From positions 425 through 64,424 of the forward strand of contig JABDKO010000027.1 of assembly GCA_013002165.1 (NCBI GenBank): 64,000 bases of DNA. Direction: 5' to 3'. Source of the stretch: Rhodothermales bacterium (GTDB taxonomy: Bacteria; Bacteroidota; Rhodothermia; Rhodothermales; JABDKH01). The notes under the pieces are model-generated. The model was not told where the DNA came from and did no database searches. It saw only the letters and a program-made list of their open reading frames with translations. A program made the position numbers and the translations under genes. Each line of letters opens with the position of its first letter. The stretch's first letter is position 1. Of this stretch, positions 1 to 64,000 are shown piece by piece.

Positions 1-1570
1 TGACTCCCAACTCGAAATATTCCAGAGCTTGATCGTAGAGGGCTCGACTGTAGTAGTACGAAGCGACTGTTGCTACGGCGTCGAGATACGAATTGCTATC
101 ACGACCCACCGACACTTCAAATGCAGACAGCGATTCGTCGTATAGAGAGTCTGCCAGGGGATATTCTTTCAGGCCCTGGTAGAGCATCGCGAGGCGTTGC
201 AACCCAACTGCCTGATCTTCAGTCACCGCATCGTACTGCCGTTGCTCGATCTCCAGAAACTCGTTCAGATGTACGACGGCTTTAGTTGTATCGCCCGCTC
301 GTGCATACCCATCAGCCTGCTGATACACGAACTTGGCATAGTAGTCGGATTCGCCGTTGAGCACATATTCCAGCTCGCGGGCAGCCTCGTGAAGAGAAGC
401 GAAGTCCTCAAATCTTTCTGATTCGAAAAGAAGAACTGCATAACTCTCGACGGCGAAAGTGAAGTTACCGGCTATCGCCGTGAAATCAGCAGACGAGGAG
501 TCGAGGACAGCTGCGGTCAGCGGGACAAGGTCGTTGAAAATTTTTAGAGCCTCGGGGTAATTCTCTTCCTCAATGTATGATAGAGATACCCCCGACAAGC
601 CCACTACATAATCATACGTTGCTTTACCATAAGCCGACTCGAGCAACGGCAGTGATCGCACGAAGTACTGCCGAGCCTGTGCAGGGAGGTCCGCACCTTC
701 AAACATCTTTCCAATCATATACACAGCGTCAGCAAACTCCGGCGACTCAGTACCGAGCATCAGCCCTGAAAGTCGTATGGATTCTTCAGTAGCAGCAACG
801 GCATCATCGATTCTCGTGAGCAGAGCGAGTGCGTTTCCCATTTCACTGTACCATTCGGGAAGCTGCGATTGTGCGTCCTCAATGTCCTGATACAGCTCAA
901 TAAGCGCCGCGTACTGCTGGGCACTTTGTTGATGAGAGCCACCGAGAAGATTGGCGTACGCCTCATTCCGCAGACACCACATTGCATTTATACTGCCTTG
1001 TCCCTCGGCAGCCAGGTAATTCTCAGCAGCGTCTCCGTACGGGCCTGCGGAAGCAATGAATTGTTCCGCATTGTACAATTCTGACGCCCACAGGTACACG
1101 AAGTAAGCATAGCTTGCATTTTGCTTTCCGTAGTAACGGGCATAGTAGCCCTCGGCGCTATTGAAGCTTGCTATGGCTTTTTCAAATTCTCCCGTGCGTG
1201 CATACAGTCGCGACAGATTCTCATACGTGTCGCCAAGATCAAGACTGTCTGGATTCGACAACTCCGTGCGAATCTCGAGTGCCACATTCAACCACTCTTT
1301 TGCTTCGGGATATTCCTGGAGATCGGTAAGGACGTAGCCAAGGTCATCAATGATTTCCGCATAGCGTAACGATCGCTGGCCCGAAATTTCTTCCTGACCG
1401 GCCGCAGCAATCCGCATCAGTCGCGCTGCCTCAGCGAAGTTGCCATTTCCGTACTCGATACCACCCTGATTATACAGGCTGTCAACAGAAACAGCCTGAT
1501 CCTGGGCAGCTGCCGGCATCAACACCAGCAACATTACCAGGACCAGGCTGCCTGAAATCTTATGAATCAT
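1..1570 (-). CDS. Tetratricopeptide-repeat (TPR) protein with signal peptide; C-terminal end runs off the left window edge (partial)
   Basis: Absent from the ORF track because no stop codon lies inside the window. Hand translation of the minus strand from ATG at 1570-1568 gives MIHKISGSLVLVMLLVLMPAAAQDQAVSVDSLYNQGGIEYGNGNFAEAARLMR... The same frame is still open at nt 61-2 (...SYYYSRALYDQALEYFELGV), which is TPR-like helical repeat text. Competing ORFs in 1-1570 are all under 83 aa. Confidence 0.7.
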   Translation of the reverse strand, partial: MIHKISGSLVLVMLLVLMPAAAQDQAVSVDSLYNQGGIEYGNGNFAEAARLMRIAAAGQEEISGQRSLRYAEIIDDLGYVLTDLQEYPEAKEWLNVALEIRTELSNPDSLDLGDTYENLSRLYARTGEFEKAIASFNSAEGYYARYYGKQNASYAYFVYLWASELYNAEQFIASAGPYGDAAENYLAAEGQGSINAMWCLRNEAYANLLGGSHQQSAQQYAALIELYQDIEDAQSQLPEWYSEMGNALALLTRIDDAVAATEESIRLSGLMLGTESPEFADAVYMIGKMFEGADLPAQARQYFVRSLPLLESAYGKATYDYVVGLSGVSLSYIEEENYPEALKIFNDLVPLTAAVLDSSSADFTAIAGNFTFAVESYAVLLFESERFEDFASLHEAARELEYVLNGESDYYAKFVYQQADGYARAGDTTKAVVHLNEFLEIEQRQYDAVTEDQAVGLQRLAMLYQGLKEYPLADSLYDESLSAFEVSVGRDSNSYLDAVATVASYYYSRALYDQALEYFELGV

Positions 1571-1600
1571 GAAGGGACGGTTTCTCAGATTCCGTCAAAC

Positions 1601-2092
1601 CTATGGAAGGTCCGTTTTGGCGTACCCGGTTTGATCGGAAAGATTGCTTACGCTGGACATCACTTCAGAAACCAGGACGGATTCGCGGCTGCCGATGTCA
1701 GTAGCGTCGACTTCAACATCTGCAATCGACTTGACACCTGCGTCCACTTCTGACAGATTGCTAATCTGCATCGCTGCTTCTGAGAGACTCAGCTTGTCAT
1801 AAGGATTCATCTTATCGTACCGATCGACATCGGCAAGATTCGAAATACCTTCCGTGCCAATGCTCATCAACACATCACTGGTAGCTGATATATCAACCGC
1901 TTCAGGAGTCTCTCCCCCCATAGTTTTGGGATCCCCTGTCTGATCGACGAGAGAACTTACGTCGATGTCCGACAGTGAGGACACAATGGCGGACTCATCG
2001 CCCGTGTGTGATTCCTGCTCGGCCCGCTGTTGGACACATCCTGCAAACACCAGGACTGCGACCAGAAATGATATATGTTTCATTATTAACAC
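1601..2092 (-). CDS. Hypothetical acidic lipoprotein
   Basis: 163-aa ORF. The N-terminus MLIMKHISFLVAVLVFAGC reads as a signal peptide plus lipobox Cys. The mature part is D/E/S-rich with internal repeats (SLVDQTGDPKT vs NLSDQTGYAKT; SNLAD/SNLSE/SNLSD). No family recognised. Confidence 0.55.
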   Translation of the reverse strand: MLIMKHISFLVAVLVFAGCVQQRAEQESHTGDESAIVSSLSDIDVSSLVDQTGDPKTMGGETPEAVDISATSDVLMSIGTEGISNLADVDRYDKMNPYDKLSLSEAAMQISNLSEVDAGVKSIADVEVDATDIGSRESVLVSEVMSSVSNLSDQTGYAKTDLP

Positions 2093-2142
2093 CTGTTATT
2101 CAACTGTGAGGATAACGTGGGCCACGCATTCTTATTGCGCGA

Positions 2143-2637
2143 CTATTCCTCTTCCAGGTATGGCTCGAATTCTTTCTTGTACTCCTGCGTCATGAAATGA
2201 GCCAGAACAAGCTGTGTATCCATCGATTGAGCAGTCGCGTTTCCGTACCCTTGTTCTGAGCTGAAGAATATGGATCCATTGTACATGCTCAGCCTTCCGT
2301 GCAGCATACCATCGCTGAGCTCTACAATCTTTCGATACATTGCGGCTGGCGGATTGAATCCTTCAGGTGCGTTCATAACAAGAGTGTAAACACTGATGAC
2401 TTTCATGAAGTCCAGGTCATCCCGTCCCCAGATAGCTTTTTCCGAGGCTACCATCGGTGTAGAAACACCTTCCACGGAAACGACAACTTTAAAGGCGCCA
2501 CTCTCAAGCGTAGCGTACGCATATCCGAGTTCATCAAGGAATCCTTTTGTTTTGTCTTGAGCAGATGCAGTACCTACGATGGCAAAACACAGTACAAGCG
2601 GCAAATATTTAAAAGCTTTCATAATTCGATTATTCAT
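2143..2637 (-). CDS. Hypothetical secreted protein
   Basis: 164-aa ORF with signal peptide MKAFKYLPLVLCFAIVGTASAQ. No catalytic motif recognised. Confidence 0.55.
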   Translation of the reverse strand: MNNRIMKAFKYLPLVLCFAIVGTASAQDKTKGFLDELGYAYATLESGAFKVVVSVEGVSTPMVASEKAIWGRDDLDFMKVISVYTLVMNAPEGFNPPAAMYRKIVELSDGMLHGRLSMYNGSIFFSSEQGYGNATAQSMDTQLVLAHFMTQEYKKEFEPYLEEE

Positions 2638-2661
2638 TTCAATGGAGGATGGATGACAGAG

Positions 2662-4653
2662 TTAATCATTCGAGGGTATCTGAACAACGACAATTTCCTG
2701 AACTATGCCGCCCTTGATTCGGACCGCAAGACCAATCTCTCGATAAAACCTGTAGCGGGTTTCATTGCTGTCGAGATTCTTGAAATCGTAGATCAGGTTC
2801 TCGAAAAACAGATCGACGTCGTCTCTGGACATTCCCAAACTCAGTTGACCTTCGGAGGACGAACCCAATCCAACTGTTGTGATATCCAGTGACGGGGCAT
2901 TAGGCCCTTTCAACGCGATCGCCAAAACCTGGGTAGAAGCTATGACCGCGATACCATGATCGTCATAAACTGTCCGACTTAACTTACTTCTTCCGGCCAG
3001 AGGAACACTGGAACCGACGCCAAGGCGTTCTTCAACAACACCAATCTTTTCGCCGAGTGATACTCCCTCTCCGTTTGCAAGCTCAACAGAACTGAACGCT
3101 CGATATGTCGGCGTGCCTTTCCTTTTCATTGCGGTTTTGGATAGCGAGGTGCTTCCGACGGCGTTAGCCACCTCGACATATTTGTCATACGCAATATCCC
3201 ACCATGCAGATGATGGACTTGCTTTGCCCAGATATTGCTCAAACAACTCAAGAGCCTGTCGGCCCTGATTTCCTTCTGCAAGGATAAACGCCCTGTTGTA
3301 CGTCAATGCTGTCTCAACTGCAGCGGGCACCTGGCTGCTACGGGTAAGCGACCGTCCGACCTGTTCTGCCTGATCGAACTGTGCAGTCGCCTGCGACAAC
3401 GTGCCTCCGGCACCGACGGCAACACCCGCGTTGATGAGGACTGCAGCTCGTGTTGTTGCATCCAACGATGCATCACTCTGCGCCAGACGGGCAGCATCTT
3501 CAAGATACTGCAATGCTTGTCCGACGTCCTTACCGGCAGGACGCAACAAATAGGCTACACCCAGATTTGCCTTGGCAAGAGTCAGGTCCGGATTCAATCG
3601 CAGTGCCTCTTTGAGCGCTCCAACTGCGTCCCACCACAGTTCTTCGTCTATTCCGCGAACCTCTGCCTCAAGTGAAGTGGGTCTACGATAGAAACCGCCT
3701 ACCAGAAGGTGTCCTACATTAAACGATCTGACATCGTCAGCATCAAGCGCGTCGCAATACTGCATCAGATAGGTATACCCGAGATTTGCCCAGGCCTCGT
3801 GTGCACCGGGAAACTCGCGTGTTACGGTTCGAAACGCTCTTGCAGCCGACGAGTATTGCTCAGTCATCAGGAACAGCACACCGTTGTCGAATGCTGACAT
3901 TGCTGACCATAGTTCTGACTGGCGCTCATCGATGTACGCAAGTCGATCCTTCCATGACGGATGGTCGTAGTTAAGAGCATGGAACGAATCGTAGTTGGAG
4001 ATATCTTTGTCGATGAACCTGGAAAAGCCACGCAGCAGCTTGTCATTCGAGTAACCGGCTGCCATTGCAACCTTGTAGCCGTGTATATCCGCTTCGAGTT
4101 CTGCCGACCTTCCGTAAGCTACCTCGATAAAATCAGTCTCTTCGGCCTGACGTCGAGCGCGGCCTTTTGCGGAGTGCTCGTTCTTGATATGTCCAAGCTC
4201 GTGGCCTAGAACGAGTGCCAGTCTGTCGGGCTCACCTTCGACGATCGCGTCGAGCAGTCCTGTAGAAAAAACCATAAGTGAGAACATCTCACCATCTGCA
4301 GGTGGACCCGGGTCGTAACCGATGCACTGGTTTTTTTCGCACTCGATTGCGAATGCCTGTTGAAATACGTTGTAAGAGCCTGCCCAGGCGAAGGCATCAA
4401 GAGGACCGTCCTTGACGGCAATCAATGGCGGCCACATGTAGCCGTCAATCGGTTCCGAAACCGCGAGAACTCGTTCGGCGACTTCACGAACCATGTCGCA
4501 GTCAGCTTTTGGAACGGTGGGATCGCAGACGAATGCCATGTCCCGTTGATTATGTGGGTTGACAGGATCTGTGTCTAACGAAAGAGCAGTAGCTGTGTTA
4601 CCGATCACACCGATCGATAGTACAGCTACGACCAGAAGAATATAATTTTTCAT
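2662..4653 (-). CDS. M48-family zinc metallopeptidase fused to a TPR-rich C-terminal region (secreted)
   Basis: HExxH motif HELGHIKNEH. The C-terminal half has TPR-like repeats (WANLGYTYL, KANLGVAYLL). I prefer ATG 4653 (MKNYILLVVAVLSIGVIGNTATA signal peptide) over the ORF-track start 4833. Confidence 0.8.
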   Translation of the reverse strand: MKNYILLVVAVLSIGVIGNTATALSLDTDPVNPHNQRDMAFVCDPTVPKADCDMVREVAERVLAVSEPIDGYMWPPLIAVKDGPLDAFAWAGSYNVFQQAFAIECEKNQCIGYDPGPPADGEMFSLMVFSTGLLDAIVEGEPDRLALVLGHELGHIKNEHSAKGRARRQAEETDFIEVAYGRSAELEADIHGYKVAMAAGYSNDKLLRGFSRFIDKDISNYDSFHALNYDHPSWKDRLAYIDERQSELWSAMSAFDNGVLFLMTEQYSSAARAFRTVTREFPGAHEAWANLGYTYLMQYCDALDADDVRSFNVGHLLVGGFYRRPTSLEAEVRGIDEELWWDAVGALKEALRLNPDLTLAKANLGVAYLLRPAGKDVGQALQYLEDAARLAQSDASLDATTRAAVLINAGVAVGAGGTLSQATAQFDQAEQVGRSLTRSSQVPAAVETALTYNRAFILAEGNQGRQALELFEQYLGKASPSSAWWDIAYDKYVEVANAVGSTSLSKTAMKRKGTPTYRAFSSVELANGEGVSLGEKIGVVEERLGVGSSVPLAGRSKLSRTVYDDHGIAVIASTQVLAIALKGPNAPSLDITTVGLGSSSEGQLSLGMSRDDVDLFFENLIYDFKNLDSNETRYRFYREIGLAVRIKGGIVQEIVVVQIPSND

Positions 4654-4933
4654 TGTCGTAGAGGATTGTTGAAGTTCTAAACGACCAGAAGAATCTTGTT
4701 TGCGATGTGCATAGATTCCCAAGAAATGGTCACCGGCCGGCAAAGCAATTCGCATTCCGTTTCTCATCGAACGTCGGATAATCGTCGTGAAGGGGTCGAA
4801 TTCGACGATTGCAAGTTTCGTTGTCTGAACCATCGAGCATACGGATGTGAGCGGATTTCAAGACAACATTCAATAATACAAAGGTCACTTATGCACTGCA
4901 AGAATTTTCTTCTTGCGAGCAATTCTACAATCG

Positions 4934-6421
4934 TTACAATATTGGTGCTATCAGTCTCGTTATGCTCGTTGCGACCCTGAAAAAAAACGTGTGTTCTTCC
5001 AGCGATTGTCTTGAAAGTTGTACGCACGATAGCAGGTCGTTTTCAAGCATTGTAGCGACATCCTCAGAAAAGGTACGACCGCGGATCAGGCATGTAATTT
5101 CAAAGTTGTACAGGAACGATCGATAGTCAAAGTTTGCTGTTGATACTGCTGCGTAGTCATGGTCGACAACAAATACTTTTTGATGCATGAAGCCTTCCTC
5201 GTAGAGATAGACTTTTGCGCCGGCTTTTTCTACTTCCGGCAGGTATGCATACGGCACGTACTTGAAGAGCACATTGTCCGTCATCTTCGGAACGATTATT
5301 CGGACATCTACTCCACGAAGGGCAGCGAGTTGGAGTGCGCCGAGCACTCGTCCGTCTGGAACGAAATACGGCGAGGCAATCCAGACGCGTTCTTCGGCTG
5401 ACTCAATGGCGTGCGTAAATAACAAACCACACGTTTCGAGATTGTCCGCCGGTCCGGACGCAAGAACAAGAGCTTGCTGATCGTCCCCCTTTTTCACGCT
5501 GGCCTGTCCACCCGGTGCGGTCCAATTCAGGTCCAGCGTAACCTGATGCCCGTAATACCAGTCACGGGCAAACGAGTATTGCAATCCGCTTACGGCGGGA
5601 CCGCTAATCGCCAAGTGCGTGTCGCGCCACGGCGTGAGCTTTTTGTCTCGGCCAAGATACTCGTCGCCGACGTTCAACCCGCCCATGAACGCACTTTTTC
5701 CATCAACAATGACGATTTTTCGATGGTTTCGGAAGTTGAGGCGAAACCTGCTTAGCCAGCGCCTGTTGCCGCTGAACCCTGCAACATGTACTCCCGCATC
5801 ACGCAGCGAGCCAACATATTTGCGACCAAGTTTGTAACTGCCTACCTCATCGTACAGTAAGTAAACCCGTACACCTCGGCGAGCGGCATGAATAAGGCGG
5901 TCACGAAATTGTCCTCCGACAATGTCATCTCGCACGATATAGAACTGCACGAGGACGTAGTTTTCTGCCTCGTCTATCGCTTCGAAAATTGACCTGAATG
6001 TCTCGTCCCCGTCGATAAGCAAACTTACCGAGTTGCCCGGAGTGAAGTTCAGAGTCGCGAGTTGTTCGAAGGCTCTCAGTTCTCCCTGTGCACGTCGATC
6101 ATGACCTTCCTTGGGATCTATCGCGACCGTCTCAGCCGGTGCCCTCGCACCCCGTAGCATCTTTTCAACCTGAGCATCAAATGATCGGAGTGCATTTATG
6201 TAGTTGCTGAATCTAGCTCGACCAAAAACCCAGTACATTGGCAGCGACAAGAACGGCATCAATACGAGACCCAGAGCCCACGCAGTAGCTCCCTGGGAAG
6301 TCCGTGTTTTGACAATGGCATCAATTGCAAAGCCAAAACCGAGTAAGTATGCCAGTGGAACTACCGTCGGAATGAAATACTCTGTTATCAGTTGAAGCAT
6401 CGAACCGGTTATGAAGTCCAC
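4934..6421 (-). CDS. cls: Cardiolipin synthase (phospholipase D / HKD superfamily)
   Basis: Two HKD motifs (HRKIVIVDG and HQKVFVVDH), two N-terminal TM helices, and a length of 495 aa typical of ClsA. Confidence 0.9.
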   Translation of the reverse strand: MDFITGSMLQLITEYFIPTVVPLAYLLGFGFAIDAIVKTRTSQGATAWALGLVLMPFLSLPMYWVFGRARFSNYINALRSFDAQVEKMLRGARAPAETVAIDPKEGHDRRAQGELRAFEQLATLNFTPGNSVSLLIDGDETFRSIFEAIDEAENYVLVQFYIVRDDIVGGQFRDRLIHAARRGVRVYLLYDEVGSYKLGRKYVGSLRDAGVHVAGFSGNRRWLSRFRLNFRNHRKIVIVDGKSAFMGGLNVGDEYLGRDKKLTPWRDTHLAISGPAVSGLQYSFARDWYYGHQVTLDLNWTAPGGQASVKKGDDQQALVLASGPADNLETCGLLFTHAIESAEERVWIASPYFVPDGRVLGALQLAALRGVDVRIIVPKMTDNVLFKYVPYAYLPEVEKAGAKVYLYEEGFMHQKVFVVDHDYAAVSTANFDYRSFLYNFEITCLIRGRTFSEDVATMLENDLLSCVQLSRQSLEEHTFFFRVATSITRLIAPIL

Positions 6422-6549
6422 CTAAATAATACGCCCCGCGCCTGCAGATTGCGAACGGTGGATTTATTGCCATGTAGGGGATTCTCTGACAAATAAAGCG
6501 GGGGTGGTCTGTCGAATACAACACGCAAATTCAAATATCGTAGGATAGT

Positions 6550-8127
6550 ATGACCTCGCCTCACGGATCAGGTAGCGGAATCATGAACGGCCCTCTGGAC
6601 ACTCATTACGGCAAGCACGGTGTGCCAGACGACCAGGATACATTTCTTGCGCTGCAAAAGAACCTTGTTCGCCAATTTGAGGCTGTATTTCCCCATGCAC
6701 TGCTGCCTCGCACGGTGGTTGTAATTCCCAGTCTGAGCCTGGACCGAAAGGAACTGGAAAAGATTGAAGGCGCTCATCATTATGAGGAGCGACTCTTGTG
6801 CTTGTTGATGCTCCTGAGGCTGCCACGGACACGTATCATCTACGTCACGAGTCAGCCAATTGCGGCGACTGTTATTGACTACTACCTGAGCCTGCTGCCG
6901 GGGGTGCCCATGTCGCATGCGCGAAGTCGACTCTGCATGTTGACATGCCACGATGCATCGATGGTGCCACTGACGCAGAAGATACTCGACCGCCCGCGCC
7001 TGCTGAGTTCGATCAGGGACGAGCTGAGCGGACAGGAGTATGCGCACATGACGTGTTTTAACGCGACTACACTCGAGCGTAGTCTTGCACTGGCATTGGG
7101 AATTCCAATCTACGCAGCTGATCCGGCATTGAACCATTACGGAACGAAGAGTGGAAGCCGTGAGATCTTCAAGGAAGCGGGAATTGATGTTCCACCGGGA
7201 TTTGAAAACATCCGGGATCGGCAGGATATTTTTGATGCAATAGCTGAACTGAAGGGATTGGATCCCCAACTCCGAAAGGTGGTAATCAAACTCAACGATG
7301 GCTTCTCGGGTGAGGGTAACGCTGTTTTCTCACTCGAAGACTGCCCGAATGACAACTCCGCGGGTGCGTGGGTTCGCAAGAACCTGCCCCGCTCAATCCG
7401 TTTCGAAGCTAAAACGGAAACCTGGGAGGCATTCATCGCGAAATTTGGATCGATGGGTGGAATCGTTGAGACGTTTGTCGAGGGAAAGAATAAGCAATCG
7501 CCATCGGCGCAGTGTCGAATCGACCCGTTGGGCAATGCTGTGCCCATTTCAACGCACGACCAGGTGCTCGGTGGACCGTCCGGCCAGGTGTTTCTTGGAT
7601 GTACATTTCCTGCTGTGCCGGACTACCGACTGGAAATACAATTAGCTGGAATGCGCGTGGCAGAAATTCTCAAGGACCGTGGCGTCGTGGGGCGATTTGG
7701 AGTCGACTTCATTTCAGTACCACAGCAGAACGGCTCCTGGAAACACTACGCCATCGAAATCAACCTCCGGAAGGGCGGGACAACACACCCGTTCTTGATG
7801 CTGCAGTTCCTTATCGATGGATTCTACGACGAGGATACCGGTCGGTACTACACGCCGTCGCTGAAAGAACGATTCTACTATGCATCTGACAATCTGAAGC
7901 AAGAATCGTACAAGGGTTTACTACCTGCTGACCTGATTGATATTGCCGTGTATCATGATCTTCACTTTCACGGAGCGACACAACAGGGTGTAGTCTTTCA
8001 CCTGATCGGCGCCCTGTCAGAGTACGGGAAACTCGGTGTCCTGTGCATCGGAGACAGTCCGACGAAGGCTCGCGAACTCTACGATCACACCGTCGAAGTC
8101 CTCGATGCCGAGACCAGGGATGATTGA
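6550..8127 (+). CDS. ATP-grasp family carboxylate-amine / peptide ligase, PGM1-related type (probable)
   Basis: 525 aa. The central and C-terminal text is ATP-grasp-like (VVIKLNDGFSGEGN, GVDFISV...YAIEINLRKGGTTHP). The long N-terminal region resembles the pre-ATP-grasp domain of PGM1-like ligases. Assignment is from memory, not searched. Confidence 0.6.
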   Translation: MTSPHGSGSGIMNGPLDTHYGKHGVPDDQDTFLALQKNLVRQFEAVFPHALLPRTVVVIPSLSLDRKELEKIEGAHHYEERLLCLLMLLRLPRTRIIYVTSQPIAATVIDYYLSLLPGVPMSHARSRLCMLTCHDASMVPLTQKILDRPRLLSSIRDELSGQEYAHMTCFNATTLERSLALALGIPIYAADPALNHYGTKSGSREIFKEAGIDVPPGFENIRDRQDIFDAIAELKGLDPQLRKVVIKLNDGFSGEGNAVFSLEDCPNDNSAGAWVRKNLPRSIRFEAKTETWEAFIAKFGSMGGIVETFVEGKNKQSPSAQCRIDPLGNAVPISTHDQVLGGPSGQVFLGCTFPAVPDYRLEIQLAGMRVAEILKDRGVVGRFGVDFISVPQQNGSWKHYAIEINLRKGGTTHPFLMLQFLIDGFYDEDTGRYYTPSLKERFYYASDNLKQESYKGLLPADLIDIAVYHDLHFHGATQQGVVFHLIGALSEYGKLGVLCIGDSPTKARELYDHTVEVLDAETRDD

Positions 8128-8181
8128 ATCTGCACCGTAGCGGTTGCGGGCCACGTGCGATTGTCGATGCAGTCTCCCGCC

Positions 8182-9210
8182 TTATTGAGCAAATCGCCGT
8201 TGAAGGTCGTGGTTTAATGATGAGAGAATACTGTTTCGCAATTCCGGTAGTGTGCGCTTGTCGCGCACGTTGAGAGCGCGAAGACCGGACAGCTTCTCGA
8301 CAAGCTCAGCGCCCGCCTTTGTGTTTGTTGCTATGCCGCTCACAAGATCAATCTGGCGATCGTACGCCATTTGAACACCGACGACTGCGTAGGGGTCAGA
8401 GGCACACAGAATAGTGTATTGAATGTTTTTGTCAATCGCTTCCATCGCCACCGTTCCGTTGTACGGTTCAAGAGGTGATGCGCCAACCTCAATTACTGCA
8501 ACGTCTGCCTTGACGCTACCGAGATGAGAAAGCAGCTTGCTGAGGGCGCTCTCATATTCGCTCTTTTCAACGACCGTTGTTGGCAGTCCTACGTCGACGA
8601 AATCAAATATGTAGTCTGCTCCGGCATCGTACATCGACAATACATCACGAAATCGACCTGCACCGGTCAGTTTAGCTGCTACTACCTTCATGCCTGACCG
8701 TTTCAGCTGCCGGATGACTATGCGGGCAGCAGTAGTTTTTCCGGCTGACATTGAGGTTCCAATAACGACAATGACGGGAGTTTCAAATAACACTTCAGGG
8801 ACTTCCGGGACGACGGTCTTCATTGAGACCTTCCGATCATCCCGAAATACGTGACCACGATACGTTATTTCAATGAGCGGAGGGACTTGAGACGAGCGTG
8901 AAGTACATACGCCAAGCACTCCTCCTGTTGTCAGGATATGCATCTTTCCGTCGTCCTCGACGAACTTCCATGAACCAGTCGCTTCCAGTGTGGCGTATCG
9001 CGTCCCGAGAGCACCAATAACGAGATCACCCTCTCCTAACTCAATAAGCCGACCGCTGGTCAGTTCGATGTTTCGCAGTCCAGACGTATCATCAACTTCC
9101 GCTACAACATAGTCACCTTCGTGCCATTCAGCTCTTCGCAGGTGTCGTACTTCGACTTCTTCCCTATCGAATTTTGCGATCCGGCACATTGACGAATGAT
9201 AACATCTCAT
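8182..9210 (-). CDS. P-loop NTPase of the BioD/CobQ/DUF1611-like (SIMIBI) type with an N-terminal beta-rich domain; function unknown
   Basis: Walker A in the context PVIVVIGTSMSAGKTTAARIV, followed by AAKLTGAGR. This GT-x4-GKT pattern is typical of BioD, CobQ and DUF1611 folds. The exact family is not resolved. Confidence 0.5.
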   Translation of the reverse strand: MRCYHSSMCRIAKFDREEVEVRHLRRAEWHEGDYVVAEVDDTSGLRNIELTSGRLIELGEGDLVIGALGTRYATLEATGSWKFVEDDGKMHILTTGGVLGVCTSRSSQVPPLIEITYRGHVFRDDRKVSMKTVVPEVPEVLFETPVIVVIGTSMSAGKTTAARIVIRQLKRSGMKVVAAKLTGAGRFRDVLSMYDAGADYIFDFVDVGLPTTVVEKSEYESALSKLLSHLGSVKADVAVIEVGASPLEPYNGTVAMEAIDKNIQYTILCASDPYAVVGVQMAYDRQIDLVSGIATNTKAGAELVEKLSGLRALNVRDKRTLPELRNSILSSLNHDLQRRFAQ

Positions 9211-9234
9211 GGCTCCACCCCGTATTCAAAATCG

Positions 9235-10413
9235 TCATAATTCCATGTGGTCATTACTTTGAATGGCTGGCATTTTGAGCAGCATCGCCAGCAATGCACT
9301 ACGCTCAACCATCTTGTCGAAGTAGATAAACTCATGTACTGCGTGTGCACCATCACCTACCGGACCAAGTCCATCTAGCGTGGCGGTATGAGCCGCTGTA
9401 AAACTACCGTCGGATCCTCCACCCGCCAGACCTTCGGCGACAGCGAAATCGAGTTGTCGGGCTGCATCTTGCGCGGCATCCCATAGCAGGTTATTGCGTT
9501 TGTTTTTCTCAAGCGGTGGCCGGCCAAAACCGCCTGACACCTCTATCCGCGTTCCGGGTGTCACAGGTTTCAAGCCCATAAGCCGTTCTTCGATCATTCT
9601 GGCTTCCTCATCACTTGGCACCCTGACATCGGCGACTGCCGAACTCTCCGGAGCGACAACGTTGGCGCGCATTCCACCATCAATTTTTCCCACATTGACA
9701 GTGATTCCTTTCGTCGGGTCATTTAGTGAATCGAGAAATTGGACGACATGAGCCAGCTCAACTATCGCACTCGCACCTGTTTCCGGTGCGAGCCCGGCAT
9801 GTGCGCTTTTTCCATAGATCTTGAACCGGTATACACCCGTACCCTTGCGACGCGTTTTCAGATTCCCATCCAGTCCAAGCGCGGGCTCCATCACAAGAGC
9901 CCTGTCTGCCTTTTTGGCCAGTTGAATGATCCGGTCTTTCGACTCGCGTGATCCAATCTCTTCATCTGAGTTGATGAAAACCACGGGGGCAACTCTCATT
10001 TCGATGCCGAGATCTCGTAAACATCTGAGGGCAAAAAGCAGTTGTACGATGCCTCCTTTCATATCGAAGGCACCCGGACCCGAGACCTGATTATTCTTTA
10101 CACCCCATGGCATCGTCTTAAGCGTGCCAACCGGCCAGACTGTGTCACAGTGGCCCAGTAGCAACTGGGTGGCCTGGCTATTCGCCGGGTTGCAAGCATG
10201 GATGTGACCTCCGCTCCTGCCTTCACCGGGGATTATTTCAACGGAGAGGTCAAGATCAGCCAGTTGTTCACCCAGATAGTGCAGCAGTGGCTGCTGAGTA
10301 GAAGGCTCAAGAGACGGCGTCTCCATCTTGACCATAATCTCGAGCATGGACAACATCTCGTCTGTCCGATCCCCCAGATACGTAACCAATTGCGTCGACA
10401 CTGTGTTCTTCAT
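9235..10413 (-). CDS. M20-family metallopeptidase (carboxypeptidase G2 / glutamate carboxypeptidase-like)
   Basis: M20 metal-ligand text LLLGHCDTVWP, FINSDEEIGS and a C-terminal GDGAHAVHE; 392 aa. Confidence 0.85.
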   Translation of the reverse strand: MKNTVSTQLVTYLGDRTDEMLSMLEIMVKMETPSLEPSTQQPLLHYLGEQLADLDLSVEIIPGEGRSGGHIHACNPANSQATQLLLGHCDTVWPVGTLKTMPWGVKNNQVSGPGAFDMKGGIVQLLFALRCLRDLGIEMRVAPVVFINSDEEIGSRESKDRIIQLAKKADRALVMEPALGLDGNLKTRRKGTGVYRFKIYGKSAHAGLAPETGASAIVELAHVVQFLDSLNDPTKGITVNVGKIDGGMRANVVAPESSAVADVRVPSDEEARMIEERLMGLKPVTPGTRIEVSGGFGRPPLEKNKRNNLLWDAAQDAARQLDFAVAEGLAGGGSDGSFTAAHTATLDGLGPVGDGAHAVHEFIYFDKMVERSALLAMLLKMPAIQSNDHMEL

Positions 10414-10422
10414 GAATCAACC

Positions 10423-11046
10423 TCATCGACTAAAACCTTCAGGAAGCGGGAACGCCTTCGCCTTTTCGATTTCGGTATAGTACCCGTAGGCAAGGAATGC
10501 GAGCAATGGTTCGTTGGCAATCATTTCCAGGTCGTCAGACTCAGATATGCGAAGCGACTTACGCGCAACGAACGCCTCCTCGACAATACCGACCATAAGG
10601 CTGTTGTCACCGAAACCGTCGACAATCCTGTCCAGTGAACAGCCGAGGTACAAATAGCTGTTGGCCACGTACTCGCCTGGTATTTTCTTTGCCGGCAACG
10701 TCGGAAAAGCCTGCAGCACTGCTTTCGTATTATCGTCACATCTCGGAGATGACGCGAGACTTGATAGAACCACCTGCGACGGCCTGGGAAACGATACTGT
10801 GAAATATCCGGATCGATCGGCATTCCTGTAAGTCGCATGCTTCGGAGTACAGACAAACCCGAACATGTTGTTCCATCCCATCGGCATGGCCATGTGTTTG
10901 GGCGCAAAATCCGACCTGCCGTCCGGTTCGGTTGTTCCAACCAGGACGAGAGGAGCAACTGTAAAAAACCGGTCCCATATCGGTTTATCGGTGTCTATTT
11001 CGACAATCGATTCCGGATTATTGAAGTCTTCCATTTCTTCCTCCAC
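10423..11046 (-). CDS. Flavin reductase-like FMN-binding domain protein (probable)
   Basis: APLVLVGTTEPDGRSDFAPKHMAMPMG...TPKHATYRNADRSGYFTVSF follows the flavin-reductase-like domain pattern. The gene lies 9 nt upstream of the M20 gene. Confidence 0.6.
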   Translation of the reverse strand: MEEEMEDFNNPESIVEIDTDKPIWDRFFTVAPLVLVGTTEPDGRSDFAPKHMAMPMGWNNMFGFVCTPKHATYRNADRSGYFTVSFPRPSQVVLSSLASSPRCDDNTKAVLQAFPTLPAKKIPGEYVANSYLYLGCSLDRIVDGFGDNSLMVGIVEEAFVARKSLRISESDDLEMIANEPLLAFLAYGYYTEIEKAKAFPLPEGFSR

Positions 11047-11099
11047 TCCTATCCCGAACTCATACCGCCGGTACCCCTACGTGCAATTCATACGGGACA

Positions 11100-11489
11100 T
11101 CACAGGCTTTCAATAACCTGCTTCAGTTGCTCTCTTACCTTTGCGGCAACGGCATTAAGAGACGGATTCTCAACTGCCTGCATTGAGGCAATCGGATCCA
11201 CAGCCGCGACTTCGGTCGTACCTGCGTCTATCTCGCGAACGATAACATTACACGGCAGCATCGTTCCGATTTTCGACTCGGCGTTTAAAGCCTCATGCGC
11301 AAGACCGGGATTGCATGCACCGAGAATCTTGTACTGCGGAAAGTCGATATCGAGCTTCTTCTTGAATGTCGCAGCGACATCAATTTCAGTCAATACTCCA
11401 AAACCGTGCGCTTGCAAGGCCTGGCGCACTACTTCCTCAGTGCTCTCAACCGATTGAGAAAGGGTTTTTGAAAAGTAGTACATGCTCAC
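11100..11489 (-). CDS. DUF302 domain protein
   Basis: 129 aa. ...GFGVLTEIDVAATFKKKLDIDFPQYKILGACNPGLAHEAL... is the characteristic DUF302 text. It overlaps the upstream DUF2892 gene by 4 nt. Confidence 0.8.
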   Translation of the reverse strand: MSMYYFSKTLSQSVESTEEVVRQALQAHGFGVLTEIDVAATFKKKLDIDFPQYKILGACNPGLAHEALNAESKIGTMLPCNVIVREIDAGTTEVAAVDPIASMQAVENPSLNAVAAKVREQLKQVIESL

Positions 11490-11683
11490 TTACCGGCTGG
11501 GGCTATTTTGCAGGTCGATAAACCAAAAATTGAATACGCTGGACAGGAGCCTGCGAAGCCTGTCAGAAGCGGCACGAACCCGATAAGTCCCCACCAGCTG
11601 CCGTAGATGAAACCGAGTACCAGTATCAATATTCCAAAAGATACTCTGATACTGCGATCGATATTTCCGACGTTCTTTTTCAT
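11486..11683 (-). CDS. DUF2892 (YgaP-like) small membrane protein
   Basis: 65 aa. MKKNVGNIDRSIRVSFGILILVLG... with two TM helices is the typical DUF2892 N-terminus. Confidence 0.75.
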   Translation of the reverse strand: MKKNVGNIDRSIRVSFGILILVLGFIYGSWWGLIGFVPLLTGFAGSCPAYSIFGLSTCKIAPAGK

Positions 11684-11850
11684 GTTAGTAATTAGTCATA
11701 GTGACACAAATTAGATGCACCCTGATCTCAGTATGGCACACCGTGGCAACCAGTATATGACTAAACTGTCTGAGTGGGCGTGGCGGAATCTACCCTGTGT
11801 TTGTAGGACGATACCTGATATCCCGATTCTGGGACGGGATGGGCACTCTG

Positions 11851-14235
11851 TTACTCCGAGCGAAGCACATCAACGGGATTCCGCAAGGCCGCGCGCAGGG
11901 ATTGGTGACCAACCGTCGCCAGGGCGATCAGAAGTGTGATCAGTCCCGCTATGATGAACGATGATGGTCCCAGCGGCATACTGAATGCAAACGAATCCAA
12001 CCAGCGATTCAATAGGAACCACGCGACAGGAGCAGAAATCGTAAATGCGATCAGGACGATCGTGGTGGTTTCGGTTGATAGTAACCTGAGAATTTCCGTG
12101 ACGGATGAACCAAGCACCTTGCGTATACCGATCTCCTTCATTCTTCGATTGGCATTCATCGCGGCTATTCCAAACAACCCGAGACAAGAAAGAACGATTG
12201 CCAAAGCTGCAGAGAACAGGATTACCCTTTGCCAGCGTCTTTCTTCCGAGTACAGCTGTCGCAAGCGGTCATCGAGAAACTCGACAACAAATGGTTCATC
12301 TGGCGCGATCCGAGACCATGCCGCTTCGAGTCCGTCCATGACCTCAACGATGTTGCCAGTAGCAAACCTGACCATCGTATAATTCTCACTCGCGAGTAGT
12401 GGGCTCATGTGCAGAATAGTGGGAGGAACTTCTTCACGAAGCGACAGAAAATTGAAGTCTGCTACCACCCCGACTACTTGAACACTGTCAAACTCGGCCA
12501 GGTAACTGCCGACCGGATCTTCCAGATTAAGAGTCTCAACAAAAGCCTCGTTCACAACTATGGAGTTGTCCGCGTCCTGCCCAAACGATGCTGAAAGTGC
12601 TCGGCCCGAAACCAATTCAATTCCGGTAGTTTCAAGAAATTCGGGATCGATTCGCATCGTATAGACGATCTGGGTCTCACCATCTCTGACCAGGACAGTC
12701 CGGGACCAATCGTCTCCAAATGAAGATGACGAGCCACTCACCGAAAGAACGCCCGGGACGGTATCCAGTTGGTCTTGATACAGGTCAGCAACATCCTCTG
12801 CGTTCGCGCGACCGGCATTCATGTCTACGAGGACCAGCTGCTCTGCCTCAAAACCCAGATCGCGCGAGTCGATATACTGCATCTGATTGTGGATCACGAG
12901 AACAGCGGCAATCATCCCGATTGATATTGCAAACTGAGTGACAACAACACCGCGCACAAAGACGTTACTGCGGCCGACGTTGGACTCCTTGTATCGCTCG
13001 CGGGCGAGATACAAGGCAGGATACAGACCAGCCGCTAACGTGCATACTATAATCAGACTAATCGATGCAAACAGAATCCGCGGGGATCGAATAAGATCGA
13101 AAGGCACCTGCTGTTCAGTAAATGAGTTGAAGAACGGCATCATTACGTCGGACAGAAACACTGCCACAATCGTGGCCGCCACCATGATCACGAGCGATTC
13201 TCCAAGAAACTGGGTTATGAGCTGTAACCTGCCTGCACCTAAAGACCGGCGCATCTCGACCTCGCGTTCTCTAAGATCAGCCCGGCCGATCGATTGTGTC
13301 ACAAAATTGACACATGCAATGAAAAGGATCGCGGCTGCAATGAGCAGCAAAATGTTGGAGTATCTTCGGCTCGATACGATTATGTTGAATGCATCGACAT
13401 CCGACGCGAAATGAACGTCATCCAGTGACTGCAATGTGACGGTAAACGCATCGTCCCTGTCCTCGAGCCACCCTTGCTCAATCGAGCTGGCAATTCGCTC
13501 ACCCATGTTAGTGCTAATGATTGCAGCAAGTCCATCTTCGATTGTCGCCTTTGCGATACCGGACTTCGACATCAGATATACACTCGGTCGAAAAGACGTC
13601 CAGGAATCTCCATTTTGCAGGTAGAATCCTGAACCTCCGTAGGCCGCAATAAAATCGAACTGAAAACTCGAATTGGAGGGTGGGTCTTCGATTAGTGCAG
13701 AAACTCGTCGAATGGAAGTTTCAGTCCCTTCAAAAATCTCGATGGTATCGCCTAAATCCAGTGAGTCGCCGTAGAATCGGGTGCTGGCGGATTGAGTTGC
13801 TATGATGCCATCGCGCGATTCGATTCCACGGGCATTTTCGGGAGACCCAAAATCAAAGATGTTAAAGAAATCGGGGTCAACAAACGCAATCGTCACTTCG
13901 TGCTGGTTAGGCTGTACCAATAGCGTAACCCGGCTGAGCATGTATCGTGTCACGTGTTGGACGCCGGGAAGTGTGCTGCGAATTTCTTCAGCCAGTGGGG
14001 AAGCAGTACTCTCTGATCTCTTGGTCGGATTATTTACTCGATGCTCAGTCCGGAATACGCGATAGATCTGATCTGCATTAGTATGAAAACTGTCGTACGA
14101 CGTTTCGTGCGAGACAAACGCCAGAATTACGAGGCAGCTTGCAATCCCGATCGATAGGCCAATAATATTGATAGCCGTATACGCAGGATTACGTTTAAGA
14201 ATCCTCAACCCAATTGTCAGGTAGTTTTTCAGCAT
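11851..14235 (-). CDS. ABC transporter permease, FtsX/MacB-like (two FtsX domains, large periplasmic domains); no adjacent ATPase
   Basis: 794 aa. The N-terminus MLKNYLTIGLRILKRNPAYTAINIIGLSIGIA is the signature of Bacteroidota-type MacB-like permeases. The C-terminus has KEIGIRKVLGSS (FtsX motif). Confidence 0.85.
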   Translation of the reverse strand: MLKNYLTIGLRILKRNPAYTAINIIGLSIGIASCLVILAFVSHETSYDSFHTNADQIYRVFRTEHRVNNPTKRSESTASPLAEEIRSTLPGVQHVTRYMLSRVTLLVQPNQHEVTIAFVDPDFFNIFDFGSPENARGIESRDGIIATQSASTRFYGDSLDLGDTIEIFEGTETSIRRVSALIEDPPSNSSFQFDFIAAYGGSGFYLQNGDSWTSFRPSVYLMSKSGIAKATIEDGLAAIISTNMGERIASSIEQGWLEDRDDAFTVTLQSLDDVHFASDVDAFNIIVSSRRYSNILLLIAAAILFIACVNFVTQSIGRADLREREVEMRRSLGAGRLQLITQFLGESLVIMVAATIVAVFLSDVMMPFFNSFTEQQVPFDLIRSPRILFASISLIIVCTLAAGLYPALYLARERYKESNVGRSNVFVRGVVVTQFAISIGMIAAVLVIHNQMQYIDSRDLGFEAEQLVLVDMNAGRANAEDVADLYQDQLDTVPGVLSVSGSSSSFGDDWSRTVLVRDGETQIVYTMRIDPEFLETTGIELVSGRALSASFGQDADNSIVVNEAFVETLNLEDPVGSYLAEFDSVQVVGVVADFNFLSLREEVPPTILHMSPLLASENYTMVRFATGNIVEVMDGLEAAWSRIAPDEPFVVEFLDDRLRQLYSEERRWQRVILFSAALAIVLSCLGLFGIAAMNANRRMKEIGIRKVLGSSVTEILRLLSTETTTIVLIAFTISAPVAWFLLNRWLDSFAFSMPLGPSSFIIAGLITLLIALATVGHQSLRAALRNPVDVLRSE

Positions 14236-14485
14236 ACCGCGTTAATGTTTTTATCCCGACATCCCAAATCTCGTGCCAGCATGATGGCCGCAGCATTACC
14301 GAAATTCGGCACTTATGGGCGAGTCGTTTCAGGTTCAAGTACGCTACTGAACACAAGCTGCACGAATCCGGACAATAGCGGTGGTTGCCCCGGGCTCTCA
14401 CCCGGACAACCGCCTTTCAACACGTCTTTCGCTTTGGAGGCGCTGTAGCTCCGGTGCCGAGCAACAAGAAACTTGCCCACGAAAC

Positions 14486-14516
14486 AAAAAAAGCCGGCCC
14501 GTGAATACGGACCAGC
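14486..14516 (-). terminator. Rho-independent terminator of tRNA-Asn
   Basis: The minus-strand RNA is GCUGGUCCGU-AUUC-ACGGGCCGGC, a 10-bp stem including 2 G-U pairs. It is followed by UUUUUUU and starts 5 nt after the tRNA 3' end. Confidence 0.75.
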
Positions 14517-14521
14517 TTGTG

Positions 14522-14593
14522 CTCCCCGGGTAGGACTTGAACCTACAACCCTGCGGTTAACAGCCGCATGCTCTACCATTGAGCTACCGAGGA
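14522..14593 (-). tRNA. tRNA-Asn (anticodon GTT), CCA not encoded
   Basis: Hand-folded cloverleaf of 72 nt. Acceptor stem TCCTCGG/CCGGGGA, D arm GCTC-AATGGTA-GAGC, anticodon arm TGCGG-CTGTTAA-CCGCA, variable loop GGGTT, T arm GTAGG-TTCAAGT-CCTAC, discriminator G. Confidence 0.95.
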
Positions 14594-14692
14594 ATATTCC
14601 TGAGATCAGGCAAACTGTAAGATACCACTGGCGACATATACCAAACAAGCCTTTGCCGTGATTTCAAAGAGGGCTGGTCTCTGATGTGACCT

Positions 14693-14741
14693 AAAACCAG
14701 CAACCAACCAAGAACCAACAACCAACAACTAACACCCAACC
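14693..14741 (-). repeat. Imperfect tandem heptamer tract, about 4 copies of GTTGGTT on the minus strand (CAA/CCAA-rich on plus)
   Basis: The minus strand reads GGGTTGGGTGTTAGTTGTTGGTTGTTGGTTCTTGGTTGGTTGCTGGTTTT. It sits immediately after the TAG stop of the M1 peptidase gene and about 100 nt upstream of tRNA-Asn. Confidence 0.6.
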
Positions 14742-16664
14742 CTACTCACCGTGCTCCCACCGGTTGTTCTCACGAGCGACATCCGGCAAAAACAGGTCCG
14801 GGTCAATCTCTGCAGTCATCGGATTGCCAGCCGGGAACTCGACCTTTGCCTCCCGCTGTCCGTCAAGCCAGACGCTGACGGGAAGGCGCCGGTCAACGAT
14901 ACGACCATCGCCATATGTGACACGTACCGGTACCGGCATGGGTACAAGCCCCAGGTCACGTACAGTCACTGTCACCCTGTTATCCTCGACGTCCACCGAG
15001 GCAATAGCCTGATCGAGTGTCCACGTTTCAAAGAACGCAACTCGCCAGAACCAGTCCAGGTCACGGCCGGCTACGTCCTCAAACGTATTGAACAGGTCGT
15101 ACGGCTGCGGATGCTTGTACTGCCATCGAGTGGCGTATTCGCGGTACGCAGTATTGAATCTTTCTTCCCCGAGAACACCGCGGAGTGCATGCATCCAGAC
15201 GGCTGGCTTGTTGTACGAGGCGATTCCACGGGACGGTGTTCCATACGGATACTGATCGCCATGCCGCATAGACTCGGTTTCAGCAGTCGTGCCGGCTATC
15301 CGGTAGTACGATTGCCGATCCGGGTTCCACGAGTCTTCATTCCAGAACTCAGCGGCACCATCGCTGGTATTGAATGACGTAAGACCTTCGTCCATCCAGG
15401 TATACTGTTTTTCATTCTGGCCGACAATCATCGGAAACCACATGTGCCCGATCTCATGATAGGTCGTGCCAAATAGCCGCCGATCATTTCTGTCCCCTCC
15501 GATCAACGTAATCATCGGATACTCCATTCCGCCGCCAATGATACCCTCGACAATAGTCATGTGAGGATACGGATATGGAAAAATATCGGATGAGAGATCT
15601 TCAATGGTAAACTGTCCAAACTCTGCTGCACGATTCCAAGCCGATTTTTCAGGCCGATACAAAGCGTGAATCCGCGTGTACTGATCGCGGCCATTACCAC
15701 TGATGTCACCAGCATTGGCTCGCACTGAATCCCAGACGTATTTTGCACTTGCTCCGAAGGCAAAGTCGCGTACTTGCGCCGCCTCGAACTCCCACGTGTG
15801 GACACCAGTTCTAGAGTCAATCGTCGCACTGCCTCTGTCTTCCGGACTTACGATCTGAATGACCGTATCGCTTCGCGATGCCCGCTTCAGTCGATCCCGC
15901 GTTTCAGCAGTCAAAACATCGGCATCGTTTTGAAGTGTTCCCGTGGCGGCAACCAGGTAATCCTCGGGAACAGTGATTCTCACATTGTAATCTGCGTAGC
16001 CCATGTAGAACTCACCGTTTCCGAAATACTGATCGGCACGCCAGCCTTCAAGGTCGTCGTACACTGCAATCTGCGGATACCAGTATCCCAGATAAAACAC
16101 TTCCCCATCCTGCCCCATCCTCGGTGCCCCGACCTCGGGCACTACGAAACTCCATTGAAAACCAAGCTGGACAGAGTCACCAGGCACTACAGAGTCAGAA
16201 AGACTAACCCGCATGACGGTGCCGTTGATTGAATAGCCGTGACCGCTGCGTGGCGATTGCTCAACGATGTGCGTGCCGTTCACAGATACAACTCCCACCT
16301 TGACGCCACCGGTCAGTGTCTGTGGTCTATTCCGAACTGAGCCCTCGGCATTCAAGTTCTGACGAAGATGAACAAGTACAGCATCCAGTGTGTCAGGCGA
16401 ATTATTGAAATAAGTCACGCTCGAACTGGCACTGAGCCGCGCTTTTTCCGGTGAGAGCACTGCATCGATGGAATAACGCGCATAGTTCGTCCAGTACCTC
16501 GCGCCCGGCTTTCCCGATAGTGTACGGGTGCCATTCTGAACAGCCTCATCAAATTCGGCTGTTGTAAAAACAGGATATGGAATTGGTCGCGATTCCTGAG
16601 CCCGGACTTCGAACGAAATACCGGCCAACAGAACAATAAAACTTGTTAGAATGAAGTGTCTCAC
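14742..16664 (-). CDS. M1-family (gluzincin) aminopeptidase, secreted
   Basis: HEIGHMWF (HExxH) plus the downstream WMDEGLTSF glutamate ligand; signal peptide MRHFILTSFIVLLAGISFEVRAQ. Confidence 0.9.
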   Translation of the reverse strand: MRHFILTSFIVLLAGISFEVRAQESRPIPYPVFTTAEFDEAVQNGTRTLSGKPGARYWTNYARYSIDAVLSPEKARLSASSSVTYFNNSPDTLDAVLVHLRQNLNAEGSVRNRPQTLTGGVKVGVVSVNGTHIVEQSPRSGHGYSINGTVMRVSLSDSVVPGDSVQLGFQWSFVVPEVGAPRMGQDGEVFYLGYWYPQIAVYDDLEGWRADQYFGNGEFYMGYADYNVRITVPEDYLVAATGTLQNDADVLTAETRDRLKRASRSDTVIQIVSPEDRGSATIDSRTGVHTWEFEAAQVRDFAFGASAKYVWDSVRANAGDISGNGRDQYTRIHALYRPEKSAWNRAAEFGQFTIEDLSSDIFPYPYPHMTIVEGIIGGGMEYPMITLIGGDRNDRRLFGTTYHEIGHMWFPMIVGQNEKQYTWMDEGLTSFNTSDGAAEFWNEDSWNPDRQSYYRIAGTTAETESMRHGDQYPYGTPSRGIASYNKPAVWMHALRGVLGEERFNTAYREYATRWQYKHPQPYDLFNTFEDVAGRDLDWFWRVAFFETWTLDQAIASVDVEDNRVTVTVRDLGLVPMPVPVRVTYGDGRIVDRRLPVSVWLDGQREAKVEFPAGNPMTAEIDPDLFLPDVARENNRWEHGE

Positions 16665-16899
16665 GGTGGTGCGAGCTGAGCGGCGATTATTATTGATTCA
16701 GAGATACGGCCTTGTTGTGCAACCTCGAACAGTCCACAGGTCAACAGCGTTGAAAAACCACGCAGGAATCACGGCATACAGACATGTTTACACATGCCAG
16801 CCCCGACGTACATCGCCGAAATTGCACAAATGACCATCGGTACTACGGTAGAGTGACGACGCGGATCAAGACGATGCAATACGTCGGATCTCAGCTGTG

Positions 16900-17358
16900 C
16901 TACGAACCAGCCGTGACTCTGCCGAATATACTTGCCTCGCCATCTTTTCCGATTGCGATGACGTCGTAGTCCACCGGATTAGGTCCTTCCATACCCGGAG
17001 ACCCCTGAGGCATTCCGGGTACTGTAATGCCCTTGATGTCCGGCTTCTCTTCGAGCAGTTTTGTTATAAACTCGGCAGGAACGTGCCCTTCAACAAAATA
17101 GCCATCAACAATTGCTGTGTGGCACGACTGTGCCTGTCGTTGAATACCATGCTGCATTTTGATCGGCTGCATATCGTTGGTATCCCGAACTTGCACTTTG
17201 TATCCGGCTTCCTCTATATGGTCAATCCACTTGGCACAGCATCCACATGTGGGTGACTTGTACACAACGATTTCCTGTGAACTGCTGGTGCTGGTAAAGA
17301 CGAATGCCCCCGCACCGATAACTACGGCGATCAGCCCTGCTAGCAACGGTTTACTCAT
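16900..17358 (-). CDS. DUF411 / CopG-like periplasmic metal-binding protein
   Basis: 152 aa. YKSPTCGCCAKWIDHIEEAGY...CHTAIVDGYFVEGHVP...GMPQGSPGME is the conserved DUF411 text. It lies directly downstream of the multicopper oxidase. Confidence 0.85.
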   Translation of the reverse strand: MSKPLLAGLIAVVIGAGAFVFTSTSSSQEIVVYKSPTCGCCAKWIDHIEEAGYKVQVRDTNDMQPIKMQHGIQRQAQSCHTAIVDGYFVEGHVPAEFITKLLEEKPDIKGITVPGMPQGSPGMEGPNPVDYDVIAIGKDGEASIFGRVTAGS

Positions 17359-17425
17359 AATATCCCTTTTTTTAGAGTTAATCCTGTGCCTACGAAAACA
17401 TCACGATGTGGTTCTCAACAGGCGT

Positions 17426-19129
17426 TTAATTGCTGCCGCGGGGGCCTTCATCGACAGAAAACTTCAGCATCATACCAGCATGCAGGTGCTCAGCGATATG
17501 GCAGTGCATCATCCAATCACCGGGATTTGTAACATCGATCAGCAGATCAATGGTCGAACCAACCGGAATAATGACAGTGTCCTTCCAGACCATGTTCTCA
17601 GGTCTGACGCCGTCTATTGCGGTGATCAGGAAGCGCTGCCCGTGAACATGGAAAGGATGGTTCATCGGATGAAATGATCGCGGCTCGTTGAAAATCCGCA
17701 ACTTCACCAAATCTCCGGTGGAGAAATTCCAATCGATGTTCATGTTCTCGTTTCCGGTATCCGAATCCTTCAGAATCCAGGTGACCTCTTTGCCCGTCGC
17801 CAGCCAGTTCATCATCGGCATGGCATCGTTCCATTCGATCGGAGGCACATACAACGTATCAATTTCCATCGATTGCATGATGGATGTATGTAAACCTTTC
17901 ACTTTGAGTGTAAGCTCCAGTCGATGATCGACGGGTTTGTCAAAGTACTTTTCGAATGATGCTACATCAGCCTGCACGTCCGTGTGTTCGCGCAGGACAT
18001 CAAAATCTGTTTCAAGGTCGCCGGCAGGTTCGTCGGTTACATCAACTGTAACCAGAGTATCTACATGTGGATAAAACTCGCCACGGAAATGATTAATCGC
18101 CTGGATTGTATTTGCAATGTGAACCGTTCCGGCTTGATTAAAACGGACATCGACGATATACCTTTCTGCAGGAGCAATTGGTACACTTGAGATCCACTGT
18201 TCGCGCTCGTACCTGCTTACGTCCGACCCTACAACTTTTACATCCGCATTGCCGAATGTCACATTGAAGGTCCGGGAATTTGCGACGTTGGTGAGATAGA
18301 ATCGAACGACTTCTCCAGCCTTTGTGCTCAATCTATAATCCGGTGAACCGTTAGCCAGCATCACATTTCCGAAACGACCCATGAGCGCGTTCGTCGGCGC
18401 TGTCGCACCGAAAGGAATCAGGCCGAGATCGTCCATTAGGATGTCATCAAGGATCAATACCTCTTCCCGGTGCACTGATCCGTAGTAGTCGTCATTGGGA
18501 GGATCGACGAGCAGATTTCCGTAGAGCCCCAGATCCTGCTGCAGGTCTTCCCTCATATGAGGATGATACCAGTAGATGCCGGCATCCGGAAGTTTGATCT
18601 CGTAGAGGAACGACTCGCCATTTTCGACTGGTGCCTGGGTTATTCCCGGGATCCCGTCGAAGGCATTGTCAATACGTATACCGTGCCAGTGGACGGTGGT
18701 TGGCATTTCAATGTTGTTTACAAAGTCGACATAGATTCGCGCATCGCGCGTTGAACGAATCATCGGGCCCGGGTACTGGCCATTGTAGCCCATCATCACA
18801 AAGTCCTTACCCTCTATTGTTCGCCGGACCAGCATGGCTTCGATCCGGACGGTATCTCCATCTGCCACGGTCATCACTTCGGAAGGGACGGCTTTCGGGA
18901 AATGAGAGACGTTGTGACCGGCTCCGGGAAGAAAGGCTTCTACTGAAGGCACGGCGTCATGCAGTCCCGGTAGCATTGGCATCGACATATCCATTGGCGG
19001 CATCCTCCACTCGTCGACAGCCTGCTCGCCCATGTTCATATTGTGTCCCTCGTGCTGCGCGTATGCTGCAGGCACACTGACAACGATGGCTACTGCAACG
19101 AGCCACATCCTCTTCACAACTCCTGTCAT
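17426..19129 (-). CDS. Multicopper oxidase (CopA/CueO-like), Met/His-rich N-terminal region
   Basis: Copper-ligand motifs HWHGIRI, WYHPH, HPFHVHG and HCHIAEHLHAGMM. Met-rich segment HEGHNMNMGEQAVDEWRMPPMDMSMPMLPG. Start ATG 19129 (MTGVVKRMWLVAVAIVVSVPAAYA) is preferred, because the ORF-track start 19192 overlaps the upstream gene. Confidence 0.9.
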   Translation of the reverse strand: MTGVVKRMWLVAVAIVVSVPAAYAQHEGHNMNMGEQAVDEWRMPPMDMSMPMLPGLHDAVPSVEAFLPGAGHNVSHFPKAVPSEVMTVADGDTVRIEAMLVRRTIEGKDFVMMGYNGQYPGPMIRSTRDARIYVDFVNNIEMPTTVHWHGIRIDNAFDGIPGITQAPVENGESFLYEIKLPDAGIYWYHPHMREDLQQDLGLYGNLLVDPPNDDYYGSVHREEVLILDDILMDDLGLIPFGATAPTNALMGRFGNVMLANGSPDYRLSTKAGEVVRFYLTNVANSRTFNVTFGNADVKVVGSDVSRYEREQWISSVPIAPAERYIVDVRFNQAGTVHIANTIQAINHFRGEFYPHVDTLVTVDVTDEPAGDLETDFDVLREHTDVQADVASFEKYFDKPVDHRLELTLKVKGLHTSIMQSMEIDTLYVPPIEWNDAMPMMNWLATGKEVTWILKDSDTGNENMNIDWNFSTGDLVKLRIFNEPRSFHPMNHPFHVHGQRFLITAIDGVRPENMVWKDTVIIPVGSTIDLLIDVTNPGDWMMHCHIAEHLHAGMMLKFSVDEGPRGSN

Positions 19130-19145
19130 CTTTCCTCTACTTGAT

Positions 19146-19706
19146 CTACTGGTACCCAAACGTCGCACACGGTTCTTGCTGAAAGGGACCATGTCCCGCC
19201 ATCGTATGCATAAGACCGCTGCGCGACATGCCGCGATACCCTACAGGTCCATTCCACCGCGTCGCGTCTGACTGACCTTCATCTTCCAGCGAGACGACTA
19301 CAAGGAACTTGTTCCAGCTTACCCGACCTTCAACGGTGCCGTCATCACCTATTGCGCCTACTCTTGTCACGGTTGCAAGGTCAGGAGTTGTCAGCCAGAC
19401 AACAAATTCTTTCCCGTCAAACACGGGCAAGTTTGAAAACGCCACCTTTAGACGGTACTGGTAGTTGCCATTTTCGCCGACGCTGACTCCGAATGGTGAA
19501 GGCTGATATAGCATATCGCCAAAGCCGGTTGCTGCCCTGACCCGGGGGATACTGCGCGTTGGCACAAGATCGATCCGGTAGTATCGAGGTGGGTCATCAT
19601 CCACTACGCATTCACCGGCAGCTGCCGGAGCGGGAGGAATTGAGAATCCAGACGCCACGACAACGCCGAGCAACACCACAACAAGCGAATTCAGTACAGA
19701 TCTCAT
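19146..19706 (-). CDS. Hypothetical secreted protein with C-terminal Met/His motif (possible Cu-binding); core resembles the anti-sigma-K RskA C-terminal-like fold
   Basis: Start ATG 19706 gives the signal peptide MRSVLNSLVVVLLGVVVASG. FVVWLTTPD...GAIGDDG...VVVSLEDEG...GPV follows the RskA-C-like pattern (weak, from memory). The C-terminus is GMSRSGLMHTMAGHGPFQQEPC. Confidence 0.5.
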   Translation of the reverse strand: MRSVLNSLVVVLLGVVVASGFSIPPAPAAAGECVVDDDPPRYYRIDLVPTRSIPRVRAATGFGDMLYQPSPFGVSVGENGNYQYRLKVAFSNLPVFDGKEFVVWLTTPDLATVTRVGAIGDDGTVEGRVSWNKFLVVVSLEDEGQSDATRWNGPVGYRGMSRSGLMHTMAGHGPFQQEPCATFGYQ

Positions 19707-19711
19707 ATCAA

Positions 19712-21031
19712 TCAGTTTGAAGCTGGCCCCGTATCCCATTTCTGTGCGCTGGATACATCAGGAACCCCCCAATCGGTTCCTCTCCATCCCTGGAAACCAT
19801 CCATTTTGAATGTCCAGAATCCCGTCGACATATCGCTCACGACGATGAGGCCGTCTGCGTTGCGTACATCGACGCCAAACGCGCCATTGAACATTGGATA
19901 CCGATCCGTATTGGGAGGGCCGATATACGTGTCGTAGTAAGCAACGGTCACAGGATCTGTAGGATCCGCAAGACTGAAAACCTGTAGTCCATCCAGGTAT
20001 CCGCTCACGAAGACATACGGCCAGCGTACCTCGTGATTATGCGTGAGATTCCGCCAATCCGCCGTCCAGGCACCGATCGGATTTCTGATATTCGTGACTT
20101 CTCCATCCAGAGCAGGCTTCAAATCAAAGATTCGGAGAGGAGCATACTGGTACTCAGTCTCTGCGACCGCGAATCTGCCATCTGGCGTAGGCGTGAAGGT
20201 GTGTCCGCTCGTGACACCGGATATTCCGGTCAACGTTGCAAGCAATTCGGGTGAATCCAGATTCGTGAAGTCATACACAAAATATCCGCCCCGACCACCA
20301 CCATAGAAACGGTCCTGGCCTGTTTCTTCATGATAGCCGGCATAGAAATCATGATATCCCCTGCGACCGTCTTCAGAGTTCGGCACTGGAATCTGTCCTA
20401 CCCGGGCATCGTCCATGTTGCCCTCTACGATCGCACCGAGGTCATATACCTGGGCAAACGCATTTGAGACTGTTGCGAGCAGAAGCACCTTTCCGCTGGA
20501 ATGCTTGTAGATATAAATGTTGTGGAATCCTCCGGGCATTTCAGGTTCACGTATCCGGGCGACCTCTTTTACCGTGCCGGGATCGGGCAGGCCGGATACG
20601 TCTAGCACAACCGCTCCCAAATCCGGATTAGGACCGCCCTGTCTGAACTGCAGCGACTGGACAACATAGTATTTGTCTTTCCATTTAAAGTGCTTGACAT
20701 CCATCCCTCCGGTGCCGAGATGCAGGTCCTGATTCTCAATCCGCCAACGATAAATAATCTTTGGCTTTGCCGGATCCGAGATATCAATCATATCGGTTCC
20801 TCGCGGACCTTCCGTGCCGTAGACCATCCGGGAGACATAGGCATACGGACGGTCGAGTTCCTGTTCGACATCCATATCGGCAACGCTTAGACGAGGTCCT
20901 AGTGGAATGTGACCAAGGACCGTAATGTTGTCACTCCCCGGTTTTTCCGCCGTCCATTGAGCCTGCACGTTCTGTGCAGCGACAATCATTAGTATCAGTG
21001 CTAATACAGGTATTACGTTTCTGCCAGTCAT
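19712..21031 (-). CDS. LVIVD-repeat (COG5276-like) secreted beta-propeller protein, paralog 1
   Basis: Start ATG 21031 gives the signal peptide MTGRNVIPVLALILMIVAAQNVQA. Repeat text: GTDMIDISDPAKPKII, GGYFVYDFTNLDSPELL, LQVFSLADPTDPVTV, ADGLIVVSDMSTGFW. Strongly similar to paralog 2. Confidence 0.65.
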   Translation of the reverse strand: MTGRNVIPVLALILMIVAAQNVQAQWTAEKPGSDNITVLGHIPLGPRLSVADMDVEQELDRPYAYVSRMVYGTEGPRGTDMIDISDPAKPKIIYRWRIENQDLHLGTGGMDVKHFKWKDKYYVVQSLQFRQGGPNPDLGAVVLDVSGLPDPGTVKEVARIREPEMPGGFHNIYIYKHSSGKVLLLATVSNAFAQVYDLGAIVEGNMDDARVGQIPVPNSEDGRRGYHDFYAGYHEETGQDRFYGGGRGGYFVYDFTNLDSPELLATLTGISGVTSGHTFTPTPDGRFAVAETEYQYAPLRIFDLKPALDGEVTNIRNPIGAWTADWRNLTHNHEVRWPYVFVSGYLDGLQVFSLADPTDPVTVAYYDTYIGPPNTDRYPMFNGAFGVDVRNADGLIVVSDMSTGFWTFKMDGFQGWRGTDWGVPDVSSAQKWDTGPASN

Positions 21032-21060
21032 GATGTACTGCGTTTTTCTAGTGAGAATCT

Positions 21061-22452
21061 TTACTTGTTTGATGGTCCGTTCTCCCAATCCTGGGCGCTC
21101 GACACATCGGGCACGCCGAAGGCCTCGCCGGACCAACCATTAAATCCGTCCATCTTCAGCGCCCAGAATCCGGTGGTCATATCGCTGACTACAATCAGAC
21201 CATCTGCATTCCTGACATCCACACCCCATGCTCCGTTGTAAATGCCCCACGTGTATGGACTGTTGATTCGACGAGCCTCACGATCGTTATGGGGTCCGTC
21301 GTACGTATCGTAGTATGCGACCGTATATGGCCGGGTTGGATCTTCCATCGAAAAGACGGATAGCCCGGTCTCATATCCTGATACAAACACATACGGCCAC
21401 CGAACTTCGTGGTTATGAGCCAGCGTCTTCCAGTCAGAATGCCACACCCCAATGGCGTGGTCAATGTTGTCCACTTCTCCATCAAGTGCCGGTTTCAGAT
21501 CAAAAATTCGGAGAGGCTGGTACTGCCACTCGGTCTCGCCGATGGCATACCGGCCATCAGGAGTCGGTGTAAACGTGTGTCCCCAGCGTACCCCTGGCAC
21601 GCCAAGTATGGTAACGAGAACTTCAGGTTCGGCGAGGTCGGTGATGTTAAACACATAGTAGCCTGAGCCACCGCCTCCATAGAAACGATCTTGTCCGGTC
21701 TCCTGGTGGTAACCGACGTAGAAATCGTGATATCCACGCGACCACATGTCCTCTGACTGGGGAACCGGGATGCGGCCAACCAGAGCACGGTTCTCGTTCT
21801 CGACGCGCTGCTCGATCTCGGTCTCAGACTGGTTCACTACGATGTCCAGATCGAACACTTTCGAATATTGGCCGGATGTCGCAAACAGAAGCGGTTTCCC
21901 TGTCGAGTGCTTGTATACAAAAATATTGTGGAATCCGCCCGGGGTATCTGATTGTGATATCCGCTCGACTTCGAAGACCTTCGACTGATCCGGAAGTCCG
22001 GTGACATCGAAGACAATTGCGCCGACATTCGCGTTCGGACTTCCCTGCCTGAACTGAAAAGACTGCACAAAGTAGTTGCGACCTTCGTGTGCAAAGTAGC
22101 GACCATCCATGGCGCCGCCCTGGTGCAGTTCAGGGTTCTCGATCCGCCATTTGTAGATCACTTTTGCATTGGAAGGATCTTCCAGATCAATGACATCAAA
22201 ACCGATTTCACCGCCGCGGCGAGCGACATATGCGTACGGCCGGTCCATGTTCTGCTCGATATCAACGTCTGCGATTGTCAGTGCCTCCCCAAGGGGAATA
22301 TGCGAAAGCACTTTCATGTTTGCGCTGCCCCTCTCGCCCGGAGGTGGTGGGTGGGACGGAGTTTCAATCTTTTGCGTCTGTCCTGCTGCCGATGTTGTCA
22401 CGAAAATCAGGGTCGCGAGTAACAGCGTTATGTCTCTGGCGTAAATGTTCAT
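21061..22452 (-). CDS. LVIVD-repeat secreted beta-propeller protein, paralog 2
   Basis: Start ATG 22452 gives the signal peptide MNIYARDITLLLATLIFVTTSAAG. It shares long identical blocks with paralog 1: GYHDFY.GYH.ETGQDRFYGGG, GHTFTPTPDGR, PLRIFDLKPALDGEV, HNHEVRWPYVFVSGY, GVDVRNADGLIVVSDM, GVPDVSSAQ. Confidence 0.65.
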   Translation of the reverse strand: MNIYARDITLLLATLIFVTTSAAGQTQKIETPSHPPPPGERGSANMKVLSHIPLGEALTIADVDIEQNMDRPYAYVARRGGEIGFDVIDLEDPSNAKVIYKWRIENPELHQGGAMDGRYFAHEGRNYFVQSFQFRQGSPNANVGAIVFDVTGLPDQSKVFEVERISQSDTPGGFHNIFVYKHSTGKPLLFATSGQYSKVFDLDIVVNQSETEIEQRVENENRALVGRIPVPQSEDMWSRGYHDFYVGYHQETGQDRFYGGGGSGYYVFNITDLAEPEVLVTILGVPGVRWGHTFTPTPDGRYAIGETEWQYQPLRIFDLKPALDGEVDNIDHAIGVWHSDWKTLAHNHEVRWPYVFVSGYETGLSVFSMEDPTRPYTVAYYDTYDGPHNDREARRINSPYTWGIYNGAWGVDVRNADGLIVVSDMTTGFWALKMDGFNGWSGEAFGVPDVSSAQDWENGPSNK

Positions 22453-22456
22453 CACT

Positions 22457-23773
22457 CTATCCACCGATTTCGTCCGGTCCGTTTTCCCAGTCCTGGACTG
22501 TTGATACATCTGGAATACCCCACCCGTGACCATCCCATCCCTTGAAGTCTTCTACACGTAGCAGCCATATTCCCGTTTCAAGATCTCCAACCGCAATAAG
22601 ACCATCGCGGTTGCGCACTTCCACATCGTATGCACCGCGGTGACCCGCGTTAGGATCGCAGTCGGTCTCGATCGTATTTGTACGAGCATATGCAGATGTG
22701 TACGGATTCTCATGATCTCGCATGTTGACCATTTGAAAACCGTCTTCCATTGAGGCTACAAATGCATAGGGCCACCGAAATTCAAACTGCTGCGCGAAAT
22801 TGCACCAATTTGCGGTCCAGGCACCAACAGCTGTCCGGATACGAGGAGCGTTGCCGTCAAAGACTGGCCGGAGGTCGTAAAACCTGAGCGGTGCAGTTCT
22901 GTAATCCGCCGCTGTCAGGACACCATTGCCGTTTGGTTCAGGCACTACCTTGTGTCCGTAAAGGATTCCTGCAGGATTGACCATTGCAAGAAGAGAGTCA
23001 CTGACTGGATTGGTGACATCATAAACATAATATCCTCCTGCACCAGCCGTGTACATTCGATCCTGACCAAGCGCCGGTTCGAAGCCGACAAAGACATCTC
23101 GAAATCCACGTAGCGAGGCAACGGGTTGCGCGGGACTGTCGATCGTAGCCACCAGGGCCGTATTTGCATCACCCTGAACCAGTGCATCCAGATCGTAGAC
23201 GTGAATTGCTGCGTCACCAGCCGTAAAAAGTAGTGCCTTCCCGGATGAATGCTTGTATGGAAACAGGTGTATAAATCCCGAACCCTCAAATGTTGTAATA
23301 CGCCGTACCTCGCGTGGTCCTGTCTCCCCGATTCTATAGATCACTGCAGCAACAGAGTTGCTCCGGGGCTCGGAGTGCTCGACTGCAACCACTGCATACC
23401 ATGCTCCGGCGGTATAAAATAATTTCACGTCCCTGCTTCGGGAAGTCGCCGGCAGGTCAGCGATGACCGCTGATGCAACGAGCTCGATGTCGCCGTCTGT
23501 CCTGATTCGATATGTGTCGACACCCTGACCATTTACCGACGGAGATGCCAGCAAGAGCGGCTGGTCTGGATCTTCTGACAGTGCCAGGTATAACGTACGG
23601 TCAAACTGACCGTCCTGTGCATCGACTGTGCGCTGAATCAGGCCTTCTACGGTTACGTTTCGAGTCGCCTGGATATCCTGGGCATGCAGCGCACTCGTGC
23701 CAGCGAATAGAAAGAGGAGTGTCAACGCCACAGCGGGCGAAATACGGATACGAGTCACAAATATTACCTGCAT
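22457..23773 (-). CDS. LVIVD-repeat secreted beta-propeller protein, divergent paralog 3
   Basis: Signal peptide MQVIFVTRIRISPAVALTLLFLFAGTSALHA. Collinear with paralogs 1 and 2 (PYKHSSGKALLF, GQDRMYTAGAGGYYVYDVTN, PLRFYDLRPVFDG, FRWPYAFV, DVEVRNRDGLIAVGDLETGIW, GIPDVSTVQDWENGP). Several His residues conserved in 1 and 2 are replaced. Confidence 0.6.
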   Translation of the reverse strand: MQVIFVTRIRISPAVALTLLFLFAGTSALHAQDIQATRNVTVEGLIQRTVDAQDGQFDRTLYLALSEDPDQPLLLASPSVNGQGVDTYRIRTDGDIELVASAVIADLPATSRSRDVKLFYTAGAWYAVVAVEHSEPRSNSVAAVIYRIGETGPREVRRITTFEGSGFIHLFPYKHSSGKALLFTAGDAAIHVYDLDALVQGDANTALVATIDSPAQPVASLRGFRDVFVGFEPALGQDRMYTAGAGGYYVYDVTNPVSDSLLAMVNPAGILYGHKVVPEPNGNGVLTAADYRTAPLRFYDLRPVFDGNAPRIRTAVGAWTANWCNFAQQFEFRWPYAFVASMEDGFQMVNMRDHENPYTSAYARTNTIETDCDPNAGHRGAYDVEVRNRDGLIAVGDLETGIWLLRVEDFKGWDGHGWGIPDVSTVQDWENGPDEIGG

Positions 23774-23827
23774 TATGTGGAGGAATAGAATGTATCAATT
23801 CGCCCACTCTAATAACAGGTAGTGTGA

Positions 23828-25093
23828 CTAATTACGAATGTGACCCGATCCGCGTCCTATCCATTTGTATGTGGTCAGTTCTTCGAGACCCATGGGACCC
23901 CTCGCATGAAGTTTCTGCGTGCTTACGGCCACCTCCGCGCCAAGCCCGAACTGACTTCCATCTGTGAATCGCGTGCTTGCATTGACATAGACTGCGGCCG
24001 AGTTGACGCGATCCACGAATTTTTCAGCGTTTTCCTCGTCTCCGGTTAGTATCGAGTCTGAATGCTCGGTACTGTGTTCGCGAATATGCATGATCGCTTC
24101 GTCCAGATCTGCTACAATTTTAACGCCGAGTGTCAGGCCGAGCCATTCCTTATCGAAATCGTCCGCACCGGCCTCTTCAACAACGCAACCATCCCCGGTC
24201 GATTGCAGCATCTCCAGAGCCTTTCCTTTTGCTTTCAGAACAACATCACTAAGTGCCAGGCGCTTGGAGATTTGCGGGAGAAATCTCTCGGCAACACTTT
24301 CGTGTACCAGCAGAGTATCCAGCGCATTGCACACGCTCGGGCGCTGGACTTTCGCATTTTCGATGATATCGAGAGCTCGAATACGATCAGCAGACTCATC
24401 GAGATAGATGTGACATATACCTATTCCGCCTGTGATTACCGGGATCGTCGCCTGCTCCCTGCAGAGATCATGTAGCCTTTGACCGCCGCGGGGAATGATC
24501 ATATCGACATATTTATCCAGACGAAGTAGTTTCTGGACATGTGACCTGTCCGGATCATCGATGTACTGGACGGCCTTCGAAGGTATTCCAGCCTGATCGA
24601 GAGCGTCCGAAATAATCTCGGCAAGTATCTTGTTCGAGTTCAGCGTTTCGGATCCACCTCGCAGAATAACGCTGTTGCCAGTCTTGATGCACAGGGTAGC
24701 AATGTCGACAGTCACGTTGGGCCGGGCCTCATAGATGACGCCAAGGACACCGATCGGCACACGACGACGCGAAAGCCGCATTCCGTTGTCCATGATTCGA
24801 GTGTCGATAATCTTACCGACAGGATCTTCGAGTTTGATAACATTCCTTGTATCTGCAACCAGGCCCTGGACGCGTTTTTCCGTGAGCAGGAGTCTGTCAA
24901 GGAGTGCGGGCGAAAGTCCCTTCCGTTTGCCCGCTTCGATATCGCGTGCGTTTCTTTCCAGAATGACTTCGGCGTTTCGCTCCAGTTGAACAGCGATCAT
25001 CTCCAACGCATTATTCTTGGCGTCGGTGCTCAGGCTGGATAGTTCGAATGCTGCTTCGCGGGCCAATCGACCCATTTTTACAAGTGATGTCAT
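23828..25093 (-). CDS. proA: Glutamate-5-semialdehyde dehydrogenase (gamma-glutamyl phosphate reductase)
   Basis: 421 aa. Full-length ProA-like text (...[27 protein letters not shown]..., ...[44 protein letters not shown]...). Confidence 0.95.
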
Positions 25094-25118
25094 TACTTCA
25101 GGTTGATTGGATCAATTA

Positions 25119-26225
25119 CTAGTTTTCGCCGAGCAGGACAAGATCGTCCCTGTGGATTGCTGCAGTTCCATACGTGTATCCGAGCATGGTGCTGATTTCG
25201 TCCGAAGGGCGTCCCATGATGCGATTCAATTCAGCCGCATCATAGGATGATACGCCGCGCCCGAGCGTAAATCCGTTTTCGTCGGACACGGTTACCGTAT
25301 CTCCACGTTGGAAATGGCCGTCGACGCGTACAATACTTGAGGGTAGAAGGTTGCCACCGTTTGAATGGAGACTTTCAACCGCGGTCTTGTCGATGGCGAT
25401 TGTGCCATTAGGCTTTGCGCCTGCAAGTATCCACCGCTTGCGCCGTTCGAGTGGAGTTTTCAGAGCAGGGAATCGTGTACCGACTGGTTCTCCAGCCAGG
25501 ATACGGATGATGACATCCGGAGTTGTTCCTGATGCGATCACGACATCAGCGCCGGACCGTCGGGCAATGTCTGCAGCCTGTAGTTTTGTAGTCATCCCGC
25601 CGACGCCGAGGCCGGTCACGCTCCCGCCTGCAAGCGTGTGCAGGTTGTCATCGATAACATCCACTTCCTGAATTAACTCGGCCTCCGGATTGGTGCGCGG
25701 ATCAGCGGTGTACAGACCAGCCTGATCCGTCAACATCACGAGCAGGTCGGCCTCAGTGAGGGCAACCAGAAGTGCAGAAAGATTATCATTGTCACCGACT
25801 CGTATTTCGGCAGTCGCAACAGCGTCATTCTCGTTGACAATCGGAATGATATTGTGTTCAATCATTGCGGCCAGAGTGTCGCGGGCATTTAGAAAGCGAT
25901 TCCTGTCATGAACATCGGCACGGGTCAACAGCACCTGACCAACGTGGATGTCATAGATTCGAAAGAAGTTTTCCCACGCCCTGATGAGTCGTGTTTGGCC
26001 AACGGCAGCCAGCAGCTGTTTGGTTGTCACCGTAGCAGGCAGGTCGGGAAATCCCAGGTTCTCGCGGCCAGCCGCGATAGCCCCGGACGAGCAGATTATC
26101 ATCTCATGGTCCGAGCATGCACGAGCACACTGCCTGACCAATTCAACCATGTGCGCCCTATCAAGTCGCGGCGTACCGCCCGTCAGGACGCTGGTGCCGA
26201 TTTTAACAACTACTCTCTTATACAT
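25119..26225 (-). CDS. proB: Glutamate 5-kinase with C-terminal PUA domain
   Basis: [15 protein letters not shown]..., [27 protein letters not shown]-like [12 protein letters not shown], and a PUA-like C-terminus. Lies immediately upstream of proA. Confidence 0.95.
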
Positions 26226-26319
26226 TACTTGTGTGATGTTACTGCCCGATGTCGGTATCGGTCGAAGGGCTGGAAGGTCAAAAGAGGTGTAGAAAAAACT
26301 AGGAGAAGATCGCCCGAAT

Positions 26320-27417
26320 TTAGCTTTTTCGGATTATCACGAGAGAAACATCGTCATACTGCGGTGCATCTTGAACAAATCGATCGACTGCTTCGATAAT
26401 ATCACGCCCGAGCTCTCCTGCAGGCTTGCCGGACCCGCGTTTGAGCAGTTTCTCCAGTCGTCGGTCACCAAAGAATTCGGACTCCGTATCGCGGGCTTCC
26501 GTAATCCCGTCGGAGTACAGCACCAGAACATCGCCGCTTGCCATCGTCGTTTCAACGGCAGAAAAAGACGCCTCGTCCATCAATCCTATTGCCGGTGAGC
26601 CGTGCGGATACGCTTCAATTCCATCGCGGGACAGGTGGAGTGCCGGAAGGTGGCCTGCGTTCAATATCGAAACCTCATTCGTGCCCTCGGCAAGTTCAAG
26701 GTAGATCAGGCTGGCAAATCGACTTGGAACGCCGTCTCGACGAAATATGCTGTTGATATGGCCTGCCAGATCAATCAGTGAATCCGTTGTAGGGGCCAGG
26801 GCGCGAATCGTCGCCTGAAGCTTTGCCATGTACATAGCGGCTCCAAGACCTTTGCCTGCAACGTCACCGAGGGATACACTGAATCTTCCCGGCCCGACGA
26901 CCATGTGGTCGACAAGGTCTCCTCCGACTTCGTTTGCCGGTCGCGAATAGATCCAGACATCCCAACCATCTACCACGGGTGCCGAATCCGGCATCAGCGC
27001 CAGTTGCACGGCTCGCCCTGTTGCAAGCTCACTCTGGGCAAGAAGTTTGTCTTTCAGCTCTAGAATCAGAACGGTTAGAATTACAAGCAGGGCGACGAAT
27101 GATTGCCCGACCGGACCATAGAACGCGGTAAGGGCAAGGAACAACCCGACAACGAGCATCAGTCGCCTGACCGGTGTCATGCGAAAAAACATCTCTCGGA
27201 TGATCCAGAATGAAACATGAATCCATTGTTCAAATGGATTCATTTCCTCTAACTTGTCGCGAGACTCTCGATCAAGGTAGAAGTTGTAGACATCCGCCAG
27301 GTCACGCTTGAATGATTGACTCAGGTCAGGTGATTCAAGATCGTCAAGGAATGTTCGCGTGAGTTTGCGATCCTCACGGCGTTTTTCTTCTTTTTGCTTT
27401 GTATCGACGTTGTCCAT
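26320..27417 (-). CDS. PP2C/SpoIIE-family serine phosphatase with N-terminal membrane segments
   Basis: [38 protein letters not shown] and [10 protein letters not shown] are SpoIIE/RsbU-type phosphatase blocks. Two TM helices precede the domain. Confidence 0.8.
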
Positions 27418-27495
27418 GCACTCCTGTTCTGGATACCGAGGTCGTGAACGTACGTCGTGACAGATAGGTTGCGAATTCGCGGGGTCGATCGGAAA

Positions 27496-28137
27496 TCAGA
27501 ACCCCATCAGTATACCAATCTTGACTGCATTGGCTTTGACGCTTTCTGCAGTCTCGAGGATGCCACCGTCGTCAGTTTCGAGTTCGCCTGAGTAAATACC
27601 TGTCAGGTCGGACGCGTACCGAATTTCCGGAGAAAACCGGAAGGGCACATAAGGAATTCGGATTGATAGACCGACACCCGCCGCGAACGATGCATTTGCC
27701 AGTGAGAGATCATCCTTGAGCACGAATTCCGTGTCTTCCAGACTGAGCGCATATCTGAATTCCGGACCCGCGAAAATATAGGGTCGCAGAACGCCCCTTC
27801 GGTTAAATCGGAATCTCAGGTCGACCGGTATCGTGACGAAATTTACGTCGAAATGACTACGCTGAAAAAAAGATGCACCGTCAAAGAGTCCACCCGCATT
27901 CTCGTAGTTGAGTCCGCTTCGAATGGTAAACACACCAATATCGTAGCCAATCGCCGCACCCATGTGAAACCCGAGTACCAGATCGACCTCTGGCACCTCG
28001 CCGGATTTGAACTTCATGTCAATCTTCGTCAGCTGCGGACCTGCCGTCACTCCAACATGAAATTGGCCAAATACCGCAGTGGCGGAAAATAGCAGGAACA
28101 GGGCGACCAGGAATCCTCTGACAAAGTGCAATCTCAT
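27496..28137 (-). CDS. Outer-membrane beta-barrel (OmpA-barrel / porin-family) protein
   Basis: Start ATG 28137 gives the signal peptide MRLHFVRGFLVALFLLFSATAVFGQ. Alternating beta-strand pattern with a C-terminal ...VKIGILMGF (terminal Phe). The ORF-track start 28386 adds an implausible 83-aa extension. Confidence 0.7.
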   Translation of the reverse strand: MRLHFVRGFLVALFLLFSATAVFGQFHVGVTAGPQLTKIDMKFKSGEVPEVDLVLGFHMGAAIGYDIGVFTIRSGLNYENAGGLFDGASFFQRSHFDVNFVTIPVDLRFRFNRRGVLRPYIFAGPEFRYALSLEDTEFVLKDDLSLANASFAAGVGLSIRIPYVPFRFSPEIRYASDLTGIYSGELETDDGGILETAESVKANAVKIGILMGF

Positions 28138-28395
28138 TGATGCCGGTCGTCTATATGAACAACTACACAAAACATTCATCGAACTAAAGATAAGTTTCGT
28201 GACCGAATGACTCCAGAAACGGCTAAGAATGGCCGTTTGGGCTTGAATTGGCGTCCGTTTATCTTTTTTTAAGTGTAATACCTGAATAGCCTTGCAGGCT
28301 CCGTCTTTATTAGGGTGCACATCAATTGAGCACATCTTGTATTGGCAAGTCCATACTGATCGGCGTGGGACCCGGTCGTTGGACATAGTACTTTG

Positions 28396-28432
28396 GCCCG
28401 GTGACCGTGGTGGATCACCGGGCTATTTTTTT
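28396..28432 (+). terminator. Orphan plus-strand intrinsic terminator in a divergent intergenic region
   Basis: GCCCGGTGA-CCGTGGTGGA-TCACCGGGC (9-bp stem) followed by TATTTTTTT. No plus-strand CDS lies upstream. On the minus strand the hairpin is not followed by a U-tract. Confidence 0.6.
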
Positions 28433-28511
28433 GTCCAGTCTGCACTCGCTGCGGTGGATTAATCGCTTCCCAACGGCCCTTATCTGACCGAGGTACCGCT
28501 ACGGATTTAGC

Positions 28512-28538
28512 AATTTGATAATAATTTGGTAATATTTG
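28512..28538 (+). promoter_or_regulatory. Tandem direct 11-mers AATTTGATAAT / AATTTGGTAAT / ATTTG upstream of the Na/Pi-PPK2 operon (candidate response-regulator box or promoter TTTG elements)
   Basis: TTTG occurs at 28514, 28525 and 28535 (spacing 11 and 10 nt), about 100 nt upstream of ATG 28639. The function is inferred only. Confidence 0.3.
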
Positions 28539-28638
28539 CGCCTTGTCAGAGTCGGCTGTAGTACTAGCAAAGCTCGTACAACCGCCCCCTACAGCGTTTG
28601 CGACTCGATCCTACTAAGATTATCCACATCGGTCGCGC

Positions 28639-30354
28639 ATGGAAGCCGGGTCTTTAGACACGCTACAAATTATTATTGGACTTGCGGGCGGGCTCGCGCT
28701 ATTCCTCTTTGGCATCGAACAAATGACCGATGCCTTGAAACTCGTAGCTGGCGGCGGCATGAAGCGATTGCTCGCCAGGCTGACGACAAACAGGTTTAGT
28801 GCGGCGGCGGCGGGCGCTGCTGTTACCGCGATCATTCAATCCTCTTCGGTCACAACCGTTCTGGTGGTCGGCTTCATCTCTGCAGGGCTAATGTCATTGA
28901 CGCAGTCCATCGGGATAATCATGGGTGCCAACATAGGCACGACGATCACCGCGCAGATAATCGCATTCAAAGTTACAAAGTATTCGCTGGTCCTGGTTTC
29001 AGTGGGCTTCGCAATGCTATTCGCATCCAAGCGATCCCGGATTCGAAACTATGGTGCCATGGTAATGGGTCTTGGGCTCATTTTCTTCGGTATGGAATTA
29101 ATGAGCGCTGCAACAAATCCGCTTCGCTCATATGATCCCTTCATATCCTTGATGCAGCAAATGGAGAATCCTTTTTTCGGGATTCTACTGAGTGCTGCGT
29201 TCACCGGATTAATCCAGAGCTCCTCAGCGACGACGGGTATCATCATTGTCCTTGCGAGTCAGGGTTTTATCTCGCTGGAGGCCGGAATTGTGCTTGCATT
29301 CGGCGCTAACGTCGGCACATGTGTCACAGCGTTACTCGCAAGCATCGGAAAACCCAGAGAAGCGATCCAGGCCAGTGCCGTCCACGTACTGTTTAACATC
29401 GCCGGAGTGCTTGTCTGGGTCGCGTTCGTTGATCAGCTTGCATGGGTGGTAAGGGAAATCTCGCCATCTTCGCCGGGTTTGACCGGGATCGAGAGGCTTG
29501 CAGCAGATACCCCCAGGCAGGTTGCCAATGCACACACTCTGTTTAATGTGTTCAATACTTTCCTTTTCATTGGATTCACCGGACCAATTGGCTGGCTCGT
29601 CAACAAGATGCTGCCTCTCAAACCGGATACCAACGGCGTTGCCCTGGAACCGAAGTATCTTGACGATCTCCTGTTGGACACACCGGCGCTCGCCCTCGAT
29701 CGAGTACGCATGGAGATCCGCAGGATTGGAGATCGGGCTTATTCAATGGTATGTGACGCATTACCAGTGGCACTTGATGGAGAAAGGGAAGATCTCATGG
29801 AGCTCCAGCATCGAGATGAAGAAATAGACGCCCTGCATGGATCGATCGTCGAGTATCTGGCGCGCATATCCGAGCAAAACATGCAGCCGCATCAATCTCA
29901 ACTACTATCGGCATACATGGGTGCAGCAAACAAGATCGAGAATATCGGTGACCTTATCGAAAACAATATCGTTAGCGCCGGCCTTGAGCGCCTGGAAAGC
30001 GGCGTTCGCGTGAGCCCCTCGACTCAAGAAGCCCTCACGAATCTGCATGCGAAAATCTGCGAAGCTGTACAGCTGGCAATGCAATCTCTGGATAGTTCCA
30101 ATCCGGACATCGCCAGGCGGGTGTTGGATGCAAAGGAAGAGATCAATGATATCGCAGATGACTTCGAACGGCATCTTACCGACCGTCTTACCGCTGACGA
30201 AGAGAACAGACTCGCGCTGTACCGGATCGAATCAGAGATTATGGAGTACCTAAAGCGCGTTTACTATTTCGCGAAGAGGATTGCGAAGGCGGTTATTGCT
30301 GACGAGTCCGTTCAGCAGGATCCGGTCATGATTAATGGTGATAGAGTAGAATAG
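28639..30354 (+). CDS. Na+/phosphate cotransporter family protein (NptA/YjbB-like) with C-terminal PhoU-like domains
   Basis: Two Na/Pi-cotransporter repeats with QSSSVTT...GANIGTT and QSSSATT...GANVGTC. The C-terminal helical region is PhoU-like. 571 aa. Confidence 0.9.
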   Translation: MEAGSLDTLQIIIGLAGGLALFLFGIEQMTDALKLVAGGGMKRLLARLTTNRFSAAAAGAAVTAIIQSSSVTTVLVVGFISAGLMSLTQSIGIIMGANIGTTITAQIIAFKVTKYSLVLVSVGFAMLFASKRSRIRNYGAMVMGLGLIFFGMELMSAATNPLRSYDPFISLMQQMENPFFGILLSAAFTGLIQSSSATTGIIIVLASQGFISLEAGIVLAFGANVGTCVTALLASIGKPREAIQASAVHVLFNIAGVLVWVAFVDQLAWVVREISPSSPGLTGIERLAADTPRQVANAHTLFNVFNTFLFIGFTGPIGWLVNKMLPLKPDTNGVALEPKYLDDLLLDTPALALDRVRMEIRRIGDRAYSMVCDALPVALDGEREDLMELQHRDEEIDALHGSIVEYLARISEQNMQPHQSQLLSAYMGAANKIENIGDLIENNIVSAGLERLESGVRVSPSTQEALTNLHAKICEAVQLAMQSLDSSNPDIARRVLDAKEEINDIADDFERHLTDRLTADEENRLALYRIESEIMEYLKRVYYFAKRIAKAVIADESVQQDPVMINGDRVE

Positions 30355-30355
30355 G

Positions 30356-31141
30356 ATGTCAAAAAAAGGTTCAAGCAAAGAGCAATACGAGGCAGAACTC
30401 GAAAAATTGCAGATCCGCTTGTGCGTGATGCAGCGGTACATCAGGCTGAATGGTCAGAAAGTTGTAGTGATTTTTGAAGGGCGCGACGCCGCAGGTAAAG
30501 GTGGGTCGATCAAGAGAATTTCGGCTCCGCTCAATCCACGCTTTTGCCGCGTGGTCGCTCTTGACAAGCCGACCGAGCGAGAACAGACGCAGTGGTATTT
30601 TCAGCGGTATGTTTCTCACCTCCCTGCTGCAGGAGAGATGGTACTGTTTGATCGAAGCTGGTATAATCGAGCAGGAGTAGAACGTGTCATGGGATACTGT
30701 ACAGATACGCAGTATCACGAATTTATGCGCTCGTGCCCCATGTTCGAAAGGTTGCTTACGTATTCAGGTATCAAACTGGTCAAGTACTGGTTTTCGGTCA
30801 GCGAAGAGGAACAAGAACGTCGATTTAAATCCCGCATTGAAGATCCGACGAAGCGCTGGAAAATCAGTCCGACGGATCTAAAGTCGCGTGCTCACTGGGT
30901 AGACTATTCAAAAGCGAAGGACCAGATGTTCCTGTATACGGATACGCCGCAGGCACCCTGGTACGTAGTCAACGGTGACAACAAGAAGCGAGCCCGCCTT
31001 AATTGCATCAGTCACCTGTTGAGTGTTATTCCCCACGAAGAGATTCCAATCGGAGAAATCAAACTTCCGCCTCTGCAAGATGATAATGGCTATGAAAGGC
31101 CGCCGATGGAGAGGCAGAGAATTGTACCGGAGATATATTGA
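30356..31141 (+). CDS. ppk2: Polyphosphate kinase 2 (PPK2) family protein
   Basis: VVIFEGRDAAGKGGSIKRI (Walker A), FDRSWYNRAGVERVMG, and W.ISP.D...R..W..Y text. The ATG begins 1 nt after the transporter stop codon. Confidence 0.9.
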   Translation: MSKKGSSKEQYEAELEKLQIRLCVMQRYIRLNGQKVVVIFEGRDAAGKGGSIKRISAPLNPRFCRVVALDKPTEREQTQWYFQRYVSHLPAAGEMVLFDRSWYNRAGVERVMGYCTDTQYHEFMRSCPMFERLLTYSGIKLVKYWFSVSEEEQERRFKSRIEDPTKRWKISPTDLKSRAHWVDYSKAKDQMFLYTDTPQAPWYVVNGDNKKRARLNCISHLLSVIPHEEIPIGEIKLPPLQDDNGYERPPMERQRIVPEIY

Positions 31142-31194
31142 TTTGAGACGCTACAGAGACAATTTCACGCTGTGAAATGCGCGGGGGCAAAGCC

Positions 31195-31282
31195 CCTCCT
31201 CCCCTCGCTTACAAGTTAACTCCCGGCGCATAACTTGCGCCAATGAGGTTTTGCTAGACTATCTCTAGATTATTTCCTAGGA
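31195..31282 (+). repeat. Repeated intergenic element, copy A (CCTCCTCCCC ... CAAGTTAACT ... GCTAGA-N5-TCTAGA ... CCTAGGA)
   Basis: Shares ordered blocks with 63401-63511. The spacing from TTAACT to GCTAGA is 31 nt in both copies. It contains the perfect palindrome CTAGA-ctatc-TCTAG at 31254-31268. Confidence 0.45.
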
Positions 31283-31361
31283 TTCGAAATCGCGGCTGAA
31301 CGTACATCCAGCCCGTACTGCTGCTCTCCACACAACTCGTACACCTACGCTCCGATATTGA

Positions 31362-32657
31362 GTGCCTGCCTTGAACGATAGCGTCAAACTATCCATTGAA
31401 TCCTATATCAGAGCGAGTGGGCTCGGCGATCCCGGGCAATTCAAACATATATTTGCTCCAGGTCGCGTTGAAGTACTGGGTAAGCATACCGATTATGCCG
31501 GAGGATCAAGCATCGTTGCGGCACTCTCGATAGGAATCGGATTCGCATATCGGCCCAGAACTGATTCCTTGATTGAGGTCCACGCGACAGACCTCGGCGA
31601 CACCGCTGTTCTCGACGCCACCGGGAGTAACGTCGCGGAAGGTCACTGGTCAGCATACTTCGACCAGGTGGCAAAAAGGGTCTTCAATAATTTTCCGGGT
31701 CGCAACACGGGCGCTACCATCATTGTCTCGAGCTCACTCCCTCCGGCTGCCGGCATGAGCAGTTCGAGTGCAGTAGTAATTGGAGCTTTCCTTTGTCTTG
31801 CAGACCTCAATGACTGCTTCGCCCATGAAGCGTTCAAGGCGAACATCCGGTCACGACTTGACCTCGCTGATTATCTGAGTACGGTTGAGAATGGGGGGTC
31901 GTATCGACATCTTTCGGGCAACACCGGAGTGGGTACGCTCGGTGGAAGTGAAGACCATACCGCAATTCTCGCGTCACTCCCATTGCAGCTCGGTTGGTTC
32001 AACTATCGACCGACGGAGCTCCGCAAGTACATTCCGTTTCCAGACGGCCTCGATCTTGCTCTCATTTCTAGCGGTGTCGTTGCCGAGAAATCTGGTTCGG
32101 CACGAGAAGACTACAATCGGAGTGCTCGCCTCTGCCATGAAATTGTTCAGATCTGGAATCGTGAAACTGGATCCGAGGTCGCCAATGTAGGCTCTATGCT
32201 GAACTGCATCGATTTTAGCATCTCATCGTTGCGCAAGCTCTTTACACGAATGAATCGAGATGACCTCGCTCTGCGATTTGAGCACTTTTACCGGGAAGAG
32301 ACCGTTCATATTCCAAATTTTGTGTCTGCTGTTTCAGAGGGAGACTACGAACGAATGGGTACTGTGATATCGCAGTCGTTTGCCGATGCTGACGCGTTAC
32401 TCGGTAACCAGACGGAAGAGACACGGGCGCTTGTGAGAATAGCAGAAAGTCTAGGAGCCCTCGGAGCCTCTGCTTTCGGTGCGGGGTTCGGTGGTTCGGT
32501 CTACGCACTCGTAAGGCAGGACGCTGCTGCTACTTTTCTTGCTGACTGGAAGAAGACCTACCTGCAGCAATTTCCTCAACACGTCGCCGGTGTCGAAGCG
32601 TTCATAGATCGGCCACAGAAGGGGACTAACGTCCCCGCTTCTTTTGCCCGAAATTGA
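31362..32657 (+). CDS. GHMP-family sugar kinase (galactokinase-like)
   Basis: GRVEVLGKHTDYAGGSSIVAAL (galactokinase signature-like) and the GHMP ATP motif PPAAGMSSSSAVVIG. GTG start at 31362 as in the ORF track. Confidence 0.8.
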   Translation: MPALNDSVKLSIESYIRASGLGDPGQFKHIFAPGRVEVLGKHTDYAGGSSIVAALSIGIGFAYRPRTDSLIEVHATDLGDTAVLDATGSNVAEGHWSAYFDQVAKRVFNNFPGRNTGATIIVSSSLPPAAGMSSSSAVVIGAFLCLADLNDCFAHEAFKANIRSRLDLADYLSTVENGGSYRHLSGNTGVGTLGGSEDHTAILASLPLQLGWFNYRPTELRKYIPFPDGLDLALISSGVVAEKSGSAREDYNRSARLCHEIVQIWNRETGSEVANVGSMLNCIDFSISSLRKLFTRMNRDDLALRFEHFYREETVHIPNFVSAVSEGDYERMGTVISQSFADADALLGNQTEETRALVRIAESLGALGASAFGAGFGGSVYALVRQDAAATFLADWKKTYLQQFPQHVAGVEAFIDRPQKGTNVPASFARN

Positions 32658-32862
32658 CTTCCGCGTTTACAAACGGGCCCCGTCAGACATCGTGCCACGG
32701 CGGGCCCGCCACACAAGATTATCGTAACTTGTGGAGCGTCATTGTGGATCAACTGCCGCACGATGAAGATCAACCGTGCCACCGAGCTAAGTACATGAGT
32801 ATTCTGAAAGCCCGCTCAACGCACCCGGGGCTTCCTGCCCTGACAACGGAGTTATCAATTTC

Positions 32863-34677
32863 GTGACAACGTACATCCTCGGTATCTCAGCATTTTATCA
32901 CGACTCTGCCGCCTGCATTGTCGCTGACGGTCAGATAGTCGCGGCGGCGCAGGAAGAACGGTTTACCCGCCAGAAACATGATCACCGCTTCCCCGCACAT
33001 GCTATAGACTACTGCCTCGAGGAAGCGGGTATCACCGTCGAGGATCTGGCTTTTGTTGTTTTCTACGATAAGCCATGGCTCAAATTTGAAAGACTTCTCG
33101 AAACCTATCTGAGCTTTGCACCCCGCGGCATACGCTCTTTCATGAAGGCAATGCCCTTATGGCTGAAAGAAAAACTCTGGATGGATCAGACGATCAAGGA
33201 TCGGCTGGATCACGATGTGAAAGTCTATTTTCCCGAGCACCATCAGTCCCATGCTGCATCCGCCTTCTTTCCATCGCCCTTCGAAAGTGCAGCAATCATC
33301 ACGATGGATGGAGTCGGTGAGTGGGCAACTGCATCGTGGGGAACAGGCACGGCAAATCAAATCGATATTTCTCACGAGATGCACTTCCCGCACAGTCTTG
33401 GCCTGCTGTACTCGGCCTTTACGTACTACACGGGATTTAGAGTCAATTCGGGCGAATACAAACTAATGGGTTTGGCACCATATGGAGACCCGGTATATGT
33501 CGACAAGATTCTAGAAAATCTTATTGATGTAAAAGAAGATGGTTCGTTCTGGATGAACATGAAGTACTTCAACTATTGCCAGGGTCTGACGATGACTTCT
33601 ACGGCATTCCATGAGCTGTTCGGAGGCGACCCGAGATCGCCGGAGTCCGAAGTGCGTCAGCGCGACATGGATCTCGCTCGTTCGGTCCAGGAAGTTGTTG
33701 AACTTGTAATGCTGCGTACTGCCCGACATGTGCGGGCCCACACAGGAGAGCGGAATCTGTGCCTTGCCGGAGGAGTCGCACTGAACTGTGTCGCCAACGG
33801 GAAAATTCTTGCCGAGAACATTTTTGACAAGATCTGGATTCAGCCTGCCGCCGGAGATGCCGGCGGAGCACTCGGTGCAGCATTGTTTGGCTGGCATCAG
33901 ATACTTGGTAAGTCGAGAAAGCCGGTCCTGCCGGATTCTCAACACGGGTCGTATCTCGGACCCGTCTTTAGCCAGGCTGAGATCGAACAAACTCTGAAGG
34001 ACGAGGGTGCTGTCTTTTCTGTTTTGAACGCCGGGGAGATAGCGAAAGAAGCTGCCGCACTGGTGTCAGGCGGAAGTGTAGTCGGGCTTTTTGCCGGAAG
34101 AATGGAATTCGGCCCGCGTGCACTCGGCGCGAGAAGCATCCTTGGGGACCCGCGAAGCCCTGCGATGCAGTCTCTGATTAATCGGAAAATCAAATACCGC
34201 GAGTCATTCAGACCATTTGCGCCAGCCTGCCTAAGTGATCATGCGCAACAGTATTTCGACCTCGAAGTGGACTCCCCGTATATGCTGCTGGTCGCTCCCG
34301 TTTCCGCAAGTCGTCGGCTACCCGCTGAGTCGCAGGGAGTTCACGGTTTCGAGCGCCTGAAGCAGGTGCGCTCTGACATTCCCGCCGTTACGCATGTTGA
34401 CTTTTCCGCACGCGTCCAGACGGTCGACGAAAACTCCAACACGACATTTCGTGCCATCCTTGACGCCTTCCACAACCTGACCGGTTGTCCGGTGTTGATT
34501 AACACCTCGTTCAATGTCCGGGGCGAACCTATCGTGTGCACGCCCGGGGACGCGTACAGGTGTTTCATGAATACAGAGATGGACGCGCTGGTAATGGAGA
34601 ACATATTTATTAAAAAAGCAGATCAGCCACTGCGCCAGAACCGACCATCCATACCAGCTACGTTTTCTTATGATTGA
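32863..34677 (+). CDS. Carbamoyltransferase (NodU/CmcH family)
   Basis: ILGISAFYHDSAACIV...AAAQEERFTRQKHD, EHHQSHAASAF, and C-terminal ...VNTSFNVRGEPIVCTP. 604 aa, GTG start. Confidence 0.9.
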   Translation: MTTYILGISAFYHDSAACIVADGQIVAAAQEERFTRQKHDHRFPAHAIDYCLEEAGITVEDLAFVVFYDKPWLKFERLLETYLSFAPRGIRSFMKAMPLWLKEKLWMDQTIKDRLDHDVKVYFPEHHQSHAASAFFPSPFESAAIITMDGVGEWATASWGTGTANQIDISHEMHFPHSLGLLYSAFTYYTGFRVNSGEYKLMGLAPYGDPVYVDKILENLIDVKEDGSFWMNMKYFNYCQGLTMTSTAFHELFGGDPRSPESEVRQRDMDLARSVQEVVELVMLRTARHVRAHTGERNLCLAGGVALNCVANGKILAENIFDKIWIQPAAGDAGGALGAALFGWHQILGKSRKPVLPDSQHGSYLGPVFSQAEIEQTLKDEGAVFSVLNAGEIAKEAAALVSGGSVVGLFAGRMEFGPRALGARSILGDPRSPAMQSLINRKIKYRESFRPFAPACLSDHAQQYFDLEVDSPYMLLVAPVSASRRLPAESQGVHGFERLKQVRSDIPAVTHVDFSARVQTVDENSNTTFRAILDAFHNLTGCPVLINTSFNVRGEPIVCTPGDAYRCFMNTEMDALVMENIFIKKADQPLRQNRPSIPATFSYD

Positions 34678-35077
34678 CAGACACGCTCCACAACCAAAAT
34701 CTGTCCCCGAGTTACGCAAATTTGGCGTTGTGATGACCGGTGCTTTTTCCGTCGTGGCGGCAATCATGTGGTGGAAGGGCGTAGACTACTTTTCGCTGGT
34801 AGTAGCTGTCGCTGGACTTTTTCTATTACTTGCCGTTGGATTCCCGTCTGTACTTCGTCCGGTTGAGTTCGTCTGGATGAAGATAGCTGTCGCTATAGGC
34901 GCAGTAATGACCCGGGTAATCCTTACAATCGTGTTCGTTTTTGTCGTGACGCCAATCGGTCTCCTGATGCGCCTGTCAGGGAAGGATCCGTTGAGAATCA
35001 AGGAGATAAAAACGCTCAGCTACTGGATTGATGCAGATCGAGAGGGAACCGCTGCCCGTCCAGACAAACCGTTTTAG
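34670..35077 (+). CDS. SxtJ-family small membrane protein (probable)
   Basis: 135 aa with 3 TM segments. The C-terminal text VVTPIGLLMRLSGKDPLRIKEIKTLSYWID matches my memory of SxtJ-like proteins that follow carbamoyltransferase genes. It overlaps the carbamoyltransferase gene by 8 nt. Confidence 0.65.
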   Translation: MIDRHAPQPKSVPELRKFGVVMTGAFSVVAAIMWWKGVDYFSLVVAVAGLFLLLAVGFPSVLRPVEFVWMKIAVAIGAVMTRVILTIVFVFVVTPIGLLMRLSGKDPLRIKEIKTLSYWIDADREGTAARPDKPF

Positions 35078-35203
35078 GATGTAGGCGTTGAGCCTACACA
35101 ATAAGTCCAGAAAATACCGCAGATCGTCAAATGCACTTTGCCTGTTATCGACAGTTTGTTCGGTGTACCCTGTACTTGAATGTCGAGCTTCAAAAGGTAT
35201 CGC

Positions 35204-36136
35204 ATGATGCAAATAAAGAATATCCTGTTTCCGACTGACTTCTCTGCTTCGTCAGAGAAAGCATTCCTTTTTGCTGACCCACTTGTCTCGAAATTCAAGT
35301 CCCGGCTACACATTCTGCATCTGATATCCTGGCACGGTCGCGGGGTTTACTCGAGATCCGAATACGGCCTTCCCATTTCTGAGCAAAATCGGATTCTGAA
35401 GGGAATTGAGGCTGACGCCCGACAGCAGATCTCCGATCTCTTCAAGGTGGACCCTGACTATTATGTTCAGATGGTTGAGGAGTCGAGCAAGACGGCCGCG
35501 GAAGGCATTATAAATTACTCTAACGAGAACGACATTGACTTGATAGTGATTGGCTCTGCCGGAGGCAGGGAAATCTATCGACACCTGGTTGGTGGGACCC
35601 TGGAAAAGATTATCGCCGATGCACCGGTTCCGGTTTTTGCCGTCGGTGCAGATGCCCAACCGCATCAGGATTTTACCAAACTGCTCGTTCCAGTAGACCT
35701 CAGCGAAAACTCTGATTCGTTACTGGCCGTTGCCGCCGACTATGCTGAATTGTTTGGTGCGAGAATTACTATTGCACATGTCGTAACGCCGCAAGACACA
35801 ACCGTCATCGGCGGAGTGGGGCTTGACCCGATGCCTGCAATGAAGCCGGTCGATATGACGCTAAAGCGTGAACAGGTAAATGACCTGGCTGATCGGGTTC
35901 TCAAGGGACGTGTAGAGTTCGATGTGCAAGTCGTCGCAGGGCATCCTGCTCTGGAAATCGAAAAAATGACGCAAGACGGCGGCTGTGATCTGGTTGTTAT
36001 CGCCAGTCACGGTTACAAAGGTTTCAAGAGGCTTTTCCTTGGTAGCACTGCCCGACATACCGTGCATCATGCATCATGCCCGGTACTGGTAATGAACAGC
36101 AATTCGCTGTATCAGGCAGATGACGAAGGAGAATAG
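35204..36136 (+). CDS. Universal stress protein, tandem UspA domains
   Basis: MMQIKNILFPTDFSASSEKAF..., GSAGG (first domain), ...LLVPVDLSENS..., VIASHGYKGFKRLFLGSTARHTVHHASCPVLVM (second domain). An alternative upstream ATG exists at 35180. Confidence 0.85.
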   Translation: MMQIKNILFPTDFSASSEKAFLFADPLVSKFKSRLHILHLISWHGRGVYSRSEYGLPISEQNRILKGIEADARQQISDLFKVDPDYYVQMVEESSKTAAEGIINYSNENDIDLIVIGSAGGREIYRHLVGGTLEKIIADAPVPVFAVGADAQPHQDFTKLLVPVDLSENSDSLLAVAADYAELFGARITIAHVVTPQDTTVIGGVGLDPMPAMKPVDMTLKREQVNDLADRVLKGRVEFDVQVVAGHPALEIEKMTQDGGCDLVVIASHGYKGFKRLFLGSTARHTVHHASCPVLVMNSNSLYQADDEGE

Positions 36137-36145
36137 ATCCTTTGG

Positions 36146-36979
36146 CTACCGTACAATGATCCTCTTTATTCGCCGTGCAAGCTCTCGCAGGGTCCAGATC
36201 AGACTATAGCGTGTCCGCATGAACCAATTCGGCGCTGGCGGGTCGATCATTATTTCGCGGCACCACTCTTCCATCAGGTCCCGGGAGGCGTCCCCAGCCA
36301 CTTGCCGACAATAGCTTTCTACCGATGTATCAATGAAATACTGTTGGAGAGCGCTTCGGTAGTCTTCTTTCGAACTCAACTCGCCTACAAACACTGACCA
36401 TTGGGTTTCGTGCTCCCAGAAAGACTCAAAGCGAGTCTGTTGATACGGCGATCCGTCAACAAGAATAGTCGCCCAGTCATTTCTATTCAATGCACCCATT
36501 CGACCCGATCCGGGAAAAAATGCGTTGAAAGAATAGAGGACGACACCCACTTTCGACGCAGCATTTTTGGTCATCCGATGCATGAGTACGTGGGCCGGAT
36601 GTCCGTAATCGCCGGTTGAACCATGAGTCAAGACCACGTCGGGATCAAACTTGTTGATCTGCACCGCGATGTCGTGTTCCAGCCTGGCTGCATCATGATC
36701 AGGTGCGCGCAGGCGCGATCCGTCTGGAGCAGGATCTGTATATTCGAGAAACACCAGGCTTTCAACGCCGAGTACTTCAGCAGCCCGCGCCATCTCCCGT
36801 TCCCTGACCGCTGGCAACGTTTCACGGGTTGCTTTTGGCGGTACTCCTATCTGCCCGCCTTCACCACGCGTCAAACAAACGATATGCAGTGGAACTCCTT
36901 TTGACGAGAGATGAGCAAGCAGCCCCGAACAAAATATTTCGTCATCTGGATGAGCAATGACCAGCAGCAGTCCTGCCAT
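36146..36979 (-). CDS. PIG-L / LmbE-family N-acetylglucosaminyl deacetylase
   Basis: Start ATG 36979 gives MAGLLLVIAHPDDEIFCSG (AHPDDE motif), then ...THGSTGDYGHPAHV (HPxH). The ORF-track start 37123 overlaps the upstream GT gene. Confidence 0.85.
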   Translation of the reverse strand: MAGLLLVIAHPDDEIFCSGLLAHLSSKGVPLHIVCLTRGEGGQIGVPPKATRETLPAVREREMARAAEVLGVESLVFLEYTDPAPDGSRLRAPDHDAARLEHDIAVQINKFDPDVVLTHGSTGDYGHPAHVLMHRMTKNAASKVGVVLYSFNAFFPGSGRMGALNRNDWATILVDGSPYQQTRFESFWEHETQWSVFVGELSSKEDYRSALQQYFIDTSVESYCRQVAGDASRDLMEEWCREIMIDPPAPNWFMRTRYSLIWTLRELARRIKRIIVR

Positions 36980-36984
36980 GGTAC

Positions 36985-38055
36985 CTATCGCGAATTGTAT
37001 ATTTGAATTAGCCGTTCGAGAATTGCATCCCACGAACCTGTCGGTACAACATAGCCATTCTGCCCCTCGACAACATTTTCTTTTGCACCCGTATCCTCTG
37101 AAAGTATGACTGGAACACCACAATAGAGGGCCTCCACCGGGGCATATCCATAGCCATCATGATATGGTGGATGGACGTAGCAATCTGCATGCTGCAACAG
37201 CGGCAGCGAATCCTCTTCGACAATCTTCAACCGGGGTTCTTTTGCAGCCCATTCTTCAATGTAGCGAAGCATTCCACGGGATAGCGGGGCTCCGATAAGG
37301 ATCAGTTCCGCATCACGGATGTCAAGTCTTGAGAATGCCTCGAGCAGCAAGTGTGTGCCCATGGTCACCGTAAGATCACCGGAATAGATGACACGAAATG
37401 TCTCGTCCCGGCGGGTTTCCTCTGACGGTACAAATCTGGGATTGATCTTGAGGTATGTGCGCACGAGTTTTGATTCGTCGAAGCCACGGTCGATGAACGT
37501 CTGTCGGGCATACTCAGAGGGCACATAAATTCTGTCAGCGATCTCATACTCGCGAAGCTGCTTCTTGATCATCCGAGGATCAAGTACTGACCTTTCAATC
37601 GGCCATCGTGTGTGCGCCTCACGGTAGCGCTCTGCAGCATATTCTATGTGGGCCGCAGTCGAGTGTAGCTCAAGCGTTTCAAAACCAATCTTCCGGGCGC
37701 GTGTGGCTGCGTGGAAAAATTGTCCAGAAAACCCGGCGAAGGTTTCAGTTCGATTCGTCAAACGTCGTGCCACCGTCCTGTCAAACAGATCTTCTGATGC
37801 ATACCGTTGCAGACCCGCCGAAAACCGCAACGGGTTCTTGACCAGCCAGCCGGTGAGGGCCTGATCTACTTGCGAAGCGACTAATTCATCATCCGGATGA
37901 ATTCCAGTCGACATGTACGTCTGAAGTTCATCAAGAGCACGTGTTTCTTCTACAATCTGCGCAAAATGGGCTCCCATTCCGCCAAGATTGTATGGCGCAT
38001 TACAGGCAAGGGTTTTCATGATTCGCGAATGGCTTAAAGTATAAATTTCGACCAA
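36985..38055 (-). CDS. Glycosyltransferase, GT4 (GT-B fold) family
   Basis: The C-terminal block PPYHDGYGYAPVEALYCGVPVILSEDTGAKENVVEGQNGYVV is the E-x7-E region of retaining GT4 enzymes. A possible alternative start is ATG 38019. Confidence 0.75.
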   Translation of the reverse strand: MVEIYTLSHSRIMKTLACNAPYNLGGMGAHFAQIVEETRALDELQTYMSTGIHPDDELVASQVDQALTGWLVKNPLRFSAGLQRYASEDLFDRTVARRLTNRTETFAGFSGQFFHAATRARKIGFETLELHSTAAHIEYAAERYREAHTRWPIERSVLDPRMIKKQLREYEIADRIYVPSEYARQTFIDRGFDESKLVRTYLKINPRFVPSEETRRDETFRVIYSGDLTVTMGTHLLLEAFSRLDIRDAELILIGAPLSRGMLRYIEEWAAKEPRLKIVEEDSLPLLQHADCYVHPPYHDGYGYAPVEALYCGVPVILSEDTGAKENVVEGQNGYVVPTGSWDAILERLIQIYNSR

Positions 38056-38066
38056 ACGCCGGCGCT

Positions 38067-48585: not shown

Positions 48586-49184
48586 AGTTGGATACCGACA
48601 AAGTTTTCCAGCAGTTTGGATCCAGTGCTCCCGGACCGTTCCGGGTGAAATTGTACACCAAAAAAATTCTCTCTCTCAACAGCGACCGAAAATGTACTCC
48701 CGTACATACACGAGGCTGTCGTATCCGGTATGACAGGAAGTGCATACGAGTGAACGAAGTAAAATCGGCTGGAGTCGGGAATACCGCCGAAAAGTTTCGA
48801 TTGGGATTTGACGTCAACCGTATTCCAGCCCATGTGCGGGAGAACCGTTCCACCGGCGTTGGACAGCTTTTCAACGGTCGTCTCAAAGATGCCGAGACAG
48901 TCAGTATTACTCTCGGCCGATTCCGTTGCCATCATTTGCATCCCGAGGCATATCCCCAGGACGGGACACTTGAGATCCTTGATGACCGACTCCAGGTTCA
49001 AGTCTCTAATTCCTTTCATTCCGGCGCCGGCCGATCCTACGCCTGGAAGAACAACCCGGCTCGCTGATGCTATCTGTGAAGCTTCGGATGTAACTGCCGC
49101 GTGAACACCCAATCTTTCAAAAGCAAAGACCACCGATGCTATATTCGCACAGCCTGTGTCTACAACTGCCACTGATTCAGTCAT
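48582..49184 (-). CDS. hisH: Imidazole glycerol phosphate synthase, glutamine amidotransferase subunit
   Basis: Start ATG 49184 ([18 protein letters not shown]) overlaps the hisB stop (ATGA). GICLGMQ nucleophile, HMGWN, FVHSY, GVQFHPE. Confidence 0.93.
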
Positions 49185-50248
49185 AAGATCCCCTTGCTGC
49201 TTGGCAGTGAGTCGCCGTCTTGCCTGATAGCCTGCCCGAGAGCGCGGCCAAAACACTTGAACAACGACTCAACCTTGTGATGCGTGTTTTCGCCAACAGC
49301 CGACAAATGGACCGTTGCATGCATTGCAAATGCAAGCGACTGAAAGAAATGCTCCACCATCTCCGTACTCATCGTCCCGAGATGTTCGCGATCGAATTTG
49401 GCGTCAAATTTGATGAAGGGGCGGCCCGACAGGTCGAGTAGACATTGTGCAGAAGCTTCGTCCATGGGTAGAGCAAAGCCGAACCGTTGTATGCCTTTCT
49501 TTTCTCCGAGTGCTTGTCGAATCGCTTGACCCAGCACTATCCCGGTATCCTCCATGGTATGATGATCATCGATCTCGAGGTCACCGTCAACAGAGATAAT
49601 CATGCTGAAGCCGGCGTGCGTCGCAATCTGGTCCAGCATATGGTCGAAAAAACCGATGCCGGTCGATATTTCGCGGGGATCGTTTTCATCGAGGTTGATT
49701 TCGACAGACACGCGCGTCTCGTTGGTGCTTCTCTCAATCAACGCTGTTCGTCCCTTTCCGGTCAGACTGGAAACTATCTGCTGCCAACCGTTCGAATCAC
49801 GGTTGTACAGTACGCCCTTGATGCCCATCCTTTTTGCCAATTCGATATCCGTCTCGCGATCGCCGATTACCACAGACGTGCTTAATTCATAGGATCTCTC
49901 GCGCATGTACTGATCGACCAGGCCCGTTTCAGGCTTTCGACATCGGCACTTTTCGTCTGGAAGGTGAGTGCAGATTAATACCTCTTCAAAAGTGACTCCC
50001 TGTGACGAAAACGCCTCCATCATTTTTTGATGCGGAACGTCAAAACTTTCTTGCGGGAAGGACGCCGTCCCAAGTCCATCCTGGTTCGTGATCATGACCA
50101 GCGAATATCCCATCGACTGAAGTGACAACAGTGCAGGAATCACCATTGGCTCTAGAGATAGTTTTTCGAGCGAGTCGACCTGGTAGTTGTCAGCTGGCTC
50201 ATTGATGAGCGTGCCGTCCCGGTCAACGAAGATATATTTTTTGCTCAC
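49181..50248 (-). CDS. hisB: Bifunctional histidinol-phosphatase (HAD) / imidazoleglycerol-phosphate dehydratase
   Basis: N-terminal [12 protein letters not shown] (HAD DxDGT) with the C..C.CRKP zinc motif. The C-terminal IGPD text is GIGFFDHML...HH..E...I.LG.A. Confidence 0.93.
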
Positions 50249-51561
50249 TGTACCTTCCTCCCCGCTGCGGTTTGTAAATGTTGGAGGCGAATCGATACGG
50301 CGTTCCGGTGGCCTTCAAGTTCCTCCAATGACGCGAGTGCCTCGATCGCCGGACCAATGTTCTGAATACCCTGCGACGATAGTTTCTGAACGGTCATCGT
50401 TTTCTGAAAGTCCGCAAGAGTGAGTCCCGACGTAGCGATCGCCGTACCGTTTGTAGGAAGAACATGGTTTGTCCCTGACGCATAGTCACCAGATGACTCG
50501 GGGGTCCACTGCCCGACAAATATCGACCCGGCGTTTTGGATGAAAGCTACCAGATCATCTGCATCCGCCGTATTGATAATGAGATGTTCAGGAGCATATC
50601 TATTAGCAATGGCAGCGGCAGTCGAGGTTGAGACACATATAATCGTTAATGATGATTGCAGTGCTTTTTCTGCAATCTCGCGTCGCGGCAGCGATGACAA
50701 CTGGTTTGCAATTGCAGTGTCTACACGGTCAGCGAATGCCACAGATGGTGTGACCAGAACGACCTGTGAATCAACTCCATGCTCGGCTTGCGATAGCAGA
50801 TCTGCTGCGACGAAATCGGGTTCCGCGGTCTGGTCGGCGATAACCATCAACTCGGTCGGTCCAGCTACCATGTCGATTGCCGCACCGTTAGAATCCGCTG
50901 CTATTTGTCGCTTGGCTTCCGTGACGTAGCTGTTGCCCGGGCCATAGATCTTCGAAACTCGTGGAATCGACTCTGTCCCGTACGCCATGGCTGCAATTGC
51001 CTGTGCACCGCCAACCTGAAATATCTCTGTGACACCACAAAGTGATGCTGTGTAGAGAATTGCCGGATTAACCGGTGGAGGTGAACACAAGACTATTCGG
51101 GTGCACCCTGCAATTGAGGCTGGGACGCCCATCATCAGCACTGAGGACACTAGCGGTGCTGTGCCGCCGGGGACATAAAGTCCGACACTGGGAATGGGTC
51201 GACGAATCAGTCTGCAGGCAACCCCTGTGTTGGTTTCGACGTCAAGGTCTGGCTGGGCCTGAGCCGTGTGGAATAATTCAATCGCTTTACGTGCACGGTC
51301 AATTGCATCGAGTGAGGTCGCGTCTAGATGACGCTTTGCATCCTCGATTTCTCTCACAGAAACACGGATATTTGAGAGCTCGATACCGTCGAACTTGCTT
51401 GTATAACGAAGCAGTGCATGGTCCCCTTCCTCGCGTACCGCATTCACTATTGCCCGAACGGTGCTGGTAACCGTATCAGTCGATTCAAACCGGGGACGAG
51501 CAAGGACATTCGTCCTGTCTTCAGGGGCGGTGTCGCTCCAATCGATTCGTTTCATGGTCAT
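50245..51561 (-). CDS. hisD: Histidinol dehydrogenase
   Basis: 438 aa. ...[15 protein letters not shown]..., [18 protein letters not shown], and [14 protein letters not shown] are canonical HisD blocks. Confidence 0.95.
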
Positions 51562-52457
51562 GCAAGCATTTTTTCAATTGGAAGCACGAGGATAGATGTG
51601 GCACCCAGTTTTTGCAGTTCTTCCATCGTCTCCCAGAACAAATTCTCGCGGCTCACAACGTGAACGGCAACTTTGTCAGGCGAACTGGACAGTGACAGGA
51701 TTGTCGGGTCCTCGGCACCGGGTAGAATCGCGACAATCTCATCCAGGCGACTCTTTGGCGCATGCAGCATAATGTATTTGGATTCGCGAGCACTGATAAC
51801 TCCCCGAAACCTTGTAAGAAGTTTGCGAACAAGATCCTCCTGTTCATCTGAAAGGTGACGAGCTGTTCGAACGAGAACGGCCGTTGATTCGAAGATCGTT
51901 TCGACTTCTCTGAGGCCATTCGCTTCGAGGGTTACGCCCGTTGAGACAATATCACATATTGCATCTGCCAGCCCTGCCCTCGGTGCTATTTCAACTGCAC
52001 CGTTAAGGTCACATGTTTGAAAAGTCACGCCCTTTCCGGACAAATACGATTCGAGCAGGCGTGGATAGGACGTGGCAATCCGCTTTGAAGCGAGCGAATG
52101 AGGGCCATCGTATGATGTGTCGTCCGGCACTGCAATTGAAACCCGGCAGTTGCCAAAGTCAAGATTTTCGAGTTCTCGAAAGGCGCCCGAGCCTGCAGCA
52201 GACTTTCTTCCAAGTGCTGCCTCGCGAAGGACATTCCTGCCGACGATGCCGAGGTCTACTACGTCATCCATGACAAGTCCCGGGATGTCGTCGTCGCGGA
52301 CAAAAAGAACGTCGATTGGCAGGGCGTCACAGTGCGCAATGAATCGGTCCCGGCGTTTCCGAATTCGAAGACCCGACCTTTTGAGCAATTCAAGAGAATC
52401 ATCACTAAGGCGTCCCGATTTTTGAATCGCAAGCCTCAGTCTAGTTTTTGCAGCCAT
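51558..52457 (-). CDS. hisG: ATP phosphoribosyltransferase, long form
   Basis: Start ATG 52457 gives [32 protein letters not shown], close to the enterobacterial HisG N-terminus. A C-terminal regulatory domain is present. The ORF-track start 52511 would run through the terminator hairpin. Confidence 0.93.
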
Positions 52458-52470
52458 AAAAGTTGATTGA

Positions 52471-52502
52471 AATAAAAAACCCCCGGAGGTCAATCCCGAG
52501 GG
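52471..52502 (-). terminator. Intrinsic terminator of the his leader (attenuator), 13 nt upstream of the hisG ATG
   Basis: The minus-strand RNA is CCCUCGG-GAUUGACCU-CCGGGGG (7-bp stem, one G-U pair), followed by UUUUUUAUUU. Confidence 0.7.
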
Positions 52503-52575
52503 TACTTTCAATCAATGACTGTGACCGCTGGAATAGACCATAACATCATCTTCCAGCTCTGTTGGAGTCAGAAGA

Positions 52576-52614
52576 CTACATCAAATGATGATGATGATGC
52601 GTCCGGATGGCCAT
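52576..52614 (-). CDS. hisL: his operon leader peptide, 12 codons with five consecutive His codons (MAIRTHHHHHLM)
   Basis: Hand translation of the minus strand: ATG GCC ATC CGG ACG CAT CAT CAT CAT CAT TTG ATG TAG. It lies about 120 nt upstream of hisG and is followed by hairpins and the terminator at 52471-52502. It is too short for the ORF track. Confidence 0.7.
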   Translation of the reverse strand: MAIRTHHHHHLM

Positions 52615-52745
52615 TTCTGATCTATTGTTAGCGTCCATTGAACCCACAAGATATGATGACTGCCCATCACTTTGCAAATCTACCCGGCAGGATGTCAGCC
52701 TTTCGCCAGATCTTAATTTGTCAACCGACTGCCGCTGCCTTTATC

Positions 52746-53426
52746 CTATTCCGGAGGGCCTAGCAGGGCAAGGTCGGCGACGCCTTTCCGTACTGCATGC
52801 ATGAACTGCTCACCCGGATCGGTCTTTTTCGTCCTGTAGGATGGGTCAACCTCGAGAAAGAGCGGGTGATTTTCAAATAACATGTATTCGTAGTGTCCTA
52901 TCAGGTATTCGATTGACGCATGTTTATTGCGTAGGTATCGAACAAGCCAGATGTTTGCCGCAACCTGCCTATCCGTCAAATCCGCCTCTCCGTTTCGGCC
53001 CCCGACGTTCTCGATTCCAATTGCAGAATAATTCAGTCCGATGCAATGTCGTGCCATCCAGGTCTCAGGCATCAAACGCATGATCGTTCCATCTCTGTCG
53101 ACAAGGAAATGTGCAGACACGTTTACTTGACCGGCGCCGGCCAACTCGGGCCGTGATCCTTGCAGGGTTTCCGTATCGAACGTTTCAAAGGAAACATCGG
53201 CATCGTCTATCGCGGTCCAATGAAGTACTATCATTCGGGGAACGATGGTTATCTCATCAACCTGAATGTTGTATCGCTGGCTGATGTACGCCAGTGTCCC
53301 ATCGATGCGTGACTCGGAGAAAGAGATGCGCTTGTCGATGATCTCGGTAGAATGACCGCACCCGGCAGCTATCGGCATGCACAGAACAATGATCAATGCC
53401 AGGGTGGTGTCCGAGTGTCGTTGCAT
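52746..53426 (-). CDS. N-acetylmuramoyl-L-alanine amidase (amidase_2 / PGRP-AmpD fold), lipoprotein
   Basis: Start ATG 53426 gives MQRHSDTTLALIIVLCMPIAAGC (lipobox). VLHWTA...SAHFLVDRDGTI...ARHCIGLNYSAIGIENVG is amidase_2 text. Confidence 0.8.
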   Translation of the reverse strand: MQRHSDTTLALIIVLCMPIAAGCGHSTEIIDKRISFSESRIDGTLAYISQRYNIQVDEITIVPRMIVLHWTAIDDADVSFETFDTETLQGSRPELAGAGQVNVSAHFLVDRDGTIMRLMPETWMARHCIGLNYSAIGIENVGGRNGEADLTDRQVAANIWLVRYLRNKHASIEYLIGHYEYMLFENHPLFLEVDPSYRTKKTDPGEQFMHAVRKGVADLALLGPPE

Positions 53427-53440
53427 TCCGTAACCCGCCA

Positions 53441-55279
53441 CTATTTCACCCGGGACCGAAGCCACTCATTCCTGAATGCGATCTGCGTCTCGCTGAGCTC
53501 CATCCCTGCATCCTCAAAAGTGACCACTTCAAGGGTCATGTTTTCGGCGACAGGTACGGATGATGTATACGTGTCACCCCTCTGAGTATAGGTGATACTG
53601 ACTGTATCCCCCGGTGCGATGTCATCAAGCAGAGCACCGAGTTGTTCCAGATCAGTCACGAGCGTTTGATTCAACTGAACGATTGTATCCCCCTGACCAA
53701 CGCCGGCTGCGTACAGTGTCCCGGTTTCCAGAGTTGGACCTGCCACAATTACACCTCCGTCCTCTTCCTCAAGCTGGGCTCCAAGGAATGGCCGGTTGTC
53801 GTACCGCTGGCGAACGTGAAATCCTGCACGCGCAAGCAGGGTTGAATAATCGAAGGCCTCGTGCCCCTCGATGTAATTATCAAATATACCGTCAGCGAAG
53901 GCCCTGTCGTTCACGAGTTCGTAAAGTGCGTTGCGGAGGTCACTGCTAGTGAACGGGATCTCAGTCTCTCCATATTTCCTCCAGAGAAGCTGCATGTAGT
54001 GATCCAGAGTCGTGCCCGGAAATGCCGAGCGGAGCGTGAGATCAAGTCCGAGACCAATAGCGTTTCCGAATGTGTAATACGATATGAATGTGTTGTCGCG
54101 ATTGGTAGGATCGACGGATCGGGCAGCATCGACAAAGGGTGCCTGCATGCTCATTTCCCGGGCTGAAAAGTATTTCCGTCCGGGCAAGTTGACGACAGCG
54201 TTGACGGCCCCTCCAATGCTACTGGCAAACTCACTGTCCGAATTTATACCAGTTCGCCGCATAACCAGAGCCGTATAGTAGCTCGTAAAACCTTCGGAGA
54301 ACCAGAGCTCGCCGGTCATGTTTGCCTCTTCAAAATCGAAGGGCTCCAGATCACTCGGACGCAACCGTTCTACATTCCACTGATGAAAATACTCATGGGC
54401 AAGGGTACCCAGGTTTCTCCTGGCACCTGTGGAGAGCGGCCGTGTGCTTACGATGTAGGTACTATTCCGATGTTCCATACCATCGCCAGCGACGTGTGGC
54501 AGGTAATCGGCCAGAAAAGTGTACGTACCATAATCGTTTTCGGGTAACGCTTCGAAAACCGCAACTTCCTCGTCAACAACTTTCCGAGCCATGTCATAGT
54601 ACGTGTCAACTTCGACCTCCGACTCTGCGTGGTGAACAACCAGATTAACCGTGGTGGAACGATCACCCATCTCAACATTCCACGAGCGCACATCGTGGTC
54701 GCTTATCTCAATCGGGCTATCGAGAAAATAGTAGAGGTCTGGTGCGGTAAAGACGGTTTCGTTCGCTGTTGGCACCAGTTGTGTCGCGACTTTCCACGAC
54801 TCATTCGGAAGGCTAAACGAAACACGAATTGGTACGTCGCTAAACTGTCTCGCAAACATGAACGTCGCCGGTATATTGAGATGCGCGTGGGTCCGGTCAA
54901 TTCCCGAGTATGTTCCACCTGCACGATCAGCGAACAGTGTATAACGTAACACAACCTTGTTGCCCGTGGCAACGACATTCCACTGGTGCGGATTCGGGCG
55001 TTCGATATCCAGAATCGCTCCTGAACCATCGTGAGCTTCGACGCTGTAGACATTCTTCGCGAACTCGTGCAGTGCATAACGTCCCGGCGACGTACGACTC
55101 ATCCTGAATTCAACCAGCTCTCCACTACGAGTACCGTCAACTGTCATCGAGATCTCAGCTTCGTGGTGTTCAGGCCTGGGAAAAGACACATCGTAGGTCA
55201 CCTCTCTCTGGGCGGAAGCGGGGATGACAAGGATCGAAAGGGCGAGCACTATCCCGAGTACTGGTTTCATTTTACTCAT
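53441..55279 (-). CDS. M61 glycyl aminopeptidase-family metallopeptidase with C-terminal PDZ domain (secreted)
   Basis: HEYFHQWNVERLRP (M61-type HExxH context), signal peptide MSKMKPVLGIVLALSILVIPASA, and PDZ-like text ...YAAGVGQGDTIVQLNQTLV.... Confidence 0.85.
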   Translation of the reverse strand: MSKMKPVLGIVLALSILVIPASAQREVTYDVSFPRPEHHEAEISMTVDGTRSGELVEFRMSRTSPGRYALHEFAKNVYSVEAHDGSGAILDIERPNPHQWNVVATGNKVVLRYTLFADRAGGTYSGIDRTHAHLNIPATFMFARQFSDVPIRVSFSLPNESWKVATQLVPTANETVFTAPDLYYFLDSPIEISDHDVRSWNVEMGDRSTTVNLVVHHAESEVEVDTYYDMARKVVDEEVAVFEALPENDYGTYTFLADYLPHVAGDGMEHRNSTYIVSTRPLSTGARRNLGTLAHEYFHQWNVERLRPSDLEPFDFEEANMTGELWFSEGFTSYYTALVMRRTGINSDSEFASSIGGAVNAVVNLPGRKYFSAREMSMQAPFVDAARSVDPTNRDNTFISYYTFGNAIGLGLDLTLRSAFPGTTLDHYMQLLWRKYGETEIPFTSSDLRNALYELVNDRAFADGIFDNYIEGHEAFDYSTLLARAGFHVRQRYDNRPFLGAQLEEEDGGVIVAGPTLETGTLYAAGVGQGDTIVQLNQTLVTDLEQLGALLDDIAPGDTVSITYTQRGDTYTSSVPVAENMTLEVVTFEDAGMELSETQIAFRNEWLRSRVK

Positions 55280-56849
55280 TTATTTTTCGGAGTATCTCAT
55301 CAAGTGATTCGATCTTGTCGTCACCGGATGCGCGTATTTGTTTATAGGATTCATAAGCCGCGTGCGCGTCAGTCATTCTGTTTGACATCGCGCTGGAGAT
55401 CGCAAGCCCGCGAAGTGAGAGTGCGCGTTTTGGAGCTCTTGTCAGGGCAGCCTGAAATGCGTCGCCAGCCTCATCGTACCTGCCTGCCTCGAGCAATACT
55501 TCGCCGAGCATCTCATGACTGGGTTTGACGATGTCCGGCGGACCATATTCGAATGGAAGCGACTCTTCCAGCACTACAGCACCATTAAGAAGATCAACTG
55601 CCTGGGTGAAGTTTCCCTGTTCAGCGAGAATCTTTGCTTTCAACTCTGCAGCAAATATCTCTATGATCACCGCCGAACGTGAGTCATCTTCCGAGTTGCG
55701 AAGGGCTTCCCTCACTTCTTCGAGTTGACGCTCCGCAGCTATGGCGTCACCTTCCGCTATAGCCGCAAGGCCTTCGGCAAATGCCTCGACGGCCGCGATA
55801 CGATTACCAACTTCCTCGGTATCGGTCGACACGTTGATCAGGTCGCTGCTCCAATTTTCAGAATTGATAATGTATGCGGCTTTCATGGATAACAGATAAC
55901 TGCGCATCCTGTTAGTGGCATCCTCCTGAATATCTTCGTCAACCGACCGAATCAACTCCTCCGAGTCCGCAAATCGTCCCTGCTGCAGATAGGCGTAACT
56001 CAACCAGGCTATAGCGTGAAAGCTGCGCTGACTCTTGCCCAAAGACTTCCGAATCCTGCGGGCCTCGGCTGCTTTCCACGACCGCTCGTTCAGCTCTGCT
56101 ACGCGGTCCCACATCCCTAATGCAACAAAAATATGCGACGGCATATGCAGGGCATGTGCCGCATCAGGCGCTATGTCCGAGTATGCTTCTGCGGCTCGCA
56201 GGCCCAGAGGTGCATGCACGGGATCATCATAGGAGTGAATCAGATAATGTGCGGCACCCGGATGTTTCGGATTTTCGGCGAACACCTCTTCAGCAATTGC
56301 GGCAGCTCTCATGTACGCGGAGAAATCACGAGTGCCTCTCTGTTCACCGAGGATGGAAAGCGCGTAGAATGCCGCAATCTCATGATCCCCGGGATACTTA
56401 AGGTGGAGACGATGCATAGCCTGTCGGTACTGTGAAAGGTTATTACCGACATCCCCATCGACAAAAAGCTGCTCAGCGGCAGACAGTAGATCCTTTTCGC
56501 GCCGGGTAGATGCCTTCTCCAGTCGCAACTCCGGCGTCGGGGCAAGGTTATTTAGAACGGCTCTTGCTTCCTCTCTCATGAGTTGATTCCACACAGGTCG
56601 ATAGAGAGTCATAGCCTCGCCCCAGTATGCCATCGCGAAGTCTGACTCTATCGCTTGCGCAGCTTTAAACTGCTCTGCCGCATCCTCGTACTCAAAACTG
56701 TGCAGAAGCAAAACACCTGTTGTAAACAAGTCGTGTGCTTCGGGACCGCCCGATGTGGCGAAGTCTATAGAGCCCAGAACTTGCTGGCCGGAGGCACCCG
56801 GAACTATGCTCGCCGTAAGGAGCAGACATGCTATCAATACTCGTGTCAT
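55272..56849 (-). CDS. Secreted TPR/helical-repeat protein
   Basis: 525 aa, signal peptide MTRVLIACLLLTASIVPGASG, with helical-repeat text throughout. The stop overlaps the M61 start by 8 nt. Confidence 0.6.
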   Translation of the reverse strand: MTRVLIACLLLTASIVPGASGQQVLGSIDFATSGGPEAHDLFTTGVLLLHSFEYEDAAEQFKAAQAIESDFAMAYWGEAMTLYRPVWNQLMREEARAVLNNLAPTPELRLEKASTRREKDLLSAAEQLFVDGDVGNNLSQYRQAMHRLHLKYPGDHEIAAFYALSILGEQRGTRDFSAYMRAAAIAEEVFAENPKHPGAAHYLIHSYDDPVHAPLGLRAAEAYSDIAPDAAHALHMPSHIFVALGMWDRVAELNERSWKAAEARRIRKSLGKSQRSFHAIAWLSYAYLQQGRFADSEELIRSVDEDIQEDATNRMRSYLLSMKAAYIINSENWSSDLINVSTDTEEVGNRIAAVEAFAEGLAAIAEGDAIAAERQLEEVREALRNSEDDSRSAVIIEIFAAELKAKILAEQGNFTQAVDLLNGAVVLEESLPFEYGPPDIVKPSHEMLGEVLLEAGRYDEAGDAFQAALTRAPKRALSLRGLAISSAMSNRMTDAHAAYESYKQIRASGDDKIESLDEILRKINE

Positions 56850-56891
56850 TAAACGTCAATGTAGATTGGTGAATACAAATAGAACCTCAGG

Positions 56892-57932
56892 TTACCGGAC
56901 TACTACTATGGGTGATGATACAGTTGTTCCGGAATCAACGACCGAAAGCATGTATAATCCAGCTGCCCATGTTGACACATCAATTCTTATCTGAAAAACG
57001 TCAGGTGGTACGACACCTTGATATACTACACGTCCCAGATTATCGTAGACCACAATATCTGAAATCCCGGACTTGACCGACGCAATGGTCAGATTGATAG
57101 TGTCTCCTGCCGGTAGAGGAAAGATGCCGGGGCGACCGGTAGCAGTTTCCAACGTTTCAATACTGGTAGGAATAACGTACAGACTAGCCAGCGGCGTCCC
57201 AAAATCAACTCCGTCTATTTGAGCGAAGACGAGAGTAGTTGTGAGCTGCCCTGTGGCTTCGACCATACCGATCCCGTGAGCAAACACGACTGAAGTATCG
57301 GAAACGACAGAGAACTTCTTTGTTGCTGCAACCTCGACCGGTTGCAGCATGCCGTCTACGGTGAACGAGACCGAGTCGCGAATCTGCCCTTCGACGAGGA
57401 TCAGGTCTGTCGTTTCGGAAGCCAGGAATCCGGAGTAGCACGATTGAAACGATGCAGAGAACACGATGTCTTTTTGACGCGGACCGATCGATCCATTAAC
57501 GACAAGCGATGAATCGGTTACATAGATGTAGTCTGTAATTAACGTGTCCAGGGAGAGAACCGAGTCGCCCGGGGCATGATAATACCGCGAGTCTAATCTG
57601 TAGTAAAAGATATTCTTGAAATAGGCATACCCGACAATCTCACTCCGTTCGGCAGAGATCAAAGAATCACCGTCTGTGACAAGATATTCCCAGATATTGC
57701 CGACCGCCAGTGGTTGGTACATTGTGGCCGACAACGTGTCCACAACTGCGACAGAATCCGGATACGGACAGTCCTGGCCAGCCGACTCCTGGAAAAGACA
57801 ACTATTTGCAACCCCGAGAACAAGCAAAATCCGGATCGAAACAGGAGCGAGTGCGACACGGCAATGGTGCAATCCTTTGATCATTGCTTCGGTCTTGTTC
57901 GCCAAAACACTAAATTGCGGTCTCTTCAACAC
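56892..57932 (-). CDS. Secreted protein with T9SS (Por) type-A C-terminal sorting domain
   Basis: The last 80 aa or so (...INLTIASVKSGISDIVVYDNLGRVVYQGVVPPDVFQIRIDVSTWAAGLYMLSVVDSGTTVSSPIVVVR) follow the T9SS CTD pattern. The N-terminal part is uncharacterised. A possible alternative start is ATG 57884. Confidence 0.65.
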   Translation of the reverse strand: MLKRPQFSVLANKTEAMIKGLHHCRVALAPVSIRILLVLGVANSCLFQESAGQDCPYPDSVAVVDTLSATMYQPLAVGNIWEYLVTDGDSLISAERSEIVGYAYFKNIFYYRLDSRYYHAPGDSVLSLDTLITDYIYVTDSSLVVNGSIGPRQKDIVFSASFQSCYSGFLASETTDLILVEGQIRDSVSFTVDGMLQPVEVAATKKFSVVSDTSVVFAHGIGMVEATGQLTTTLVFAQIDGVDFGTPLASLYVIPTSIETLETATGRPGIFPLPAGDTINLTIASVKSGISDIVVYDNLGRVVYQGVVPPDVFQIRIDVSTWAAGLYMLSVVDSGTTVSSPIVVVR

Positions 57933-57951
57933 GGCTCAACGTTAGATCAAC

Positions 57952-59187
57952 TTGGTTACACATTTGGAAGGTAGTGAGATTTGCCCGAACTGCGGAGCGC
58001 AACTTCAGGGCAATTATTGCAGCAGCTGTGGTCAGAAAAATCAGCCACTTCGGCAACCGATATGGCACTTTATCCGCGACGCCATCGCGGAATATTTTGG
58101 TATAGACGGACGATTCTGGCGAACTCTTTCGAAGCTGTCATTTAGCCCTGGGCAGCTCACCATCGACTATGTGGAAGGCAGAAGGATAAAATATCTGCGG
58201 CCGCTCCGGATTTACTTGATCACCACAGTCGCATTCTTCTTTCTGCTGTCGGTAGTAGATCCCGTACAAAATATAGAAAACGCCGTTACGTCCGGCGCCG
58301 GGTCACAGGCCGATACTACCGCTACGGTCGATTCACGTCTGGATACCATCGAGATACGACTTCGCGATGACAAAACCCGTCTTGCAGGGCAGATTGCATT
58401 TACAGATTCTCTACAAGCGGTGTACGACTCGCTTGAATTCGCATTTAGGTCTGATAGCGCATCGGCTGCGCTGCCTGACTCACTGGTCGAGGATCGACAG
58501 GACCGGTTGGATGACGCGAAGGACGACTGGGAAGACGAGGTCAGAGACCTTGACAGGCTCCGTGAAAGCATCTCGCTTCGTGAGCAAAGATTCCTCTGGC
58601 AGCGGTCGTTCTTGTCAGCACTCCCACCAGATAGCGTTATTAAGCCAGCAGAATACCACAATGCCGCGGTGAGATTGTACCCGGATGCTAATGCTGGAAC
58701 GAATATTAATTTGCCCGAGTGGTTTCCGGAGAGCACAGCAATTCGCCGAATTCGTGCTGCTCGTACGGACGCGGAAAAGCGCTCAGCATTTAGTGATTTT
58801 GGCAGAGGAGTAATTGAAAAACTGCCGATCGCAATCTTCATTATGCTGCCGATATTCGCCCTGCTGATGAAGATAATATTCCTTCGAAGGAACTGGTTTT
58901 ATACAGAGCATCTGGTCTTCGGGCTGCATTCGCATGCGTTCGCGTTCTTGATATTTAGTCTCATGGCAGTCACTACCGGTGTGTCCGACGGTGCCATGTG
59001 GTCTGACCAATTATCGCTCGTCCTGATGCTGATACTTTATCTCTACTTCCTCGTGGCGATGAAGCGCGTTTACAAGCAGGGATGGATCAAAACAATTTTC
59101 AAGTCACTGCTTCTCGGTACGGTGTATAACTTCGTTATGCTGATCGGAATCATTGTTGCCTTGATACTTGCCGCGGCAATTGACTGA
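57952..59187 (+). CDS. DUF3667-like membrane protein with N-terminal zinc ribbon
   Basis: CPNCGAQLQGNYCSSCGQK zinc ribbon followed by PGQLTIDYVEGRRIKYLRPLRIYL and several TM helices. Non-ATG (TTG) start in the ORF track. Confidence 0.7.
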   Translation: MVTHLEGSEICPNCGAQLQGNYCSSCGQKNQPLRQPIWHFIRDAIAEYFGIDGRFWRTLSKLSFSPGQLTIDYVEGRRIKYLRPLRIYLITTVAFFFLLSVVDPVQNIENAVTSGAGSQADTTATVDSRLDTIEIRLRDDKTRLAGQIAFTDSLQAVYDSLEFAFRSDSASAALPDSLVEDRQDRLDDAKDDWEDEVRDLDRLRESISLREQRFLWQRSFLSALPPDSVIKPAEYHNAAVRLYPDANAGTNINLPEWFPESTAIRRIRAARTDAEKRSAFSDFGRGVIEKLPIAIFIMLPIFALLMKIIFLRRNWFYTEHLVFGLHSHAFAFLIFSLMAVTTGVSDGAMWSDQLSLVLMLILYLYFLVAMKRVYKQGWIKTIFKSLLLGTVYNFVMLIGIIVALILAAAID

Positions 59188-59196
59188 GGCTGGTTC

Positions 59197-64000: not shown

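Follow-up and report, generated by a model that had tools for sequence, protein, structure and literature searches.

Thiocyanate dehydrogenase (TcDH) and the CuZ domain of nitrous-oxide reductase (NosZ) are periplasmic seven-bladed beta-propellers that carry copper clusters on about seven histidine residues, roughly one per blade. The propeller Sb-PTE of Sphingobium sp. TCM1 (PDB 5hrm), a phosphotriesterase or haloalkylphosphorus hydrolase, has a binuclear metal centre on its channel axis, with two Mn ions and His and Glu ligands. For TcDH (PDB 5F75) the residues described are H135, H136, H206, H381, H437, H482 and H528, together with K103, E288 and D314, and the TcDH genes are flanked by copper-handling genes (PMC6504805). 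Multicopper oxidases (MCOs) have described partners of their own: the cutFOG operon of Rhodobacter capsulatus encodes CutF, the MCO CutO and the CopG-like protein CutG, with no propeller gene among them, and CutF-like proteins are recognised by being shorter than 170 aa and by two motifs, CxxxC in the centre and PP at the C-terminus (PMC8456105). Our literature searches returned nothing relevant on operons that combine an MCO with a beta-propeller, no report that joins LVIVD proteins with an MCO (LVIVD alone led only to speculation about surface proteins), and nothing useful on COG5276 or choice-of-anchor B proteins.

A six-gene cluster with a conserved three-gene core

The window that we analysed, a 64-kb stretch of DNA from a Rhodothermales bacterium, contains six co-directional genes, all on the minus strand. 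In the direction of transcription they encode the distal propeller paralog P3 (22457..23773, 438 aa, with signal peptide), the second propeller paralog P2 (21061..22452, 463 aa counted from MNIYARD), the core seven-bladed beta-propeller P1 (19712..21031, 439 aa, with a Sec-type signal and no Cys), an exported, weakly RskA_C-like beta-sandwich protein that we call S186 (19146..19706, 186 aa), a three-domain laccase-type MCO (17426..19132, 568 aa) and a DUF411/CopG-like protein (16900..17358, 152 aa). The intergenic gaps are 4, 29, 5, 13 and 67 nt, in agreement with the tight spacing (4-67 nt) given in the initial annotation of this DNA, and the six gene lengths match the gene calls in two close relatives and the deposited proteins P0001, P0121 and P0379. 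In keeping with the signal peptides noted at the time, hydrophobic, signal-like N-termini can be read by eye in all six translations. A Pfam scan of 30 other ORFs in the window for copper-resistance genes upholds the view that this is not a canonical cop/pco locus: CopB/PcoB, CopC/D, P-type ATPase, CusABC and CopRS/CueR are all missing from these ORFs, and they are equally absent from the recurrent neighbour families of 79 loci. A promoter and terminator scan found fewer sites than in shuffled sequence and is uninformative for this phylum. The sole match of an Rfam search was a tRNA.

Three of the six genes recur together far beyond this window. Their order is that of a propeller with the full set of histidines, then S186, then the MCO, on the same strand. 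We compared 71 loci, counted at species level, from Rhodothermales, Acidobacteriota and Gemmatimonadota. S186 accompanies the propeller in 67 of them and the MCO does so in 66, amounting to 93% synteny of the propeller with S186 and MCO, so that the adjacency of propeller and MCO is not a peculiarity of one genome. These counts rest on tblastn-anchored coordinates, because long antisense ORFs in loci of high GC content distort a simple clustering of ORFs. Among the recurrent neighbour families of the 79 loci, the module has no further conserved gene beside it. Genes inserted between S186 and MCO in Gemmatimonadota were considered as extra components and rejected, as they are of mobile type (methyltransferase, PIN, RelE/ParE). 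More than 587 genome loci carry the module. It is also present in the cultured strain Rubrivirga sp. IMCC43871, which makes a direct test possible.

The gene for S186, directly upstream of the MCO gene, had been passed over as a bystander in fourth position. It belongs to the conserved core, and in four genomes (L059, L071, L075 and L081) S186 is fused to a paralogous MCO in a single ORF; none of these fused paralogs comes with its own propeller gene. S186 has about 1,000 homologues and is marked by an invariant C-terminal segment, RGMSRSGLMHTMAGHGPFxxEPC, and by Cys33. Its score against RskA_C (PF10099) is 12.5 bits (E 0.18), below the gathering score of 29.4 bits, and a fold search retrieved only generic Ig-like sandwiches (best E 0.018). 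A few S186 homologues bear a precomputed PF10099 match.

Both copper-related annotations made from the sequence, MCO and DUF411, are right. The MCO has Cu-oxidase_3, Cu-oxidase and Cu-oxidase_2 domains (110, 50 and 98 bits, above the cutoffs), and all four copper-ligand motifs (HWH, HPH, HxxHxH and HCHxxxHxxxxM) are present and conserved in 68 orthologues. A Met/His-rich N-terminal segment that ends in WRMPPMxxxMPMLPG is conserved too. It stays well below the equivalog cutoffs for CueO (143 vs 525 bits) and for copper_res_A, that is CopA/PcoA (129 vs 479 bits). The DUF411 protein (PF04214, 95.5 bits vs a cutoff of 27) carries the motifs CxCC (here TCGCC) and GMPxGSPGM. The two had been taken as a standard copper-handling pair, but their pairing is not a feature of the module: the DUF411 gene occurs in none of the 79 other loci and, apart from the window, only in two close relatives. 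The module acquired it as an addition specific to this lineage.

The propeller family and its predicted metal site

P1 is an uncharacterised, secreted, compact single-domain protein of about 440 aa without anchor domains, and it has more than 2,800 homologues in environmental bacteria. Across the loci of the three phyla it is 67-81% identical; in these loci the MCO reaches 55-66% and S186 38-57%. Being the best conserved of the three, the propeller behaves as one would expect of an enzyme under tight constraint. Its AlphaFold model (pLDDT 94.4, pTM 0.91) comprises 28 strands in seven blades, with the propeller spanning residues 36-410, and Foldseek places it with the Sb-PTE-like seven-bladed fold (query TM 0.62).

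Thirteen residues make up the signature of the family: H41, D52, H104, H170, H177, H227, H234, H277, E291, E293, H331, H333 and E334. Of the 81 propellers that adjoin an S186 gene, 80 have the signature complete, and all nine histidine positions are His in 163 of 250 family members. According to the predicted secondary structure, H104, H170, H227, H277 and H331/H333 each lie no more than about two residues from where the first strand of a blade begins, in one blade after the next, with one His opening the inner strand of each of blades 2-6. Judged by this secondary structure and topology, several histidines may together form a metal site where the central channel of P1 opens.

The initial annotation had proposed that such a site is kept in two paralogs and lost in the third, and the family-wide pattern speaks for it. 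The motifs on which the proposal was based, FHNI, GYHDFY.GYH, GHTFTPTPDGR and HNHEVRWPY, are found in both P1 and P2, and their replacements in P3 (GFRDVFVGFE and AQQFEFRWPY) are there as quoted. Full-length identities of 61% between P1 and P2 and 37% between P1 and P3 place the paralogy far beyond chance. P2 is confined to loci of Rhodothermales/Bacteroidota. All P2-type copies preserve the His/Asp/Glu signature. The distal third copies all have a degenerate version of it, and at the Rhodothermales loci this loss in the distal paralog is without exception. At the nine His positions P3 reads LPIHREHQF, while the residues of the fold and a C-terminal W/G-rich tail are retained. Joint loss of the whole signature with the fold residues kept is what one usually sees when a metalloenzyme has given rise to a pseudo-enzyme, and P3 is probably a non-catalytic or scaffolding paralog. 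P1 and P2 together with P3 offer a natural pairing of catalytic-type and degenerate propellers for the study of how pseudo-enzymes originate.

The label "LVIVD-type", under which the propellers were originally described, has to be given up as a family name. None of the three matches Pfam LVIVD (PF08309) even at E<=10, although 18 of 89 family members do so at E<=0.01 (best 1.7e-5). The choice-of-anchor B model (TIGR04312) reaches only the C-terminal ~100 residues of P1 and P2, with 51.4 and 44.6 bits against a cutoff of 100, and P3 has no match to it. What the window propellers have in common with LVIVD, TIGR04312 and COG5276 proteins is a superfamily-level repeat architecture, a loose resemblance and not a family assignment; neither the Pfam LVIVD nor the TIGR04312 model implies a function.

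A candidate periplasmic metal enzyme and its alternatives

Since a highly conserved propeller with a ring of histidines lies almost always next to S186 and a dedicated MCO in three phyla, the three proteins probably constitute a new periplasmic metal enzyme system, with copper as the likely metal. Our preferred model, which we hold tentatively, is a conserved three-component system of a copper-dependent propeller enzyme, an S186 partner and an MCO of its own. The propeller would be a seven-bladed metalloenzyme whose active site is the invariant His ring, one per blade on blades 2-6, joined at the mouth of the central channel by H41, D52 and the three Glu residues, and most likely housing a multinuclear copper centre. 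S186, a small beta-sandwich, would use its invariant Met/His helix to relay copper or to dock its partners, and the laccase-type MCO would draw electrons from the reaction of the propeller, or else from Cu(I), and hand them on to O2. In this Rhodothermales lineage the module has been enlarged by P2 as a second catalytic-type propeller, by the degenerate P3 and by the CopG-like protein.

Copper binding by the propellers is what we infer from their surroundings: the MCO in 66 of 71 loci, the LMHTMAGHG motif of S186, the Met/His-rich N-terminus of the MCO and, in this lineage, the CopG-like gene. Several observations pull the other way. The clustering of the histidines is read from topology, the nearest solved fold contains Mn instead of Cu, and the signature includes the carboxylates D52, E291, E293 and E334. 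Carboxylate ligands are typical of Mn, Fe and Zn sites. Moreover, the MCO is the only conserved redox partner nearby, no neighbouring gene hints at a substrate, and an MCO of this type may be no more than a cuprous oxidase.

One alternative is a cutFOG-type operon for copper detoxification or homeostasis. In it the MCO would act as a cuprous oxidase and S186 as a CutF-like periplasmic Cu(I) chaperone for MCO maturation or substrate delivery, with the DUF411 protein the counterpart of CutG/CopG, and the propellers binders or sequesterers of Cu(II) through their histidines. The last three genes of the cluster do mirror cutF-cutO-cutG, with a small Sec-exported protein, an MCO and, directly downstream of it, a CopG-like protein with CxCC motif (PMC8456105); the Met/His-rich motifs of S186 and of the MCO N-terminus would suit this role, and the nearest solved relatives of the MCO include cuprous oxidases (CueO and the Thermus and Campylobacter enzymes). 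However, S186 is not a CutF homologue, as it is a beta-sandwich of 186 aa with C33 and C180 far apart and has neither the CxxxC nor the C-terminal PP motif. Neither a copper-responsive regulator nor P-type ATPase, CopB/C/D or Cus accompanies the module in the window or is conserved at the 79 loci, all of which also lack DUF411, and cross-phylum identity of 67-81% with a maintained degenerate paralog would be atypical of a metal sponge. We regard this explanation as unlikely. If, as in MnxE/MnxF with MnxG, propeller and S186 were instead accessory subunits of an MCO holo-complex that stabilise the oxidase or supply it with a metal substrate such as Mn(II) or Fe(II), with no catalysis of their own, the tight co-inheritance of the three genes, the S186-MCO fusions and the C-terminal tail preserved even in P3, which suggests a docking surface, would all find a place. 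Yet the fused paralogs do without a propeller gene, and the propeller is more conserved than the oxidase that it would assist, so that such a complex seems improbable.

Sb-PTE suggests a different chemistry, namely that the propeller is a non-copper hydrolase or lyase with a binuclear Mn, Zn or Fe centre, whose product (for example a phenol or another reduced compound) is oxidised by the MCO in a two-step pathway and not within an electron-transfer complex. Sb-PTE is the top Foldseek match of the P1 model and the only non-generic one (E 4e-11, TM 0.62), it is the only PDB sequence reached by the family profile (E 0.0035), and both proteins are secreted and seven-bladed with LVIVD-like "hhhhD" third strands. 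The mixture of His with Asp and Glu in the signature and the laccase-like character of the MCO are also compatible with this pathway. Identity is just 15-16%, however, and the sequence match covers ~27 residues of the repeat-strand motif and not the ligand positions; Sb-PTE has no MCO or S186 partner, seven to nine invariant histidines exceed the needs of a binuclear hydrolase, and neither the Met/His-rich tail of S186 nor its fusion to the MCO is given a role. We consider this pathway distinctly unlikely, though somewhat less so than the accessory-subunit model. A role of the propellers as generic LVIVD-type proteins of the cell surface or of adhesion, functionally unlinked to the oxidase, is scarcely credible. 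LVIVD proteins are reportedly surface proteins, some homologues are named "LVIVD repeat-containing protein", and a minority of the family matches the Pfam model; but the window proteins fail that model, anchor domains are absent from these compact proteins, the polar signature is invariant, and the synteny with S186 and MCO is hard to reconcile with an unlinked function.

Comparison with copper-cluster propellers

Our preferred model of a copper-dependent propeller with S186 and its own MCO has a more far-reaching version, which we regard as doubtful. The full-His propeller would then represent a new class of multinuclear-copper enzymes, CuZ/TcDH-like in function and unrelated in sequence, and would combine with the RskA_C-like adaptor and the dedicated MCO, the latter serving as terminal oxidase, into a substrate:O2 oxidoreductase that is complete in itself within the periplasm. 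Such a system would be widely distributed among Rhodothermales, Gemmatimonadota and Acidobacteriota of marine, soil and sponge-associated origin. Its substrate would be a metal ion or a small inorganic or organic compound, for instance one of sulfur or nitrogen. Should the propeller prove to be a new metal-cluster enzyme, the module would stand for an unstudied oxidation reaction in the periplasm. Thousands of environmental bacteria carry the module, and they belong to phyla that are dominant in soils, in sediments and in the microbiomes of sponges.

Searches of the PDB with P1 alone, and again with the profile of its family, detected no relation to TcDH or NosZ chains at E<=10, which counts against a copper enzyme, and neither protein is among the top 50 fold matches of the P1 model. 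The His-rich propeller had raised the possibility of a lactonase-type or clade III NosZ; this identity was rejected, given that P1 has no Cys, no NosZ sequence link and no C-terminal cupredoxin CuA domain with Cys ligands, and that host taxa and neighbouring genes differ. P1 also departs from both TcDH and NosZ in its export signal, which is of Sec and not Tat type (a single Arg and no twin-arginine motif at the N-terminus), and in its neighbourhood, where nosDFYL, copCD and cus are missing and the partner is an MCO instead of a cytochrome c. What P1 may share with the two copper propellers is the blade-periodic placement of its histidines that is read from its predicted secondary structure (H104, H170, H227, H277 and H331/H333), accompanied by D, E and K residues. 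If the model is true, the module would add a third type of MCO partnership to MnxEFG and CutFOG.

Gene layout and the conserved core

The cluster consists of six genes on the minus strand, which encode three tandem beta-propeller paralogs, P3 (22457-23773, 438 aa), P2 (21061-22452, 463 aa) and P1 (19712-21031, 439 aa), a 186-aa protein, here called S186 (19146-19706), a multicopper oxidase (MCO, 17426-19132, 568 aa) and a CopG-like DUF411 protein (16900-17358, 152 aa). As the initial annotation had stated, the genes are co-directional and closely spaced, with gaps of 4, 29, 5, 13 and 67 nt from P3 to DUF411, and Pfam matches (three Cu-oxidase domains; DUF411) bear out the identities that it had given to the last two products. 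All six translations, read by eye, begin with a hydrophobic signal-like segment. The source is a Rhodothermales metagenome-assembled genome, with HKN43_ locus tags on deposited proteins P0001, P0121 and P0379. GC content is even along the window and so gives no sign of recent insertion.

Homologues of P1 number more than 2,800, and the top 120, at 72-81% identity, span Rhodothermales, Acidobacteriota and further phyla. When one genome per species was scanned, more than 587 loci were confirmed; the best 79 were compared, with all genes anchored by tblastn. In these loci, a P1-like propeller is followed on the same strand by an S186 homologue and an MCO orthologue. Where there was sufficient downstream DNA, S186 was present in 67 of 71 loci and the MCO in 66 of 71; two independent look-ups showed the arrangement again. 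No further gene family recurs around the module in the 79 loci beyond lineage-specific synteny. DUF411 is absent from all 79; in the two closest relatives it comes after the MCO, and these share all six genes in the same layout as well as the proBA synteny upstream. The P3-P2-P1 triplet is confined to Rhodothermales/Bacteroidota loci. Since S186 and the MCO recur while the other genes are lineage-restricted, the core, judged from these comparisons, is propeller, S186 and MCO, and P2, P3 and DUF411 are lineage-specific additions. Within the same loci, identity is 67-81% for the propeller, 55-66% for the MCO and 38-57% for S186, and by this measure constraint is strongest on the propeller.

L numbers designate loci from other genomes. 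In two Rhodothermales genomes the propeller genes form a tandem array of four, of which three have the full signature described below and one is degenerate (L013:3654-8807, L046:4885-10851), so paralog number varies within the order. In Gemmatimonadota, the gap between S186 and MCO is a hot spot for insertions (L045:10301-11477, L054:9973-11137, L049:9733-10410, L044:8311-8697, L058:10260-10646, L057:9921-11812, L060:10768-12708, L062:2669-3973, L063:13712-14959), with cargo that includes an MT-A70-like methyltransferase with an adjoining nuclease-like ORF, PIN/VapC toxins, and an NHL-like lipoprotein with a RelE/ParE-like gene. In a close relative, DUF411 is directly followed by a 1183-aa protein (L083:12361-15912, minus strand) with Prok-E2, ThiF (E1), JAB and patatin domains, a Cap2-like defence-type fusion that is missing at the equivalent position of the window.

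According to Pfam, 30 other ORFs of the window that were scanned encode peptidases, enzymes of his and pro biosynthesis, a Na/Pi transporter and similar functions. The claim that canonical copper-resistance genes are lacking holds for these ORFs, among which there is no P-type ATPase, RND pump, CopB/C/D, MerR or two-component regulator. The Rfam scan of the window found only a tRNA-Asn (anticodon GTT; 14521-14593, minus strand; also called by ARAGORN), located between genes for an FtsX-type permease and an M1-like peptidase. A scan for promoters and terminators yielded fewer hits than shuffled sequence and carries no information in this phylum. Two other ORFs combine several domains: a 1008-aa ORF (38067-41093, minus strand) is an unusual fusion of phosphotransferase (APH), Peptidase_M23 and class-III aminotransferase domains, and a 525-aa ORF (6550-8127, plus strand), unconnected with the propeller module, joins an IQCH-like ATP-grasp domain to a PGM1 C-terminal domain.

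Histidine signature and predicted fold of the propellers

P1 is 61% identical to P2 and 37% identical to P3. The "LVIVD-type" label that had been attached to the three paralogs was not borne out. Pfam LVIVD gives no match to any of them at a cutoff as loose as E<=10, TIGR04312 (choice-of-anchor B) matches only the C-terminal parts of P1 and P2 at half of its threshold, and 18 of 89 diverse family members match Pfam LVIVD at E<=0.01. On these profile matches, the propellers belong on the margin of the LVIVD superfamily, outside the LVIVD family.

P1 and P2 do contain the histidine-rich blocks quoted in the initial annotation, and P3 has other residues in their place. In the subgroup of an 89-sequence alignment with at least 55% identity to P1, histidine is invariant at positions 41, 104, 170, 177, 227, 277, 331 and 333, and H234 is 89% conserved; in the wider family, 163 of 250 full-length members have all nine. 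Among the findings that the annotation had named as speaking against its reading were poor conservation of the histidines in the wider family and a propeller-MCO adjacency unique to this genome, and the data show the opposite of both. The complete signature (H41 D52 H104 H170 H177 H227 H234 H277 E291 E293 H331 H333 E334) is present in 80 of 81 propellers adjoining S186 and in every P2-type copy. It is mostly gone from every distal third copy, where essentially only H177 is left, and all copies keep the fold-defining residues and the W/G-rich C-terminal tail. Joint loss of the polar residues from a retained scaffold looks like a pseudo-enzyme derived from a metalloenzyme.

The AlphaFold2 model of P1, computed from the 89-sequence alignment, is confident (pLDDT 94.4, pTM 0.91). 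Its 28 strands make up seven blades of four strands each, and the N-terminal strand closes the propeller. With the "hhhhD" strand taken as the third in every blade, the first and innermost strand is preceded, one or two residues away, by H104, H170, H277 and H331 in blades 2, 3, 5 and 6, respectively; in blades 4 and 6, its second residue is H227 and H333, respectively. In propellers, the upper mouth of the central channel is where the innermost strand begins, and from these positions we infer that at least six histidines ring this mouth. H41, D52, E291, E293, Y296, Y345 and D367 are placed on neighbouring strands and top-face loops, and H177 and H234 at the opposite end of the channel.

S186, the oxidase and possible functions

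S186 has about 1,000 homologues. Its confident model (pLDDT 88.9) shows a beta-sandwich with short helices after it, and a PDB fold search gave no significant match; RskA_C is weakly similar (E 0.18). Cys33 and a C-terminal RGMSRSGLMHTMAGHGPFxxEPC segment are near-invariant, and the predicted helix has MxxM/MxxH/HxM spacing that we take to resemble Cu(I)/Ag(I)-binding motifs. The four copper-ligand motifs are all found in the MCO, whose N-terminal part also contains a conserved segment rich in Met and His, with WRMPPMxxxMPMLPG at its end. Its scores fall well short of the equivalog cutoffs for CueO and CopA, and among solved proteins the bacterial laccases and cuprous oxidases are closest to it. 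Four loci encode a paralogous MCO whose N-terminus carries an S186-like domain (34% identity, E 5e-16) as an in-frame fusion (L059:3700-6100, L071:1735-4257, L075:3749-6334, L081:3750-6100; all minus strand), which argues for a physical association between S186 and MCO. The fused paralog is about 49% identical to the MCO of the window and lies divergent, some 2 kb upstream of the module; a gene for a Tat-signal PhoD-like phosphatase separates the two in L071 and L075, the loci in which the ORFs between them were read.

The model that the data favour most, which we still consider possible rather than probable, makes the propeller a metalloenzyme whose centre, probably multinuclear copper, is held by multiple histidines. 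The dedicated MCO would be coupled to it as an electron sink to O2, and S186 would act as copper relay or adaptor. We think it unlikely that the propeller represents a copper-cluster enzyme of a new class. A copper-detoxification system similar to cutFOG (PMC8456105) would account for the Met/His motifs and the local S186-MCO-CopG order. Against it speak surroundings that show no sign of a copper regulon, the missing CopG at other loci and the extreme conservation of the propeller. The propeller could instead be a non-copper hydrolase like Sb-PTE that supplies the laccase. Foldseek places the Sb-PTE phosphotriesterase 5hrm first among PDB matches to the P1 model (E 4e-11, TM 0.62), ahead of generic WD40 propellers, and the family profile retrieves only 5hrm/5ioj from the PDB (E 0.0035), in a match confined to the repeat-strand motif. 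In a further alternative, propeller and S186 would be accessory proteins of the MnxEFG kind.

No published description of a propeller-S186-MCO module was found in the literature searched. The component superfamilies are known; the three-gene combination, the His-ring propeller family and the S186 family are uncharacterised. A cultured strain, Rubrivirga sp. IMCC43871 (CP177355.1), has the module. We rate MCO-centred periplasmic copper systems as the nearest known kind and the module as a variant of these. The tests run for sequence similarity, signal type and domain content place the propeller outside the TcDH and NosZ families; PDB sequence and profile searches detected no chain of either. 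TcDH, whose gene set lies among copper-handling genes (PMC6504805), and the CuZ domain of NosZ are the known systems that work most like the proposed propeller: both are seven-bladed and hold copper clusters on about seven histidines, roughly one per blade.

Follow-up and report, generated by a model that had tools for sequence, protein, structure and literature searches.

The window, a 64-kb stretch of DNA from the metagenome-assembled genome (MAG) of an uncultured organism labelled as a Rhodothermales bacterium, carries a his operon on the minus strand (46479..52457) composed of hisG, hisD, bifunctional hisB, hisH, hisA, hisF, and hisIE, with no gaps between hisG and the genes after it. An NCBIfam equivalog match was obtained for each of these genes, and hisC was absent among the matches across the operon. 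The ORF with its ATG at 52457 (52457-51558, minus strand), which the first-pass annotation of this DNA had taken for hisG, encodes a protein of 299 residues matching TIGR00070 at 3.7e-54 together with the HisG C-terminal domain, and it was identified as the long form of hisG. The gene order hisG-D-B-H-A-F without hisC was also found on the contigs of relatives, including L161-L164.

Direct reading of the sequence upstream of hisG gave a short ORF on the minus strand (52576..52614), which consists of 12 codons and UAG and encodes the leader peptide MAIRTHHHHHLM. Its codons from 52614 to 52576 are ATG GCC ATC CGG ACG CAT CAT CAT CAT CAT TTG ATG TAG, exactly as had been annotated, and a spacer of 118 nt separates the leader ORF from the hisG ATG. 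The run of five His codons (CAU x5; 52585..52599, minus strand), which is the proposed site of ribosome stalling under scarce His-tRNA, was the single CAY x5 occurrence in the 64-kb window, and such a run was found in none of 100 dinucleotide-preserving shuffles. The remaining elements claimed for the locus, namely a GCUGGAA...UUCCAGC hairpin (52557-52527 in our reading) and a GC-rich hairpin with a U tract in front of hisG, were likewise present in the sequence. The fold of the 184-nt leader had a z-score of -4.0 against shuffles. An upstream in-frame ATG at 52638 could lengthen the leader ORF to 20 codons. The form conserved among relatives is the short one, and the relative L164 has an in-frame TAA two codons 5' of the ATG.

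The terminator hairpin at 52503-52479 is formed by the arms ACCCUCGGG and UCCGGGGGU with 9 pairs, 6 of which are G-C, and is followed by the U tract UUUUUUAUUU. The terminator as a whole (52503-52470) ends 12-13 nt before the hisG ATG. In a terminator scan, no other terminator-like site in 43.5-52.7 kb was as strong, and it was the only strong site within these 9 kb around the operon. Two alternative pairings could be drawn among five segments, all on the minus strand. Segment B (52569..52576; GUCUUCUG) has the G of the UAG stop codon as its first base and forms the 5' side of the first antiterminator helix. Segment C (52548..52557; GCUGGAAGAU) has either B (with 52555-52548) or D (with 52557-52551) as its partner, and segment D (52524..52539; GGUCUAUUCCAGCGGU) pairs either with C through 52533-52527 in the terminating structure or with E in the antiterminating structure. 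Segment E (52488..52503) comprises the terminator 5' arm (52503-52495) and the loop, and is held by D when antiterminated; segment F (52470..52487) comprises the terminator 3' arm (52487-52479) and the U tract. Accordingly labelled, the antiterminating pairing joins B 52576-52569 with C 52555-52548 and D 52539-52524 with E 52503-52488, and the terminating pairing joins C:D (52557-52551 with 52533-52527) together with E:F. The first-pass annotation had left the antiterminator unresolved and had suggested folding the leader in search of mutually exclusive structures. Two such structures were found, B:C + D:E and C:D + E:F, and the former was assigned as the antiterminator from truncated-transcript folds and comparative pairing.

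When the nascent transcript was cut before D, it folded to B:C, with -9.6 kcal/mol in the window. When it was cut before F, the unconstrained minimum was B:C + D:E (-27.2 kcal/mol in the window), in which the whole terminator 5' arm was engaged. The same result was obtained, at -27 to -32 kcal/mol, with all five sequences of the clade formed by the window and four metagenomic relatives and with the enterobacterial reference L020 (Atlantibacter; peptide MTRVQFKHHHHHHHPD), and D:E in isolation had -17.6 kcal/mol. The full transcript folded to C:D + E:F in the five clade sequences and in L020. With the stop codon and 12 nt masked as a mimic of a terminating ribosome, C paired with D and E was free in 5/5 sequences; with only the ORF occupied, the nascent-transcript folds had C paired with B and D paired with E. 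L020 gave the same switch under the same folding procedure. Thermodynamic folds of the whole leader with ribosome masking always gave the terminator, whichever part of the ORF was masked, and L020 behaved likewise. Such folds were dropped as a demonstration of the switch because of this constant outcome, and the truncated nascent-transcript folds were used instead. In these models, therefore, antitermination rests on kinetic, co-transcriptional assumptions, the full transcript always favouring the terminator thermodynamically. The antitermination of the E. coli his operon is likewise kinetic and co-transcriptional.

Four relatives of the locus (L163, L164, L171, and L172) were obtained by a large protein search and contig look-ups. 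They are known from metagenomes only, come from different samples, and have HisG proteins 70-75% identical to that of the window. Their leader peptides, each followed by a stop codon, were MTARNHHHHLM (L163), MVLRTHHHHHLM (L164), MTARIHHHHHMM (L172), and MTARIHHRHHLM (L171). All of these mini-ORFs have 11-12 codons with a run of 4-5 His codons and end in ...HHHH(H)[LM]M before the stop. The terminator and the common downstream blocks were present in 4/4 relatives, and the hisG ATG lay 19-22 nt past the terminator stem in 5/5 clade members. Aligning the regions upstream of hisG from related genomes had been suggested from the window sequence as a way of examining the His-codon run. Such an alignment revealed a His-rich mini-ORF kept in 4/4 relatives together with compensatory changes in the helices.

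On the five-sequence alignment, 94.7% of the cells were paired in the terminating structure C:D + E:F, against 41-60% in controls slid by ±1-3 columns, and 94.4% in the antiterminating structure B:C + D:E, against 44-65% in the slid controls; three pairs were changed on both sides in each structure. The B:C helix was 96% paired in the five sequences, and E:F was 98% paired in the relatives. Compensation was exemplified by a change of C-G to U-A in C:D, of C-G to U-A in E:F, and of U-A to A-U in D:E, where compensatory changes occurred at three pairs. B:C and the terminator were recovered independently by RNAalifold. Shuffle controls for the antiterminator gave 16-109/500 on most measures, the covariation statistics being weak with n=5 sequences. 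Because five sequences give low power and the shuffle controls were exceeded only moderately, the covariation is consistent with a switch rather than proof of one.

The alignment also bears on the GAUGAUG segment (52544..52550, minus strand), which lies inside the loop of the C:D hairpin and had been put forward as the complement of the His-codon run. The complement is indeed present and is paired in the full-length minimum free energy (MFE) structure. The corresponding columns (112-118 of alignment A1) are not conserved in the relatives, the segment being specific to the window, and the pairing with the His codons is therefore probably incidental and not a core element.

A promoter-like motif was found further upstream (52648..52677, minus strand), consisting of a -35-like TTGCAA (52677-52672), an 18-nt spacer, and a -10-like TATCTT (52653-52648). 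The pattern TTGC-N19/20-TATCTT was present in 5/5 clade members, 63-95 nt 5' of the leader ATG. It was obtained in 0/20000 five-way shuffles and had a single-sequence chance of 0.00085, both figures referring to a pattern that was defined post hoc. The motif scored under the threshold in a generic sigma-70 scan. As a Bacteroidota -7 box, TAGATTTG (~52681-52674) was considered and dropped, since 5/5 sequences have TTGC-N19/20-TATCTT instead. The position of the promoter-like motif upstream of the leader ORF suggests that transcription likely starts upstream of the His codons, and the predicted start is probably about 27 nt 5' of the leader ATG.

We consider it very probable that the element is a classical ribosome-mediated his attenuator, a homologue of hisL that a small lineage of the Fibrobacterota-Chlorobiota-Bacteroidota (FCB) group inherited along with a gamma-like hisG. 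Attenuation of this hisL type had been proposed from the window alone, and the present analysis strengthens the proposal: the mini-ORF, the terminator, and both pairings are conserved, and the folds switch with ribosome position as in L020. What the analysis shows is that the elements exist in the sequence, that they are conserved, that the pairings exclude each other, and that nascent-transcript folds switch with the position of the ribosome. In the proposed mechanism, the transcript would start about 27 nt 5' of the 12-codon leader ORF and the outcome would be set by charged tRNA-His. When His-tRNA is plentiful, the ribosome would pass the five His codons, reach the UAG, and cover B. Since B begins in the stop codon, a ribosome at the stop would cover it and C would pair with D; E would be left free and would pair with F once F is made, and the U tract, 12-13 nt short of the hisG ATG, would then be where RNA polymerase terminates. 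When His-tRNA is scarce, the ribosome would stall on the His codons, at least two codons before the stop, and B would remain free. B would then pair with the emerging C, and D would capture E before F is transcribed, so that no terminator would form and the polymerase would read into hisGDBHAFIE. We infer where transcription starts, that ribosomes stall in vivo, how efficiently the terminator works, and how the operon responds to histidine.

The first-pass annotation had guessed that a covariance model built on proteobacterial leaders may miss this one, and the guess held. The window sequence (52600-52471) scored 33.4 bits against the Rfam His_leader model (E=0.0014 in a 601-nt search), below the gathering score of RF00514, 49 bits, which is an operational cut-off and not a mechanistic feature; a search of the whole window against Rfam at the gathering threshold gave no His_leader match. 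Among the relatives, L163, L172, and L171 scored 54.1, 47.7, and 34.7 bits, respectively, and L164 gave no match at E<=1. The comparison leaders L020 (Atlantibacter), L142 (Alteromonas), and L134 scored 124, 69, and 60 bits, respectively. The five-member clade straddles the Rfam gathering threshold, and the curated model under-calls its divergent members.

In the alignment, the window shares with the enterobacterial and Alteromonas hisL leaders the blocks (U)AGUCUU, GCUGGAAG, and UUCCAGYGG and the terminator CCGG...CCGGGGGUUUUUU. As in enterobacterial hisL, a short ORF with a His run lies directly 5' of a long-form hisG, two sense codons separate the His run from a UAG stop, with the G of which segment B begins, and a B:C + D:E antiterminator stands against a C:D + E:F terminator. 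Because of the shared blocks and the identical register in the alignment, the element is to be regarded, from its sequence, as homologous to the hisL attenuator of Gammaproteobacteria, though divergent from it, and not as a convergent invention. Several differences from enterobacterial hisL were also observed. The window peptide has 12 residues with 5 His and a Leu-Met end, whereas that of enterobacterial hisL has 16 residues with 7 His and a Pro-Asp end. The A:B protector helix of hisL appears to have no conserved counterpart in the five-sequence clade, and its pairs were marked non-canonical in the Rfam alignment of the window. Moreover, hisG starts 19-22 nt past the terminator stem and lacks a Shine-Dalgarno motif, hisC is missing, and the host is an FCB-group MAG. 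The leader is a divergent new addition to a long-established family, found in a host lineage that is unusual for it, and nothing suggests a new mechanism.

The genes around the operon support, by their sequence relationships, a host in the FCB group rather than a proteobacterial one, the order label being taken from the depositor's MAG classification. The FCB/Bacteroidota-like character noticed at first reading was borne out by two neighbours: a protein with a type IX secretion C-terminal sorting domain (56892-57932), located 4.3 kb 5' of the leader, and an M61 peptidase two genes 5' of the leader. The best named relatives of the peptidase belong to Gemmatimonadota/Longimicrobiales and Rhodothermales (52-57% identity), that is, they are FCB-like and not gammaproteobacterial, and the peptidase also lies upstream of the leader and hisG in the independently assembled contigs L161-L163. 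ProA was tried as a taxonomic marker and set aside as uninformative or contradictory, its best named matches being from Chloroflexota (67-69%).

Within the clade, the five HisG proteins share 69-88% identity, and with every gammaproteobacterial HisG they share about 60%; the gammaproteobacterial proteins are 62-77% identical among themselves. In a neighbour-joining tree, the five formed a clade of their own outside the gammaproteobacterial sequences. HisG scans of GTDB genomes and JGI metagenomes yielded, among the matches listed, gamma- and betaproteobacterial proteins exclusively, at <=62% identity; those named among them were almost all from Gammaproteobacteria, with two from Betaproteobacteria, and nearly all of the loci listed had a His-run mini-ORF upstream. 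Metagenome HisG loci at 54-57% identity were considered as Bacteroidota and rejected, since the organisms turned out to be Alteromonas, Rheinheimera, Paraglaciecola, and Aliidiomarina. The operon and the rest of the contig have the same G+C content. Owing to the divergence within the HisG clade and to this G+C content, the association of the leader with hisG is judged from sequence to be old in the lineage, rather than a recent insertion or a chimera. In addition, a Shine-Dalgarno-like motif at -18..-4 of hisG was found in 0/5 clade members versus 83/90 proteobacterial loci, and no Shine-Dalgarno motif was found 5' of the clade leader ORFs either.

These data were weighed against the explanation that the contig or its his region is gammaproteobacterial through misbinning or chimeric assembly, in which case the leader would be an ordinary hisL. 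The best named HisG matches after the clade are indeed all from Gammaproteobacteria, and the depositor's MAG classification is the sole source of the taxonomic label. Nevertheless, an ordinary hisL locus is hard to reconcile with the uniform ~60% identity of the clade to every gammaproteobacterial HisG and its position outside them in the tree, with an M61 peptidase of Gemmatimonadota/Longimicrobiales and Rhodothermales affinity that recurs as the neighbour in L161-L163, and with the type IX sorting-domain protein 4.3 kb upstream; the clade is further distinguished by having lost hisC and by initiating translation without a Shine-Dalgarno motif. An artefact of this kind therefore appears extremely improbable to us.

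A second explanation accepts the host and holds that the leader is a non-functional relic, carried along with a horizontally acquired gamma-type his operon and no longer regulatory in its present host. The contrast between a gamma-like HisG (~60% identity) with gamma-like leader RNA blocks and FCB-like flanking genes would agree with such a transfer, as would an Rfam score decayed to 33 bits. Against loss of function, however, the ORF, the His run, the position of the stop, both structures, and the promoter motif are kept across a clade whose HisG proteins are only 69-88% identical, and compensatory changes are present within it. Since operon and contig do not differ in G+C content, any transfer would also have to be old. 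We regard the relic as very unlikely and retain a working ribosome-mediated attenuator as the preferred reading.

As for other systems, T-box riboswitches on the his genes of Firmicutes bind uncharged tRNA-His directly and have no leader ORF. They serve the same goal as the window leader, the sensing of uncharged tRNA-His and read-through of a terminator, by a different mechanism, and the T-box and riboswitch models of Rfam gave no match in the window. Attenuators in Bacteroidetes/Chlorobi are reportedly mentioned in a 2004 abstract by Vitreschak et al. Naville and Gautheret (2010; PMC2965389) stated that leader peptide systems were unknown outside Proteobacteria and Actinobacteria, and added His leader peptides 5' of hisS/hisZ paralogues in Bacillus, which were without sequence similarity to the proteobacterial ones and for which convergence was favoured. 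The Bacillus leaders are like that of the window in combining a His-codon leader peptide with a terminator outside Proteobacteria; they differ in being probably convergent according to those authors and in serving another gene set, whereas the window element is clearly homologous to the proteobacterial leader. In the survey of Korolev et al. (PMC4833913), hisG leaders were listed for gammaproteobacterial orders only. Within the FCB group, a passage in Guerin et al. (2021; PMC9723704) on the transcriptome of Flavobacterium psychrophilum speaks of 'strong clues' of leader-peptide attenuation 5' of amino-acid operons, and a passage in PMC3082878 notes pheL-like leaders in Bacteroides. These candidates are likened to the window leader by the descriptions in those passages, as leader-peptide attenuation proposed within the FCB group, and not by sequence. 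Our literature search found nothing on Rhodothermales. The window leader would extend the textbook his attenuator to an FCB-group lineage, where leader-peptide attenuation is thinly documented.

Translation of hisG could be the main regulated step, instead of or besides termination, if the hairpin and an extended stem (UUGAUUGAAA, 52515-52506, with UUUCAAUCAA, 52472-52463) occlude the initiation region and the leader ORF controls access to it. The distance of only 19-22 nt from the terminator stem to the hisG ATG in 5/5 clade members, the A/U-rich initiation region without a Shine-Dalgarno-like motif in the clade, and the extended stem predicted over -6..-15 of hisG in the window all point in this direction. 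However, according to the folds and alignment A1, the relatives do not clearly keep the extended stem; the hairpin with its U tract has the canonical form of an intrinsic terminator, and the way in which B:C and D:E operate fits transcriptional attenuation. A translational effect would moreover be an addition to transcriptional attenuation and no replacement for it. Regulation chiefly at hisG translation is consequently an unlikely reading, and transcriptional attenuation by the ribosome on the leader ORF remains the one that we prefer.

A combined form may be entertained tentatively, although we doubt it more than we believe it. The gamma-type operon and its attenuator might have crossed between phyla and been re-fitted to a host that initiates without Shine-Dalgarno motifs, giving a transcriptional-translational switch in which a helix between the 5' end of the leader ORF and D replaces A:B. 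In such a switch, hisG would begin in the A/U-rich tail of the terminator, and the tail would be termination signal and ribosome landing site at once. If true, the use of the terminator tail as the hisG initiation region would add a translational layer. The locus is a natural setting in which to ask how a mechanism of tightly coupled transcription and translation works with Shine-Dalgarno-less initiation. Two candidate substitutes for the A:B helix were observed in the clade: the helix between the 5' end of the ORF and D, which was 87% paired and had no compensatory change, and a CAUCA:UGAUG mini-hairpin, which RNAalifold gave as conserved.

The leader open reading frame upstream of hisG, which was read as a 12-codon form, has a second in-frame ATG at 52638 on the minus strand, located 24 nt 5' of the leader ATG, from which a 20-codon ORF (MDANNRSEMAIRTHHHHHLM*) would be obtained. 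This ATG nearly coincides with the predicted transcription start. Comparison with the corresponding sequences of the relatives supports the short form as the probable leader ORF over the 20-codon form. In the relatives, the hisG starts were misplaced by automatic gene calling (gene 2735/2976 in the metagenomic loci L161-L163 and gene 4001 in L164-L165). One of the mis-called products had 328 residues with a start within the leader region, and another was truncated to 260 residues; when the conserved hisG start was used, both had 299 residues.

When the antisense strand of the enterobacterial leader L020 (2879-3004, minus strand) was scored with the Rfam His_leader model, it also reached 34.7 bits, close to the 33.4 bits of the window's leader on its true strand. 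Because of this opposite-strand score, His_leader scores near 33 bits are credible only together with the ORF and the genomic context.

A segment on the 5' side of the terminator, UUGAUUGAAA (52515-52506, minus strand), is complementary to UUUCAAUCAA (52472-52463, minus strand), which lies just before the hisG ATG. This extended stem would bury positions -6 to -15 relative to hisG, but it is not clearly conserved in the relatives.

With respect to the operon content, hisC was missing from the his operon in both the window and the close relatives L161-L164, and the scanned window ORFs included no visible class I/II aminotransferase. hisD and hisB overlap directly at 50245-50248, and the same junction was found in these close relatives. 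In contrast, the gene order is hisG-D-C-B in gammaproteobacterial operons as well as in the next-nearest locus, L166 (64% HisG identity).

The closest named relatives of ProA (23828-25093, minus strand) belonged to Chloroflexota (67-69%), whereas those of the M61 peptidase (53441-55279, minus strand) belonged to Gemmatimonadota/Longimicrobiales, with Rhodothermales at 54%. Since these signals conflict, the depositor's label of Rhodothermales is best regarded as approximate. The clearest FCB hallmark of the window is a 346-residue protein with a type IX secretion C-terminal sorting domain (56892-57932, minus strand; Por_Secre_tail, 34.4 bits).

A pair of neighbouring ORFs, 474 and 490 residues long and with a slight overlap, was also observed (19712-22533, minus strand); each weakly matched a 'choice-of-anchor B' domain at the C-terminus, and the two look like tandem paralogues. 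Furthermore, a 1008-residue ORF (38067-41093, minus strand) carries APH-type phosphotransferase, peptidase M23, and class III aminotransferase domains in a single protein, and this three-domain combination is an unusual fusion.
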